Shown here: piece after piece, positions 1-64,000 of the stretch
How the letters are laid out: the number at the start of each line of letters is the position of its first letter
How positions within the stretch are numbered: position 1 is the first letter of the stretch
Assembly (NCBI RefSeq): GCF_006345805.1
Contig: NC_043019.1
Location: 21,947,360-22,011,359 of the forward strand
Length of the DNA: 64,000 nucleotides
Reading direction: 5' to 3'
From: Octopus sinensis
Taxonomy: Eukaryota
Notes under the pieces: model-generated
Databases searched by the model: none
What the model was told of the DNA's origin: nothing
What the model saw: only the letters and a program-made list of their open reading frames with translations
Translations under genes and position numbers: made by a program

Positions 1-1541
1 AACTCCTACCAAAGTAAACTTCACCTTTTGTCAATTTGGGGTCAATAAAAAAAGTGTGCCATGCCAAAGTGGTGGACTACTTGAACTGTAAGAATGTCAA
101 ACCAAATGCCTTGTGATATTTGGTCTGACTCTTGGCAATCTGAGTTCAAATCCTTCCATAATCTACTTGGGTGACAGGCTTAACCCATTGTCCAGTGTAA
201 CACCACCACCTAACATACTTGGTGCATTTAGTGAAGTACACTGTAACAAATATTCAGGCCAGGTTTCTAGTTTGAAGAAAACTTTCTTCCCCAACACTCA
301 CTCCTGGAAACTCTATAACAGGGTCATGGGAACTGCCTTCCCCTGATTAAAAAGACTTTTAAAAAATCTCATCACAAAATAATTCTGAATTTTCCCTTAA
401 AACTTGTTAAGACAGCAGCTGTGAAACATGCAGTATAGACAACTTCAACAATCTAGAAACTAGTTTTGAGACAGAATTCAAGAACAGACGTTTCACATTA
501 AATTCTGAAATGAACTACAAAACAGAAAATTTGGTATGTTGTATGAATACAACTCAATCACAAATCAAGGCACAACTGGTCTAATTATCAGCAACATTAG
601 TAATTAATAGTTATGCATTATACAGTATATATTGGAAATTGTAGTCATGAAACAGTTGTAAAAGCAATTCCATTTATTTGTCAGTGCACGAAAACAAAAC
701 TAAATTTACTTTAGTTCATATTTTCATAGCAAGAGTTTTTACAAAACTCCAGACACTTCTCAAATTTTCTTTTTATATATGCTATGTTTGAGCATAAATA
801 TTTCTTTATATCGTGTGTGTGTAAAATAGAGTGTGTTTTTGCAGTGAAATGAATATAGTAATCAGTAAAAACTACAACCTGTCTTTCTTAATTAATTCAT
901 GACAGACTTTGGAAAAAGACATGAACGTCACAAGCTCTTATATATCTCCACTCCTTAAACATTGTGTGTTTGTGTGTATGACTACATAAATAAATGTATG
1001 CAAAGTTAAAGAAGAATATTACAGTCAAGTCTCATTTTGTTTCTTTTTTTAATTTGCTGACAATTATGATCAGCTGATATATTTTGATTGGTCATGACAG
1101 AAAGAGAGTGGAAAAAAAAATACACTGTTCAGAATCTTTGGTCTGAGGAATTTTCAGGCAACTTTAAAAACACGGGTATTTGATAGCAGCTCTTGGATAG
1201 TTACACTTTATTGTGATAAAGTTCAAAGACAATGAGATACAAATAAGAAAAAAGCCAATGTAACTTTAAAAAGTTAAACTTCTCTTGAAGAAGAAGAAGA
1301 AAATTAATGAAAACCATGAAAATATGAATAACTGAAATCTCCAAATAACAAAGAAAATATCTATCTATAGCATCTTTATACAACAATATTGCATCATTTA
1401 ATATTTATATAAACTACAAAGGAAATATTGAAATAAAGAAAGGGAAGTAAAATGAGAGAGGGTTAGAAAGTATAATAAATTATAAATGCATTTATTATTC
1501 AAAGAACTTACAAAAGACATACAAATGCGTATTGTGATTAA

Positions 1542-1730
1542 ATCATCATCATCATCGTTTAACGTCCGTTTTCCATGCTAGCATGGGTTGGACGGTTCAA
1601 CTGGGGTCTGGGAAGCCAGAAGGCTGCGCCAGGCCCAATCTGATCTGGCAGTGTTTCTATAGCTGGATGCCCTTCCTAACGCCAACCACTCCGAGAGTGT
1701 AGTGGGCGCTTTTTATGTGCCACCTGCACA
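1542..1730 (-). mobile_element. RTE-tail retroposon (RTE-dependent SINE or 5'-truncated RTE 3' UTR)
   Basis: (CAT)n-TTTAACGTCCG-CCATGCTAGCATGG...GGATGCCCTTCCTAACGCCAACC; family repeated more than 15 times in the window. Confidence 0.85.
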
Positions 1731-2224
1731 AAAAATGCAATAGATAATCATATTCTTGTGTGTAAAAATTTTTGTTTAAAATGTGGTTTCACTGGATTAA
1801 TTATGTATTAACAGAAGTCAGTAATTTTAGTATAAAGGGACATCATCTTTGATCTGCGGCAAAATAACTTCAAAAAATAAATGTTGGAAAACATTAGTTT
1901 TTTTAGAATGTTTTTGGCAAGTGAAACAACAACACCTGCATTTTGATATGAAAACATAAAGGGATCATCAAAATCTGTAGGCATGATAGCTGAAGAAAAG
2001 GGCGGTAAAATGATGTACATGAAAGAATACTTCCCAAAAGCCAAGTCACACCTACCATCTTAAAGAAAGAAACGGTACACTGCAGAATGTAATTTTGAAT
2101 ATATAGAAATATAATATGTTCATAACTGAAATATCTTTGATCTGGAGTCTACCTGATCAGGGTTGATACAGGGTTAATAAAGAAATGCTCTCAGCATGTT
2201 TCAAATTAAGATCTGCTAAGCTGG

Positions 2225-2631
2225 TACTCTTTTACTCTTTACTCCTTTACTTGTTTCAGTCATTTGACTGTGGCCATGCTGGAGCACCGCCTTTTAGTCG
2301 AGCAAATCAACTCCAGGACTTATTCTTTGTAAGCCTAGTACTTATTCTATCGGTCTATTTTGCTGAACCGCTAAGTTACGGTGACGTAAACACACCAGCA
2401 TCGGTTGCCAAGTGATGTTGGGGGAACAGACACACAAACATATACACACACACACACACACATATATACGACAGGCTTCTTTCAGTTTCCATCTACCAAA
2501 TCCACTCACAAGGCTTTGGTCGGCCCAAGGCTATAGTAGAAGACTCTTGCCCAAGGTGCCACGCAGTGGGACTGAACCCGGAACCATGTGGTTGGTAAAC
2601 AAGCTACTTACCACACAGCTACTCCTACGCC
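2225..2631 (-). mobile_element. Full-length tRNA-derived CORE-type SINE
   Basis: Close reverse complement of 11443-11860. Confidence 0.88.
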
Positions 2632-4192
2632 TGTAGTTCAATACGATATACATTTAGTGATTTCATCTTTACCAATAGAATGATTGCTCTTTATTAAAGT
2701 AAATTGTCACCTGTTTGGCTAAAATGCAACCAAATCTCTCTCAAATCCTGTCCTACCATCAAAATGAAGTAAAAGACATCCCAGATGATATAGTCCAAAA
2801 TATCGTGAGTTCTACTGTCAATTTTGACATATGAGCAACCAGGTGTTTGACCAACTTACTCATTGAATTAGCTTCTGCAGTAGTTGAGTATACCACAGAC
2901 AAGCATACCCTTAACATAATTCTGAGGTATTGCCACAAGCTCCAGTCCTTATTGTGGTGTGGTATGCTTCAATGACACTGAAAGTTAGGCCAGCAGAGTG
3001 AAAGCTCCTAGTAGGGTCACCCATGCTGGACAGGTAAAGAGATAGAAGCCAGGTTAATATGGACCACTTCTTCCCAAATGTAAAAAAATTAGGTTTGTGA
3101 AGGGCCAACACCCCTACCAATAAAAAAGACCAAAAAAAGTTACTGAAGCATTGATAATAGTTCAAAATCAACAAGGCTTGGAAGAGGAAGGCTTTACAAT
3201 GAAGAGTCAAAAAACAAAGGAGAAAGGTTGTCAATGGCCTATGTTTTAAAGGGAATGAAGGACTTAAAAAGTAATTCTCAGGAAGAATCAATAAGACAGT
3301 GTGAGAAGCTGGACTTGAGAATTACGGGTACAGGACATCAGACAGGTTTCCACAGAATTTCCATGTACTCAAATTCTTTCGCAACTTGAGGCCATGGTAA
3401 AAGCACTAGCCCAAAATGTCAGACAGTAAAATTGAACCAGGCCCCTCATGATGCAGAACAAGCATTTTAACCATTTAGCCATGCCTGCATCCTGTCCTGG
3501 ATATGCAAAACAATAGATTGGACATAGCTAAAATATTTTAGATCATACAGCTGCTTAATCAAAGCAGTCCTTGGGCTAAACAATAACAAGTCAATTATGA
3601 CACTAATCACATGCATATGAATGCAATATAATAATTTCCTCCCTAATTGGTTCTTCCTTAATATAGTCAAAATGAGTCACGAACAGATAGAATTTTCTAA
3701 AATTAAAATTTCTCATTAAATAAGATACTGCTTAATTTTTGCTTGAGATACGCCGGTGCTAACTTTTACACCTAGTTTAATTCTGTGTCTAAGTGGATTA
3801 TTCCCTCTCAACCCCCAAACCCTACCCCTCGAGGTAAACCTCTATGCTTCTGTACAAGAACATGAAGTCATCCTGAGTGTATTAACCTTTTACAATAACA
3901 GTACTCATTCCAGAATCCAATTAATTTAATCAGCATACCTTTCATTATATACACGCAAAAAGCATCACCTACAAAAGAAATTTTAAACTTACCATTATCA
4001 CCACCACCACCACCACCACCACCATTTACAACTAATCATAAACTCAAACCAATGAGGAAATCTTTATGCCCTCGCCTAACATGTTACAAACAGCAATCAA
4101 AATCTCTCTTGAATCACTCTCCTTAGTCATCACTCACAAGTATGACCTGGTTGCCTGAACCACTCTTTCACTAATTATCTTAGATGCTTTAG

Positions 4193-4502
4193 TGAAGGTG
4201 CATCGTTTAGTGATTAAGATATTTGGCTCGCAATTGTAAGGTCATGAGTTCAATTCCTGGAGGCATAGTGTTTCCTTGAGCAAGACACTATGTTTCACAT
4301 TGCTTCAATCCGCTCAGCTGGAAAAATTCAGTTGTACCTGAAATTCAAAGGGTCAGCCTTGTCACATGTTGTGTCACACTGAATCTCCCTGAGAACTATG
4401 TTAACAGTATGTGTTAATTTCACCTGCATGTTAATTTCACAAGCAGGCTGTTCCGTTGATTGAATCAACTGAGATCCTCATTGTAACCGATGAAGTGCCA
4501 GT
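4193..4502 (+). mobile_element. Second tRNA-derived SINE family
   Basis: A-box-like TTTAGTGATTAAG, B-box GAGTTCAATTCC, CCTTGAGCAAGACAC domain; homologous to about 8530-9030 on the minus strand. Confidence 0.72.
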
Positions 4503-4866
4503 TTTTTGGGGGGTTTTTTAGGCACCTATGTAGACACCCTTACAACTCCACACATACCCCTTTTACCCAGCAGAACAGCAAAGATGTGACAATTGGAGGG
4601 AGAAGAGTTTGCACCAGCAGTTAGCTAGAACTCTTTTTCAGCTGAATAGACTGGTACAATATGCCTTGCTCAAGGACACAATGTGTTGCCTAATCCAGGA
4701 ATCAAACCCACAACTTAATGATCATCAGCCCAGCACCCCAACCACTGTATACATACATAAAAACATCACCTACAAATACACCACAATCACAACCACCATT
4801 TAATCTATTGCCACCATTTAATCATAAACACAAGTTAATGAGGAAGTTTCTATGTGCTCACTTAGT

Positions 4867-5042
4867 TCGTTTAACATCCGCTTTCCATGCTAGCATGGGT
4901 TGGACGGTTCAACTGGGGTATGAGAAGCCAGGAAGCTGCACCAGGCCCAGTCTGATCTGGCAGTGTTTCTACAGCTGGATGCCCTTCTTAATGCCAACCA
5001 CTCCGTGAGTGTAGTGGGTGCTTTTTACGTGCCACCAGCACA
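4867..5042 (-). mobile_element. RTE-tail retroposon copy
   Basis: Same family consensus; tail shortened. Confidence 0.8.
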
Positions 5043-5581
5043 ATAGCAGCTAAAATTTTCCTTAAATCACTCTCTACTCAAATTTAAAAAAAGGACACAT
5101 TAAACAATGTCATTGTGCAAGTACAAAATGGTGTAATATTCAGGGTTGGAAAGCCTTCACTCATAGCTAATTTTACTCAGGGCTAAACAACATCACAAGC
5201 ACTATCAACACCATCTGTAAACTATATGAAAAAAAGAAAAAAACTATGATCATCACCAACAAAGAGAGTTTTTATGCAGTTGCTCAACAAATTCTTCAGA
5301 TCACACCCACCTATTCTATAATAAAGATATATTGTACAGTGTACCCTCTGATATACAAAAACAAAAGATGGTTGCAACCAGCCTGGGGTTAAACACCAAC
5401 AGCATCAAAAACGCAATCAACAACTCCATTCACTAACATGAACACAAACACGACTCTGAAGGGTTTCTAAATCTGGTAGAAATAACAGTAAAAAATCTCC
5501 CTCGCCTCTTGAAAATAGTAAGGGATATATTATTAGACAATTAAGTTTTAGGTAAACAAAAAGAAGAATGGTCATATATAT

Positions 5582-5830
5582 ATCATCATCATCATTTAGC
5601 ATCTGCTTTCCATGCTAGCATGGGTTGGATAGTTTGACTGGGGTCTGGGAAGCCAGAAGGCTGCACCAGGCCCAGTCTGATCTGGCAATGTTTCTACGGC
5701 TGGATGCCCTTCCTAACGCCAACCACTCCGTGAGTGTAGTGGGTGCTTTTTACGTGCCACCGGCACAGGTGCCAGATGGGGCTGGCAAATGGCCACGGTC
5801 GGATGGTGCTTTTTACGTGCCATTGCAGAC
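5582..5830 (-). mobile_element. RTE-tail retroposon copy with two head modules
   Basis: Family consensus plus a duplicated GTGCTTTTTACGTGCCA module. Confidence 0.82.
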
Positions 5831-7344
5831 ACAGCTGTGTGGTTAAAAAGTTCACTTCTCAACCACATGGTTTATCTTCTATAGCTCTGGGCCAACCAAA
5901 GCCTTATAAATGGATTTGGCAGATGGAAACTAAAAGAAACTTATTGTGCATGTGTGTGTGTGTGTGTCCTTGCCTTGATATCACATGATAGTTGTAAAGG
6001 AGCATTACCATCATACAAATAATACCTTCCATGATAACATGTCTTTATTTGGGTTAGATGCAATTTCCTTACTTGGAAACAGGTGAGCATTGGTGAGAGC
6101 AAAGGCATCCAGCTAAAGAAAATCTGCCTCAACAAATTGATTTCTAACCCAAGTAAGCATGGACAAAAGAATGTTAATATATATTCTTTTATTCTTTACC
6201 AGTTGTAGTCACTGGGCTGTGGCCTTAATGGGGCAATGCCTTAAATAGCTTAGTCAATCATGATTTACTTAGGAAATTCATTTTACAGACATTACCATGT
6301 GTATCCCAGGTTTAAAATAAGAACAAGTGTCCCTGTGTGTTGTAAAACATGACTAAAAGGTTTCACAACAGAAAGTGTAAAATACTCAGAAATACTACCC
6401 AACCATGCCAGCATGGAAAAGCAAACTAAAACACAGATCATGACAACAAATTTTGTAGATAAGTATTTTTTTAAAAGGTTACTAACGTTAATCCTAATAC
6501 CAAACCACAGGAGATCTTCAATAATTTAACACACTTTCTACAGTAACCCACTGAGCATATCACTAAACTATCTGTAGCTAAATTTTTCTCCTGAACATTT
6601 GATGTAACACAGTTAAATCAATCCAATTACTTTTAATAAAGCATCATGTATGTTATTTAGAGTTTTTTAGTCTCAAGGGTAAAGGTCATGCTGGAATACT
6701 GCTTCATAACCAAGGATGATTTTATTCTATCAATTGTTTCAGTCACTGGACAACAGCTAAGCTACTTTTATATTTTTTATCTTTTACTTGTTTCAGTCAT
6801 TAGACTGTGGCCATGCTAGGGCACTGCTTTGGAGAATTTTCAGTTGAATGAAAAGTACTTTTCTTTTTTAAGCTTGCTACTTGCTATATTAGTCTTCTTT
6901 TGCTGAACCGCTAAGTTAGAATGAAGATGTTTACAGCACCTAAGTTTCATAAGCAGTCACCCATCTAAGTATTAAATCACTAATTAATGAGCCTTTTGTT
7001 TACAAGGATTGTGCAACATGTCAAGCAGCCAAGACATGCTTTCAAAATGGATCATACAAATGCTGGCACTGTTTGTATGAACAGTGAGGCCTTTGTTTAC
7101 TATCAAAACATACATGTGAAAATGAGGAGAAATATGAACTCAATCGCACAAACATATACAACAGGTTTCTTCCAACTATTAATTTCAATCACAAAGTATT
7201 GGTTGACTTGCAGCTATAGAAAAGGACACCAAGCAGCAATGTCCACACATTAAGACTGAACTTCTAACCATCTGGTTCAAAGCAAGCATCCTAACCACAC
7301 CGGCATACATGTGCCCATGTGTATGTGTGTGTGTGAGAGTGTAT

Positions 7345-7850
7345 ATCATCATCATCATCATTTAACGTCCGTTTTCCATGCTAGCATGGGTTGGACGGTT
7401 TGACCGGGGTCTGGGAAGCCAGGAGGCTGCACCAGGCTCTAGTCTGATTTGGCAGTGTTTCTACAGCTGGATGCCCTTCCTAACGCCAACCACTCCATGA
7501 GTGTAGTGGGTGCTTTTTACGTGCCACCGGCACAGGTGCCAGGGGAGGCTGGCAATGGCCACATTCAGATGGTGCTTTTTTACATGCCACCAGCATGGGT
7601 ATCACAACTACAATTTCCATTTGATATTTACTTTGTTGATGTACTTGACTTAATAGGTCTTCTCAAGCACAGCAGGTCACCCTACGATCCAAAGTAAGCA
7701 CAGCAGGCCATCCTATGATCCAAGGTACTTTGGATGGGCTGGTGCTGCTATGTGAAGCTGGTGCAGGAAACAGCCATGAACTCACATTATTTGTCAGGTC
7801 TTCACAGACACAGCATATCTCCAGAGGTCTCGGTCTTTCATCATTGACTC
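7345..7850 (-). mobile_element. Longer RTE-tail retroposon (extends into UTR-like sequence)
   Basis: Family tail, two modules, and a 5' extension sharing GTCTTCTCAAGCA and TCTCGGTC...TCATTG motifs with the RTE UTR at 57.2-57.45 kb. Confidence 0.78.
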
Positions 7851-7879
7851 TGTATATATGTACACATATCTTTTATCTC

Positions 7880-8059
7880 TTACTTGATTCAATCATTAAA
7901 CTGCAGCCATGCTGAGACACCTCCTTGAAGGATTTTCGTTGAATGTATTGATCCCAGTACATTCTTTTTTAAAACCTGGCACTTATTCTATCAGACTCTT
8001 TGTCAAACTGCCAAGTTATGTGAACCTAAACACACCAATGCCTATTGTCAAGTAGCTGT

Positions 8060-8101
<42 letters not shown>

Positions 8102-8420
8102 GATGGGCTTCTTTCAGTTTCCATCTACCAAATCCACACACAAGGTTTTCATCAGTCCAAGTCTATAGTAGAAGACATTTGCCCAAGGTGCTATGCAGTG
8201 CGACTGAACCTGGAACTATGAGGTTGGGAAGCAAACTTCTTACCACAAGTTTCCATGCACTTTCTGACTACCAAATTTGAATCACAACCTGAATCTATAC
8301 TAAAAGACACATGCCCAAGATGCCACATTGGATCAAAACTGGAACCACATGGTTGCAAAGTTAACTTCTTAACCACATGGTCATACCTGACCATATGGCC
8401 ATAACTGCACCTACACACAC
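7880..8420 (-). mobile_element. Degenerate CORE-type SINE plus a second tandem head fragment
   Basis: Family tail, (CA)n and two head/CORE segments. Confidence 0.7.
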
Positions 8421-8529
8421 ACACCTTTAAGAATTACTTCTGTAAAACATATAGCTTGATGTACAATCATCTCAGTCATTACCACTGACATTTTCTTCAA
8501 GAAATTTAACGGAAACATTTTATTTTTTT

Positions 8530-9030
8530 ATGGCACTCCACTGGTTATGGCGACGAATGTTCCAGTTGATTCAATCAAAGGAACAGACTGCTCATGAGAT
8601 TAACGTAAAAGTGGCTGAGCACTCCACAGACATGCATAGCCTTAACCCTTTCGTTATCGTATTTATTTTGGGATGCTCTGTGTTTCTTTCAATTACTTTA
8701 AATATAACAAAGAATTTAGTAAAATAACTTGGTTATCATTAAGCTAGTGTTAGGAACATAAATTGTGACTAAGGTTTGGTGAAAGATTTTAATTCAAAAC
8801 TTATGAAAACAAGACATTTGTACTACAGAGCCAGTTTCAGCCGGGCTGGTAACGAAAGGGTTAACATAGTTCTCAGAGTGATTCAGCATAGAAAAAAACG
8901 TAACAAGGCTGACTCCTCTGATATACAGGTATTACTCAGTTTTGGTAGCTGAGTGGATGGGGGCAACATGAAATAAAGTGTCTTGCTCAAGGACACAATG
9001 CACTGCTGGGTTGTGAACCAAATACTCTAA
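8530..9030 (-). mobile_element. Copy of the second SINE family, interrupted by a TTAA MITE
   Basis: Matches 4193-4502 on both sides of the MITE. Confidence 0.72.
8646..8860. mobile_element. TTAA-flanked MITE (piggyBac-type ends)
   Basis: TTAA|CCCTTTCGTTA ... TAACGAAAGGG|TTAA; perfect 11-bp TIR plus duplicated TTAA. Confidence 0.85.
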
Positions 9031-10159
9031 GCACTAAGCACACAATCCAATTGGAAAAGTTTCAACCTTTTCACAAAGAATAAGATAAGAATGAACAAGA
9101 AAAGTAAAGAAGGGGTTTGGCTGTGGTGATGATGGGATTGATTAAAATAAAGTGAATGGGACATGCACTTGCATTGTGGCCCAAAACTGATAAGAGTTTT
9201 AAACTCAGTACTCCAAGCTGTACCTACCCATACACTGTGTTTATTTACATGAAACCTCAAGATGGTCAGGCGAAATGCTAAAAATAGTGGCTGATATCCT
9301 TCAAATCACACCTTAGTGTCTTAAAAATACAGGAAGGCAACATTGGGCAATGTAGTACATGGCCTTCACAGGCCCTCTGAGACTAGTGAAATGGATGTTA
9401 TTAATGTTTCTCTGGGACCATTGCAAGTCAACATCTGTGAGAAAAAAACGAGTAGGAAGGAAGTTCCAGAGAGAAAACATTTTGTTAAGGAAGATGGGTG
9501 TAATGATTAATGTAGGAGCTGGGAGGGGTGGACACAACAGATGTGATGAGATGACTGGACCCAGCTCAGAGCCTAGAAAGCTCAGAAGAGAGTAGTAATG
9601 GAGAAAGAGAGAGAGAAAAGAGACAATATGCTTGTGGCCCAGAAACTGGAGTGTGTCTAACTTATTTTATGACAATCAGTCAGGTGGCTTCTTTCCTGAA
9701 TGTCATTTCAGATATTTGTGCGCACAATAGTGGTACCATCCCAAATGTGACACCAATACTCCATTGTGGACCTCATCTGTAAAATATCAATAATTACTGG
9801 AGGAAGAACATGCCATTAAAAGAGCAAAGAGTATTCTTAATATGATTGTTTGACCTGTTAGAAATAATAGAAAATGAGTTAATGATGGACACTCTACACC
9901 ATCACGCAAACAGCAAGAAAATACAGAACATAAGACTATCCTGGAAGCACTATGTGGTCATCTGACCAGCTACAATAAAATAGTAGCTACATCACCCTCA
10001 GATCATATCCTACCACTTTTATAAGAAAGGGAAGACTCACTGCAACCTACAATACTACAATCACTAAGTCTGAAAGAAAGATGGTTTATCAGGAATACTT
10101 TTAATCACAGGTCTGCTCAATCAATCAGAGTTTGTTTGTGTGGGGCTTCAAAATCGAAA

Positions 10160-10560
10160 TCGATCAACATCAATGGAAATTGTAGCTGTGATACCAGTGC
10201 CGGTGGCACGTAAGAGAACCATCCGAACGTGGCCGTTGCCAGCACCGCCCCGACTGGCCTCCGTGCCGGTGGCATGTAATAAGCACCATCCGATCGTGGC
10301 CGTTGCCAGCCTCGCCTGACCTCCATGCCGGTGGCACGTAAAAAGCACCATCTGATTGTGGTCATTTGCCAGCCTCGTCTGGCACGTAAAAAGCACCCAT
10401 TACACTCTCGAAGTGGTTGGCGTTAGGAAGGGCATCCAGCCGTAGAAATACTGCCAAATCAGACTGGGCCTGGTGCAGCCTTCTGGCTTCATAGACCCCA
10501 GTTGAACCGTCCAACCCATGCTAGCATGGAAAAAGGACGCTAAATGATGATGATGATGAT
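10160..10560 (+). mobile_element. RTE-tail retroposon with three ~60-bp tandem head modules plus a partial fourth
   Basis: Modules GTGCCGGTGGCACGTAAAAAGCACCATCCGATCGTGGCCGTTGCCAGC at about 10197, 10263, 10325 and 10381; (GAT)n tail at 10545-10560. Confidence 0.85.
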
Positions 10561-11442
10561 AAATGATAATTTAGGTAACTGTGGCATACATTTACATAAA
10601 CTGTCTTGTTGCTCTCTTTGAATCATCATTACTATCATCATTGTTTAAGCATTCACCTATCCATGCTTGCATGTAGCAGATGGAATTCACTGAGGGCAGA
10701 TCTTCTACATCCATGGGCCTTTCCTGTCCCAAGCAAGGTAATATTCTCCAGTGGCTGAATATGTTTTCGCAAAATACTGGAGATGAATGACACTACTGAT
10801 ATGATGTGACACTTGTCTGTGACTATTGTGTAATATCAGAACACACACACACAGATGGACACACATTTGCATCCGTCATACAATGTGAAGACAAGGTAAA
10901 ACAAAACATATGCCTGCACACACACACACACACACATGTATTTATATTATATGAAAAGCTTACTTCATTTTATCAAATCCACTCACAAGGCTTTGATCAT
11001 CTTGGGGTTACAGATGGAGATGCTTACCCAAGATGCCACACAGAAGGACTGAACCTGAAACCATGTGGTTAGGAAGCAAACATTTTTTCCCAATCAGCCA
11101 TGCTTGTGTCTCTAATACAACAGATTTATTAAGCCTTGTCAGTCACCCAAATTTGTCCAAACCTGAGATATTATTTGAATAAACATTTCATAGTTTAGTT
11201 TTAATTTTTTTCAGTGGTACAATTTACATTATATATATAGTCACAGGCATTGCTGTGTGGTTGAGAAGTTTGTTTCGGGGGTTCAATTCCATTATGCAAC
11301 ACCTTGAGCAAGTGTAAGCCTTGAGTTGTCACATGTACTGTAAGTGAAATTTGATGCAATGGTACTATGCATTAAGTCTGTTGTGCATATATGTGTGTGT
11401 GTGTGTGTGTATGTGCGTATATATGCACGTGTGTGTATACAT

Positions 11443-11860
11443 GCAGGAGTGGCTGTGCGGTAAGTAGCTTGTTTACCAACCACATGGTTCCGGGTTCAGT
11501 CCCACTGCATGGTACCTTGGGCAAGTGTCTTCTACTATAGCCTCGGGCCGACCAAAGCCTTGTGAGTGGATTTGGTAGACGGAAACTGAAAGAAGCCCGT
11601 CGTATATATGTATATTTATATATATGCATGTGTATGTTTGTGTGTCTGTGTTTGTCCCCCTAGCATTGCTTGACAACCGATGCTGGTGTGTTTTATGTCC
11701 CCGTTACTTAGCGGTTCGGCAAAAGAGACCGATAGAATAAGTACTGGGCTTACAAAAGAATAAGTCCCGGGGTCGAGTTGCTCGATTAAAGGCGGTGCTC
11801 CAGCATGGCCACAGTCAAATGACTGAAACAAGTAAAAGAGTAAAAGAGAGAGTAAAGAGT
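11443..11860 (+). mobile_element. Full-length tRNA-derived CORE-type SINE
   Basis: A-box TGGCTGTGCGGT, B-box GGTTCAGTCCC (11493), CORE-like CCTTGGGCAAGTGTCTT (compare MIR CCTTGGGCAAGTTACTT), internal microsatellite, 3' GGCGGTGCTCCAGCATGGCC...TGACTGAAAC and (TAAAAGAG)n tail. Confidence 0.88.
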
Positions 11861-12443
11861 ATGTGTGCATATGTATACACGTGTGTGTATACATGCACAT
11901 GTGTGTATGCTGATAAGTTCACATTTATGTTTACTCCAGTCTAAAACTGGTATTGTCTCTGTCATGTCCTTTTATGTCCAGTAAGAAAGAGAGGACAGCA
12001 AAGTAAAATACCAGCTTGATATAAGTATAAGGAGTGGTGGTGGAAATCAATATTTTTCACTAAAGCCTCAAAGGCAGAGCCTCCAGAATGGCCAGTCCAA
12101 AGACTGAAACCAGCAAACAAAATTCAAACAACATATACTTCTTTTTTTAAGTATTCTTTAGATTCTGAGCAGAGATGCGAAAATCACCAGCAGGTTATTA
12201 GAAAATGACAAATTTGGACTGCTATGACATTTTGAAACACCTAATTGTCATAGCGAATTATAAATATGTAACAGAACAGGTGATTTGTGGGTGGATGTAG
12301 TTACGGACATGGTAGTGATGCTGTTGATTTTGAACCGGTATAATACAATGATGCATACAGGTGTTACAAGTAATGAGGCAGATGTGTGGCAGGGGATACG
12401 TACAGAAATATGTGTGTGTATATATATGTGCATGTGTATATAC

Positions 12444-12501
<58 letters not shown>

Positions 12502-12800
12502 GTGTGTCTGTTAACATAATTCAAATTAGAAAGATGGCATATTTATGAAGAAGAAGTAAATAAATGAAATGAAAAAAGTAATGAGTGGGTGGGTATGTAT
12601 GTTATTTAAATGAATAATTTAAAATATACATAATTACAAAAACTGAAAACAAACAAACCAATTTTTTACAATTCTATTTACTCTTTTTTGGTTTTTTATC
12701 ATTTTTAATTGAAAGTACTTCAAGAAATTTAGTCTAACGATATTTACTTCTTTAAGATCTCCGAATAGGATGGACATGGGTATGTGTGTCTGTGTATTGT

Positions 12801-14801
12801 GTGTGTGTGTGTGTGTGTGTATGTGTGTGTGTGCATGTGCATTCATGTGTATGTTATTTTGTATGTGTGTATGTTTATATTTATAACAGCTTTACCAAAA
12901 TAAGGAAATGTAAGGTGATACAAGAAAAAATAAAATATTTCATATAAGCCAAAATAACTTGCTTCCAATAAATTAATTATCAATGTTAATTGATTTTTCT
13001 GTAGAATAAAGCCACTGAAATATAGTGTATGTGTGTATATATATATATATATATCCCCGTACATACACATCACATATACACATGCACTGTTGCGATCTTG
13101 ACACATTTGCACGAGACGGAAAAATGATCTGTTCGATCTAAGTTATAAATAAATAAGTAAAATGAGAAATAATATCGCACAGTTCAGCTAATGTTCAAAA
13201 CTCAATTTTGATAAATGAGGTTCTATGCAATAAATTATAAGCAAATACATTTTACCTGTGGTAAAACTAATGAAGCTATGTTGAAGTAATCAATTCTTAT
13301 TTATTTCTTCCCTTCTTTTCTTTCTTTTTTTTTTCTGCTTTTCGTTTTAGCGGAGGGTGAGGTCAGAATTAGGAAATTATATGTAAAAGATAATTTATCC
13401 TGTCTCAGATATATTGTCATTAATTATACATACATGCATAAGACCACTAAAAGTAATACGATATTGGAGATATGTTTTGTCCAGGATTAAGTTACAGCTT
13501 TATCGTATATATATGAATCAAAATTGACACATTTTCCATTTGAAATTTATAATGGTAAAATGAAAGAAAAATATTGAATAATTGATTATTTGTATGATAC
13601 AGAATTAAATTGTCTAGCACAAATATATATATATATATAGATGTTATATATCTATATCTCTGTCATTATGTAGATGCATGAGTAAAATACACACCTGAGT
13701 ATGAGAACAGATGCAAATGTATAATGTATATAAGCTGCATTTTTTCTGTAGGAATATGCAGGCATGAACATGTGTATATAGAAAACCGTGCACATGTGTG
13801 GTGTGTGTGTGTGTGTGTGTATGTGTGTGTGTGCATGTGCATTCATGTGTATGTTATTTTGTATGTGTGTATGTTTATATTTATAACAGCTTTACCAAAA
13901 TAAGGAAATGTAAGGTGATACAAGAAAAAATAAAATATTTCATATAAGCCAAAATAACTTGCTTCCAATAAATTAATTATCAATGTTAATTGATTTTTCT
14001 GTAGAATAAAGCCACTGAAATATAGTGTATGTGTGTATATATATATATATATATCCCCGTACATACACATCACATATACACATGCACTGTTGCGATCTTG
14101 ACACATTTGCACGAGACGGAAAAATGATCTGTTCGATCTAAGTTATAAATAAATAAGTAAAATGAGAAATAATATCGCACAGTTCAGCTAATGTTCAAAA
14201 CTCAAATTTTGATAAATGAGGTTCTATGCAATAAATTATAAGCAAATACATTTTACCTGTGGTAAAACTAATGAAGCTATGTTGAAGTAATCAATTCTTA
14301 TTTATTTCTTCCCTTCTTTTCTTTCTTTTTTTTTTCTGCTTTTCGTTTTAGCGGAGGGTGAGGTCAGAATTAGGAAATTATATGTAAAAGATAATTTATC
14401 CTGTCTCAGATATATTGTCATTAATTATACATACATGCATAAGACCACTAAAAGTAATACGATATTGGAGATATGTTTTGTCCAGGATTAAGTTACAGCT
14501 TTATCGTATATATATGAATCAAAATTGACACATTTTCCATTTGAAATTTATAATGGTAAAATGAAAGAAAAATATTGAATAATTGATTATTTGTATGATA
14601 CAGAATTAAATTGTCTAGCACAAATATATATATATATATAGATGTTATATATCTATATCTCTGTCATTATGTAGATGCATGAGTAAAATACACACCTGAG
14701 TATGAGAACAGATGCAAATGTATAATGTATATAAGCTGCATTTTTTCTGTAGGAATATGCAGGCATGAACATGTGTATATAGAAAACCGTGCACATGTGT
14801 G
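12801..14801. repeat. Near-perfect tandem duplication, 1,000-bp unit
   Basis: 12801-13800 is repeated at 13801-14801; the only difference noticed is one extra A (ctcaa vs ctcaaa). Identical ORFs at 12843 and 13843. Confidence 0.95.
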
Positions 14802-16288
14802 TGTGTGTGTTTACGCATGCTTGCATATGTAAATGCATAAATAAATGTTCATATAATATATATATACACACATACACAGTTGTTCAAATACAAACATTTA
14901 GAGATATCTACATGTTTATATTTGTGTTTATATTTATATGTATGTAGATACATACAGAAATACACACCTGAGAATGTATACAGATGCAACTATATAAAAG
15001 CTGATTTTTTTTTTTTTTGCAAGAATATGCATGTATGAACATGTGTAATGTGAAATAGTGTGTATATGCCTGTATTTATATATGTACATACATAAATGGC
15101 TATATATATATATATATATAAGTTGTAATGTATAAATGAAACTTTTGTCTCTCATCACAGTAACAGGTTGGGGAATTACCAAAATCTTGACCCACTACAA
15201 CAAAACCACCAGTTGATTACTATGCCTATCAAACAATCTTCAAAAATCTTGATATCAAGAGAAAATCATGCATCTAGTTTCTTAAAAACAAAACAAAATA
15301 AAAACACGAAAAGGGACCCGCAGAAGAAACTCAAAAGAGTAAAGAAAAAAAGGAAGATTTTCATACCATATGATGATGACAATAATGATAATGATGATGA
15401 TGATTTGTTTAAAAAAGTAAATAAACTAACCCCTCCCCCAAGTAGTTCCAAATTTTATTCACTGCCACCCACCCAGAAGACAGAACTAAACTATTGTTCC
15501 AGCAACATCTGCACAATTAATTTACAGACTAGATGCTTAAAGAAGTATAAAAAAAAAAAAAAAAAAAGGAAAAGGAACAAAAAAAAAATGAATGAAAAGA
15601 AGAAAGGAAAGCAAGAATGAAACTGAAACATTATTTGAAAAGTGACAATATTAATGAGGAACACTATTGCCACCAGCATCAGCATCACCACCATCCTCAG
15701 TGTGCTCCACTGTCCCCTTCATCTTCCATTCCCTTCATTTCACCTGTATATTCCCTTCATTTCACCTGTATAATACTTATGGCATTCATCCTTCCAGTAG
15801 TTTAGTCCCTAGCAAAACCAAGAAGACGGATGAAGGGGAGAAGGGAGGAAGAGGCATGGGGATAGAGAGAGAGAGAGAGAGAGAGAGGAGGAAGGAGGGA
15901 AGAAAGGAGAGGAAGGGGAGAAGAAATTAAATAAATAAAATTACAAATAAGCAAATAGGCAGGCATGTCATTGCCCAAGTGCAAACAGGTAGTTTATACT
16001 AAGTGAATAACAACAATTGATTGCACGTATGTGTGTGTGTATACATGCATGTACTTGTTTGTATATCTATGTTGAGTGTATGCGCGTGCATGTATTTATG
16101 TATGTGTTTGTATACATGTATGTACATGTATATATGTATGTAGGTGTGTGTGCATGTACATGTTTTATTTTGTATGTAATATATAACATACATAGAAAAG
16201 GTAATGTTATACTACAGAATTATGTCTACACATACACACGTACATACATTACAAGCATGCATACGTACATCCAACCATATTATTATAT

Positions 16289-16326
<38 letters not shown>

Positions 16327-16536
16327 CTCACACACACATGCAAACAAACACACATTCGCTTAAATCATGAAGAATAATAACAAGAGATAGGGGTATGAAT
16401 TTTACTGAAGATAAATAGGGAGACTCGGAATGATAGCTAGATAGAGACAGAAAGTCTTTGACAATTTCTCATTTTAATTATTTAATTAATATATATCTAT
16501 ATATATATGTGTGTGTGTGTAGATACACACAAACAC

Positions 16537-16568
<32 letters not shown>

Positions 16569-16684
16569 TTATACACACACATACACACTCGTATACATAT
16601 ACATCCTAACACTTGATTTTATTTCTTCATTCATTTATTTCTATTATGTTGACAAGAGAAGAAAATAATCTGGCAGTACCTTAC

Positions 16685-16782
16685 CTCAAAACCGACAGTA
16701 TGAGATAGGTAGTAGCAACAGCATCTCCTGCAAGTGTCGGGATTTCTCCCAATCATTTGCACATCAGTGCTTTTTCGCTGAC
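16685..16782 (-). other. Candidate 98-bp exon (possible alternative 5' exon of the minus-strand gene)
   Basis: tttgctataaacAG acceptor and GAG|GTAAGG donor; one open frame, QRKSTDVQMIGRNPDTCRRCCCYYLSHTVGFE; unique sequence between microsatellites. No homology support. Confidence 0.35.
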
Positions 16783-16813
16783 CTGTTTATAGCAAATATA
16801 TATATATACATAC

Positions 16814-16851
<38 letters not shown>

Positions 16852-17200
16852 ATGTATGTATGTATGTATGTATGTATGTATGTATGTATGTATGTATGTA
16901 TGTATATGTGTATGTCTGTCTGTGTGTATGGATATGTGTATACTGTTATGTTTCCAAAAAACGTTGAATGAACTCAAACACTGCTATATTCCATCTTCGC
17001 AGAATTGCGCCCTTAAATTTTTCCGTCTCCTTCATTGACGACGACAACGACAACAATATGTCATTATGCGACTGTCTTTTCCACTTGCTTCTTCACCCGG
17101 CTGCGACTTTCTCGCTCTTGTTCTTCCTCTTTTCTGTATTAGACTATAGTTTCTTCCCCATCCCACCTCCCCGCCATCGCCAGCATCACCATCACATCTC

Positions 17201-17237
<37 letters not shown>

Positions 17238-17579
17238 TTCTCTCTCCTTCACTACGTGTATTTTTGCTATGAGCAGATGAGAGAAGTAAAGCAGGAGTAT
17301 TTGTGCAGTGCATGCAGTGTTTGTGTGGTGCCTGTGTTTGGATGATGCATCAATGTGCATATACGTATGTATGCATGTATGGAAGATAGATGGATGGATG
17401 GATAGACAGATAGATGGAGAGATGGAAAGAAAGGATGACTGTGTGTGAGAGAGGAATTATTTCATAGCATCCACCAGAATATAATGATCCACAGCAATAG
17501 AGAGAGAGAATGAGACAGAGATAGAGGGGGAAAAAAACAAACTTACAAACAAAACAAAACAGACGAGAATAAGAGTAAA

Positions 17580-17615
<36 letters not shown>

Positions 17616-18154
17616 GTTAATAAATTGCCAATAATCTAATTTAAGAACAACAATAACAACATCACATTAGACATAACAACTAAATTAACAAAGGTGATTA
17701 AGAAAATCTTCAATGTTCATTCTAACATCTATAGATGAGGAAAGTGCAAAATAAAAAAATAACAATGAGATAGTATATATATATATATATATACGCACAC
17801 TCTATCCTATACACATTGACATCACTGGAGGGGCCCCCTCCTCCTTCTGTGTATGTGCATGCATTTGAGAAAAACAGAAATGGATAGAGAGATGATGAGA
17901 GATGATGATGATGATGGTGGTGGTGGTGAAAAGAAGAGAGAAAAAGATGTGTAGGAATAAAAGACCAGCTCCAAAGCCCCAGCTAGAGAGAGATGTTTAA
18001 ATGTAGCAGCAGTAATGCTATCACCTGACAGAGCAGCGAAGAACACAACACAGAACAGAACGAAGAACAGTTGTTTCATTCGCCACACTTTAGTAGTATT
18101 GGCAGCAATGACAGCTGTAGCAGCAGTCATCGTCACGGTAGGGAGAGGAGTGGC

Positions 18155-18183
18155 GGGCGGGGTGGGGTGGGGGCAGGGCGGGG
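18155..18183 (+). promoter_or_regulatory. G-quadruplex-type G-run cluster with GC boxes
   Basis: GGGCGGGGTGGGGTGGGGGCAGGGCGGGG: six G-runs with 1-2 nt loops and two GGGCGG motifs, in a locally CpG-retaining region. Confidence 0.55.
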
Positions 18184-19044
18184 AGGTAGTGGTAGCAGCA
18201 GTCATAGATGCAGAGGTGGTGGCAGCGGCAGCGGCGGCGGTGGTGGTGGAAGAAGAAGAAAAAAAGGAAGAGGAGGAGGAGGAAGAAGAAAAGGAAAAGG
18301 AGGAGGAAGAAGAAGAAGAAGAAACGAAAAAGAAAAAAGAGAAAGACATGAGAAAAAGAAAAGGAGAAAGAAAGAAGAATCTCTTGCAGAGCAATGCTTA
18401 GAGATTAGAAGTTACATTCTCAGTCTTCGATTTACTTTATATCAAGAAACACCTGCATATGAAATAACACTTGTAATTGCAATAGTTGTTGTTGTGGCTG
18501 TTGTTGTTGTTGCTCAAATTCTTTTTTTTAAATCTTTTCATTTCATTTGTTTTTTATTTTAGCATTCAATATATATATATATTTTTTTTATCTTAGCCTG
18601 GATGGGATGGGATATTCATTTTTGTGTGTATATGTGTGTGTGACTTTTTTTTTTTTTTTTCAAATATTTAATTCGCAAGATTTCCAGGTTTGTATCCTGT
18701 TGGAGTAACTGTTTATTACACCTGGGTGGTTTTTCCAACTGAAAACAACCACTTAATTAGTTGAAGCAACACTGGAATACAGCTATGCCAACCAAATCTT
18801 TCCCCCCCCCCCCACTAATTTGCAGGAAACAAAGCTAAAACTTTCTTTTTTAATATTTAAAGTTTTATTTTTCATTTTAAAAGTAAACATTCATTCAGAT
18901 ATCAGTAAAGCTATCAAATTCACAAAAAAATTTGTGTGTGGTTAAAGAATTTGCTTTTCAGGTTCAGTCCTACTACATAGCACTTTGAACCCAAGCTTTC
19001 CAAGTGGATTTAATAGTCAGAAACTGAAAGAAACCTTGGGCCTG

Positions 19045-19128
19045 GTGCAGCCTTCTGGCTTCCCAGACCCCAGCTGAACCGTCCAACCCATGCCAGCATG
19101 GAATGCGGATGCTAAATGATGATGATGA

Positions 19129-19131
<3 letters not shown>
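19045..19131 (+). mobile_element. Short RTE-tail fragment whose (GAT)n runs into (AT)n(AG)n
   Basis: Family 3' end followed directly by a compound microsatellite. Confidence 0.75.
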
Positions 19132-19206
<75 letters not shown>

Positions 19207-19789
19207 TGGATGGATATAAAGACTGATGGATTTATATATACCTAAATGTGTACATACATATATATATATATCTATATATACACACACACAACTATATAGA
19301 TGTACATGGGTGTGTACTTTTGTGTCCTTGTCTTGATAGTGTGTGCTAATTGTAAACAGGTGTCACTGTCATACAATTTGGTGGTGTTTGTTAGCAATCT
19401 TCCATGAAAACATGTCCAGCCAATATGCTGTCCAAAAGAGCAGGAGGAATATTACCTTGCTGGGGAGCAAATGCGAGTTCGAAACAGAAAGAGTATACTG
19501 GCTATAGAAAATCTGTCTCACTGAATTTCAGCTTACCCATATAAGATTGGAAAACAAGACATCATGATGATAATGATAATGATGAAGAAGTTACACCAAA
19601 AGAAAATCAGTCAACATTAAGATATTCTAGAATTAATCCATCAAACTACTCTGAGTTTCATAATATTTGCCTATGTTATCTCAAAACACAGAACCTTGTG
19701 AAGGGGATGACAGAGGACTGATTGTTGTACCTGAGAAGACCCACCCACCACAACAGAACTGAGATCCTAAAACTAATGTGCCACACAAA

Positions 19790-20020
19790 GAGCATTGTTG
19801 TGAGTGCTGGTGCCACGTAAAAAGTACTGGTGCTGGTGCTGCATAAAAAAGCACCAGTGCTGGTGCCATGTAAAAAGCACTGAGTACACTCCGTGAAGTG
19901 GTTGGCATTAGGAAAGGCATCCAACCATAAAAACCTGGTGCAGCCCTTGACCTAGCCAGTTCCTGTACAGCCGTCCAACCCATGCCATCCTGGAAAACAG
20001 ACATTAAATGTAGATGATGA
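19790..20020 (+). mobile_element. RTE-tail retroposon with short degenerate head repeats
   Basis: Three GTGCTGGTGC...TAAAAA units, then the family core and tail. Confidence 0.75.
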
Positions 20021-20768
20021 TGATTATAATAGTCAGAATTGCAGAAGGGATTATCAGGTTTTTATATATAAATGTGCGTACACACACGCTTGTGGATATG
20101 TTTCATAACTATTTTCTTTCTGAGTTCAAATTCCATCAAGGTTGACTTTCACTTTCATCCTTTCAGGGTCAACAAAATAAGTACGAGTTGAATACTAGGG
20201 TGAATGTCATTGACTGGCCCCTCCCACCCATATTTCAGGCCTTGCACCTGTAATAAAAAAGATTATTTAAACATTCACTTATCCATGTTTGCATGGGTTG
20301 GTGTCGTGTGTGTGTGCGCATTTATCTTCACATTGACAGCGTTTGGTGATGAAGTTTGAAAATGTCCAAAAGCTATTGCACAAGTATAGAATAAAGTATC
20401 TTACATGAAAAACCAGTAAGTGAAAGGAAGGGGTAAAATATTGCCTCAACAAGTCTTGTTCAGCCCATGCCAGCAAAGTTGATATCATGATGATATGTAC
20501 ATCACTACCTGTGGCTATGTTTTTTATGCAATAAAATCCAGTGTTATGTTGTGTATCGTTATGTCCCATAACTTAGTAGCCTGACAAAATAGAAACTAGT
20601 AACCTAAGTACAAGACTAAAATTTGTACTGGGGTTCATACAATCGGGTAAAACCATGAAAGTTGTGTCTCAGCATGGCCACAACCAAATAACTGGAATCA
20701 TTAAAACAATTATATATACATACATAAGCATACACATTATATATATGTGTGTGTATATAGTACAAACA

Positions 20769-20803
<35 letters not shown>

Positions 20804-20804
20804 G

Positions 20805-21165
20805 GCACAGGTATAGCTGTGTGGTAAGAAGTTTGCTTCCTAACTACATAGTTCTAGGTTCAGTCCCACTACATGGCACCTTGGGCAAGTGTCTTCTATA
20901 GCTTTGAGCTGACCAAAGCCTTGTGAGTGGATTTGGTAGACAGAATGTGAAAGTATCCTGTCGTGTGTATGTGTGTGTTCTCAATCACCACTTGACAACT
21001 AGTGTTGATGTGTTTATAACTTAGCAGTTCAGCAAAATATACCAACAGAATAAATGCCAGGCTTTACAAAAAAAATAAAGTACTGAGGTGGATAAGTTTG
21101 ACTACAATTCTCCAAGGCAGTGCCCCAACATGGCCGCAGTCTAATAATTAAAACATGTAAAAAAA
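20805..21165 (+). mobile_element. CORE-type SINE copy
   Basis: Head, CORE and tail motifs. Confidence 0.78.
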
Positions 21166-21196
21166 AGATATACACACACGTATATATATATATATA

Positions 21197-21256
<60 letters not shown>

Positions 21257-22132
21257 TACATACATACATACACACATATGATCACACACATACAAAAAGA
21301 TATACACAGACACATTATATACATATACAATTTTTTTAATTTTCAATTAACAACTCCAAGTAAATTAATAGAATTATGTAGATATAAAACTCTATAAACG
21401 TAATATTTAAACAATATTTTCACAAAACGAGTTGCTGTACACACTAACTAGCAAGGTTAAATACAACAAAAAACTTTCACAAGTCCTAATTGATTTGATT
21501 AATATTGTTTCTATTGTATGAGAGTGCATCGATAATCTGTATATGAGAGTGGGGTGGAGAAGTAGTAAATGGATGGGAGAGGACGGAGGGAGGAGCAGTC
21601 AAACTGTGAGAGATGCAGAGAGAAATAGTATGAACAAGTGTAAGAGAGTGAGAAGCATAGAGTGAGGGACAAAGAGGGAATGACAGTGAAAGAGAGAGGC
21701 ATGGAGAAATCAAGAAAAAGTGAGGTAGAGTGGGAGAGAGTAATATGACAGAGAGAAAAGCTGGGAGAAATAGTATGAGCAAGTGTATGAGAGTGAGAGG
21801 CACAGGGTGAGTGGCAAAGAGAGAGGGAAACAGTAAGAGAGAGAGAGAGAGAATGATAGGGAAATAAAGAAAGGCAGAGAAAAACTAACTGCCTTTTTTT
21901 GTCTCAATCTGCAGAAAAGAGCAAGGTGCATTATGATCTTTAAAATCAAGTCACACACGCACACACACGGAGTTTACAGTTCCAATATAAGTAGGATCAA
22001 CAAAAATGTACCCCATCCAGTGAGAGATAAATATCATTTAATATACACAACTACAAAAGAGCAACTAATAATTTCATGTTTTTAAGACACATTAAATTGG
22101 CAAATTAATATAACACATGTATCTCAATTATG

Positions 22133-22172
<40 letters not shown>

Positions 22173-22310
22173 TACATACATTCATACATACATACATACA
22201 TACACACAAATAGATATGCACAGACACTGAATATTATTAGTTTGATGCTAGAACAGAAGTTTATAAAGAAAAACAGAAAAAAAATCAGGAATATATGAAT
22301 ATGTATGTGT

Positions 22311-22339
<29 letters not shown>

Positions 22340-22341
<2 letters not shown>

Positions 22342-23565
22342 TGCAGGAAGTAAATAGACACCTTTAATTCTCAAAATTTCTGATCTAAGCATCTTAATAT
22401 GTTTCCAGCGGCATTATATTATATTAAACATTAGTGAAGAGTAACCATGCGACACACAAAAAATTCAGCGGAACTGTCAGATTTTCAAAGAGGTCGTAGT
22501 GTTGGGCAATCTGAAACTGGTCTTAGCCAGCGAAAAATTGATGAAAATCTTCAAATTCCTCTTGCTACTGTTAACAGAATTATAATGCAATTCAAAAGCC
22601 AAGGAAAAGAATCAACAAATTCTTGTCCTGGCTAACCTGAGCCCTCGGAAAGGAAGCTCCACTGTTTGAAAAGAATTGTGGAAAACGAACCCCATTCGAA
22701 GGCTTCTGACATTGCAAAACAGCTAGAGGTTAGTCCAAGAACATGTGTTACATATCTGTATAACCATGGGTATTATGGACAAGCAGCTAGAAGAAAACCT
22801 CTCCTTCAACCAATTAATATCATGAAAAGAACGAAATGGGCTAAGGAGATGTCAGAAAAATCCAGTTCATTTTGGGATAGAGTGATTTTCTCAGATGAAT
22901 CCAGATTTGCATTATTTTCAGACAGTGGACATGTTTGGGTCTGGAGGCTTCCCAATCAAGAATTTGATTTGAAACAACTCTAACCAACTGTGAAACATGG
23001 CATTATCTCTGTAATGGTATGGGGAGCTATCGCCAGCAATGGTCGTTCTGAGCTGATCGAATGTGTTGGAACCATAAACTCTGAAAAATACATCGAAATA
23101 CTACAGCAAGGACTACTTCTGAGGTATTCACACGAAAACAATGGAAAATGAGTTTTTATTCATGGAAGATGGGGCTCCATGCCACACAGTGAAAAGGAAT
23201 AAATAATAGCTGACTGAAAATGGGATCAAAAAGCTTCCTTGGCCGAGCCAATCTCCTGACATGAACCCAACTGAAAATCTTTGGAGCATACTTGATAGAG
23301 ATGTACGAAAAACTTGACAGAAACCTAAATCTAAAGATGAATTGTTTTGATTGTTGTGTGAAAATGGGCAGAAATTCCACAAGAGACAATCACAAAGCTC
23401 ATCAGTTCAATGCCAAAAACAGTTTCTGAATTTAAAACTGCAAAGGGAATGTCAACTAAATACTAAAGTATGTAGTCCTACCTATCACTTACATTTCAAT
23501 TGTTCGCTTTGCATATTAAATAAAAAGATTTTGAAAATTAAAAGTGTCTATTTAATTCCTGCATG
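22340..23565 (+). mobile_element. Full-length, inactivated Tc1-family (DD34E) DNA transposon
   Basis: About 40-bp TIRs starting CATGCAGGAA(G/T)TAAATAGACAC, with TA at the left end (right flank reads TC). Transposase from ATG 22447 has HTH-like region, [13 protein letters not shown] (D1), MEDGAPCH (D2), SPDMNPTE (E), with 34 residues between D2 and E. Stops at 22633, 22981 and near 23204-23209, plus a frameshift near 23120-23150. Confidence 0.93.
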
Positions 23566-23567
23566 TC

Positions 23568-23599
<32 letters not shown>

Positions 23600-24829
23600 A
23601 CCACATTCATTCATTTTTTAAAATTCTGTATTCATTTGCATGGGTTGGAAAAATATGTTCTTTGAGGTATTGTTTGAGAGTTAGATGTACTTCCTACCTG
23701 ACTTTTGAAGAAAGGAATTTCTTATTCCATATGGCTTTAAAGGCATGAAGTGCCAGGACAATTTGTTGAAAAGAGAAACAACTAAGAACACAGCTCATCA
23801 CACTTTCTCATACAAGTGACTGATGATGTAAACAAACACACACACGTACATACACATTCATATACAAAAATCATTTTAAAGGTTATGTCTACCAAGTTCA
23901 CTCACAAGGCATTGATTTAACTTGGGGCTATAGAAGACATCTCCAACCCACTCAGCTCCCCTTCTCCCCTCATCACCCTTATTGCATCCACTCCAACCAG
24001 GCCCTACACTAATCAATACATGCCCAGGAGAACCTGCAAAGGCCATGGGCACTGCCCTTTCCTCTGCATCAAATAATTAAAAATAAAAATAGTAAATAAA
24101 AACAAAGATATGAGGCTCTTCTGGGAAAGTTACTTACATACTCTGTCCAAGGAGCATTTGCCTAATATTAGCTTAATGCCCAGAAACCTGAAATGACAGC
24201 TTTTATAGGTCCCTGTCATTTGTAAAAAGCATTGCATTGTTTAGTTAAATAACAAAAATGCTAATGCTAATAAGTATAGCAGTAACTAAAAAGTAGAAAA
24301 ACTACTCTCTGGTGTAGGATACCAAATTGTCCAGATGTATTTTTTTGTCTAGTTATGGATTAACTCAGAGCTGCCACTTGATAACAGTATAATCATTTTG
24401 CATATTATCTCCAAACTAATCAGTAAACTAGATTGGACAAGTCCACAAGCAAGATGAATATCCTATTTCACAACATAAAATCCTGTATAATGAACATAAG
24501 AGAATCACAAGAAAAATAAATAAAATAAAATGATAATAATTAAAAGAAATTATCAGCCAGATTGGTGAGTCTTCTATTGATGATACTATCCAATATCAGC
24601 CTGTTCACATGTTCTCTGTTTGGTGTAGCTTTCTCTCTCTCTTTCTCTCTAGTTGCCCCCATCCTGGATGTTCTGCTAAGTTAAGGATAGGAGGGTTTGA
24701 GAGGGTATCTATGTATGTTTGCAACTACATAGGGATCTCCAACAAATGGTAAAAACATGTTCACATACTACCAAGTCATACTTGAATCCAAGTGACAGCC
24801 ATAGTATGTGCATGTGTGTCCATTATCTG

Positions 24830-25180
24830 TTTCAGTTGTTGAACCTCAGCCATACTGGGATATTGTCTTGCAGTATTTAGTTAAAAAAATTCAATCCCAG
24901 TATGTATTTTTTGAACCCTAGTATTTATTCTATTGGTCTCTTTTGCCAAACTGCTAAATTAGAAGGACATAAATAATCCAACACCAGTTGTCAAGCAATG
25001 ATGAAGGCCAAAGATAAACACACACAAAACTGGTTTCTTTCAGTTTCCATCTACCAAATCCACTTACAAGGTTTTGGCCAATCCAAGGCTATCAGTAGAT
25101 AACACTTGCCCAAGGTACCATACAGTTGTACTGAACCCAAAACTATATGGTTGTGAAGCACACAGCCATGCCCACCCCGC
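24830..25180 (-). mobile_element. CORE-type SINE copy (old)
   Basis: ACACTTGCCCAAGG and tail motifs. Confidence 0.7.
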
Positions 25181-25259
25181 TCCACACATATATATATATT
25201 TCAAAAATTTAACAAAAACACAATGGAAAAGTTTATAAAAGCATAGCAAACAGAAAATT

Positions 25260-25307
<48 letters not shown>

Positions 25308-26009
25308 CACACACACACATATATAGGTGCCATGTTTTAGATAATTTTTTGATAATGACATTTTTCTAAAATATGTAAAACAATTTATTTCCATATACAC
25401 ACACCAAAAGATATTCACAACAAAATAGCAGAGATAAGTGTTAACAATTACATAAAAACAAAACTAACAAAATAACAGAACATTCTAAAATGCTACACCT
25501 CGTTTATATGTGAAAATAATCCTGTAGAGGTCTTAGTCAACCTAGGTATCATATCCACTTCATGTGAAGCAGCTAAGTAGTAAAAATTATTAGAATAAAA
25601 ATTCATACAATCAACAACTATAAGAATTGATAGAAAAATGTTCAGTGAAACACATTCTGTGAAACACATTAAAATGAAAAAAAAAAAAAGTATTTTCTAA
25701 TCATAAACTATAAGTATTTCACAGATTGTCAAAGTTAATGAGATAACATTGAAAAATGAAAAAAAGTTTATGAATTTATAAAATCTAAAATATCTCTATA
25801 ATTTTCGCAATATAGTATTGTTTGACTTTTATTGTTCTGAGGTTAATAAATATGTTTTGGAATCAATGTAATCAACAAATACTTAGAAGGTGGTGCTTCA
25901 AAATGGCTACAGTCCAATGACTGAAACAAGTCAAAAAAAATAAGACTCAGTACAAATTCATTATAGATTCATAATGAGAAAAATTGACAAGCTATTATAG
26001 TCATGCTGG

Positions 26010-26640
26010 GACATCAACTTAAAGGGCTTTAGTCTCTTTCACCAAATTGCTAAGTTATGTGGATGTAAACAAACCAACACTGGTTGTCAAGCAGCAGTGG
26101 AGAACAAACAGACAGACACACACACATATACATACACTTATATGATGAGCTTCTTTCATTTTTGTCTACCAAAAATCAATCTATCACAGAGCTTTGATCG
26201 GCCTGGGGCTATAGTAGAAGACACTTGCTGAAGGTGCCACACACTGGAACTAAAGCTGAAACCATGTGATTGGGAAGTAAACTTCTTACTACACACCCCT
26301 GCCAATAACTATTTTATTCTATTTTATCAGTTTCATTCACTGGATTGCAATCATCTTGATACCACTGCTAATTTCAGCCCAGTACTTATTTCTCAATCTC
26401 TACTTGTCAAATGGCTAAGTTATATTTTCACATGAAGGGAAATAACTCAGTACACTCTTTTTATGCCAATAAAGAGGCTCCAGTATGGTTGTGTAGTTAA
26501 GAAGTTTGCTTCCTAACCACATGGTTTCAGGTTCAACCCCAATATGTGATACCTTGGACAAGTGTCTTCTACTATAATCTTGGACCAACCAATGCTTTGT
26601 GTGTGAATTTCGTAGACAGAAGTTATACAAAGCCTGTCAC
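26010..26640. mobile_element. Two CORE-type SINE copies in opposite orientation (about 26040-26300 minus; 26480-26640 plus)
   Basis: Family head/CORE motifs on both strands. Confidence 0.68.
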
Positions 26641-28439
26641 AAGTGTGTGCATGTGTATGTCTGGTGTGTGTGTGTGTGTGTGTGTGTGCACATGCATGTA
26701 TGTGTATGTGTGTAATTGCATATGTCCTGTATGCACAGTAAAATTACTCAGTTACAGAGAGTGTTGTCTGTTTCCATTTACCTGTCAACAAATTACCCAG
26801 TAGCTCAGCTTTCAAAGAGAAGCAGAATAAAAACACTGTTCTTTGAAAAACAAGTAAGAGTTAGCAACAGGAAGGGCACTAGGCTGCAAAAACAAAGCCT
26901 CAAGAATAGTGATTAATCTAACTCATGCTTGCATAGAAAAAAAGAATGAATGAAAAACTATAGAATGGTTAACAAACGAGTAGAGAAAATGTAGGGTTGA
27001 AAGGAGGACTTAAGTTTTATATTGTTGATGACATAACCTCTGCAGAGCTGGTGTCATGATAAAATGCACCAAGTACACTCTGTAACATGGTTTTTATGTT
27101 AGGAATGGCATCAAACCATAAAAACCAAGCCAAAACTGAAATATGTGAGTGAGATGACACACACATCTAGAAGTACAGTTAACTTTCAAAAATATTTTAT
27201 TCAACTCTAAAGGATGAAAGACAAAATTTTAGTGGTTGAGTGTAAATAAGATGTTACCACTAATTTTTATGTGAAGGATGCAATAAGGAAATGAGACATC
27301 ATTTAACTTTAACACATTTTTATTGTTGTGAGTGAAAGCAATGAGCTGCCTTGTCTCAGTCAAATATATACAGTATTCACATGGAGAGGTCATAGAGATT
27401 ACTGGAGTTAACACAACCTAAGCAAAACATTTTGTAAATAACGAGTATACTTTGTTGAACATGTGGTCAGAGAAAAATAGCAGTAGTCAGAACATTTCAG
27501 TGAAGCTCTTGCATGCTGTCCTGGTGTAGGCAAACTGAAAGAGAGATCCGTGCTTTTTGGTGTCCAAGCAGCAAGACAGAAAGAAAGCTCACGACAACTG
27601 GAATATATAGGTGTCAAATGCGACACTACCTGGTGGTGTTTACCAGCAAAGGAACATAATTCAGCTATCCTCACTAGTCTACTACATCATCCCTCTCCGA
27701 AAACCATTCTTGGTAACTTTCAGAATTTGTAGAAGAGCAGAGTAAGGCAATGGCACAAAGGGAGGAGGAAAGGAAAAAAAAACATTAATATTTACTTTCT
27801 GTGATCGGGAAGGAAAATATCTGTCCTGATTTGTTGATCAGAGAGAGTGGTCTCAGAGTGGCAGAAAGTTAAGACTGGCAGCCAAAAGTACAAGTCAAGA
27901 AAAGCAGGAATGCATGGATGTACCAGCAAAAGGACTTAATTTGGCTATCCTCACTAGTCTCCTATAAAGTCAACCTGAATGGAACTTGAGCTCAGAATGG
28001 AAGAATTGCCACTCAACAGTTTATCCAGTATACAAATAATTCTAACAGTTTATCACCTAAGCCAGAACAAATTCTACATAACAGTTTTTTCTGCCACCCT
28101 ATCACCTTAGTCACAAATATATTCACAGCATTTCTTTCAACTCTGAGAAGATTATTGTAATGTCAAATTCTAGGAGAATCTGAACTCAGGACTAAGAGAA
28201 ACAAAACTAAATATTGCATTATTTATTTAGCTCAAACAGTTCAACATTATGTCAACTCACTGCCCTCTTTGCTGATAAAGCAATATTTTCATCTACAGGC
28301 AACTACATTGATAAAACAAAACAACAGTCAACAATCATACCTGAACTGACTCTTGAAAACTGAAACAGAATTGATAAACGATAGCAACCAACAACAGCCT
28401 TTAAATATTAATGCATCAATTACTGACTACAGTGCATAG

Positions 28440-28822
28440 ATACATACACATATGTATACACACACATACATATATATATATATATACGTATATACATACA
28501 TACACACACATGTACATACATATGCACACATTTGTACATAAATACATATAAATACACATATACACACATATACATATATGTGTGTGTATATATAGAGAGA
28601 TATACACACACACATATATACACACATACATATATACACACATACACATACACACTGACACATATAGACATACATACACACACATGTATACACATATATA
28701 TGCACACATATACACATATATATACACATATACATATATATATACCCAAACATACATATATACATGCATATATATACATACTTATATATACACATATCTA
28801 TATATATATGCACATACATATA
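28440..28822. repeat. Long imperfect (TA/TACA/CA)n microsatellite
   Basis: Directly visible; source of the spurious YI/CV-rich ORFs. Confidence 0.95.
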
Positions 28823-29356
<534 letters not shown>

Positions 29357-29772
29357 TATAGTTTCTCAGTCAAAGCTAACCTGAGCACAACAACAACACC
29401 TATTAAAAATGAATCAAAATATCTCCAAATCTTCATTGATGGACTTGTCAAAAATGGCACTGCTCTTCTTTCTGAACTCTCAACATCTAGTTCATGCTCT
29501 TTCATATTCTATTTCCATCACCAAAACTCAAAATTCACTAGATTCTGTTTGAGTCTATAACAGAAACTGTACATGGTGGCAGCCAAACATTCTTCATATC
29601 ATATACATGACCATCATAAAAAGAGAAAGAACTGTGAAACCAGAATCATATATGAGTGGATGCTGAAAAGTTCCTGGTTTTAAGGATACTGAATTTGTAG
29701 TACTGTTACCTTTCCAAGGGTGGTAGGACAACTACTTATGTGTGTGTGTATATATATATATATATACAGACT

Positions 29773-29826
<54 letters not shown>

Positions 29827-29845
29827 CTCACACATATATGTATAC

Positions 29846-29899
<54 letters not shown>

Positions 29900-30050
29900 G
29901 GCGCGGGCATGGCTGTGTGGTTAGGGAGCTTGCTTCCTAGCTACATGGTTTCGGGTTCAGTCCCACTGCGTGGCACTTTGGGTAGGTGTCTTCCACTATA
30001 GCCCGAGCCGACCGGAGCTTTGTGATTGAATTCGGTAGGTGGAAGTTACT
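29900..30050 (+). mobile_element. CORE-type SINE 5' half
   Basis: GGCGCGGGCATGGCTGTGTGG head and GGTTCAGTCCC B-box; CpG-rich. Confidence 0.78.
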
Positions 30051-31329
30051 GCCGTGTGTGTATGTGTGCGTATAGCTGCTCAGTGCCTCCCCGAAAGAGA
30101 GAGAGGGATATACATACATACACACACACATATATATATACACACACATATATATAGATGTAACATATGGTATAATTATAAACAGGGCAAATTTTAGCCA
30201 TTCCTCTGCAGACTGAAATAGAAATGAACAACCTTAATCAATTTTCAAACCTTATTGGGTTCTCATCAAAGGCGTCTACACGATTCTAACAGTCCCCAGA
30301 GAAAGAACTGTTTATATACTCAATAAATGCAGCAGTTACTCTCTGAAGGAGTTCCTAATTTGTATACCAAATGTGTTTAACACTCTATAAATAAGCATTG
30401 GCCTTTCAACGGGAATCTTAGTTCACACAGTATTAAGGTATGATATAATAAATATGTAACATATAGTGTATATAAATATATATATATATATATATATACA
30501 TACATTTCAGCACCCCCTTGTAGTCTGAGATACATTGTGCATTAAAAGAATTTAAAATTGCACAGGAAGAGAGAGAGTTGATGGAGAGAAGGGGGAAAGG
30601 AGGTGGAGAGGAGGGAAGGAAGGAGAGGAAGGAAGGAGAGGAAGGAAGGAGAGGAAGGAAGAGAGGAAGAGGAGAAAGTGATGCAGAGGAGGCAGAAGAG
30701 GAGAATGGTTTAACCTTTAATGATCATATATCTGTTGGATCAAGGCTGAATTGATCTTAAAGAATAAGAACAATGGATAATTAAAACGAGCACCTATCCA
30801 TCGCTGCCCATCACACCTCACATTTCTTCATCCCTTCCAACTAAAAAAAAACTTCACCAAACAGAAAGAGAGTAAAGAAAGACAAAGAAGAAAGTATAAC
30901 TTTAACTTTGTGGTCGAAAGAACCTCCGGCTTGGAGAAGACGGGGAAAATAATAAAAACAAAAGATAAACCCTTTCTTTAACAAGCCATTGCATAACCGA
31001 CCAACCATTGCCAACATGAGAGAGAGAGCATGACTAAAAGATAGTTGAAGTCAAGTTTTCTTGCTATTCATGAAAACCCGTCTGTGTTATTTGAACAAAC
31101 AGTACTTCCTTCTTCGTCACCAGCTTTCTGTCAACATGTCATGCAACTTAATAAAATGGCTTATGAATTATACAAAACAATTTACCTCTGCATACAAGGA
31201 AACGTAATATCTATTCAGATCTCCTACCACACTTGGATAATTAAGTTGCTTATGTAATGTGTTTCTTCTCAATGGTAAAGGAAAAAAAATATTGATTATA
31301 TACAAGTGCGTGTGTGGGCATCTGTGTGT

Positions 31330-31710
31330 GTATACACACACACACACACAAACATATATACAAATACATACATACATGTATATATACATATACATACATA
31401 TATACATATATATATATATACATATGTATTTATATATACATATATATATATACATACATATATGTATATACATATTATATATATACATACATATATATAT
31501 ACATACATATATATATGTATGTATGTATACATATATATATATACATATATACATGTATATATACATACATATATATGTATGTATATATACATATATATAC
31601 ATACATATATACATATATATACATACATATATACATATATATACATACATATATACATATATATACATACATATATATGTATACATATACATATTTACAT
31701 ACATATAGAT
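31330..31710. repeat. Long imperfect (TA/TACA)n microsatellite
   Basis: Directly visible. Confidence 0.95.
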
Positions 31711-32204
31711 AAATATAAAAATGAGTAAGTGAAATATCTAAGGACACATGACTATGAACTACAGTATAGTTAAATACATACACATTAAAAGTTCAGAAAT
31801 AAATATGTAGAAGTATTGTATGTGAGTGCACTATGTATATCATGGTCATTGTCATTTTAACGTCCACTCTTCCAGGTTTTCATGGAGCAGATGAAATTTC
31901 TTGAGGCAGATTTTCTACAGCTTGATGCCCTTCTTGTCATCAAGTCTCACCTGTTCTCAAGCAATTGGATTTTTTTCTCTTGGACAGACATGATTTCATG
32001 AAAGATTGGAAATGAACAGCACTGCTTGAATAACAATAATACTCTTTTGCAATTATCATGCAATGTCAAGGAGACACAAGCATACACATGTGCACCTTTG
32101 GATGCATGCACACACACAACCTTCCTTCAGTTTCTCACAAACAGATCCATGCACAAAGCTTCGGTCAGCCTAGGGTTATAGTACAAGACACTCTATAATT
32201 CCTA

Positions 32205-32250
<46 letters not shown>

Positions 32251-33129
32251 GGTATGTGTTTGAAGTGATGTACAGATACTGTATATTAAGAAAAAGGAGG
32301 TAGTTGAATTTTGGATAATTCTTTATTAGTGCTTTCTTTCATATAAAAACAGACATTAAATGACGATGATGATATATATTTATAAGCATATGAGCACATG
32401 CATACGTATGTATACAGGGGAATACCTGTATTATTTTTGCAATTAAAAGACAAAAAAACTTCCTTTGGGGTTATCTAAAATCAAAAAAAAGGGGGAAACC
32501 ACTCCAATATTAGTAATCCAAATGCTTGTTTTGTTTTTAGATTTTAACCACCCAGAGAGGGGGAACTGAAAAAAAACATATGTACACAATCCTATATATA
32601 CATTTTGTATAGGCATGCTCATGAGTATGTGTTTGTATGCACACAAACACTACAAAACAAACACACATGAACGTATAACTAAACTTGCTCAGCTGCTAAA
32701 AAGAAACTCCTATCCTCATTTAATGAGTGGTGATTTAACTAACAGCTGAACACCGAATCTCTATTACAGCAGTCCTCAAGTAGAGAACTAATCAGCTCAG
32801 CATTTATTTCTAAATGATTCCTCTTTAACCAACCTTCATAAAAATATAGAAATGAAGATGTGGAATTTCAACTCTTCCCATTTCTTTCAAATAAAGATAA
32901 TGAGTTCTTTCTTGTTGTTTGTTGTTGATTTTGTGGTGAATGAACCTGAAAAATTTATTGCTGAAATAAAGTCTAATCCAATATCATATATATATAAGGA
33001 CAATATTACATGATGCTTAAATGTTATATATATTCACACACATCCTTTATTAAATATCAAGCTTAGCACACTACAAAAGTTAGGGGTTTTTTTAATATCA
33101 TTTGAGCTTTATCTATAAACTTGTTCCAG

Positions 33130-33470
33130 TCGCTGGACCCTGGCCATGCTGGGGTACCAGCCTGAAAGATTTTGTTGAATAAATTGAACCCAGTACTTAT
33201 TTTCTAAGCTTGGTACATATTTGCCAAACTGCTAAGTTACATGCCTAAATGCCAATCAATATCAGTTGTCAAGCATTGTGAGGGGGACAAACACAAAAGT
33301 AAACACACAAACATATATGTACAATGGATTTCCACAGTTTCCATCAACTAAATTCACTCACTGGGACTATAGTAGGAGACATTTGCCCAAAGTGCCACAC
33401 AGTGGAACTGAACCCAAAAACCAGGTGCTTGCAATGCAAACTTCTTAACCACAGCTGTGCCTATGCCTCT
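33130..33470 (-). mobile_element. CORE-type SINE copy (old)
   Basis: Family motifs. Confidence 0.7.
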
Positions 33471-33484
33471 ATATATAAAGATCT

Positions 33485-33870
33485 TCCTCAAAGTGGAGGG
33501 CAGATTGTATGATGCGTGTGTTAGGATTGCAGTGCTGCATTATAGTGAGACATGGGCCTTCAATGCAGAGGACTTGAGAAGATTTGTAAAAGATGAGATC
33601 AGCATGCTCCATTTATGTACAATGTAGGTATGCATGAAAAGCATAGTACAAATGGACTGAGGAAAAAACTAATTAGAGGAATCAGATGTAATGAGCACTG
33701 GTATGGACATGTGATATGTATGGATGAGGACAGCTGTATAAAGAAGTGCTAATAAATTAATATGGATGGATTTTGCAGAAGGAAACTGGGAGAAAAAGAA
33801 ATGAAGGCTGACTTCAGGACCTTGAATTTCATGGAGATAACAAGAGACCAGGATGACTGGTGATATGCGC
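33485..33870 (+). mobile_element. Degenerate RTE LINE ORF2 C-terminal fragment
   Basis: LKVEGRLYDACVR.AVLHYSETWA and HWYGHV motifs, homologous to the copies at 55-58 kb. Confidence 0.8.
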
Positions 33871-34544
33871 TAATATGCGCACCCATCATCTCTCTAATTG
33901 CAACTTATCTTTCTTATGGTCCAGAACCATTTCCCTAGATATCCATCCTTCATTCGTATACAGTCCTCTCTACCCACATTTTACATTGATCGTCCCTTTG
34001 AGTCTTCAAATTATCTCTCTCTCTCCCCTAACATACATCTCTCACTCTCCCCACAAACTATACCAGCCTCTTTCCCCAACATTCTGGCAACCTATCCAAC
34101 AACATATCATCTCTCTTTCCTTCTCTCTCTTCTATCCCACCATTATATTTGCTACTCGCCACTCCCATGGATCATTTGTCACCCCCACTCCTTATCCAGT
34201 ATTCTTTATATCCATTCCATAACACTTATTCATTCTTAATTCATTACATTCAACCCTTCACTTATTCCCCATCACTTACTCTCCCATACTCCCACACTCC
34301 AGTTCTTCTGTTTCCACTCACATTTACTCACTTTGTAGCTTGCAGATATACCCAAACACCTCATGACTTTTTTCTCCTTTCCCAGTCCACTTTGATCACC
34401 CCCACACTGTAAGAAACCAGTCCTGGTCTGGCCCTTTCTCTCATACTTTAACCCAGCCCCCTATCTCCTGCCATAAAGCTGACTCACTCTGGATCTGTAG
34501 TCTGACAAGTGCATCAGCACAAGTGAGGTCCCTATGCAGCTGAC

Positions 34545-34742
34545 TTCATTAGTGCTGGTGGCATGAAAATCCACCCAGTGCCCGCCATAAAGTGGTTGGC
34601 ATTAGGAAGGGCATCCAGCCATAAAAACCATACCAAAGCAGACAGCGAAGCATGATGCAATCCTTTGACCTATAAGTTCCTGTCATACCATCCAACCTAT
34701 GCCAGCATGCATAGAACATAGACATCAAATGATGATGATGAA
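34545..34742 (+). mobile_element. RTE-tail retroposon copy (diverged)
   Basis: GGTTGGCATTAGGAAGGGCATCCAGC core and (GAT)n tail. Confidence 0.75.
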
Positions 34743-35446
34743 ACTGCAATAGACTAGTGATCAATTCCATGTGCATAATTTATCTATGCTTATCTTGTGT
34801 AATATGAGAGAAACCAAAAAAAGCCAGCAATATCTTTTGTTAATCCTCATGGCTTTGGAAAATAGATTTAAACTTATAAGAATATCTCCAAGTAAGTTAA
34901 AGCAATAACTAAACCAGACTAACAATAATACTAAAACTAAACAAGTACTGGAGCTAATACATGTCAGCTTTATGATTCCAAACATTCTAGGCTGAAAAAG
35001 CTGTCAGAGATTTTACCAAAGATCTTGCTCTGGAAGAAAGCCCAGAGTTTCTATTTATTATTCTTCACTTTTCTTTTATTTCTTCATTCTTTTATGTATA
35101 CACTTTTCTTTTTATCCATTTTTGATTATCCTTCTTTTTTTTTTTTTTTTTCACATGTTTCGTAGGTAATCTTATCTATGCGTTCTCACATAATAAATTT
35201 CTATCGTGAAACAATTTCACTGGGAAAGAGTATTTTGGCAATAAACTAGAAAGAGAAATGAAGTAGCAACAAGTTCTATAGCTAAGTTCAGTTATAAAAG
35301 ATGTAATACCCATGTACTGAGTCATTCTGGAAGACATTTTAAAACTGTTTTGTGAGTAAGTTCATGAAGTTTTGATGTACAAGAAAAAGTTACAGGAAAT
35401 AATTTGCCGACTTTGAGGACTCCAAAATTCACTTAAAAAGACTTAA

Positions 35447-35645
35447 CTCTTTAGCATTTAATCTGGCTACATCAGGTCCAGATAATCCACCTGTTTTATG
35501 TTCAAACCAATCATATCTGGCCTCTCACACCTAACCAACTATGTCATTCTAAACATACACAATTATATCATATCTTAAGGCTATGAAATAGTGCATGATT
35601 AATTCAAAACAATATATTTGATAGAGTAATCTGAATGCTAAAGGG
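35447..35645. mobile_element. TTAA-flanked MITE, second family
   Basis: TTAA|CTCTTTAGCATT ... AATGCTAAAGGG|TTAA; related copies at about 37316-37543 (opposite orientation) and 54357-54500 (partial). Confidence 0.8.
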
Positions 35646-36279
35646 TTAATTCCTAATTTACTCCATTAGATTTTAAATTATGGCCACAATTCATTAGCTG
35701 GAATTTAATTAAATTTTTAAAATATTATTTGATATCCAAAATTAGGAAATGGATTTAGGATACACTGGCTAATGCATATAGATATACTATATTTGAATAA
35801 AAGAAATGATAGTTATGGCTAGAACAGCTTTATCATAGTTGCATATCAATCCCTCAAACAGGCTGGAGATGAGCAGTAACAACAACTACTTCAATTGAGA
35901 ACTTGCTTTTTCGTCTTTTTTATCAGGAAGGAAAGCAGTTCTCATAACATTCTTTTGGAACCTCTAAGATTGTGGGAAGGGGGGAGGGAGGGAAGGAAGG
36001 AAGGAAGGAACCCTCAAACTGGACTCATGGCCCTAATGCTTGCAACAGAATGTATTCTATTAATGGCATGCAAGTGTACCAAAGTAGTGGTATTATACCA
36101 GGTCACTGATTAAGACTACCATCCAAGTAGGCCATGGTGTGATTTGAACTCAGAATGCAGAGTCAAAGCAAATACAGCAAAGCATTCTACCTAACACTCT
36201 AACAACTCTGCTAATTTGCACTTAACTGACTGATTTCGTCATTTAATAAGGTGCCTTGACCAATGAGACAATTGGTCAT

Positions 36280-36545
36280 TCATCATCATCATCCTTATTT
36301 AGTGTCCATTTTCCATGCTGGCATGGATTGGACAGTTTGATGGGAGCAGGCAGAGCAGAGCTGCACCAGGCTCCAGTTGTCTGTTTTGGCATGGTTTCTA
36401 TGGTTGGATGCCCTTCCCAATGCCAACCAGTTTACAGAGTACTGGGTGCTTTTTACATAATACCAGCACAGGGCTTTATATGTGGCACCAGTACAAATGT
36501 TTTTCACATGGCACCAGCTGGCTGCTTTTTACATCACACTAGCAC
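36280..36545 (-). mobile_element. RTE-tail retroposon copy (diverged)
   Basis: (CAT)n, CCATGCTGGCATGG, GGATGCCCTTCC core and degenerate head modules. Confidence 0.75.
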
Positions 36546-39500
36546 ATTAATATGCACTAACTGGACACAATAAGTTCAGTCTGAAAGTTCATATACTGCA
36601 GGTTCCCTAACCTTGTCTAAGTCCCTTAACTTCAATCTCTGTAAAAGCATTATCCTTAATATAAATACAAACCAGCAAGGGAGCTTAAACGTAGTCACTG
36701 AACATGTAAGAAATAGCAGCCAATTTGCCCCGAATCCACACCTTATCCACTTTAAAAAAAGGATAATACATAAATTCAGGGAGATTTGACTTCTATTTCT
36801 TCAAACTATTTCTTTAGACAGATAGACAGACAGACAGATATAGCTTGCTGTTTATTCCTCCTTTACCATGATTCTTTTCTGTCGAACAGGTAATTTTATC
36901 TGCATGTTCTCACAAAATTTCTATCATGAAACAACTTTAACCTCACAACTATCAACTGTAAATATAACTTAAATCCTATCATCTTTAAAAAGTATAAGAT
37001 AATGCGTGGAACTTATCTTATCTTTGTAACACAAGAGAAACTAAGATAACAAAAACATCCTAATTAATTAACATGATTAAAAAAACAAAACAAAGAAGAA
37101 AGACACATTGAACATTATATCCAGAGATACATTATGTCTGAAAAGCAATAAGACAAGTTGCTTATGGTGGTAATGTCTTTGATCATGTATCTGCTTGACC
37201 AGAGCCACATTAGGACAAAACAACAACAAAAATATTTAATTTTAAGAAAAAAAAATTGAAAATTATCATCACCAGTAATGTTTATACCACTTAACCAAAG
37301 AAAATAGTAACTATTTAACCCTTTGCCACTCACATTACTCTGACAAATGTTATACTTGTTTATTCATGTTGTTTTGAATTAATCATGCATTAATCTTGTA
37401 GCCTTCAGATTTTTTAAGATGCAACTTTATTTTCAGAATGAGATTGTAGGGTAGGTGCAAGGGGCCAGATCAAGCTAGTTTGGACATAAAACAGGTAGAA
37501 TATTTTAGCTGGATACAACCTGTTTAAATGTTTAAAGGATTATAAAAAACATAGAATTCACACTCTATAATGAAAGTCTTTCAGATTTCATTTGTTTAAT
37601 ATATCCTCAGACAGAGAAATTAAGGAAAATTAACCCAATATAGCAATCAAAAGGCAATCAAAGAAAGCAAGGTATCTTCAAAAGTGCATCAATTTCAACA
37701 GACAACACTGTCTCTCAAAAAGAAACAAAATATAAAAGAAAGAAAAAAAAGGTGAAACCTGCCCAATACATAAATAGAAAGTAGGCATTGGAACTGTGTC
37801 GCACAGATTCCGCCTAAGGATTATATTAACTTTACACATATCTGTGGAATATTCAGCCACTCTATGCAATCATTTTGTTCATGCCCTGGGCAAGCCTTGA
37901 CCAAACAGATATATAATCAAAATCTTTATTTATAGAGTGTGTATAGGAACTCAGTTTATATATCCAAAGTAATTATATTTTAAGACAGTGGAGTACGAGT
38001 TACAGGAAATTTTACTTGCTATTCCTAGCACATAGAGTGACCTCAAAGGGGCTATGTCCTTTACACTGAATAGATAGTTTTGCCAAAAGAACAACTGGAG
38101 TGTGCATCAGCAATACTGACAATGAACCTTTTCATTTGTTTGTATATGTATGTGCATGTATACATGCACATATATATATTAAGTTTTAATTTATATACAC
38201 GTAAATTAAAATCAAATTATTTTTAATATTCAAATTTTATCCTTAACTGCAATATTTTAAGTAAAAAATTTCTTGTTCTGTACTTTACCAGATGTAATAA
38301 GTTGTCTTGAACTTTTCCAAGTGCAATAGCTTGTCCTGTAATTTTCCAGGTTTATAATCTTAAGAATATTATTTCTCTTGCTCGCATTTTTCCATGTAAT
38401 CCACGTTTCTTCCAGGCTATGCTATTATGCTAATTAATAATGCATCAAATGTGTCTATTAGCAGTAGGTACAGATTAAAGCAGAAAAGAAAAGACAGACA
38501 GTTTGGCAAGACTTGAGGACATTTGATTTAGCTATATAATAATAAAAGGTTTAGGTAGTCTCTGACAGCTGTTTCTAGAATATTCCAGATATTTGAACAT
38601 CGTATCAAGCAAAGTTTCCATATGTTGAGTATTCCGTCACCTTCATCAATGATAGATGTTGTAGCTCATATCTGGAAAGGGAGGAAGAATCCAACTAAAT
38701 CCATGGATTACTATCTAACCATTCTCTTTGATCATGGATTTACTGAATGAATACCCGTTTTAATATCCATGGTTGTGTTCCAGTTATACTGTTTTTTTTT
38801 CACAGAGTGATATACAGACAAGGTATAAATAATGGTCATTGCATATTTCTTTACTGTACTAAATTTCACTTACAGCTGTAAGTCAAATTTGCTACAATAA
38901 AAAAAATATATAATGACCACTATTTATGTCTTGTGTGTGTGTGTGTGTGCATGTAGGTGAAAGCAAACTAAGCTTATTATAGATAACAGAGCAGTGCTCA
39001 AATGGATGGTAACTTAAGCTCCAACCTCTTCATCCAGAGCCTGGACCTTTACATCAAACGTCAGCTGTAAGAACAATCCTTATTGAGCTGTAACGGAGTT
39101 AGTGAGGTAGACAAACACAGGTAGGCTTGAGTTGTATATTTACGCAGAGCACAGAAAATAGAGATTACAGAATAAAGAAAAAAACGATAACTAAAGAACA
39201 GCAAGAATTATGTAAAGTCTTATCTCTTTACATAATTGTTCTGTTCTGTTGTTATCTTTTTTTCTCTATTCTGTAATCTGTACTTTCTGAGTTCTGTGTA
39301 AATATGTCTAAATCCTACCCGTGTTTACCTTACTACTTCTCTCTCTCTGTCTCAAATATATATAAATATATATAATTAGATAGATAGAAAGTTATACACA
39401 CACATGTTGAGTTCCATTTCTCCTGTTTGTTCCACCAAATTAATGTGTGTGTGTGTGCGTTGATTAATTATATTTACAGTTGATTGTTCAAGACACATCA

Positions 39501-39933
39501 TACAGTATATTGTATTTATATAATTACATAAATGAAACTGTAACTCCTAATTGGGATTTGAGAAAATATATAAATGCAATATGTCTATCATAAGTTAGCA
39601 AAAAAAAAAAAAAAAAAGAAAAAGAAAAAGGACAAAACACAGGTTTTGTTCTTTCATGAAACAACACATTTTTAATTAACTTTAATAAGCAAGTAATTTA
39701 TACAGGAAAATGATTTATCCCAGCATACCTCACATAATTACAGTTGCATCAGATGATAATATATTTCTTCCTGTAAATTCTAGTTTCTGAAATCCTCACT
39801 GACTCTACATTTCCATCAAATTTAAAACATTCTTAAGCCACTGATAATAGTAAATATGAAAAAGAGGAATGAGACTAAAAAATCAGTTTTTCATCTTCTT
39901 CTTCTTCTTCTTATTATTATTATTATTATTATT

Positions 39934-40318
39934 ACTAGCAGTATTGCCCGGCGTTGCTCAGGTTTGTAAGGGAAATAACTATAAAGCATTTTTAGAGAGT
40001 TATAGCCAAAAAATAGCAAAAAAATGGAAAAAAAATGATGGTAAATTTTTTTGAGAGTTAAAAAAGGTGGAGTTGCGTCCCCTAGACGGTCTGTGGTTTG
40101 GGTTTCTGATTCTCGACCCCATGTCGAATTTATCGATTTTTTTCAGAACTGGGGGAACTTTTCAAAATTTTCGCTGCGTTAGTTTTGAATTATGACATTG
40201 GGCTATGTGTGTGTCAAGTTTCATCAGAATCGGTTGAAAGCCATGGTCAGAGTGAGGGTACGAGAAAACAGACACACAGAAAACGCACAGACAAACTGCC
40301 GTTTATATAGAGAGAGAT
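39934..40318 (+). mobile_element. Non-autonomous Helentron/HINE-like (rolling-circle) element
   Basis: Starts ACTAGCAGTATTGCCCGGCGTTGCTCAGG, ends ACAGACAAACTGCCGTTTATATAGAGAGAGAT; sits between T and T in a (TTA)n tract with no TSD. Organisation resembles DINE-1/Lep1-type elements (from recall). Confidence 0.7.
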
Positions 40319-40344
40319 TATTATTCTTATTATTATTATTAAAC

Positions 40345-40500
40345 TCAGAATGTCTTTACATTCTGAGTTCAAATTCCTCTGAGGCCAACTTTGTCTTTCA
40401 TCCTTTCAGGGGTCAATAAAATAAATACCAGTTGAGAACTGGGATCGATGTAACTGACTTAGCTCTGAAATTGCTGGCCTTGTGCCAAAATTTGAAAGCA
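40345..40500 (+). mobile_element. Third SINE-like family (TCTGAGTTCAAATTCC...CTTTCATCCTTTCAGGGGTCAATAAAAT); other copies at about 20118-20250, 52820-53060 (minus) and 63695-63780
   Basis: B-box-like GAGTTCAAATTCC plus a shared central motif seen several times in the window. Confidence 0.7.
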
Positions 40501-42399
40501 TTTTTATTTTATTATTATTGAGTGAGAGAACAGCACATGCCATCAAAGTGACACTGGGGTACAAATATATGAAGCTTAGTATATCCATCATAACTACCTG
40601 TCTGATAAAGGGTACACCAGGTACACTACAGTGAGCCTTTGACTGGCCATTGAAAATATAACCACTAGGATATTTATTGTTCACAAAATGCATGTATATT
40701 TATAAATATATACATACACACACACAGATAATACAAATATATACATACATGTACACACACACAGTTACACCCACACTCTCACAAGCACACCTCAAACACA
40801 TAACAATCAAATACAAAATATACATAAACATGATACACAGAGTTCATGCTTCTATGGATTTCCAAGTATTTTTCATACCTACTAATACTAAAAGAATGTG
40901 TAACAATGAGAAAATTACTCAGCAGAGCAGCGATACATAAATGGAACAAATTGAGAAAATGTTGCTTGTTCCAGTCACCATCAGTGCAATCAGGTGAGTT
41001 TGGGTCAGAAAATATTTCCTGCTGTTTTATTTTAACTTCTTTTATCTGAGGTTAAAGTTAAAATTTTTTAGAAAAATTTTGAGATTTGATTCAAAGATCC
41101 TGCAAGGTAAATCCTCGTTAATAATTTCTTAGACATGGGAATGAATAAAGGCTCTAATTTAGAAGAGGATTGAGAACAAGTCTCTCTTTTAGTATTTAAA
41201 TGATCTTTTATCATGTATCTTTTATGTGTTTCACTCATTAGACTGTGGCCATGCAGTAAGGCACGATTTTCAGATTTCACTGCTATTTCTAGCAAGTAAG
41301 CAACTACATAGTGACCTATTTGTTGTATAACTAATGCTTTTTTATATTGTCTAGCATACACACACAAACAAACAATGGTTAAATATATATTCCAATTATA
41401 CATACTGCAGGAATATAGCCAACACTGAAGATCATTTTACATTATAGAGTATGTAAACAAAACATACATTTATGAGTAAATATAACAATAGCTTTTTACA
41501 TTGCTACAAAGAAAGCCATAAATATGAGGGAGGGAATGAGGTTTATTTTTTCTTTTTGTTACATTACTTAGGAGAGAAACGGTAGCACTGCTGACCTTTC
41601 TCTGAGAAGTTTTTCTCAAACTGAAGACCTATTTAAATGCTTCAATAGACCACATTCCACTTAAAGTTACCCAAAAGCCAAGAAGTTGTGTTAAATCAAG
41701 TCACGGATTAAGTCTACCAATCAAAATCCTAGAATGGTCCCACCAAAGAGCTTCCAACAGTTACTAAAATCACTAACAAGACTTTGGTAATCCCAAGGTT
41801 ATGACAGAAGGGTACCTACCCAAGGTGAAGCAAAGTGAGAGTGAACCTAAAATGATATAGCTGTAACTCAAAATTTTTACCATTTTTTTTTTCAGCTCCC
41901 TGAACATACATGATGTCTCCGAGGGTGATACAAAATGTAATGCAAATACCAGAGCAGTCAAAGATGCAGAAGTGATAGTAATGAAAAGTGGTGGATAATT
42001 CAAAAGCTGAAGTCACAATAAATTTAATGTGAAGCTTTTAGTTTCAAAATTAGAGAGTATCAAAGAGAGAGGGGGAGATAGGAAAAAGGGAGAGAGAGAT
42101 GTGAGGGAAAGTTTGTCAGACAGACAAATAGAAAGAGAAAAGAAACATATAGGGAAAGAGACTTTTAAATTCTGATGAAGTGAATATTTTAGATGGTTAT
42201 ACATTTGAAATTTAAGCAAGGAAGCAACCAGGGTTTGGGTTGTATTCTTCCAGTAATGTAACAAGAGTAATGATACTAAATATGTTGAAGAGAAGGGCCG
42301 AGTGTTAGTGTTGAACAGGAACTAGAATGTGCCTAGTGCTGTTTGTATCTACTAAATATCACTCAAGAAATTATATTATAGACTTTCTCATAGTTTGTA

Positions 42400-42800
42400 G
42401 GCACAGGTGTGCCTGTGTGGTAAGAAGCTTGCTTCCCAACCACATTGTTCTGGGTTCAGTCCTACTGCGCAGCACCTTGGGAAAGTCTCTTCTTCTATAG
42501 CCTCAGGTTGACCAAAACCTTTTGAGTGGATTTGGAAGGTAGAAACTGATAGGAGCTCAATGTGCGTGTGTCTGTGTGTGTGTGTGTGTGCCTGTGTGTG
42601 CCTGTGTGTGTGTGTTCCCTATTACTGCTTGATAACTGGTGTTGGTGTGTTTACATCCCTGCAACTTAGTGGTTCAGCCTAAGAGACTGACAGAGGCAAT
42701 GGTAAGAGACACTTGCCTAAAGTGTCACAGAGTGAGATCGAACTTGCAACCATGCAGTTGCAAGACAAACTTGTTTACCAAACAGCTACGCTCATACACT
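42400..42800. mobile_element. CORE-type SINE (plus) abutting an inverted head fragment (minus)
   Basis: Plus-strand head to about 42700, then ACACTTGCCTAAAG on the opposite strand. Confidence 0.7.
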
Positions 42801-43785
42801 TGAAAACTAATAAAATATCAATATTGTGTTTAGAACATCAGAACAAGGAGAATTTTAAACTGAAGTTTAGAAACACCAATCAAGATTATAGAAAGCACAG
42901 AAGTTGTAGGTTTAGATGAAGGTTACCTCTTGAAAGTGAAAGCTAGTGACTTTGAAAGAACAAGTGTGAGTATTTGTTTTATAAGAAGTATTATGAAATA
43001 TTGGATATGTGTACTCTGTCATAGCTTTAGGATGACCAACTCTCCAAAACTATTGTAGAATACACTAGCCCAGTGTACAACAAAGAGAGATGGAGCACAA
43101 AATAATGTAACTGAGAAGCAAACTTCTTGACAATAAAGCCATGTCTTCATCTGTTTGTGAACTTGTGATAGACAGGCATCCTACACAATTCACAGAAGTT
43201 TTTGTCTTTTCTACAGAACAACTACAAAGCCAGAGTTAGCAATGGGTACTGGTGAATTGTGTAATTGCTGAAGGGATTGGCTTACATAACCTATCTTACT
43301 TACACATCATTAGTATTATTATTACTTCTATTCCTCTAAAGGTTGACAAAAGGAAAACTGTTTATTGCAGTGTTATTTTAAAACTACTTGGAGGGGAAGG
43401 AATTGGAAAGAAAGAGACAAGAAAGGATATCCAAGTGGCTATTAACTTATGGCATCTGTTCAGGTTTTACTTCCAGCCTATCCGATTTCTTCGTTAACTA
43501 TTTCTATTTCCATTGATGGGTCTCGGGCATCATGCCAGCAACTTACACACTATCATACTTCCAATAAGACAAATACAAATTTTCTCACTTGTTCACTTTC
43601 AACACACAATAAAATGACTAGCTTTCATTTTCAAGAGCCAGCTCTCTTCTAAAACTACAACTTCTACTGTTATTTCTTTAATCTTGACAGGTGTTTTTAA
43701 AATTCAGTCTAAAATTCTCCTTGTCCGAAAGTTCTATATACAATGTTGATATTTTATTAATTTCCAAAGTGCACAAGCATAGCTA

Positions 43786-44033
43786 TCATCATCATCATCA
43801 TTTAACGTCCGCTTTCCATGCTAGCATGGGTTGGACGGTTCAACTGGGGTCTGGGGAGCCCGAAGGCTGCACCAGGCCAGTCAGATCTGGCAGTGTTTCT
43901 ACAGCTTGATGCCCTTCCTAACGCCAACCACTCCGAGAGTGTAGTGGGTGATTTTATGTGCCACCGACACAGGTGCCAGACGAGGCTGGCGAACGGCCAC
44001 GCTCGGATGGTGTTTTTTATGTGCCACCGACAC
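43786..44033 (-). mobile_element. Young RTE-tail retroposon copy
   Basis: About 5 differences in ~240 bp (by eye) from the reverse complement of 61949-62192. Confidence 0.88.
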
Positions 44034-44236
44034 GTGGTTAAAAAGTTAGTTTCACAACCACTTAGTATCAAGTTTGATTCCATTATGCAGTACCTTGGGT
44101 ACATAGCCTCTCAAACCGACCGATTCCTTGAGAGTGCAAATTGGTAGGCAGAAACTGACCAAATCCTGTTGTTTTACTCACTCTTTCACAGCTTTCAATC
44201 AATACTGTATCACTGACTTTAAAGTTTTAGTTAATT

Positions 44237-44600
44237 ACTAGCAGTATCGCCCGGCGTTGCTCGGGTTTGTAAGGGAAATAACTATAAAGCATTTTTAGAG
44301 AGTTATAGCCAAAAAATAGCAAAAAATGGAAAAAAAATTATGGTAAATTTTTTTAAATCGTTGACTCATCGTAGACATTTTTAGAGAGTTACTTCCCTTT
44401 ATTTAAAAAATATGCATTAAAATGGAAAAAATGATGGTAAATTATTTTTAAAATCGTAGACTCATCGTAGACGCACGCTAATACCCAGAAGGGCTCGATA
44501 TGAATCACGACTATAAGATACTGCATCGCAAAATGTGGGAGTAGTTAGGAATCTAAATCGGAGTAGACAGACACACAACCTTTCTTTTATATATAAAGAT
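44237..44600 (+). mobile_element. Non-autonomous Helentron/HINE-like element, second variant
   Basis: Same ~115-bp 5' end as 39934 (CCCG-GCGTTGCT-CGGG hairpin), different body, 3' end TTTTATATATAAAGAT. Confidence 0.7.
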
Positions 44601-45720
44601 ATCAACCCCTGTACTTAAATGGCTAAACCCTTCCTTACACAAAACTTCATCAGTCAGTGTTTTCAAATCTGAATGTGAGAGGTTCCTCACCCATGTTCCT
44701 GAGGAAGCCTTTATGTGCTTGCAATATTTGTTAGAAATAGCAGTCTAATTGCACTCATATCACACTCTAGTTTCAAAAAATAATAAGACAACACTGAATA
44801 ACTGTCCTAGATACACTATGTTTAGAAAAAGGGTGGGGAAGGGATAGTTACAACAAGAATGCTTTGTTGCTGTTGTTTAGCCTTAAAGCCAAATTCTATC
44901 ATCAAAGGGATCCTAGCTGTGATCCTCCCCCACCAATGTTTTAACAATTTATATCGAGAACTACATACTATAATATATCCTACTTTCATTAAGATGGCAG
45001 GCTGTGATTTAAGGATGATATGGCTGCTATTTCTATCAGGTCTGCTTTACAATAAATACCTTAGTAGTAATAATTTCTTTTATTGACACAAGAGGACAAT
45101 GACAATAGTGATGAATGTTAATACACAGAAGGAGGATGGCTTAATAGCTTATTGTTCGTGGCGGAGGTGGGGACTTACAATATCCAAAACAAAATTAGGT
45201 AAAGAATATATAAAGAAAAATTATGAATTCAATTGAATAAGCTCATCAATGAATCTTTATTAACATCTGAAATAATATTTTGACAACAAAATCTTTACAT
45301 TTTTGAACTCATAAATAACATTCTTTTAGCAGTAATAGTTTTTAATTTAATTTTCTTGCCAAAGGAGTTAAACAAAAAAATAAATGAATTAAAATCAAAC
45401 AGAAATTTTTCATTAGTTGTGAAAATTGAGATATTTAATTTTCTAATAATTTTATAGTTAAAATGTGCTCTTTTTTCATTTTCCATTAATTTTTTAATGC
45501 CAAGAAAAATTTTTCTCCTGTTAAAATATTGAAATATATATGTGCAAAGGCATGGCTATGTGTTTAAAAAGCTTGCTTCAGAAACACATGGTTTCAGGTT
45601 CAGTTCTGCTGTGAGGCACTCTGAGCAAATATTTTCTTCAACTATAGCCTTGAACTGAATAATGCCATGTGAATGAATTTGGTAAGAGAAACTGCGTAGA
45701 AGCCTCTTGGCACCGCAGTC

Positions 45721-45920
45721 GCTTTTACATAGCCCCACAAAGGTGCTTTTACATGGCATCACACAGGCGCTTTTACATAGCCCCACAAAGGTGCTTTTAC
45801 ATGGCATCACACAGGTGCTTTTACATAGCCCCACAAAGGTGCTTTTACATGGCATCACACAGGCGCTTTTACATAGCCCCACAAAGGTGCTTTTACATGG
45901 CATCACACAGGTGCTTTTAC
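45721..45920. repeat. Hierarchical minisatellite: 24-bp monomers A/B, 48-bp dimer, 96-bp higher-order unit
   Basis: A = GCTTTTACATAGCCCCACAAAGGT, B = GCTTTTACATGGCATCACACAGG(C/T); order A-Bc-A-Bt-A-Bc-A-Bt. Confidence 0.95.
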
Positions 45921-45924
45921 AGCA

Positions 45925-46082
45925 CCACGTAAAAGCATCCAGCACACTCTGTAAAGTGGTTGGCATCCAGCTGTAGAAACCATGCCAAATGAAATTAGAG
46001 TCTGGTACAGCTCCCCAGCTCTGGTCAAACCGTCCAACCCATGCCAGCATAGACAATAAACATTAAATGATGATGATGATGC
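45925..46082 (+). mobile_element. RTE-tail retroposon copy adjoining the 24/48/96-bp array
   Basis: CACGTAAAAGC head, GGTTGGCATCCAGCTGTAGAAA core (internal deletion), (GAT)n tail. Confidence 0.78.
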
Positions 46083-49000
46083 TTATAAGAATTTTATAAA
46101 CTTTCAAGAGAATATAAAATAATTCTTTTTTGGAATAATGGCTCTCAAAGCACATCACATACAGCTGTAAATATTGGGTTGTAAAAACTCTTTTGGACAA
46201 AAAAAGTTGAAGGCTGTCCAAAAGACCTGAGCCCACATCTCCTGAAGACACACACACGCATACATATATGCATGTGTGTGTGTGTGTGTGCACATCTTTG
46301 TCTGCCTCCCCACTGCCTGACAACTGCTATTGGTTTGTTTGCATCCCTATAAATTAGCAATTTGACAAAAGGAGACTAATATATTAAGTACACAAGGCTT
46401 AAAATTACTTTTGTGGTTGATTTGTTTAAATCTTCAAGGTAGTGCCGCACTATGATCACAGTCTCAATGACGGAAACAAATGAAAGATTAAAAGAATATG
46501 TACAAGTGAGTGAACATGCATGCATGCATGTTCCTATCCCTGCAACTGTATTTTCTTCACTCCTTCTGATATCTCTCTCCTTTTAATGATTGAACAAAGT
46601 GTTAATTAGAAAGAAGTGAGTAACATCTTGTTTGCTCATATACATAATTTAGAATTGGAAAAAAAATTACTCAATCTCTTTTCTTTTTGCTGTTGTTTAT
46701 TTGTTACTGTTTTTATTTGCTACTTGTATTTAATTTCCAACCTGCTTCAAGGATCTCTTTCAATTAGCTGTTTAAAGATTTTTTTTTTTTTGTGTGTGTG
46801 TGTGAGCGAGCAAAAAGAAAAACCTTAACATTAGAATATAATTATATATCTGGAATTCTTTTCCAATTGTTCTTCTATCTGTCATTTCACAGGAAATTTA
46901 ATGCTGGAGGGTGGGTTGGAAGGAAGTAAAGCTGGTGTAAACATTTAAAAAAGAAACGTACATAACTAGCTTGTTAAGCAAATAGCATAATTATTTAAAT
47001 ATCTTTGTAAAAATAAAATCATCATTAATCATCAACATTTATATTAACATCACTTCAGACATTTGAGGGGTGGGGTAGTTTTTTGTTCATTTTTTTTTTT
47101 CTCCTATACTGGTGTGAGTAAGATATGTGAACGATATCATTTGGTTCCAACAATCTTTGGTCAATCCTTCTGCAAATACTACTGAACTTGTGTTAAAACC
47201 TGAACTCATATTCTCATTGAAAGACTAGGAATCATTTATTATCAAAAATTCAAAATTTCTATTCTTACCAAAGCTGTAAAACTTTTATGATAGACTAAGG
47301 ACCACATGGTCTTTAAGTGCCTTTAATATGCTCTACTCTCTTGCCCACATTCTGATTGAGTATTCAGTTTTTTTAAGGGATTTTTTTTTTAATTGCTTAA
47401 TCGGAAAGGAGAGCAATGGCTACAAGCCTCCTCAGAGTCTCTGAGAAAGGTGAGAAGGAAATGGAAAGGCATCCTCAAACTGGAGACTTGGCCCAAATAC
47501 TAGCAATATGGACTATATTATAAATATGCAAGAGCCAGGTGGTATATTAAATCAGGTGATATATTAAGTCTATCACCCAAGAAGGCCACTGTATTATTTG
47601 AACCAAGAACACAATGAAATAAAGCAAATAAATCATCCTGTCTGATGTTCCAACGATTCTGACAGTCCATCGACTTTAATTGGTACTTAATTGATCAACC
47701 CCAGAAGGTTGAAAAGTTTGAGACTGACTCAATATTTCTGATGTTCTTCCTTCTGCAGCAATCTGAGAGTTGTCATTTTCTCTTCCCTGTTTCTCACCAA
47801 TCTAGGACCCCATGTAACAATGAAAAACATAGTGAGAGGGTCATGGAAGTTGTTGTTCTTTCTTTAAGACATCAACAACAAAAAAAAAGAAAACAAATCA
47901 GCAATATTGTCTTTCCTCCTGACACCAACCTTGTTGTATTCAAACCCCCATATTTCACATTGATCTTATTCTCCAGAATGTGGGACCTTCAGAATTCCCT
48001 TCATGTCTGGTCTTTCTTGCAGATGTCGCCTTACAAAAAGTTCAAGAGGAACATTAATAGCATCAGCCCCACTGGTCGAGGTGGGCCCACAAAGGTCATA
48101 TGTGCTATCGCTTTCTCCTAGACCCAGCAAGTAAAATGGAAAAAAAAAAAGTACAACAGCATATATTTCGGGGCTATTCTAAGTTAATTATTTCTCCAAA
48201 TATCACACTACACACTCAATAAAATTGATGAAGTGGTACAACAGGAAAAATTAAACACTTGGGGTCGAAATGGCATGGAAGAAGACTGGTGATGACATAG
48301 GCAAAAATGGCAAGAGTTGATTTCAGGATGCTAAACCTTAGCAAAAATGACAGAAGAAAGCAAAAAAGTGATGATATGTTGCAGCAGCAGCAGAGGAGCA
48401 GGATTACTTTATGTGCGTACAAAATTATATTTTCCTTAACAATAGCATGTTGAAGTTTACATGGCTATGCTTTATCAAATAGAAAAGTACTGGTGGTTAG
48501 AGAAATACATTCTCCAAGATAAAGTTGTGTTTATATTTACCAAACAGACTTTTTCCGTACAGAACTGCTGCAAGCTTTCTTAAATTATTTATATCCTTTG
48601 TTACTTCTGATTATTAGCAAAATCTGGAATGCATCAATGAAGTAACCAATACATGAGCCAATAAAATAGTCCCTGATGAACCAACAAGGGAATCTCTAAC
48701 AAGCCAAGGGAATCTTTAACAAGTTAATGAGGGAGTCTCTAATGCTCCAACAAAGAGTCTTTAATGAGCCAGTGGGGGAACATCTATATGGTCTCCAGTA
48801 TGTTTAGAAATAACAGCCAAATCCACTTCAAATTACATCCCATTATCTTGAAACAGTAAAACACAACTGATAATGTAGTCCCTGATACTCAAAAATCAAA
48901 TGCTAAAATAGTCTTAACTGGAATGCTTTTGATCATAGTCCTGCTAGATCAGAGCTATCCTGGAGCTCAACAATAAAAACAATCATTAAATGAATAATTT

Positions 49001-49754
49001 ATATGGTCTTATGAATCAAGATTAAAAATGGCAAACACTGAAACAATGTGAAATTTGAGTCGCATAATGGACAGAAGTGAAACAAGTAAACAAGGAATCT
49101 ATGAAAACAAAATGATAGAATAAAAGAAAACTAAACAAAAAGTATAAAATAGTGAAAAGTCATTATCTGATCTTAGACATGTAGAGTTTATCTCATTTGT
49201 TGAAACAAACCTTATCTTGAACAACAACAACAAACATTACCCCTCACTGCTCCCATCTTTATTAATCCTTATCATTAGCATGTTTTTTTTTAAATGTTTC
49301 TATTAGTAATGACACAATTTTAATGTATATTTCTTTGGCTGGCTGGAATGGTCTCAAATATCAGCACTAGAATATGAATTTTTACCAATGAAAATTAGAA
49401 ACAAAAAAAAAAACAAAAAAAATAATATAAAATAAAAACAATCTTTTATATGAATTATTGATAAAAAGCTGGAAATAAATCTAACTGGTTTTTCATACTG
49501 AACTATTATACCATATTATATCAATTTTCTAATGTAAGGCCATGGATTTACATATAACAAATGTAATATGTGTTGAACCAGTGAGAAAGTCTCTACACAG
49601 TCAGCCAAACTTCCAGAAATAGCAGCCAAATTTCTCTCAAAATCCTTGCTATTTTAAAAAGAAGAGCACATTATGTACTTCTTGATACACAATGTCAATG
49701 GCTGAGTATTCCACAGTCGTGTGTACCCATAACAAAATATTCAGGCTGAATCAG

Positions 49755-50043
49755 CTGTAGTATGCCAGAGAGATGGCTACATTGGTATGGACATGTAATG
49801 TGTTTGGATAAATGATGACAAGTGAATAAAGTGGTCTCAAGAGATCCATGTGGAAAGACCCAGCAAAAGAGGAAAACCTAGGAAGACATGGACAGCAGTG
49901 GTAAAAGCTTATCACAGGATGCTGAACCTCACAAAGGAGATGACAAAGGACTGCAACAAGTGGCAGGATGCTTTGTTGAAGAGGACACATCTAACTCATG
50001 CAGGCATGGGAAACGAGTGTAAAAATGATGATGATGATGATGA
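49755..50043 (+). mobile_element. RTE LINE 3' terminal fragment with (GAT)n tail
   Basis: RWLHWYGHV...RGKPRKTW motifs typical of the RTE ORF2 C-terminus, ending catgcaggcatggg...(gat)n. Confidence 0.85.
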
Positions 50044-50399
50044 TTAATCAGCATGATACAGTGAAACAAGGCTGGACCTTCATTGTGCAGATACGATCCA
50101 TTTGACTGACTCAAGCCAAGTTCATTCAAAACACTTGAATAAAAGACACATACCCAAGATACCAAAATATAATTTCAGATTAAATGTGAACATAAACGAC
50201 TTAAGGCAGTGCTCCAGCATGGCCACGGTCACATTACTTAAACAAATAAAAGAATAAGCTTTTGCATTCTGATTATTTTCATTAATATTGGTAATATTCT
50301 TCACTTTTCAGATTTTAAATTCTGGTAAAATTTTCATACATTAGATTGAAAGTTTTTCCTGATTAGATAACAAATGCAATTTGCATTTTCACAATTCAT

Positions 50400-50590
50400 C
50401 ATCTATTAATGTCCATCTTCTATAGTGGTATGGATTGGAACAGCTTCACAGGATTCAACAAGGCAGAAGATAGCATCATGTTCCAATGTCTGCTTTGGCA
50501 TAGTTTCTATTTCTATGGCTGGAAGCCCTTCCTAATGCCAATCACTTTACAGTGTGAAATGGTTTCGTTTTCGTGGCACCAACACAAATG
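50400..50590 (-). mobile_element. RTE-tail retroposon copy (old)
   Basis: Degenerate family core GGAAGCCCTTCCTAATGCCAATC. Confidence 0.65.
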
Positions 50591-51760
50591 AGGTAACCAC
50601 ATAGCTTGTGAGACTAAGATCCCTTTTGACTAAATGAGTACAGAGAAAGAAGTGCAGCTTCATGCTAGGTGGTGAGAGGTTCAAGTATGAAAGAAGGGAT
50701 CAGAGAAAGTTTCTTGCTGTAGAGAAGATACAGTAATCAATAAAAATTGTTATTGGATATATAGAAACATCAAATGATGAAATACACAAAGAAACGACTG
50801 TAAGTGATAGAGAATTGTGAAAATGCAAATCATATTCATTATCTAATCAGAAAAGCTCCCAAAATTTTACCAGAATTTTTAAAATATAAAAACTGAAGAA
50901 TATTGCAAATATCAATGAAAAGAAACAAAATACAAAAGTTGTTTATATTCAGATTTAATCTGAAATAATATTTATTATTTTTCTTTTAAATCTTCTTCAT
51001 TACTATTATGCACAAATATTTTGACTGAAGAAAAGGTCATACATACATACATGGGTACATAAGTGTATGCGTGTATGTATGCATACACATACCTACTTAC
51101 ATACGCATAACCATATATACAATTCAAACCACTATTTTTTTCATCTATGTTTTGTAAAAAAAGACAATTTTTTTTTTCCATAAATCTTAATTCCTTAAAT
51201 AATAATAAAACTTCAAAAACAGACTTTTAGAGAAGGCGGAGATGATGTTTTCAAGTTCAGACATTTCTAAAGAGTATCAGCAACATACAAGAGACAGTGC
51301 CAAGAAAGAATTCAGTCACTAAGAATTTATTACTGCTTTACTTTACACATACCTCATTCAACGAGGACATCCCTAGAAGTTGCTCAATGAGCAAGAAATA
51401 GCAACTAAATCTCACTGTTATCAAACCCTACCATCTTGCAAGAAAGAAAGAATACATTATATAATGTATCCCTAGATATGCTATGCCAAAACAATGTATC
51501 ACTGCAAAAATTTTATTGGCAAAATATGCTCTATAAAGAAAGTTATAAAAAAACAAAGTCAGTGGGTGGGACCCTTAAACTATAGATATACCATCATAAC
51601 AATGCACTGTTACACAATATAATTACATATATGATGTTTAAAATAACATATATCCCTATGGTTGACATGGAGCTGACTTAGAGTGATTGATCGGAGATAA
51701 TCTGAGGTTAAACAAAAGAAAACAAAAAGGAAAATGGTGAGTATGAGATACTAATTTTGT

Positions 51761-52160
51761 TTCTTTTACTTGTTTCAGTCATTTGACTGCAGCCAAGCTG
51801 GAGCACTGCCTTTAGTTGAACAAATCGTCCCAGGATTTCTTTGTAAGCCTCGTACTTATTCTATCAGTCTCTTTTGCCAAACCACTAAGTTACGGGGACA
51901 TAAACACACCTATGTCAGTTGTCAAGCAATGCTAGGGGGACACACACAGACACACAAACATATATAAATATATATATATAATATATATATATATACACGA
52001 CAGGCTTCTTTCAGTTTCCATCTACCAAATCCACTTACAAGGCTTCGGTCAGCCCAAGGCTATAGTTGAAGACACTTTCCCAAAGTGTCACGAAGTGGGA
52101 CTGAACCTGTAACCATGAGGTTGGGAAGCAAGCTTCTTACCACACAGCCACACCTGCACC
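51761..52160 (-). mobile_element. Full-length tRNA-derived CORE-type SINE about 45 bp from the PATJ/MPDZ donor site
   Basis: Same family; in sense orientation relative to the host transcript. Confidence 0.85.
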
Positions 52161-52204
52161 TATAATGTAAATATATATAAAAATAAAAAAAAAGAGATCC
52201 TTAC

Positions 52205-52712
52205 CTTGCTGCAACACTTCCAGGTTGTATGTCATTGATATAAATTACTGAATCATCTTTGCCAGGATCTTTCATACCAACTACTCCAAATCCTAATCCA
52301 GTATTCTCTGGTTTGTATAATTTAATATGAACAAGGGATCTTCCTTTGGCTGCTGATTCAATGGCTTTCTGAAATTCCTGTTTGTATTCTTCGGTGATGA
52401 TAGTTCCAGTTGGGTGTGAACTATCTGGTAGTTCCAGTGTAGTATTGCATTTGAGACTGCTTATAGCTTTGTCATTAAGATTTAGAACCAAATCACCAGT
52501 TTTGGTGAAGCTGTAGCAATCATCAGGGATTGGTTGAGTCTCTAATACTTGTGTTAATTCATCAACGGAATCTAATAGATTGATAATCTGTTGAAATACA
52601 GGGCTTCCAAGCATGCAAATCATTGATGTCAGGTCATCGTTCATATTGGTGATACCTTGGGAATGAAGTTTAGATTCAATACTTCGAAGACTCTCCACCG
52701 CATGCTGGGAAT
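52205..52712 (-). CDS. MPDZ/PATJ: Internal coding exon of a PATJ/MPDZ-family multi-PDZ scaffold (L27 domain + N-terminal part of PDZ1)
   Basis: Minus-strand acceptor ttttcttctttgtttAG (AG = 52714-52713) and donor AG|GTAAGG (GT = 52204-52203). Length 508 = 2+504+2 (phase 1 in, phase 2 out). Translation (D)SQHAVESLRSIESKLHSQG...LGSPVFQQIINLLDSVDELTQ is L27-like, and GRSLVHIKLYKPENTGLGFGVVGMKDPGKDDSVIYINDIQPGSVAAR has the GLGF PDZ motif. L27 followed by PDZ is the PATJ/MPDZ architecture. Confidence 0.93.
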
Positions 52713-55112
52713 CTAAACAAAGAAGAAAATAGAACTCAGTACACAACTGAAGAAAATTCATTCAAAAATGAACTAAATACGATTCTTTTAATATTTTATA
52801 TAATAACAATAATAGTGACAGTGTAAGTCAATTACATTGATCTCAGTATTCAACTGACACTTATTTTATCGACCTCAAAAGGATGAAAGGCAAAGCTGAC
52901 CTCAGCAGCATTTGAACCCAGAATGTAAGGACAGAATGATAACAACAACAATACTTGTTCAAAATTTTGGTACAAGGCTAGTAATTTTAGGGAGAGGGGA
53001 GGTTTGTTGATAATACCATCCCCAGTGCTTAACTGGTATTCATTTTATTTACCTTTTAAAAAAAATGAAATACTAATTAGAATCTTTTGCAAAACATTAC
53101 TCAGATTCAGTGCAACCTATCAGATAGGGGAAAATGAAGAGAAGGTCAGTATTAGTAAGGTAAGTAAAAAAAAAAAAAAACAGTAATTTATAGACAAAGA
53201 TGCATGCAGAGAATACAGAACAAAACAAGATGAAAAATACAAACAGAAAGAGAGCCATAAAGGGGAAAACTATGTATAGGTGGTTCGACAAAGCAGTACT
53301 GGGAAACAGCAGAAATCATGAAATTTTTAGAGGATAAAGTATTTTGACAGTTAACATCTCACATGATTTATTCCATGCTTCAGCAATTCTGAACATGAGA
53401 AAAAAGTGTTTCCAAAAAATTTTTAAATTACATCGAAATTCAACTGTAGGGATACAAATGAATTAATAAATTATAAAATTATATTAAATAAACTAATTTT
53501 AAAATTTTACGAAAATTATAATTTTTTTATTTTGTTTTTATGCAGACTAATGAACTGTGTATACGAACTGTGGAATCAATATGGGGTGCGGTCGGGTGAA
53601 TAGAGATCGACAGTAATTGAAGAGAAATAAAATGTCTACTGCTAACTCAAATACGGAATATTAATTTATGCAAAGGGTTTGATATAGCTCAGCTGAAAGA
53701 AATGAATGGTCATTAAAGTGTAATTTATTAAGATGAATGATTAAATAATTGCAGTGGTAAGAACATTTAGATTGGATAAACTAGAATATTGTCATATGAT
53801 GGATAACTTTGGAAGTATACTTTTACCACCATGGATATTAGGAAATATGGAATATATACAATAATTACACTCTGTAATAATTTCTTTTTTGTCTTTGGTT
53901 AATTAGTGTTATTATCTATTTCTTCTATCTAGAAATCAAAGGTAATGACTATTATTCCTTTCAAATTTCACTTTTGTGACCTGGACATCAATGTTTTGAA
54001 ACTGACCTATTTTCCAATACATTTCAGACAGATTCAGTGCTGAACTGCTGAAGCAGAAATATTGTTATAGCAAATATTCTGCTCAATAGCACAGATTTGC
54101 TTGTCAGATGCTTGACCTTAACCACTTGAGCATCTCCCTCAGTAACTTACAATATGTGCATCTCTGATCATGAGCGGGAGTAGTGAGTGGGGGGCAACAT
54201 AGCCATGTATTAAGAGGGATTCTTTGGGATTTGAATAAATGTAACAAAAGCAAAATTTGAAGGAAATATTAGACATTTTTCACACTTTCTCGGAGTAAGC
54301 AAATGGGAAATAACAGTTGCTACCGAAGGAAAAATTGTATTACACAAGGTTATAATTTAACCCTTTAGAATTTAAACTGGCCATATATAGCTCAAATATT
54401 CTACTTGTTTTCTGTTAACACTGGCCAGATATGGCCTCTCACACCTACCCTGCTAAGCCATTCTAAAAATAGGCAAACACATCATTGAAAACTTGAAACC
54501 AGGCCCATGAGCCTGGCTAGGCTTTAAAAGGGCGCATTTATTTTATATTTTTATTAATATATCAAGATTGTATATGCATAAGAAGTGCTATGTTAAAAAG
54601 GAACCATTATTGATTTTGAAGAAGAGGAATACTCAGGTTAACCAAAATTAAACAGGCCTACAATTAAAGGTAATCCAGACATAAGTCATCACCTCACCTC
54701 TTTCTGTTTACTTCTTGTGTTTTAAGATTGTAGAGTATATTATTCGAGGATGACTTCACCACTGTTTCTAGTCATTCGAACACAAGCTGGAATTATTAAC
54801 ACAAAGCTTTTCATCCAGCTCTAAACTTAAATCCTACTGAAGTCAATTTTGTCATCCTTTCAGTGTTGATCCATGAAGTACCATTCTACCCTGCCATCGC
54901 CTATCTGAGTGGTAGTCTTAATCCATCACTCACTTTAATAACCCCCCTCTGGTATCCTTAGGTATCTTTAGTCCTTCTCTTCATCGGTCTCAGAGGTCCT
55001 GTAAAGAGTCATGGGTGCTGCCCTTCCTCCTGACTAAAACAAAATAAAAAGAGGGGTGGCAACAAGGCTACTGGTTGATGTTGACTGACAGCTCTCTCTC
55101 TCTCTCTCTCTC

Positions 55113-56420
55113 AATACATTTGCACTTTACTGTACATGTGCATTGATGTTGCACATCCAACAGAGCATACTACCTTCATTTCTCTCCAGTCTACACAGGC
55201 CTTCTGCATTCACAACCCATGTCACACTACCATGGAGTATAGCCATTCAATCACAAGCATCATATAGTCTACCTTTCACTCTGGGAGAGAGATCTTTTGT
55301 TGCCAACAGAGGTAATAGCTCTTTGAACTTCCTCCACCCACTGCTTATTCTAGAAACAAAAATTTCAGAGCATCCTCTACCATTGCTAATTTGGTCACCT
55401 AGGTAACAGAAACTATCTACAACCACAAGAGAGTCTCCTGAGAGAATCTAAGTCCCATGTGCTCTTAGTACTTATTGTTCCTGCACATCTGCCACATACA
55501 AAGACGACTTTATCTCGATCTACCTGTGGTTCCACTGCACCTCTTATGTGTCCATAGTTTACACTGGGTGCAGTGAATGGAATTTCTTCCCACTCCTTTC
55601 CTACATATTGAGCAGGGCCATTTACCTGATGGAAAGAGAGTTTTATCTTATTTCTTACTAACAACAACTTTGGTCGTAGCTAGGTTAACTTTAAGTACCT
55701 ACTACTACTAACGGATCCGGCGCCTTTCGTGGAAGCTTTTGCCCGCTTCTTAGGACTGACTGACCCATGCTCGACCGCTGTTGGCACGGAACCCATCTAT
55801 ACTTCGGTCTTCGAAGGTCTCGTTCGAATATTTGCTACTACCACCGAGATCTTTAAGGCCTTTTGATTCCAGGTTGTTTCCATACCTGGAAGTTCTCCAG
55901 TTCTACTAAAGATTCTGTAATAAGAACAAGGTCATCAGCATATAGCAGTTCCCACAGGCACATGGTTTTTGAATTTTTCTGTCATGGCCTGGAAAACTAT
56001 AATGAATAAGAGTGAGCTGAGAACTGAGCCCTGATGAACCCCTACCTGTACACTAAATGCATCACTGCATTCATGGTTGACTCTCACCTTACTGACAGCA
56101 CCACTGTACATGGCTTGTACAGCTCTAACAAGTCACTCCGCTACTCCTTACTTCCTCAGAGACCATCATTTAACAGAGCAGGGATCTCTGTCAAAAGCTT
56201 TCTCCATGTCAACAAAGGCTAAGTACACTGGCTTGCTTTTGGCTAAGTACTTTTCCTGCAGGTGTCTCACTAGGAAGATGGCATCTGCGGTACTCTTCCC
56301 AGGTATAAAACCAAACTGCATCTCATTCAGTTTAGTTCTAGTTCTAATCAATTTAGCTTTAACCCTCTCAGTAACTTTCACGACTTGGTCTAGCAATTTA
56401 ACACCTCTGTAATTGTTTCT
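55113..56420 (-). mobile_element. Degenerate RTE-clade LINE ORF2 (RT and C-terminus), interrupted by the 28S insert
   Basis: Minus-strand motifs NYRGVKLL, QFGFIPGKST.DAIF, AFVDMEKAFDR, GVHQGSVLS, ELLYADDLVL, GLK|VNL, FCYLGDQIS, GWRKFKELLPLL. Stops, frameshifts and an internal deletion are present. Confidence 0.92.
55696..55850 (-). pseudogene. Retroposed 28S (LSU) rRNA fragment with (TAG)n tail and 7-bp TSD
   Basis: Minus strand reads (AG)ATCTCGGTGGTAGTAGCAAATATTCGAACGAGACCTTCGAAGACCGAAGT...CATGGGTCAGTCAGTCCTAAG, recognisably the conserved LSU core AGATCTTGGTGGTAGTAGCAAATATTCAAACGAG.... Direct repeat CTTTAAG at 55689-55695 and 55851-55857. Confidence 0.92.
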
Positions 56421-56683
56421 AAGACATCCCCTTTACCCAGGTAATAGATACTTAAATTTTCATAGTTATAGAATGCTCGCAAAAGCTTCTTACATTTAAG
56501 GGTGTGGGCAGCGTCTGTACCTATGAAATTTTAAGCAATAAATAGTTGGGCTGACCTATTATAAAATGCTTTCAACTGAAACTAAATGTGTTCAGTGCTA
56601 TTTTTTTCTTTCATCTGTTCACCTTGAGTGTCTATGTATGTATATGTGAGTGTATGTGTATGTATATAGATATATGTATGTAT

Positions 56684-56840
56684 ATCATCATCATCATCAT
56701 TTAGCATCCGCTTTCTATGCTAGCATGGGTTGGACAGTTCAACTGGGGTCTAGGAAGCCAGAAGGCTGCATCAGGCCCAGTCTGATCTGGCAGTGTTTCT
56801 ACGGCTGACGCCCTTCCTAATGCCAACCACTCCGTGAGTG
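56684..56840 (-). mobile_element. RTE-tail retroposon copy
   Basis: (CAT)n plus family consensus. Confidence 0.82.
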
Positions 56841-56984
56841 TATATGTGTATATTTTGTTTACTTAACTAGGATGTGTATGGATTATACCAAACTGGCTTG
56901 GTGCCTCAATTTAAGTACCTAGTTCAACTGAATCTTAATTATATTATATTATATTATATATATATATATATATGTTTATGTATG

Positions 56985-58227
56985 TCATCATCATTTAATG
57001 TCTGCTGTCCATGCTGGCATGGGTTGGAAAGTTTGACCAAGGCTGGCAAGCTGGAAGGCTGCACCAGGCTCCAGTCTGACTTGGCATGGTTTCTACAGGT
57101 GGATGCCCTTCCGAACACCAACCATTCCAAGATTGTAATGCATGTCCTTACATGGAACCAGCATGGGTGCCATTTGCGTGACACTAGTATCTGCCGTGAC
57201 TGTGATCTTATTTGGTTTGATGGGTTTTCTTCTCAAGCACAACATAATGCCAAGTTCTCAGTCATTCATCATTGCCTCTGTGATCAACCACTTTATTCCG
57301 TGAGGCCCAATGCTCAAAGGTATTTTTTACGTGTCCATTACATGATATGAGCATCAGCCCTGACTACGATTTCACTTGGCTTCACAGGTCTTCTCAAGCA
57401 ATGCATATAACCAAAAGTCTCGGTCACTAGTCACTGCCTCTGTGAGACCCAAAGTTAAAAGATCATGTTTCACCACCTCATCCCATGTCTTCCCAGGTCC
57501 ACCATAATCACAGGTTCCCCCCAACAGTTAGAGATCAGCACTCCTTTACACAGCTGTCCCTGTCCACATGATCATATCAGCACAGTTGTCTCTCTTGCAC
57601 ACCACATCCAATACCTATTATGCCCAACTTTCTCTCAAGATGCTTACACTCTGTAGTACATGCATACATTGCACATCCAGTGATGCATAATAGCTTCATT
57701 TCTTTCAAGCCTACACATGTCCTTGGCTGTCAGCAGCCTATGTTTCACTGCCAAGTAGCACAGTTGTTTGCACACAGGCATAATACAATCTGCCTTTCAC
57801 TCTGAGGTAGAGGCCCTTTGTTACCAGCAGAGGTAGGAGTTCTCTGAACTTTGCCCAGCCTATTCTTATTCTCACAGCTATGCTCTTGGAGCATCCACCT
57901 CCTACCTCTAGCTTACTTGCCTGGCAGTTGATGGAGTCTATTTTCTGTACATTTTCAGTGTTTATTGTACCTGTGCATCTTCCACACACAAAAGCTATTT
58001 TCCTGTTAATCTTCCTCTGATATTGCCGCACCTCTATGTGTCCATAGCTTACACCAAGTACATCTTATGGATTTTCTACCTTCATCTTTTCCACAGATCA
58101 AGCAGAGCCATCTACCTGAAGGGATTTGTAATTTGTCTGCCCTCCTACTGACTAAGACTTTGGTTTTTTTTCTAGATTAACTCTAGACCTTGCTTCCGAA
58201 CCTGAGTCTTCTTCTCTAGTTCATGTA

Positions 58228-58228
<1 letters not shown>
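56985..58228 (-). mobile_element. 5'-truncated RTE LINE: ORF2 3' part, long 3' UTR and (GAT)n tail
   Basis: Translates to KTKVLVSR...FVCGRCTGTI...GWAKFRELLPLLVTKGL.LRVKGRLY.ACVQT..L.GSET. The UTR ends in the AGGAAGGGCATCC...CCAACCCATGCCAGCATGG...(GAT)n tail shared with many short repeats in the window. Confidence 0.88.
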
Positions 58229-58273
<45 letters not shown>

Positions 58274-58278
58274 TATAA

Positions 58279-58445
58279 TCATCATCATTATTGTTTAATG
58301 TCTGCTTTCCATGCTAGCATGGGTCGGACGGTTTTACTGAAAGCTGGCAAGCCAGGAGGCTGCGCCAGGTTCCAATCTGATCTGGCAAGGTTTCTACAGC
58401 TGGATGCCCTTCCTAATACCAACCATTCCGAGAGTGTAGTGGATA
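58279..58445 (-). mobile_element. RTE-tail retroposon copy
   Basis: (CAT)n plus family consensus, next to a long (AT)n. Confidence 0.8.
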
Positions 58446-59861
58446 AGTGTGTGTATGTGTGTGTGTACACACACACTTAAATTCACCTAAATTCAACTAA
58501 TATAATATACAGTCCATGCAATTCCAAAGCACCTGACTGCATCTAAAATTTCATCAGGAAAAAAAAATGTCACTTGAACATGTGCAATATCCAATTATCC
58601 TTTACACTTTTTATTATCATTATTATTATTATTATTATCAACACTTTGCTCTACTCTAACACATTGGCAGCATGATTTACAGTTAGAATACATAAATACA
58701 CATTGCAGCAGTCATTAGTTTGAGCTGGAACAGCTGTGGCCAGTGTGACCATTAACTAATTCATTAACAGCAAGATTTACAGATAGCAAAGTAACAGTAG
58801 TGGTGTTGATGATGGTGGTGGTGGCAGTAGTTGTAGTAGTAGTAGTTGCAACAGCAGCAGCCATTACACAGTGCTGCCAATAGCTGTGGATGGAGAAAAA
58901 AGTTTAACTCAGTCAAAATATTTTCCATTTAATGTAGTATCATAAAATATAATATAGCAGCCATTGTACATCAGTGCTGCTAGCAACTTTGTACATTTTT
59001 TTTTATTTTGACCTTCATTGGTCAACAGTGACCATACCTTAACAAGATTTGTGTGTGTGATGAAAAATAGCCGTTGTCCATGCATTCAAGTTTCCTCTCT
59101 CCATGATACTAATATTTATACTAGTGAAAATACAATTTAGCACCAATATCAACACAAGCACTGCTTTCAGAATGAAAAGAACACAAACAGATACTACAAA
59201 TTATTTTTCTCAAACCTCCAACAGTTCTCTCAATCTACCATCCTGGATTAATACTTTTTTTTTTTACTTGCCCCAAAAGAATGATGGCTGCATAGCATTT
59301 TATTCTGCACTATAACAACACTGACAATGATAAATCATTGACAATTTAAATTACCAAGGTACCATAGCCAACCATTACACAAGTGAGTTAACAGTATTAG
59401 TGCTGATACCACCTGTGGGATGAATTGAATGGAACTTCGTAGCAAATATTTAGGAAAGGAGTTGGGTGTGATTCAAATGTTCAACTCACTTTTCTAGTTT
59501 GTATGGGTAAGATGGAATTTGTGAAGATAGATTTTCTAAGACCAGATGTCCATCCAGTCACCAACCCTCCCTTGTTTTAAGCACGTAATATTTCCCATGA
59601 CCCAACGTGTTCTCCACAGAAGACAGGAAACATTGCTTGTATGACAATGATGTTCATTTACAGCTACATGATGTCAAGACAAAGTGACACACACACACAT
59701 ATATATATACATGACAAGCTTCTTTCAGTTTCCATCTGCCAAATACATTCAACTTCACCATGAGTAGAAAACACTTGCCCAAGGTGGACTGAACTGGAGA
59801 CTACATGGTTGGGAATAGAGCTTCTTAACCACACATCCATGCATGTGCCCATATCTATCTA

Positions 59862-59903
<42 letters not shown>

Positions 59904-59947
59904 TCAATAAATGGTGGGGTTGTGTTGACCGCACGTGGAGAAATGAT

Positions 59948-61277
59948 AAGCAAGGAAAAATTGTAAAAAGGCAGAATGCTAAATTGAAAGAAAATTTTAA
60001 TGAAAATAGGTGTATGGAAAATTTTGAAAAATTGATAAAATATATATATATTAATTCAAACCGGTTTTCATCATAATGTGACTTTTCAAGAATTGTAAAT
60101 AAATTTTTTTTTTTAATGTAAGGAGGGGGGGGGAGAAAATTACATTGCTTTTTGCAAAAAAATAATAATAAATATATACAAAAATTAAAAAATAGGTACT
60201 CCGATACATTGTAAAGTCTTTGTGTATGATAGTTCATGAAAAAATTACCTTGAAGAACAAATAAATCTCCCGGAATACCGGCAAATCCCACTGAGTGACC
60301 ACATAGACTCATGCGCTAAAGTCAAAAATCCCAAATTCTACATATTCCCCTTCTACCAATGTAAAGACAGAATCACCACACAGGAGAGAATTAACAAGGA
60401 GAATCTCTTTATTGAAAAATTCAAAACACATCTTAATATGCAAACTCCTCGTTGATCATACTTCTTTTTTCTACCTCATTCTTCATGGATGGACTAACAC
60501 AAATATATAAGGATACCATGCAGTCATCACTTCAAGCTAAAACTTATATTCTTTAAATATCATTATTATTATTGTTGTTATTATTATTATTATTTTTACT
60601 ATATATGACATAACAATCTAAAATGTAATTATAAATTGGTTTATGCAAATTTATATAATTAGAAAACAATATAAATAAAGTGTTAAAATCTGAATGTTAA
60701 GTTAGCAAACAATTATATAAAAAAAGATAATGCAAATGAAGCTAAAATGATAATTTTATAATTTAAGGTTTATTAACACCCTTTATTACAAAAAATTGAT
60801 AAACACAAATTGAAGAGCTTAAAACCCATAGAGTTATCTCCCCTTATTCACAACACAGGAACTGGACTCTTACTACTTCCTGTTTTGCCATTCACTTAAG
60901 AGACACCCTTAATTAAATTAAACAACACATGGATTTAATCCCATTGGATCTCAATACTTCAAGGTAATTTTTTCGTGAACTATCATTAAACTCAAGATAC
61001 ACAAAGACTTTACAATGTATCGGAGTACCTATTTTTTAATTTTTGTATATATTTATTATTATTTTTTGGCAAAAAACAATGTAATTTTCTTTTTACCCCC
61101 TCCTCACATTTAAAAAAAATGTTTTCTTTACAATTCTTGAAAAGTCACATTATGACAAAAACCGGTTTGAATTAATATATATATATATTTTATCAATTTT
61201 TCAAAATTTTCCATACACCCATTTTCATTAAAATTTTCTTTCAATTTAGCATTCTGCCTTTTTACAATTTTTCCTTG

Positions 61278-61280
<3 letters not shown>
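59948..61280. repeat. Long inverted repeat: arms 59948-60255 and 60957-61280, 701-bp spacer
   Basis: The arms reverse-complement each other with few substitutions and one ~12-bp indel; (AT)n tracts lie outside both ends. Confidence 0.88.
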
Positions 61281-61331
<51 letters not shown>

Positions 61332-61909
61332 CACACACACACACACATTTTTTCATCATGTTAAACCATTAATCCCAATGTATTTTCCTCTTTATCTCCA
61401 TTTTTTTCCTTCTCATGTCATTCTGTCAAAGAGTGTAGGCTTCAAATGTCAAAGACTTTTCCATTCTTTCCAAGCATCAAACTAATACACATACACGTTG
61501 TCCCCTTACCTGTCTTTGTCTTTTGTGTTCTGTACATTTGAACTATAAAAGAAGACAAGGTATAAATAATGGTCATTACATGTTTTTCCTTTATTAGAGT
61601 AAATTTAGCTTACACTTGCTTCCAATAGTCATTATAAGTACATTACTGACAGGTTTACTTAATTGGTCTACTGATCAGTTGAGAAAAATTGAAAGACCAA
61701 AAACAAAATGCTACTTATATCTGTATATTTTCCATAATAATTCCTTATTTCAAACTCAAATATTTACCTCTATTTAAGAGATATCCATAATATCCCAGAA
61801 ACAGCAGTAACACTATATATTTTCTCCTTATAAATGTCCTGAAAACTCCTCACAGCCTTGGCTTTGTTATCTCATTTTGATATATATATATATATATAAA
61901 AAAAAAAAA

Positions 61910-62191
61910 CCATCCAAGCATGGCCATTCGCCAGCCTCGTCTTGCACCTGTGTCGGTGGCACATAAAAAACACCATCCGAGCGTGGCTGTTCGCCAGCCT
62001 CGTCTGGCACCTGTGTCAGTGGCACATAAAATCACCCATTACACTCTCGGAGTGGTTGGCGTTAGGAAGGGCATCCAGCTGTAGAAACACTGCCAGATCT
62101 GACTGGCCTGGTGCAGCCTTCGGGCTCCCCAGACCCCAGTTGAACCGTCCAACCCATGCTAGCATGGAAAGCGGACGTTAAACGATGATGA

Positions 62192-62192
<1 letters not shown>
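61910..62192 (+). mobile_element. Young RTE-tail retroposon copy with tandem head modules
   Basis: Family consensus; (GAT)n tail runs into (AT)n. Confidence 0.88.
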
Positions 62193-62246
<54 letters not shown>

Positions 62247-62954
62247 TATAATTAATAAAAAAAAAAACGAAGAAAAAACACAAGAAAAAGAACAACAATG
62301 CGAGGACGTGATACATGCAAAGCAGGGAAGGAAAGAAAGGGTGTTTTATGTTTTGAGCAAAGCTCTTCTTCAGAAACAGGAGACAGAGGAAAGTCCAAGA
62401 GAAAAGGAAAACAGAGGGAAAAAAAAAAAAATCGCCAACAATCCATATGTAGTTACATATATGATGTATTTGTTTTGCAAGATTCCTGATGTGAAATCGT
62501 GCGTTGAAGCAGAAGTTGTTATATTTTGGGACGGTCATTTTTTCTTGCCAAATAAATACACACACTATGTATTCATTCTTCACTTGTTTATTATTGTTTT
62601 TTATTTTATGTCCATTGTCTTGAAATCTTTTGTTACACACCTGTGACCTCTTCAGCAAATCTCTATCCCACACGTCACCTCCTGTTCTGTTTAGTCCATT
62701 CTGTCTTTGTGTGGTGCATATCCTTATCTGCATGTGTGTCTGCGTGTGTGGGGGGTTGCTTACTATACTGTTTGTATCCATATAAAATTCAGTGGGTAGT
62801 AAATATACAGAAGTCCATTGTGTGTGTATATATGTGTTTGTGCATGTGCCTGTGTCCACATGTCTCCTCATTGACACTGTTAGGTCAACAGCGTGATGAG
62901 TGTTTATCTCCCTCCTGATACATCAAACAAATTGGTTGGTTCCAACCTGTGCAA

Positions 62955-63276
62955 ACCTATGGAACAAAATGTACTGTACTTACAAATAAGAACAGGCTGG
63001 CATCAAAAAATGATATCCAGCCAGGGAATGCTATCTCAAACAGTTTTGTCCAACCAATGCTAACTTGGGTGAGAAAATAAATTAATGTAAAACCACAATG
63101 AAGCCAATGACCAATACCTATGGAACAAAATGTACTGTACTTAGAAAGAAGAACAAGCTGGCATCAAAAAATGATATCCAGTCAGGGAATGCTATCTCAA
63201 ACAGTCTTGTCCAACCAATGCTAACTTGGGTGGGAAAATAAATTAATGTAAAACCACAATGAAGCCAATGACCAAT
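62955..63276. repeat. 161-bp tandem duplication
   Basis: 62955-63115 vs 63116-63276; six substitutions counted. Confidence 0.92.
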
Positions 63277-64000
63277 ATTGATTTTTTTTTTTTCTTTCCT
63301 AACCACATAATTATTGCTTTTTGATGTTCTTGCATTAAACATGTTGTCACTAACTTAGTTACATTCAATAATATATTAATATCAAGCAATATTAAATATT
63401 ATAAATACCAGTTTGAGACGGAAAAAAAAAAGAAAGTCTCATCGATGTGACATAACTCTTGTATCTATTACGTGCAAAGTCTGTTTCTCTTTTCTGTTTT
63501 AAAAATAAGTGCGTTTTGTGTGATGTTTCATACCACTTTACATTGGAAATTTTCAGAATTAATTCATTGATCAACTATTAATAGTTTAGACAGTATAGCA
63601 GTAGAGTGTTGAATTAGTAACTTTGTACACAAATGGCACTAATCATTAGCACATCAGACAAAATACTTAGTGACTTTTCTTCCAATTCATTATGTTCTGA
63701 GTTCAAATTCCACCTAGGTCAGTTGAGTACAGGGTTCAATGTAATTGACTTACCTCATTCCTCATCTGCCAAAATCAGAAAGGAATTAATGTAGTAGGTG
63801 AGGTGGGTTGGGGGTGCTCTAAATTATAGATTTGGGTTCTTTGTAGAGAAAACACAGGAGTTTTATAACAGAATATAAATTTTTGATTCTGAGTGCTGTA
63901 TTCTAGTCATAATCATCATGCATTGAACACATTTTGCAGCACGTTGATGGCACTAAAACAAAAGTCTTCCTGATAAAATGTGAGTTCTTCCATTGGATGA

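What the first reader, a model, noticed from the sequence alone, without database searches (positions are those of the whole stretch)
55689..55857. 28S rRNA retro-insertion with TSD and (TAG)n tail that ends near the expected hidden break
Seen: a 155-bp LSU rRNA segment is inserted between codons GLK|VNL of an RTE ORF2. It has a perfect 7-bp TSD (CTTAAAG on the minus strand), 2-nt AG microhomology at the 5' junction and a TTAGTAGTAGTAGGTA 3' tail. The related RTE at about 58170-58185 is uninterrupted at the homologous codons. Its differences from the canonical core include paired changes (TTCGAA...TTCGAA vs TTCAAA...TTTGAA), so the template was a functional, divergent rRNA. Known: many protostome 28S rRNAs are cleaved in the D7a region just downstream of GGTCAGTCGGTCCTAAG. 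Inference: a LINE RT primed on the free 3' end of processed 28S-alpha, leaving a DNA record of the cleavage site. It could also be a member of an undescribed 28S-derived SINE family. A non-host source (e.g. a parasite rRNA) is not excluded.
Basis: partly seen in the sequence, partly recalled or inferred. Interest (0 to 1): 0.8.

Follow-up and report, generated by a model that had tools for sequence, protein, structure and literature searches.

The report
Octopus 28S rRNA fragment retro-inserted in RTE
A 155-base copy of the octopus's own large-subunit ribosomal RNA was reverse-transcribed into an old retrotransposon, and it stops where protostome 28S rRNA is normally cut in two, which is suggestive but rests on one copy.

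Summary
Window 55696-55850 (minus strand) is a 155-nt insert. Its first 140 nt are eukaryotic LSU rRNA (cmscan E 2e-18). It is flanked by a perfect 7-bp duplication (CTTAAAG), and removing it restores the reading frame of a LINE reverse transcriptase.

The window comes from Octopus vulgaris. The rRNA part matches incirrate-octopod 28S at 135 of 142 positions, and 4 of the 7 differences are CpG transitions. It also carries the octopod-specific D7a arm. The template was therefore ordinary host 28S, not a divergent or parasite rRNA.

rRNA homology ends exactly at the last conserved base (..GGATCCGT, 28S nt 2058 of 4907) before the hypervariable D7a loop. That loop is the region where protostome 28S is split into alpha and beta. 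This fits reverse transcription starting at the 3' end of 28S-alpha, but the octopus D7a cut has not been mapped to the nucleotide.

The origin of the 15-nt TAGTAGTAGTAGGTA remains unresolved. It is absent from the three octopod loops I recovered. It is also unlike the (GAT)n tails of all 15 RTE/SINE 3' ends in this window. Cephalopod D7a loops are, however, full of fast-changing trinucleotide runs.

28S retropseudogenes, 28S/LINE-1 chimeras and SINE28 are already known in mammals. This is a tidy, moderately interesting new member of that kind.

The parts
55851..55857 (-). 5' copy of the 7-bp target-site duplication CTTAAAG. Its last two bases (AG, 55852-55851) are also the two rRNA bases that precede ATCTCGG, which gives a 2-nt microhomology.
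55711..55850 (-). 140 nt of 28S rRNA, sense strand, corresponding to nt ~1919-2058 of a 4907-nt octopod 28S. It runs from the conserved core (GGTGGTAGTAGCAAATATTC..) through GGTCAGTCGGTCCTAAG and the conserved 5' arm of expansion segment D7a, and ends at ..GGCGCCGGATCCGT.
   Evidence: cmscan; BLAST/alignment to cephalopod rDNA; 135/142 identity to L025/L030; LSU coordinates
55696..55710 (-). TAGTAGTAGTAGGTA, 15 nt of unresolved origin. It occupies the position where the hypervariable D7a loop begins. It is either the first 15 nt of the loop of the rDNA variant that was copied, or sequence added or borrowed during reverse transcription.
   Evidence: loops of other cephalopods; RTE/SINE tails are (GAT)n
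55689..55695 (-). 3' copy of the target-site duplication CTTAAAG.
55136..55688 (-). Downstream part of the host LINE copy (end of the RT domain, PHD-type finger, C-terminal region). It is decayed, with stops and frameshifts, and its own 3' end is lost below ~55120.
55858..56396 (-). Upstream part of the host LINE copy (RT domain, including the YADD motif at ~55925-55936).
56990..58185 (-). Second, ~70% identical RTE-like copy, used as the uninterrupted comparison (..ARSRVNLEKKTKVLVS.. at ~58150-58185). Its ORF ends at 57372. Its 3' UTR ends in ..TTAAATGATGATGA, and the last ~150 nt are shared with the window's SINE copies.

Best explanation
This is a one-off processed pseudogene of the host's own 28S rRNA, made by a LINE enzyme. 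A LINE endonuclease/reverse transcriptase nicked an older, resident LINE copy at ..CTTTAAG^GCC.. on the strand that served as primer. I cannot say which LINE family did this, but RTE-type elements dominate the window. 

The enzyme copied a 28S rRNA molecule starting at, or at most 15 nt inside, the hypervariable loop of expansion segment D7a. It stopped after 140-155 nt. The 5' end was joined through a 2-nt (AG) microhomology after a second nick 7 bp away, which produced the CTTAAAG duplication. 

The start point is the interval where protostome 28S is processed into alpha and beta halves. The most economical reading is therefore that the template was mature 28S-alpha and that copying began at its natural 3' end. 

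Shown: the rRNA identity and octopod origin, the duplication, the restored frame, the microhomology, and the position of the 3' boundary relative to the conserved and variable parts of D7a. 

Inferred: target-primed reverse transcription, the identity of the enzyme, that the template was 28S-alpha and not a random fragment, and the origin of the TAG run. My estimate for the TAG run is about 55% templated loop sequence, about 30% added or borrowed during reverse transcription, and the remainder other. 

Confidence that this is a retro-insertion of host 28S is about 0.85. Confidence that the template was 28S-alpha is about 0.5-0.55.
For: - LSU rRNA match, E 2e-18.
- Perfect 7-bp duplication and restored RT frame.
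- Uninterrupted paralogue and homologues.
- Window is from O. vulgaris: patj exon 169/169 identical.
- Insert is 135/142 identical to incirrate-octopod 28S. These contigs carry the H88 signature GCTATGCGTCCGCC in its proper context. Four of the 7 differences are CpG transitions.
- The octopod-specific D7a arm AAGAAGCGGGCGAAAGCTTCCACG is shared with the insert. Decapod-type sequences have ACGCGGGCGAAAGTCTTCCCG.
- In all 11 distinct cephalopod sequences, conservation ends at ..GGATCCGT. A 40-150-nt species-specific loop follows, closed by ..CGGCCGGCC..CGAAAGGGAATCGGG (folds). The insert's rRNA homology ends at exactly that base.
- That loop lies between the two markers that flank the protostome break (PMC6925239). 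It is also the distal-D7a site of the 'gap deletion' upstream of CGAAAGGG (PMC4671170). Cephalopods are reported to have the break (PMC10755191; 'protostome gap' drawn for octopus in PMC13321053). 
- The loop is 55 nt of a 4907-nt 28S. A random 3' end would fall in it about 1% of the time.
- From my own knowledge, not a tool result: non-LTR RTs start at the 3' ends of RNA templates.
Against: - There is only one copy, so the coincidence with D7a is post hoc. 
- The octopus D7a cut has not been mapped to the nucleotide. The 2026 preprint mapped only the H88 break. 
- TAGTAGTAGTAGGTA does not match the loop starts of the available octopods (CGTTTAGAAAG.., CGTATAGTTCAG.., Argonauta TGTGACAATT..). 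If it is loop sequence, the source variant is unseen. If it is not, an extra step is needed.
- RTE-type LINEs are thought to recognise their own 3' UTR, and the insert lacks the ~150-nt RTE/SINE 3' module. Trans-mobilisation of a bare rRNA fragment would therefore be unusual for them.
- No orthologous empty site or long-read support could be checked.
Confidence: 0.55

Rival explanations
1. The TAG run is a retrotransposon-type microsatellite tail. Under this reading the insert is an rRNA/LINE-tail chimera, formed by template switch or RNA ligation of 28S-alpha to a (UAG)n-ended LINE RNA piece. Alternatively it is a member of a small 28S-derived SINE-like family mobilised through that tail.
For: - RTE elements carry microsatellite 3' ends (PMC9115989). 
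- The run has 4 trinucleotide units, the same size as the (GAT)3-5 tails of the window's RTE/SINE copies.
- The run is absent from the three octopod loops retrieved.
- 28S/LINE-1 chimeras and SINE28 exist in mammals (PMC13174262, PMC4994717).
Against: - All 15 RTE/SINE 3' ends in the window end in (GAT)n preceded by a shared ~150-nt module. None ends in (TAG)n.
- The run is impure at its end (..TAG-GTA). 
- The 5' end looks like random truncation with microhomology, not a defined SINE head. 
- There is no second copy in 64 kb.
- Six-frame protein searches found no TAG-joined relative; they returned only true rDNA.
- Cephalopod D7a loops are themselves made of trinucleotide runs: (GAG)n, (GTC)n, (CAA)n, (GAC)n, (CTG)n.
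Confidence: 0.25
2. It is a retro-insertion of host 28S, but the 3' end has nothing to do with the hidden break. Reverse transcription started internally, or on a random degradation fragment, and the position in the exposed D7a loop is a coincidence or reflects general nuclease sensitivity.
For: - There is only one event. 
- Surface-exposed loops are generally nuclease-sensitive (PMC6925239).
Against: - The chance of landing in a 55-nt loop of a 4907-nt rRNA is about 1%.
- The boundary coincides to the base with the end of the conserved stem.
Confidence: 0.2
3. The rRNA was picked up while this LINE copy itself was being reverse-transcribed. The RT jumped from the LINE RNA to the rRNA and back, and re-copied 7 nt. 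Under this reading the 'duplication' is not a target-site duplication.
For: - The AG microhomology sits at the return junction. 
- The insert and the host LINE are in the same orientation. 
- The decay of the insert (5%) is not clearly lower than that of the host copy.
Against: - It needs two jumps and a precise return 7 nt back. 
- A 7-bp direct repeat at both exact boundaries is the standard signature of staggered endonuclease nicks. 
- There is no precedent that I could cite.
Confidence: 0.05
4. The rRNA comes from a non-host organism (for example a dicyemid or another parasite), or the junction is an assembly chimera.
For: None found.
Against: - 135/142 identity to incirrate-octopod 28S, including the octopod-specific D7a arm.
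- The residual differences are mostly CpG decay. 
- Both flanks continue one reading frame, with a perfect duplication, which a read-joining error would not create.
Confidence: 0.02

Closest known systems
[quoted passage not shown]
   Same: A fragment of mature 28S rRNA is reverse-transcribed by a LINE enzyme and inserted with target-site duplications. The fragments are 50-482 nt, mostly sense-oriented, and possibly derive from pre-existing rRNA fragments.
   Different: The mammalian cases are L1-driven and carry poly(A) or an L1 3' part. This one is in a mollusc whose dominant LINEs are RTE-type. It has no poly(A) and no recognisable LINE part, and its 3' boundary sits at an rRNA processing region that mammals lack.
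SINE28 (28S-derived SINE of mammals, PMC4994717)
   Same: It is 28S-derived dispersed DNA.
   Different: SINE28 derives from the 3' end of 28S, is multi-copy, and is reported to be pol III-transcribed. Here there is one copy from the middle of 28S, and no evidence of a family or a promoter.
Tailless retropseudogenes and U6/LINE-1 chimeras (Schmitz et al. 2004; Buzdin et al. 2002-2003; recalled from memory, with U6 chimeras reviewed in PMC13174262)
   Same: Abundant non-coding RNAs are copied by LINE RT without a poly(A) tail of their own. The ends of the copied piece reflect the natural ends or cleavage sites of the RNA (tRNA halves, the U6 3' end).
   Different: Those are L1-dependent. The RNA here is an rRNA half whose end would be created by the protostome-specific D7a gap processing.
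Protostome 28S hidden break / gap deletion in D7a (PMC6925239, PMC4671170)
   Same: The insert's rRNA homology ends inside the interval between the markers AGUGGAGAAGGGUUCCAUGU and CGAAAGGGAAUCGGGUUUAA, at the base of the variable distal D7a hairpin.
   Different: The break is an RNA-level event. No DNA 'fossil' of it has been described in what I read. The exact octopus cut site is unknown.

Membership tests
LINE-mediated (target-primed) retro-insertion of a cellular RNA / processed rRNA pseudogene | The sequence derives from the mature RNA, not from rDNA with spacers. | tested here: met
   Only 28S sequence is present, 5'-truncated inside the conserved core. There is no ITS/IGS, and the 3' boundary falls in an RNA-processing region.
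LINE-mediated (target-primed) retro-insertion of a cellular RNA / processed rRNA pseudogene | Target-site duplication flanking the insert. | tested here: met
   Perfect CTTAAAG at both exact boundaries.
LINE-mediated (target-primed) retro-insertion of a cellular RNA / processed rRNA pseudogene | An empty site exists. | tested here: inconclusive
   The frame is restored by removing the insert. A paralogous LINE copy and 6 homologous proteins are uninterrupted. The orthologous or allelic empty site could not be fetched.
LINE-mediated (target-primed) retro-insertion of a cellular RNA / processed rRNA pseudogene | A 3' tail of the type used by the mobilising LINE (poly(A) or its microsatellite). 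| tested here: inconclusive
   There is no poly(A). The (TAG)4GTA run is present, but RTE/SINE tails in the window are (GAT)n, and the run may be rRNA loop sequence.
28S-derived SINE family | Multiple dispersed copies with independent duplications. | tested here: not met
   There is no other copy in 64 kb, and six-frame protein searches returned none. A genome-wide census is not possible with these tools.
28S-derived SINE family | A 3' module shared with a partner LINE. | tested here: not met
   The ~150-nt RTE/SINE 3' module ending in (GAT)n is absent from the insert.
28S-derived SINE family | An internal pol III promoter or a defined 5' end. | not tested
   The 5' end shows 2-nt microhomology with the target, as in random 5' truncation. 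No promoter assay is possible.
DNA record of the protostome hidden break (template = 28S-alpha) | The 3' end of the rRNA part lies in the variable D7a loop, between the two break markers. | tested here: met
   Homology ends at ..GGATCCGT, the last conserved base before the loop in all 11 distinct cephalopod sequences. Markers are from PMC6925239.
DNA record of the protostome hidden break (template = 28S-alpha) | The 3' end coincides with the mapped 28S-alpha 3' end of the host. | not testable with these tools
   No nucleotide-level map of the octopus D7a cut was found. PMC13321053 mapped only H88.
DNA record of the protostome hidden break (template = 28S-alpha) | Recurrence: independent copies share the same 3' end. 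| not testable with these tools
   No cephalopod genome collection can be searched at the DNA level here.
Foreign (parasite) rRNA insertion | Closer to a non-host rRNA than to host rRNA. | tested here: not met
   135/142 identical to incirrate-octopod 28S, with the octopod-specific D7a arm. The window is O. vulgaris.

The most novel reading that the evidence does not exclude
Dispersed rRNA retro-copies in protostome genomes preserve the natural 3' ends of processed rRNA pieces. If so, this insert is a DNA fossil of the octopus 28S-alpha 3' end. A genome-wide census of such copies would map the D7a cut to the nucleotide without any RNA work. In incirrate octopods, copies ending at the lineage-specific H88 break (28S nt ~4101 in L025) could date when that break arose.
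Probability: 0.35. Interest if true: 0.6.

Novelty: new member of a known kind. Interest (0 to 1): 0.4.

Why it matters
By itself this is one more processed rRNA pseudogene, a class already known from mammals. Two things give it some value. First, it shows that a mollusc LINE enzyme, in a genome dominated by RTE-type elements that supposedly copy only RNAs carrying their own 3' end, has copied a bare rRNA fragment. Second, the copied piece ends to the base where the conserved D7a stem gives way to the loop in which protostome 28S is cut. If that is not a coincidence, dispersed rRNA copies are a cheap genomic read-out of rRNA processing sites. They could then be used to map and date rRNA breaks, including the recently reported octopus-specific H88 break (PMC13321053). 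That is testable by a simple genome-wide search that I could not run here.

Tried and rejected
- A whole-window Rfam scan at gathering thresholds found nothing. Only a focused E-value scan detected the fragment. \n- The second TAGTAGTAGTAG in the window (58834-58845) is in a low-complexity (GTR)n stretch, not at a LINE 3' end. \n- I first read T/L runs in antisense ORFs of cephalopod rDNA (P0004, P0005) as evidence that (TAG)n is templated. The DNA showed they are (GTC)n/(GAG)n and GTTGTAGT, so that lead was wrong. \n- I first took L008/L009 for incirrate octopods because they contain TATGCGTC. That motif lies in the spacer about 5.7 kb downstream of D7a and is a chance match. The true H88 context is in L025-L030. 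\n- Exact-pattern scans of JGI metagenomes and GTDB genomes for the octopod D7a arm and for the CCGT-TAGTAG junction gave nothing relevant.

Full report
**What is there**

On the minus strand the window reads ..AAAAGGC CTTAAAG | ATCTCGGTGGTAGTAGCAAATATTCGAACGAG ... CGAAAGGCGCCGGATCCGT | TAGTAGTAGTAGGTA | CTTAAAG TTAACCTAGC... The two CTTAAAG copies lie at 55857-55851 and 55695-55689, and the 155 nt between them lie at 55850-55696.

A whole-window Rfam scan at gathering thresholds reported nothing. A focused scan of 55500-56050 matched LSU_rRNA_eukarya at 77.4 bits, E 2e-18. The confident alignment runs from AGAUCUCGGUGGUAGUAGC through GGGUCAGUCAGUCCUAAG into expansion segment D7a.

Joining the flanks and dropping one repeat copy restores a LINE reverse-transcriptase frame..NNLESKGLK|VNLATTKVVVSKK.., followed by a Cys-rich finger. 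The reconstructed peptide hits Pfam RVT_1 (E 5e-16) and PHD. It aligns at 49-77% identity with database RT+PHD proteins, all of which read ESKGL(K/R)VNLAKTKV without interruption. The ~70%-identical second copy in the window, at ~58150-58185, does the same.

**Whose rRNA it is**

The window is Octopus vulgaris. An exon at 52201-52761(-) is 169/169 identical to the O. vulgaris patj homologue.

No eukaryotic DNA collection was available, so I recovered cephalopod rDNA indirectly. I searched six-frame translations of the insert, and then a sense-strand pseudo-ORF of 28S, against the protein collection. I then fetched the contigs that carry the spurious ORFs. This yielded 11 distinct cephalopod 28S sequences:
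- Argonauta hians (L022, NCBI).
- Two groups of true incirrate-octopod contigs (L025-L029 and L030). These carry the published incirrate H88 signature TATG/CGTC in its proper context (PMC13321053).

Over 142 nt (AG + ATCTCGG..CCGT) the insert differs from L025/L030 at 7 positions. Four are CpG-to-TpG/CpA transitions. The other three cluster at 55795-55800, GTGGAGAAGG to GTATAGATGG.

The D7a 5' arm AAGAAGCGGGCGAAAGCTTCCACG is specific to the octopod sequences and is shared with the insert. Decapod-type sequences have ACGCGGGCGAAAGTCTTCCCG, and Argonauta differs at three positions. The template was therefore ordinary host-lineage 28S. What looked divergent is cephalopod-typical sequence plus post-insertion decay. 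A parasite source is excluded for practical purposes.

**Where the copy ends**

All cephalopod sequences share the same architecture:
- CCTAAG, then a conserved 38-nt arm ending ..GGCGCCGGATCCGT.
- A species-specific loop of about 40-150 nt.
- ..CGGCCGGCC(T)..CGAAAGGGAATCGGGTTAA.

Folding pairs CCGG..CCGU with RCGG..CCGG, so the variable part is the distal hairpin. The insert's rRNA homology ends at exactly the last conserved base (55711).

In L025 the 28S is 4907 nt. That base is nt 2058, the loop is 55 nt, and the H88 break is at nt ~4101.

The loop lies between the two 20-mers that Natsidis et al. use to bracket the protostome hidden break (PMC6925239). It corresponds to the distal D7a site of the 'gap deletion' upstream of CGAAAGGG (PMC4671170). 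Cephalopods are stated to have this break (PMC10755191), and the 2026 octopus-ribosome preprint draws a 'protostome gap' alongside the new H88 break. That preprint maps only H88 by RACE (PMC13321053).

A random 3' end would fall in this loop about 1% of the time. That is the main argument that the template ended there naturally, that is, that it was 28S-alpha. It remains a single, post hoc coincidence.

**The 15 nt TAGTAGTAGTAGGTA**

This is the weak point of the original interpretation. Evidence against a LINE-type tail:
- All 15 RTE/SINE 3' ends in the window share a ~150-nt module and end in (GAT)3-5. None ends in (TAG)n.
- The only other TAG run in the window is not at a repeat end.
- The run ends impurely (..TAG-GTA).
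- Cephalopod D7a loops are themselves built of fast-evolving trinucleotide runs, (GAG)n, (GTC)n, (CAA)n, (GAC)n and (CTG)n. They vary even between samples of one octopod (L025 versus L028).

Evidence against templated loop sequence:
- The octopod loops I could retrieve begin CGTTTAGAAAG.. and CGTATAGTTCAG... Argonauta begins TGTGACAATT...
- The insert matches these only if a 4-nt gap is allowed before a shared TAG.
- Exact-pattern scans for the junction found nothing relevant.

I could not obtain O. vulgaris rDNA, so the question stays open. My estimate is about 55% templated, about 30% added or borrowed during reverse transcription, and the rest other. Under either reading the rRNA part ends 0-15 nt into the loop, so the 28S-alpha idea survives both.

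**Mechanism**

The perfect 7-bp duplication, the 2-nt AG overlap at the 5' junction (rDNA reads GGGTGC-AG-ATCTCGG) and the 5' truncation inside a conserved core are the usual marks of target-primed reverse transcription with microhomology-mediated 5' joining. The primer-strand nick would be at CTTTAAG^GCC.

RTE-type elements dominate the window and are active in Octopus (PMC9115989), so they are the likeliest enzyme source, but this is inference. Such elements are usually thought to require their own 3' UTR, which the insert lacks (from my own knowledge, not a tool result). I could not derive the nick-site preference from the old SINE copies.

A two-jump template switch during the LINE's own reverse transcription would also give a 7-nt repeat. 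It is less parsimonious, and I put it at about 5%.

**Comparison with what is known**

28S retropseudogenes, 28S/LINE-1 chimeras (18 loci, fragments of 50-482 nt, possibly from pre-existing rRNA fragments) and the 28S-derived SINE28 are documented in mammals (PMC13174262, PMC4994717). This locus is the same kind of event in a mollusc. It differs in having no poly(A) or LINE part, and in having a 3' boundary at a protostome-specific processing region.

Evidence for a SINE family is absent: one copy in 64 kb, no LINE 3' module, and a 5' end that looks randomly truncated.

**Verdict**

This is a real, cleanly delimited retro-insertion of host 28S rRNA.
- The 'divergent template' and 'non-host' ideas are wrong.
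- The '(TAG)n tail' is unproven and may be rRNA loop sequence.
- 'Ends at the hidden break' is consistent to the base with the architecture of D7a, but it needs a mapped RNA end or recurrence to count as evidence.

Interest is moderate. The follow-up that would raise it is a genome-wide census of dispersed 28S fragments and their 3' ends, including at the octopus-specific H88 break. That census is simple but could not be run here.

Noticed in passing
window 56990-57140 (-) and 14 further sites (e.g. 1554-1704, 5591-5741, 7357-7508, 10398-10548, 43797-43946, 62037-62186): The last ~150 nt of the 3' UTR of the second RTE-like copy are shared with 14 further 3' ends in the window. These include the SINE copies (some also carry 62-bp internal tandem repeats). 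The copies end in ..TAAA(T/C)GAT followed by GAT repeats, about (GAT)3-5. This is a clear LINE/SINE partnership with a (GAT)n tail.
   Followed up: partly
window 12801-14504: Two 300-nt blocks repeat at 100% identity with spacing of exactly 1000 and 1001 bp. TRF rows likewise repeat with a 1000-bp offset. A perfect ~1-kb tandem duplication with such a round period looks like an assembly or scaffolding artefact, not biology.
   Followed up: partly
window 52201-52761 (-): An exon encoding the L27/PDZ N-terminal part of the patj homologue is 169/169 aa identical to the Octopus vulgaris protein. This identifies the source genome. The rRNA insert lies ~3 kb from this exon.
   Followed up: yes
window 55795-55800 (-): The three non-CpG differences between the insert and octopod 28S are clustered within 6 nt (GTGGAGAAGG to GTATAGATGG). 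This could be a multi-nucleotide mutation, reverse-transcriptase misreading at a modified rRNA base, or an rDNA variant.
   Followed up: no
L013-L021 (Logan contigs of one cephalopod species): Nine independently assembled contigs from different sequencing runs begin at six different positions inside the D7a variable loop. This could reflect a coverage drop at the hidden-break gap, or assembly breaks at (GTC)n/(GAG)n repeats.
   Followed up: no
P0022 (NCBI 'MAG: Herbaspirillum sp.'), L031 (GTDB Thermoplasmatota MAG): The closest database relative of the host LINE's RT (68% identity) is filed under a bacterial MAG, so it is most likely animal contamination of that bin. Separately, the only exact hit to GGCGCCGGATCCGTTAGTAG in prokaryotic genomes is a chance match inside an archaeal coding region.
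   Followed up: partly
window 62955-63277: A 161-bp unit is repeated twice in tandem at 96% identity. It has not been assigned to any element.
   Followed up: no
L008/L009 and L007 (ENA long-read metagenome assemblies): Contigs of 20-27 kb flagged as circular carry complete cephalopod rDNA units. These are presumably tandem rDNA collapsed into circles. Their D7a loops are 115-150 nt long and very different from each other.
   Followed up: no
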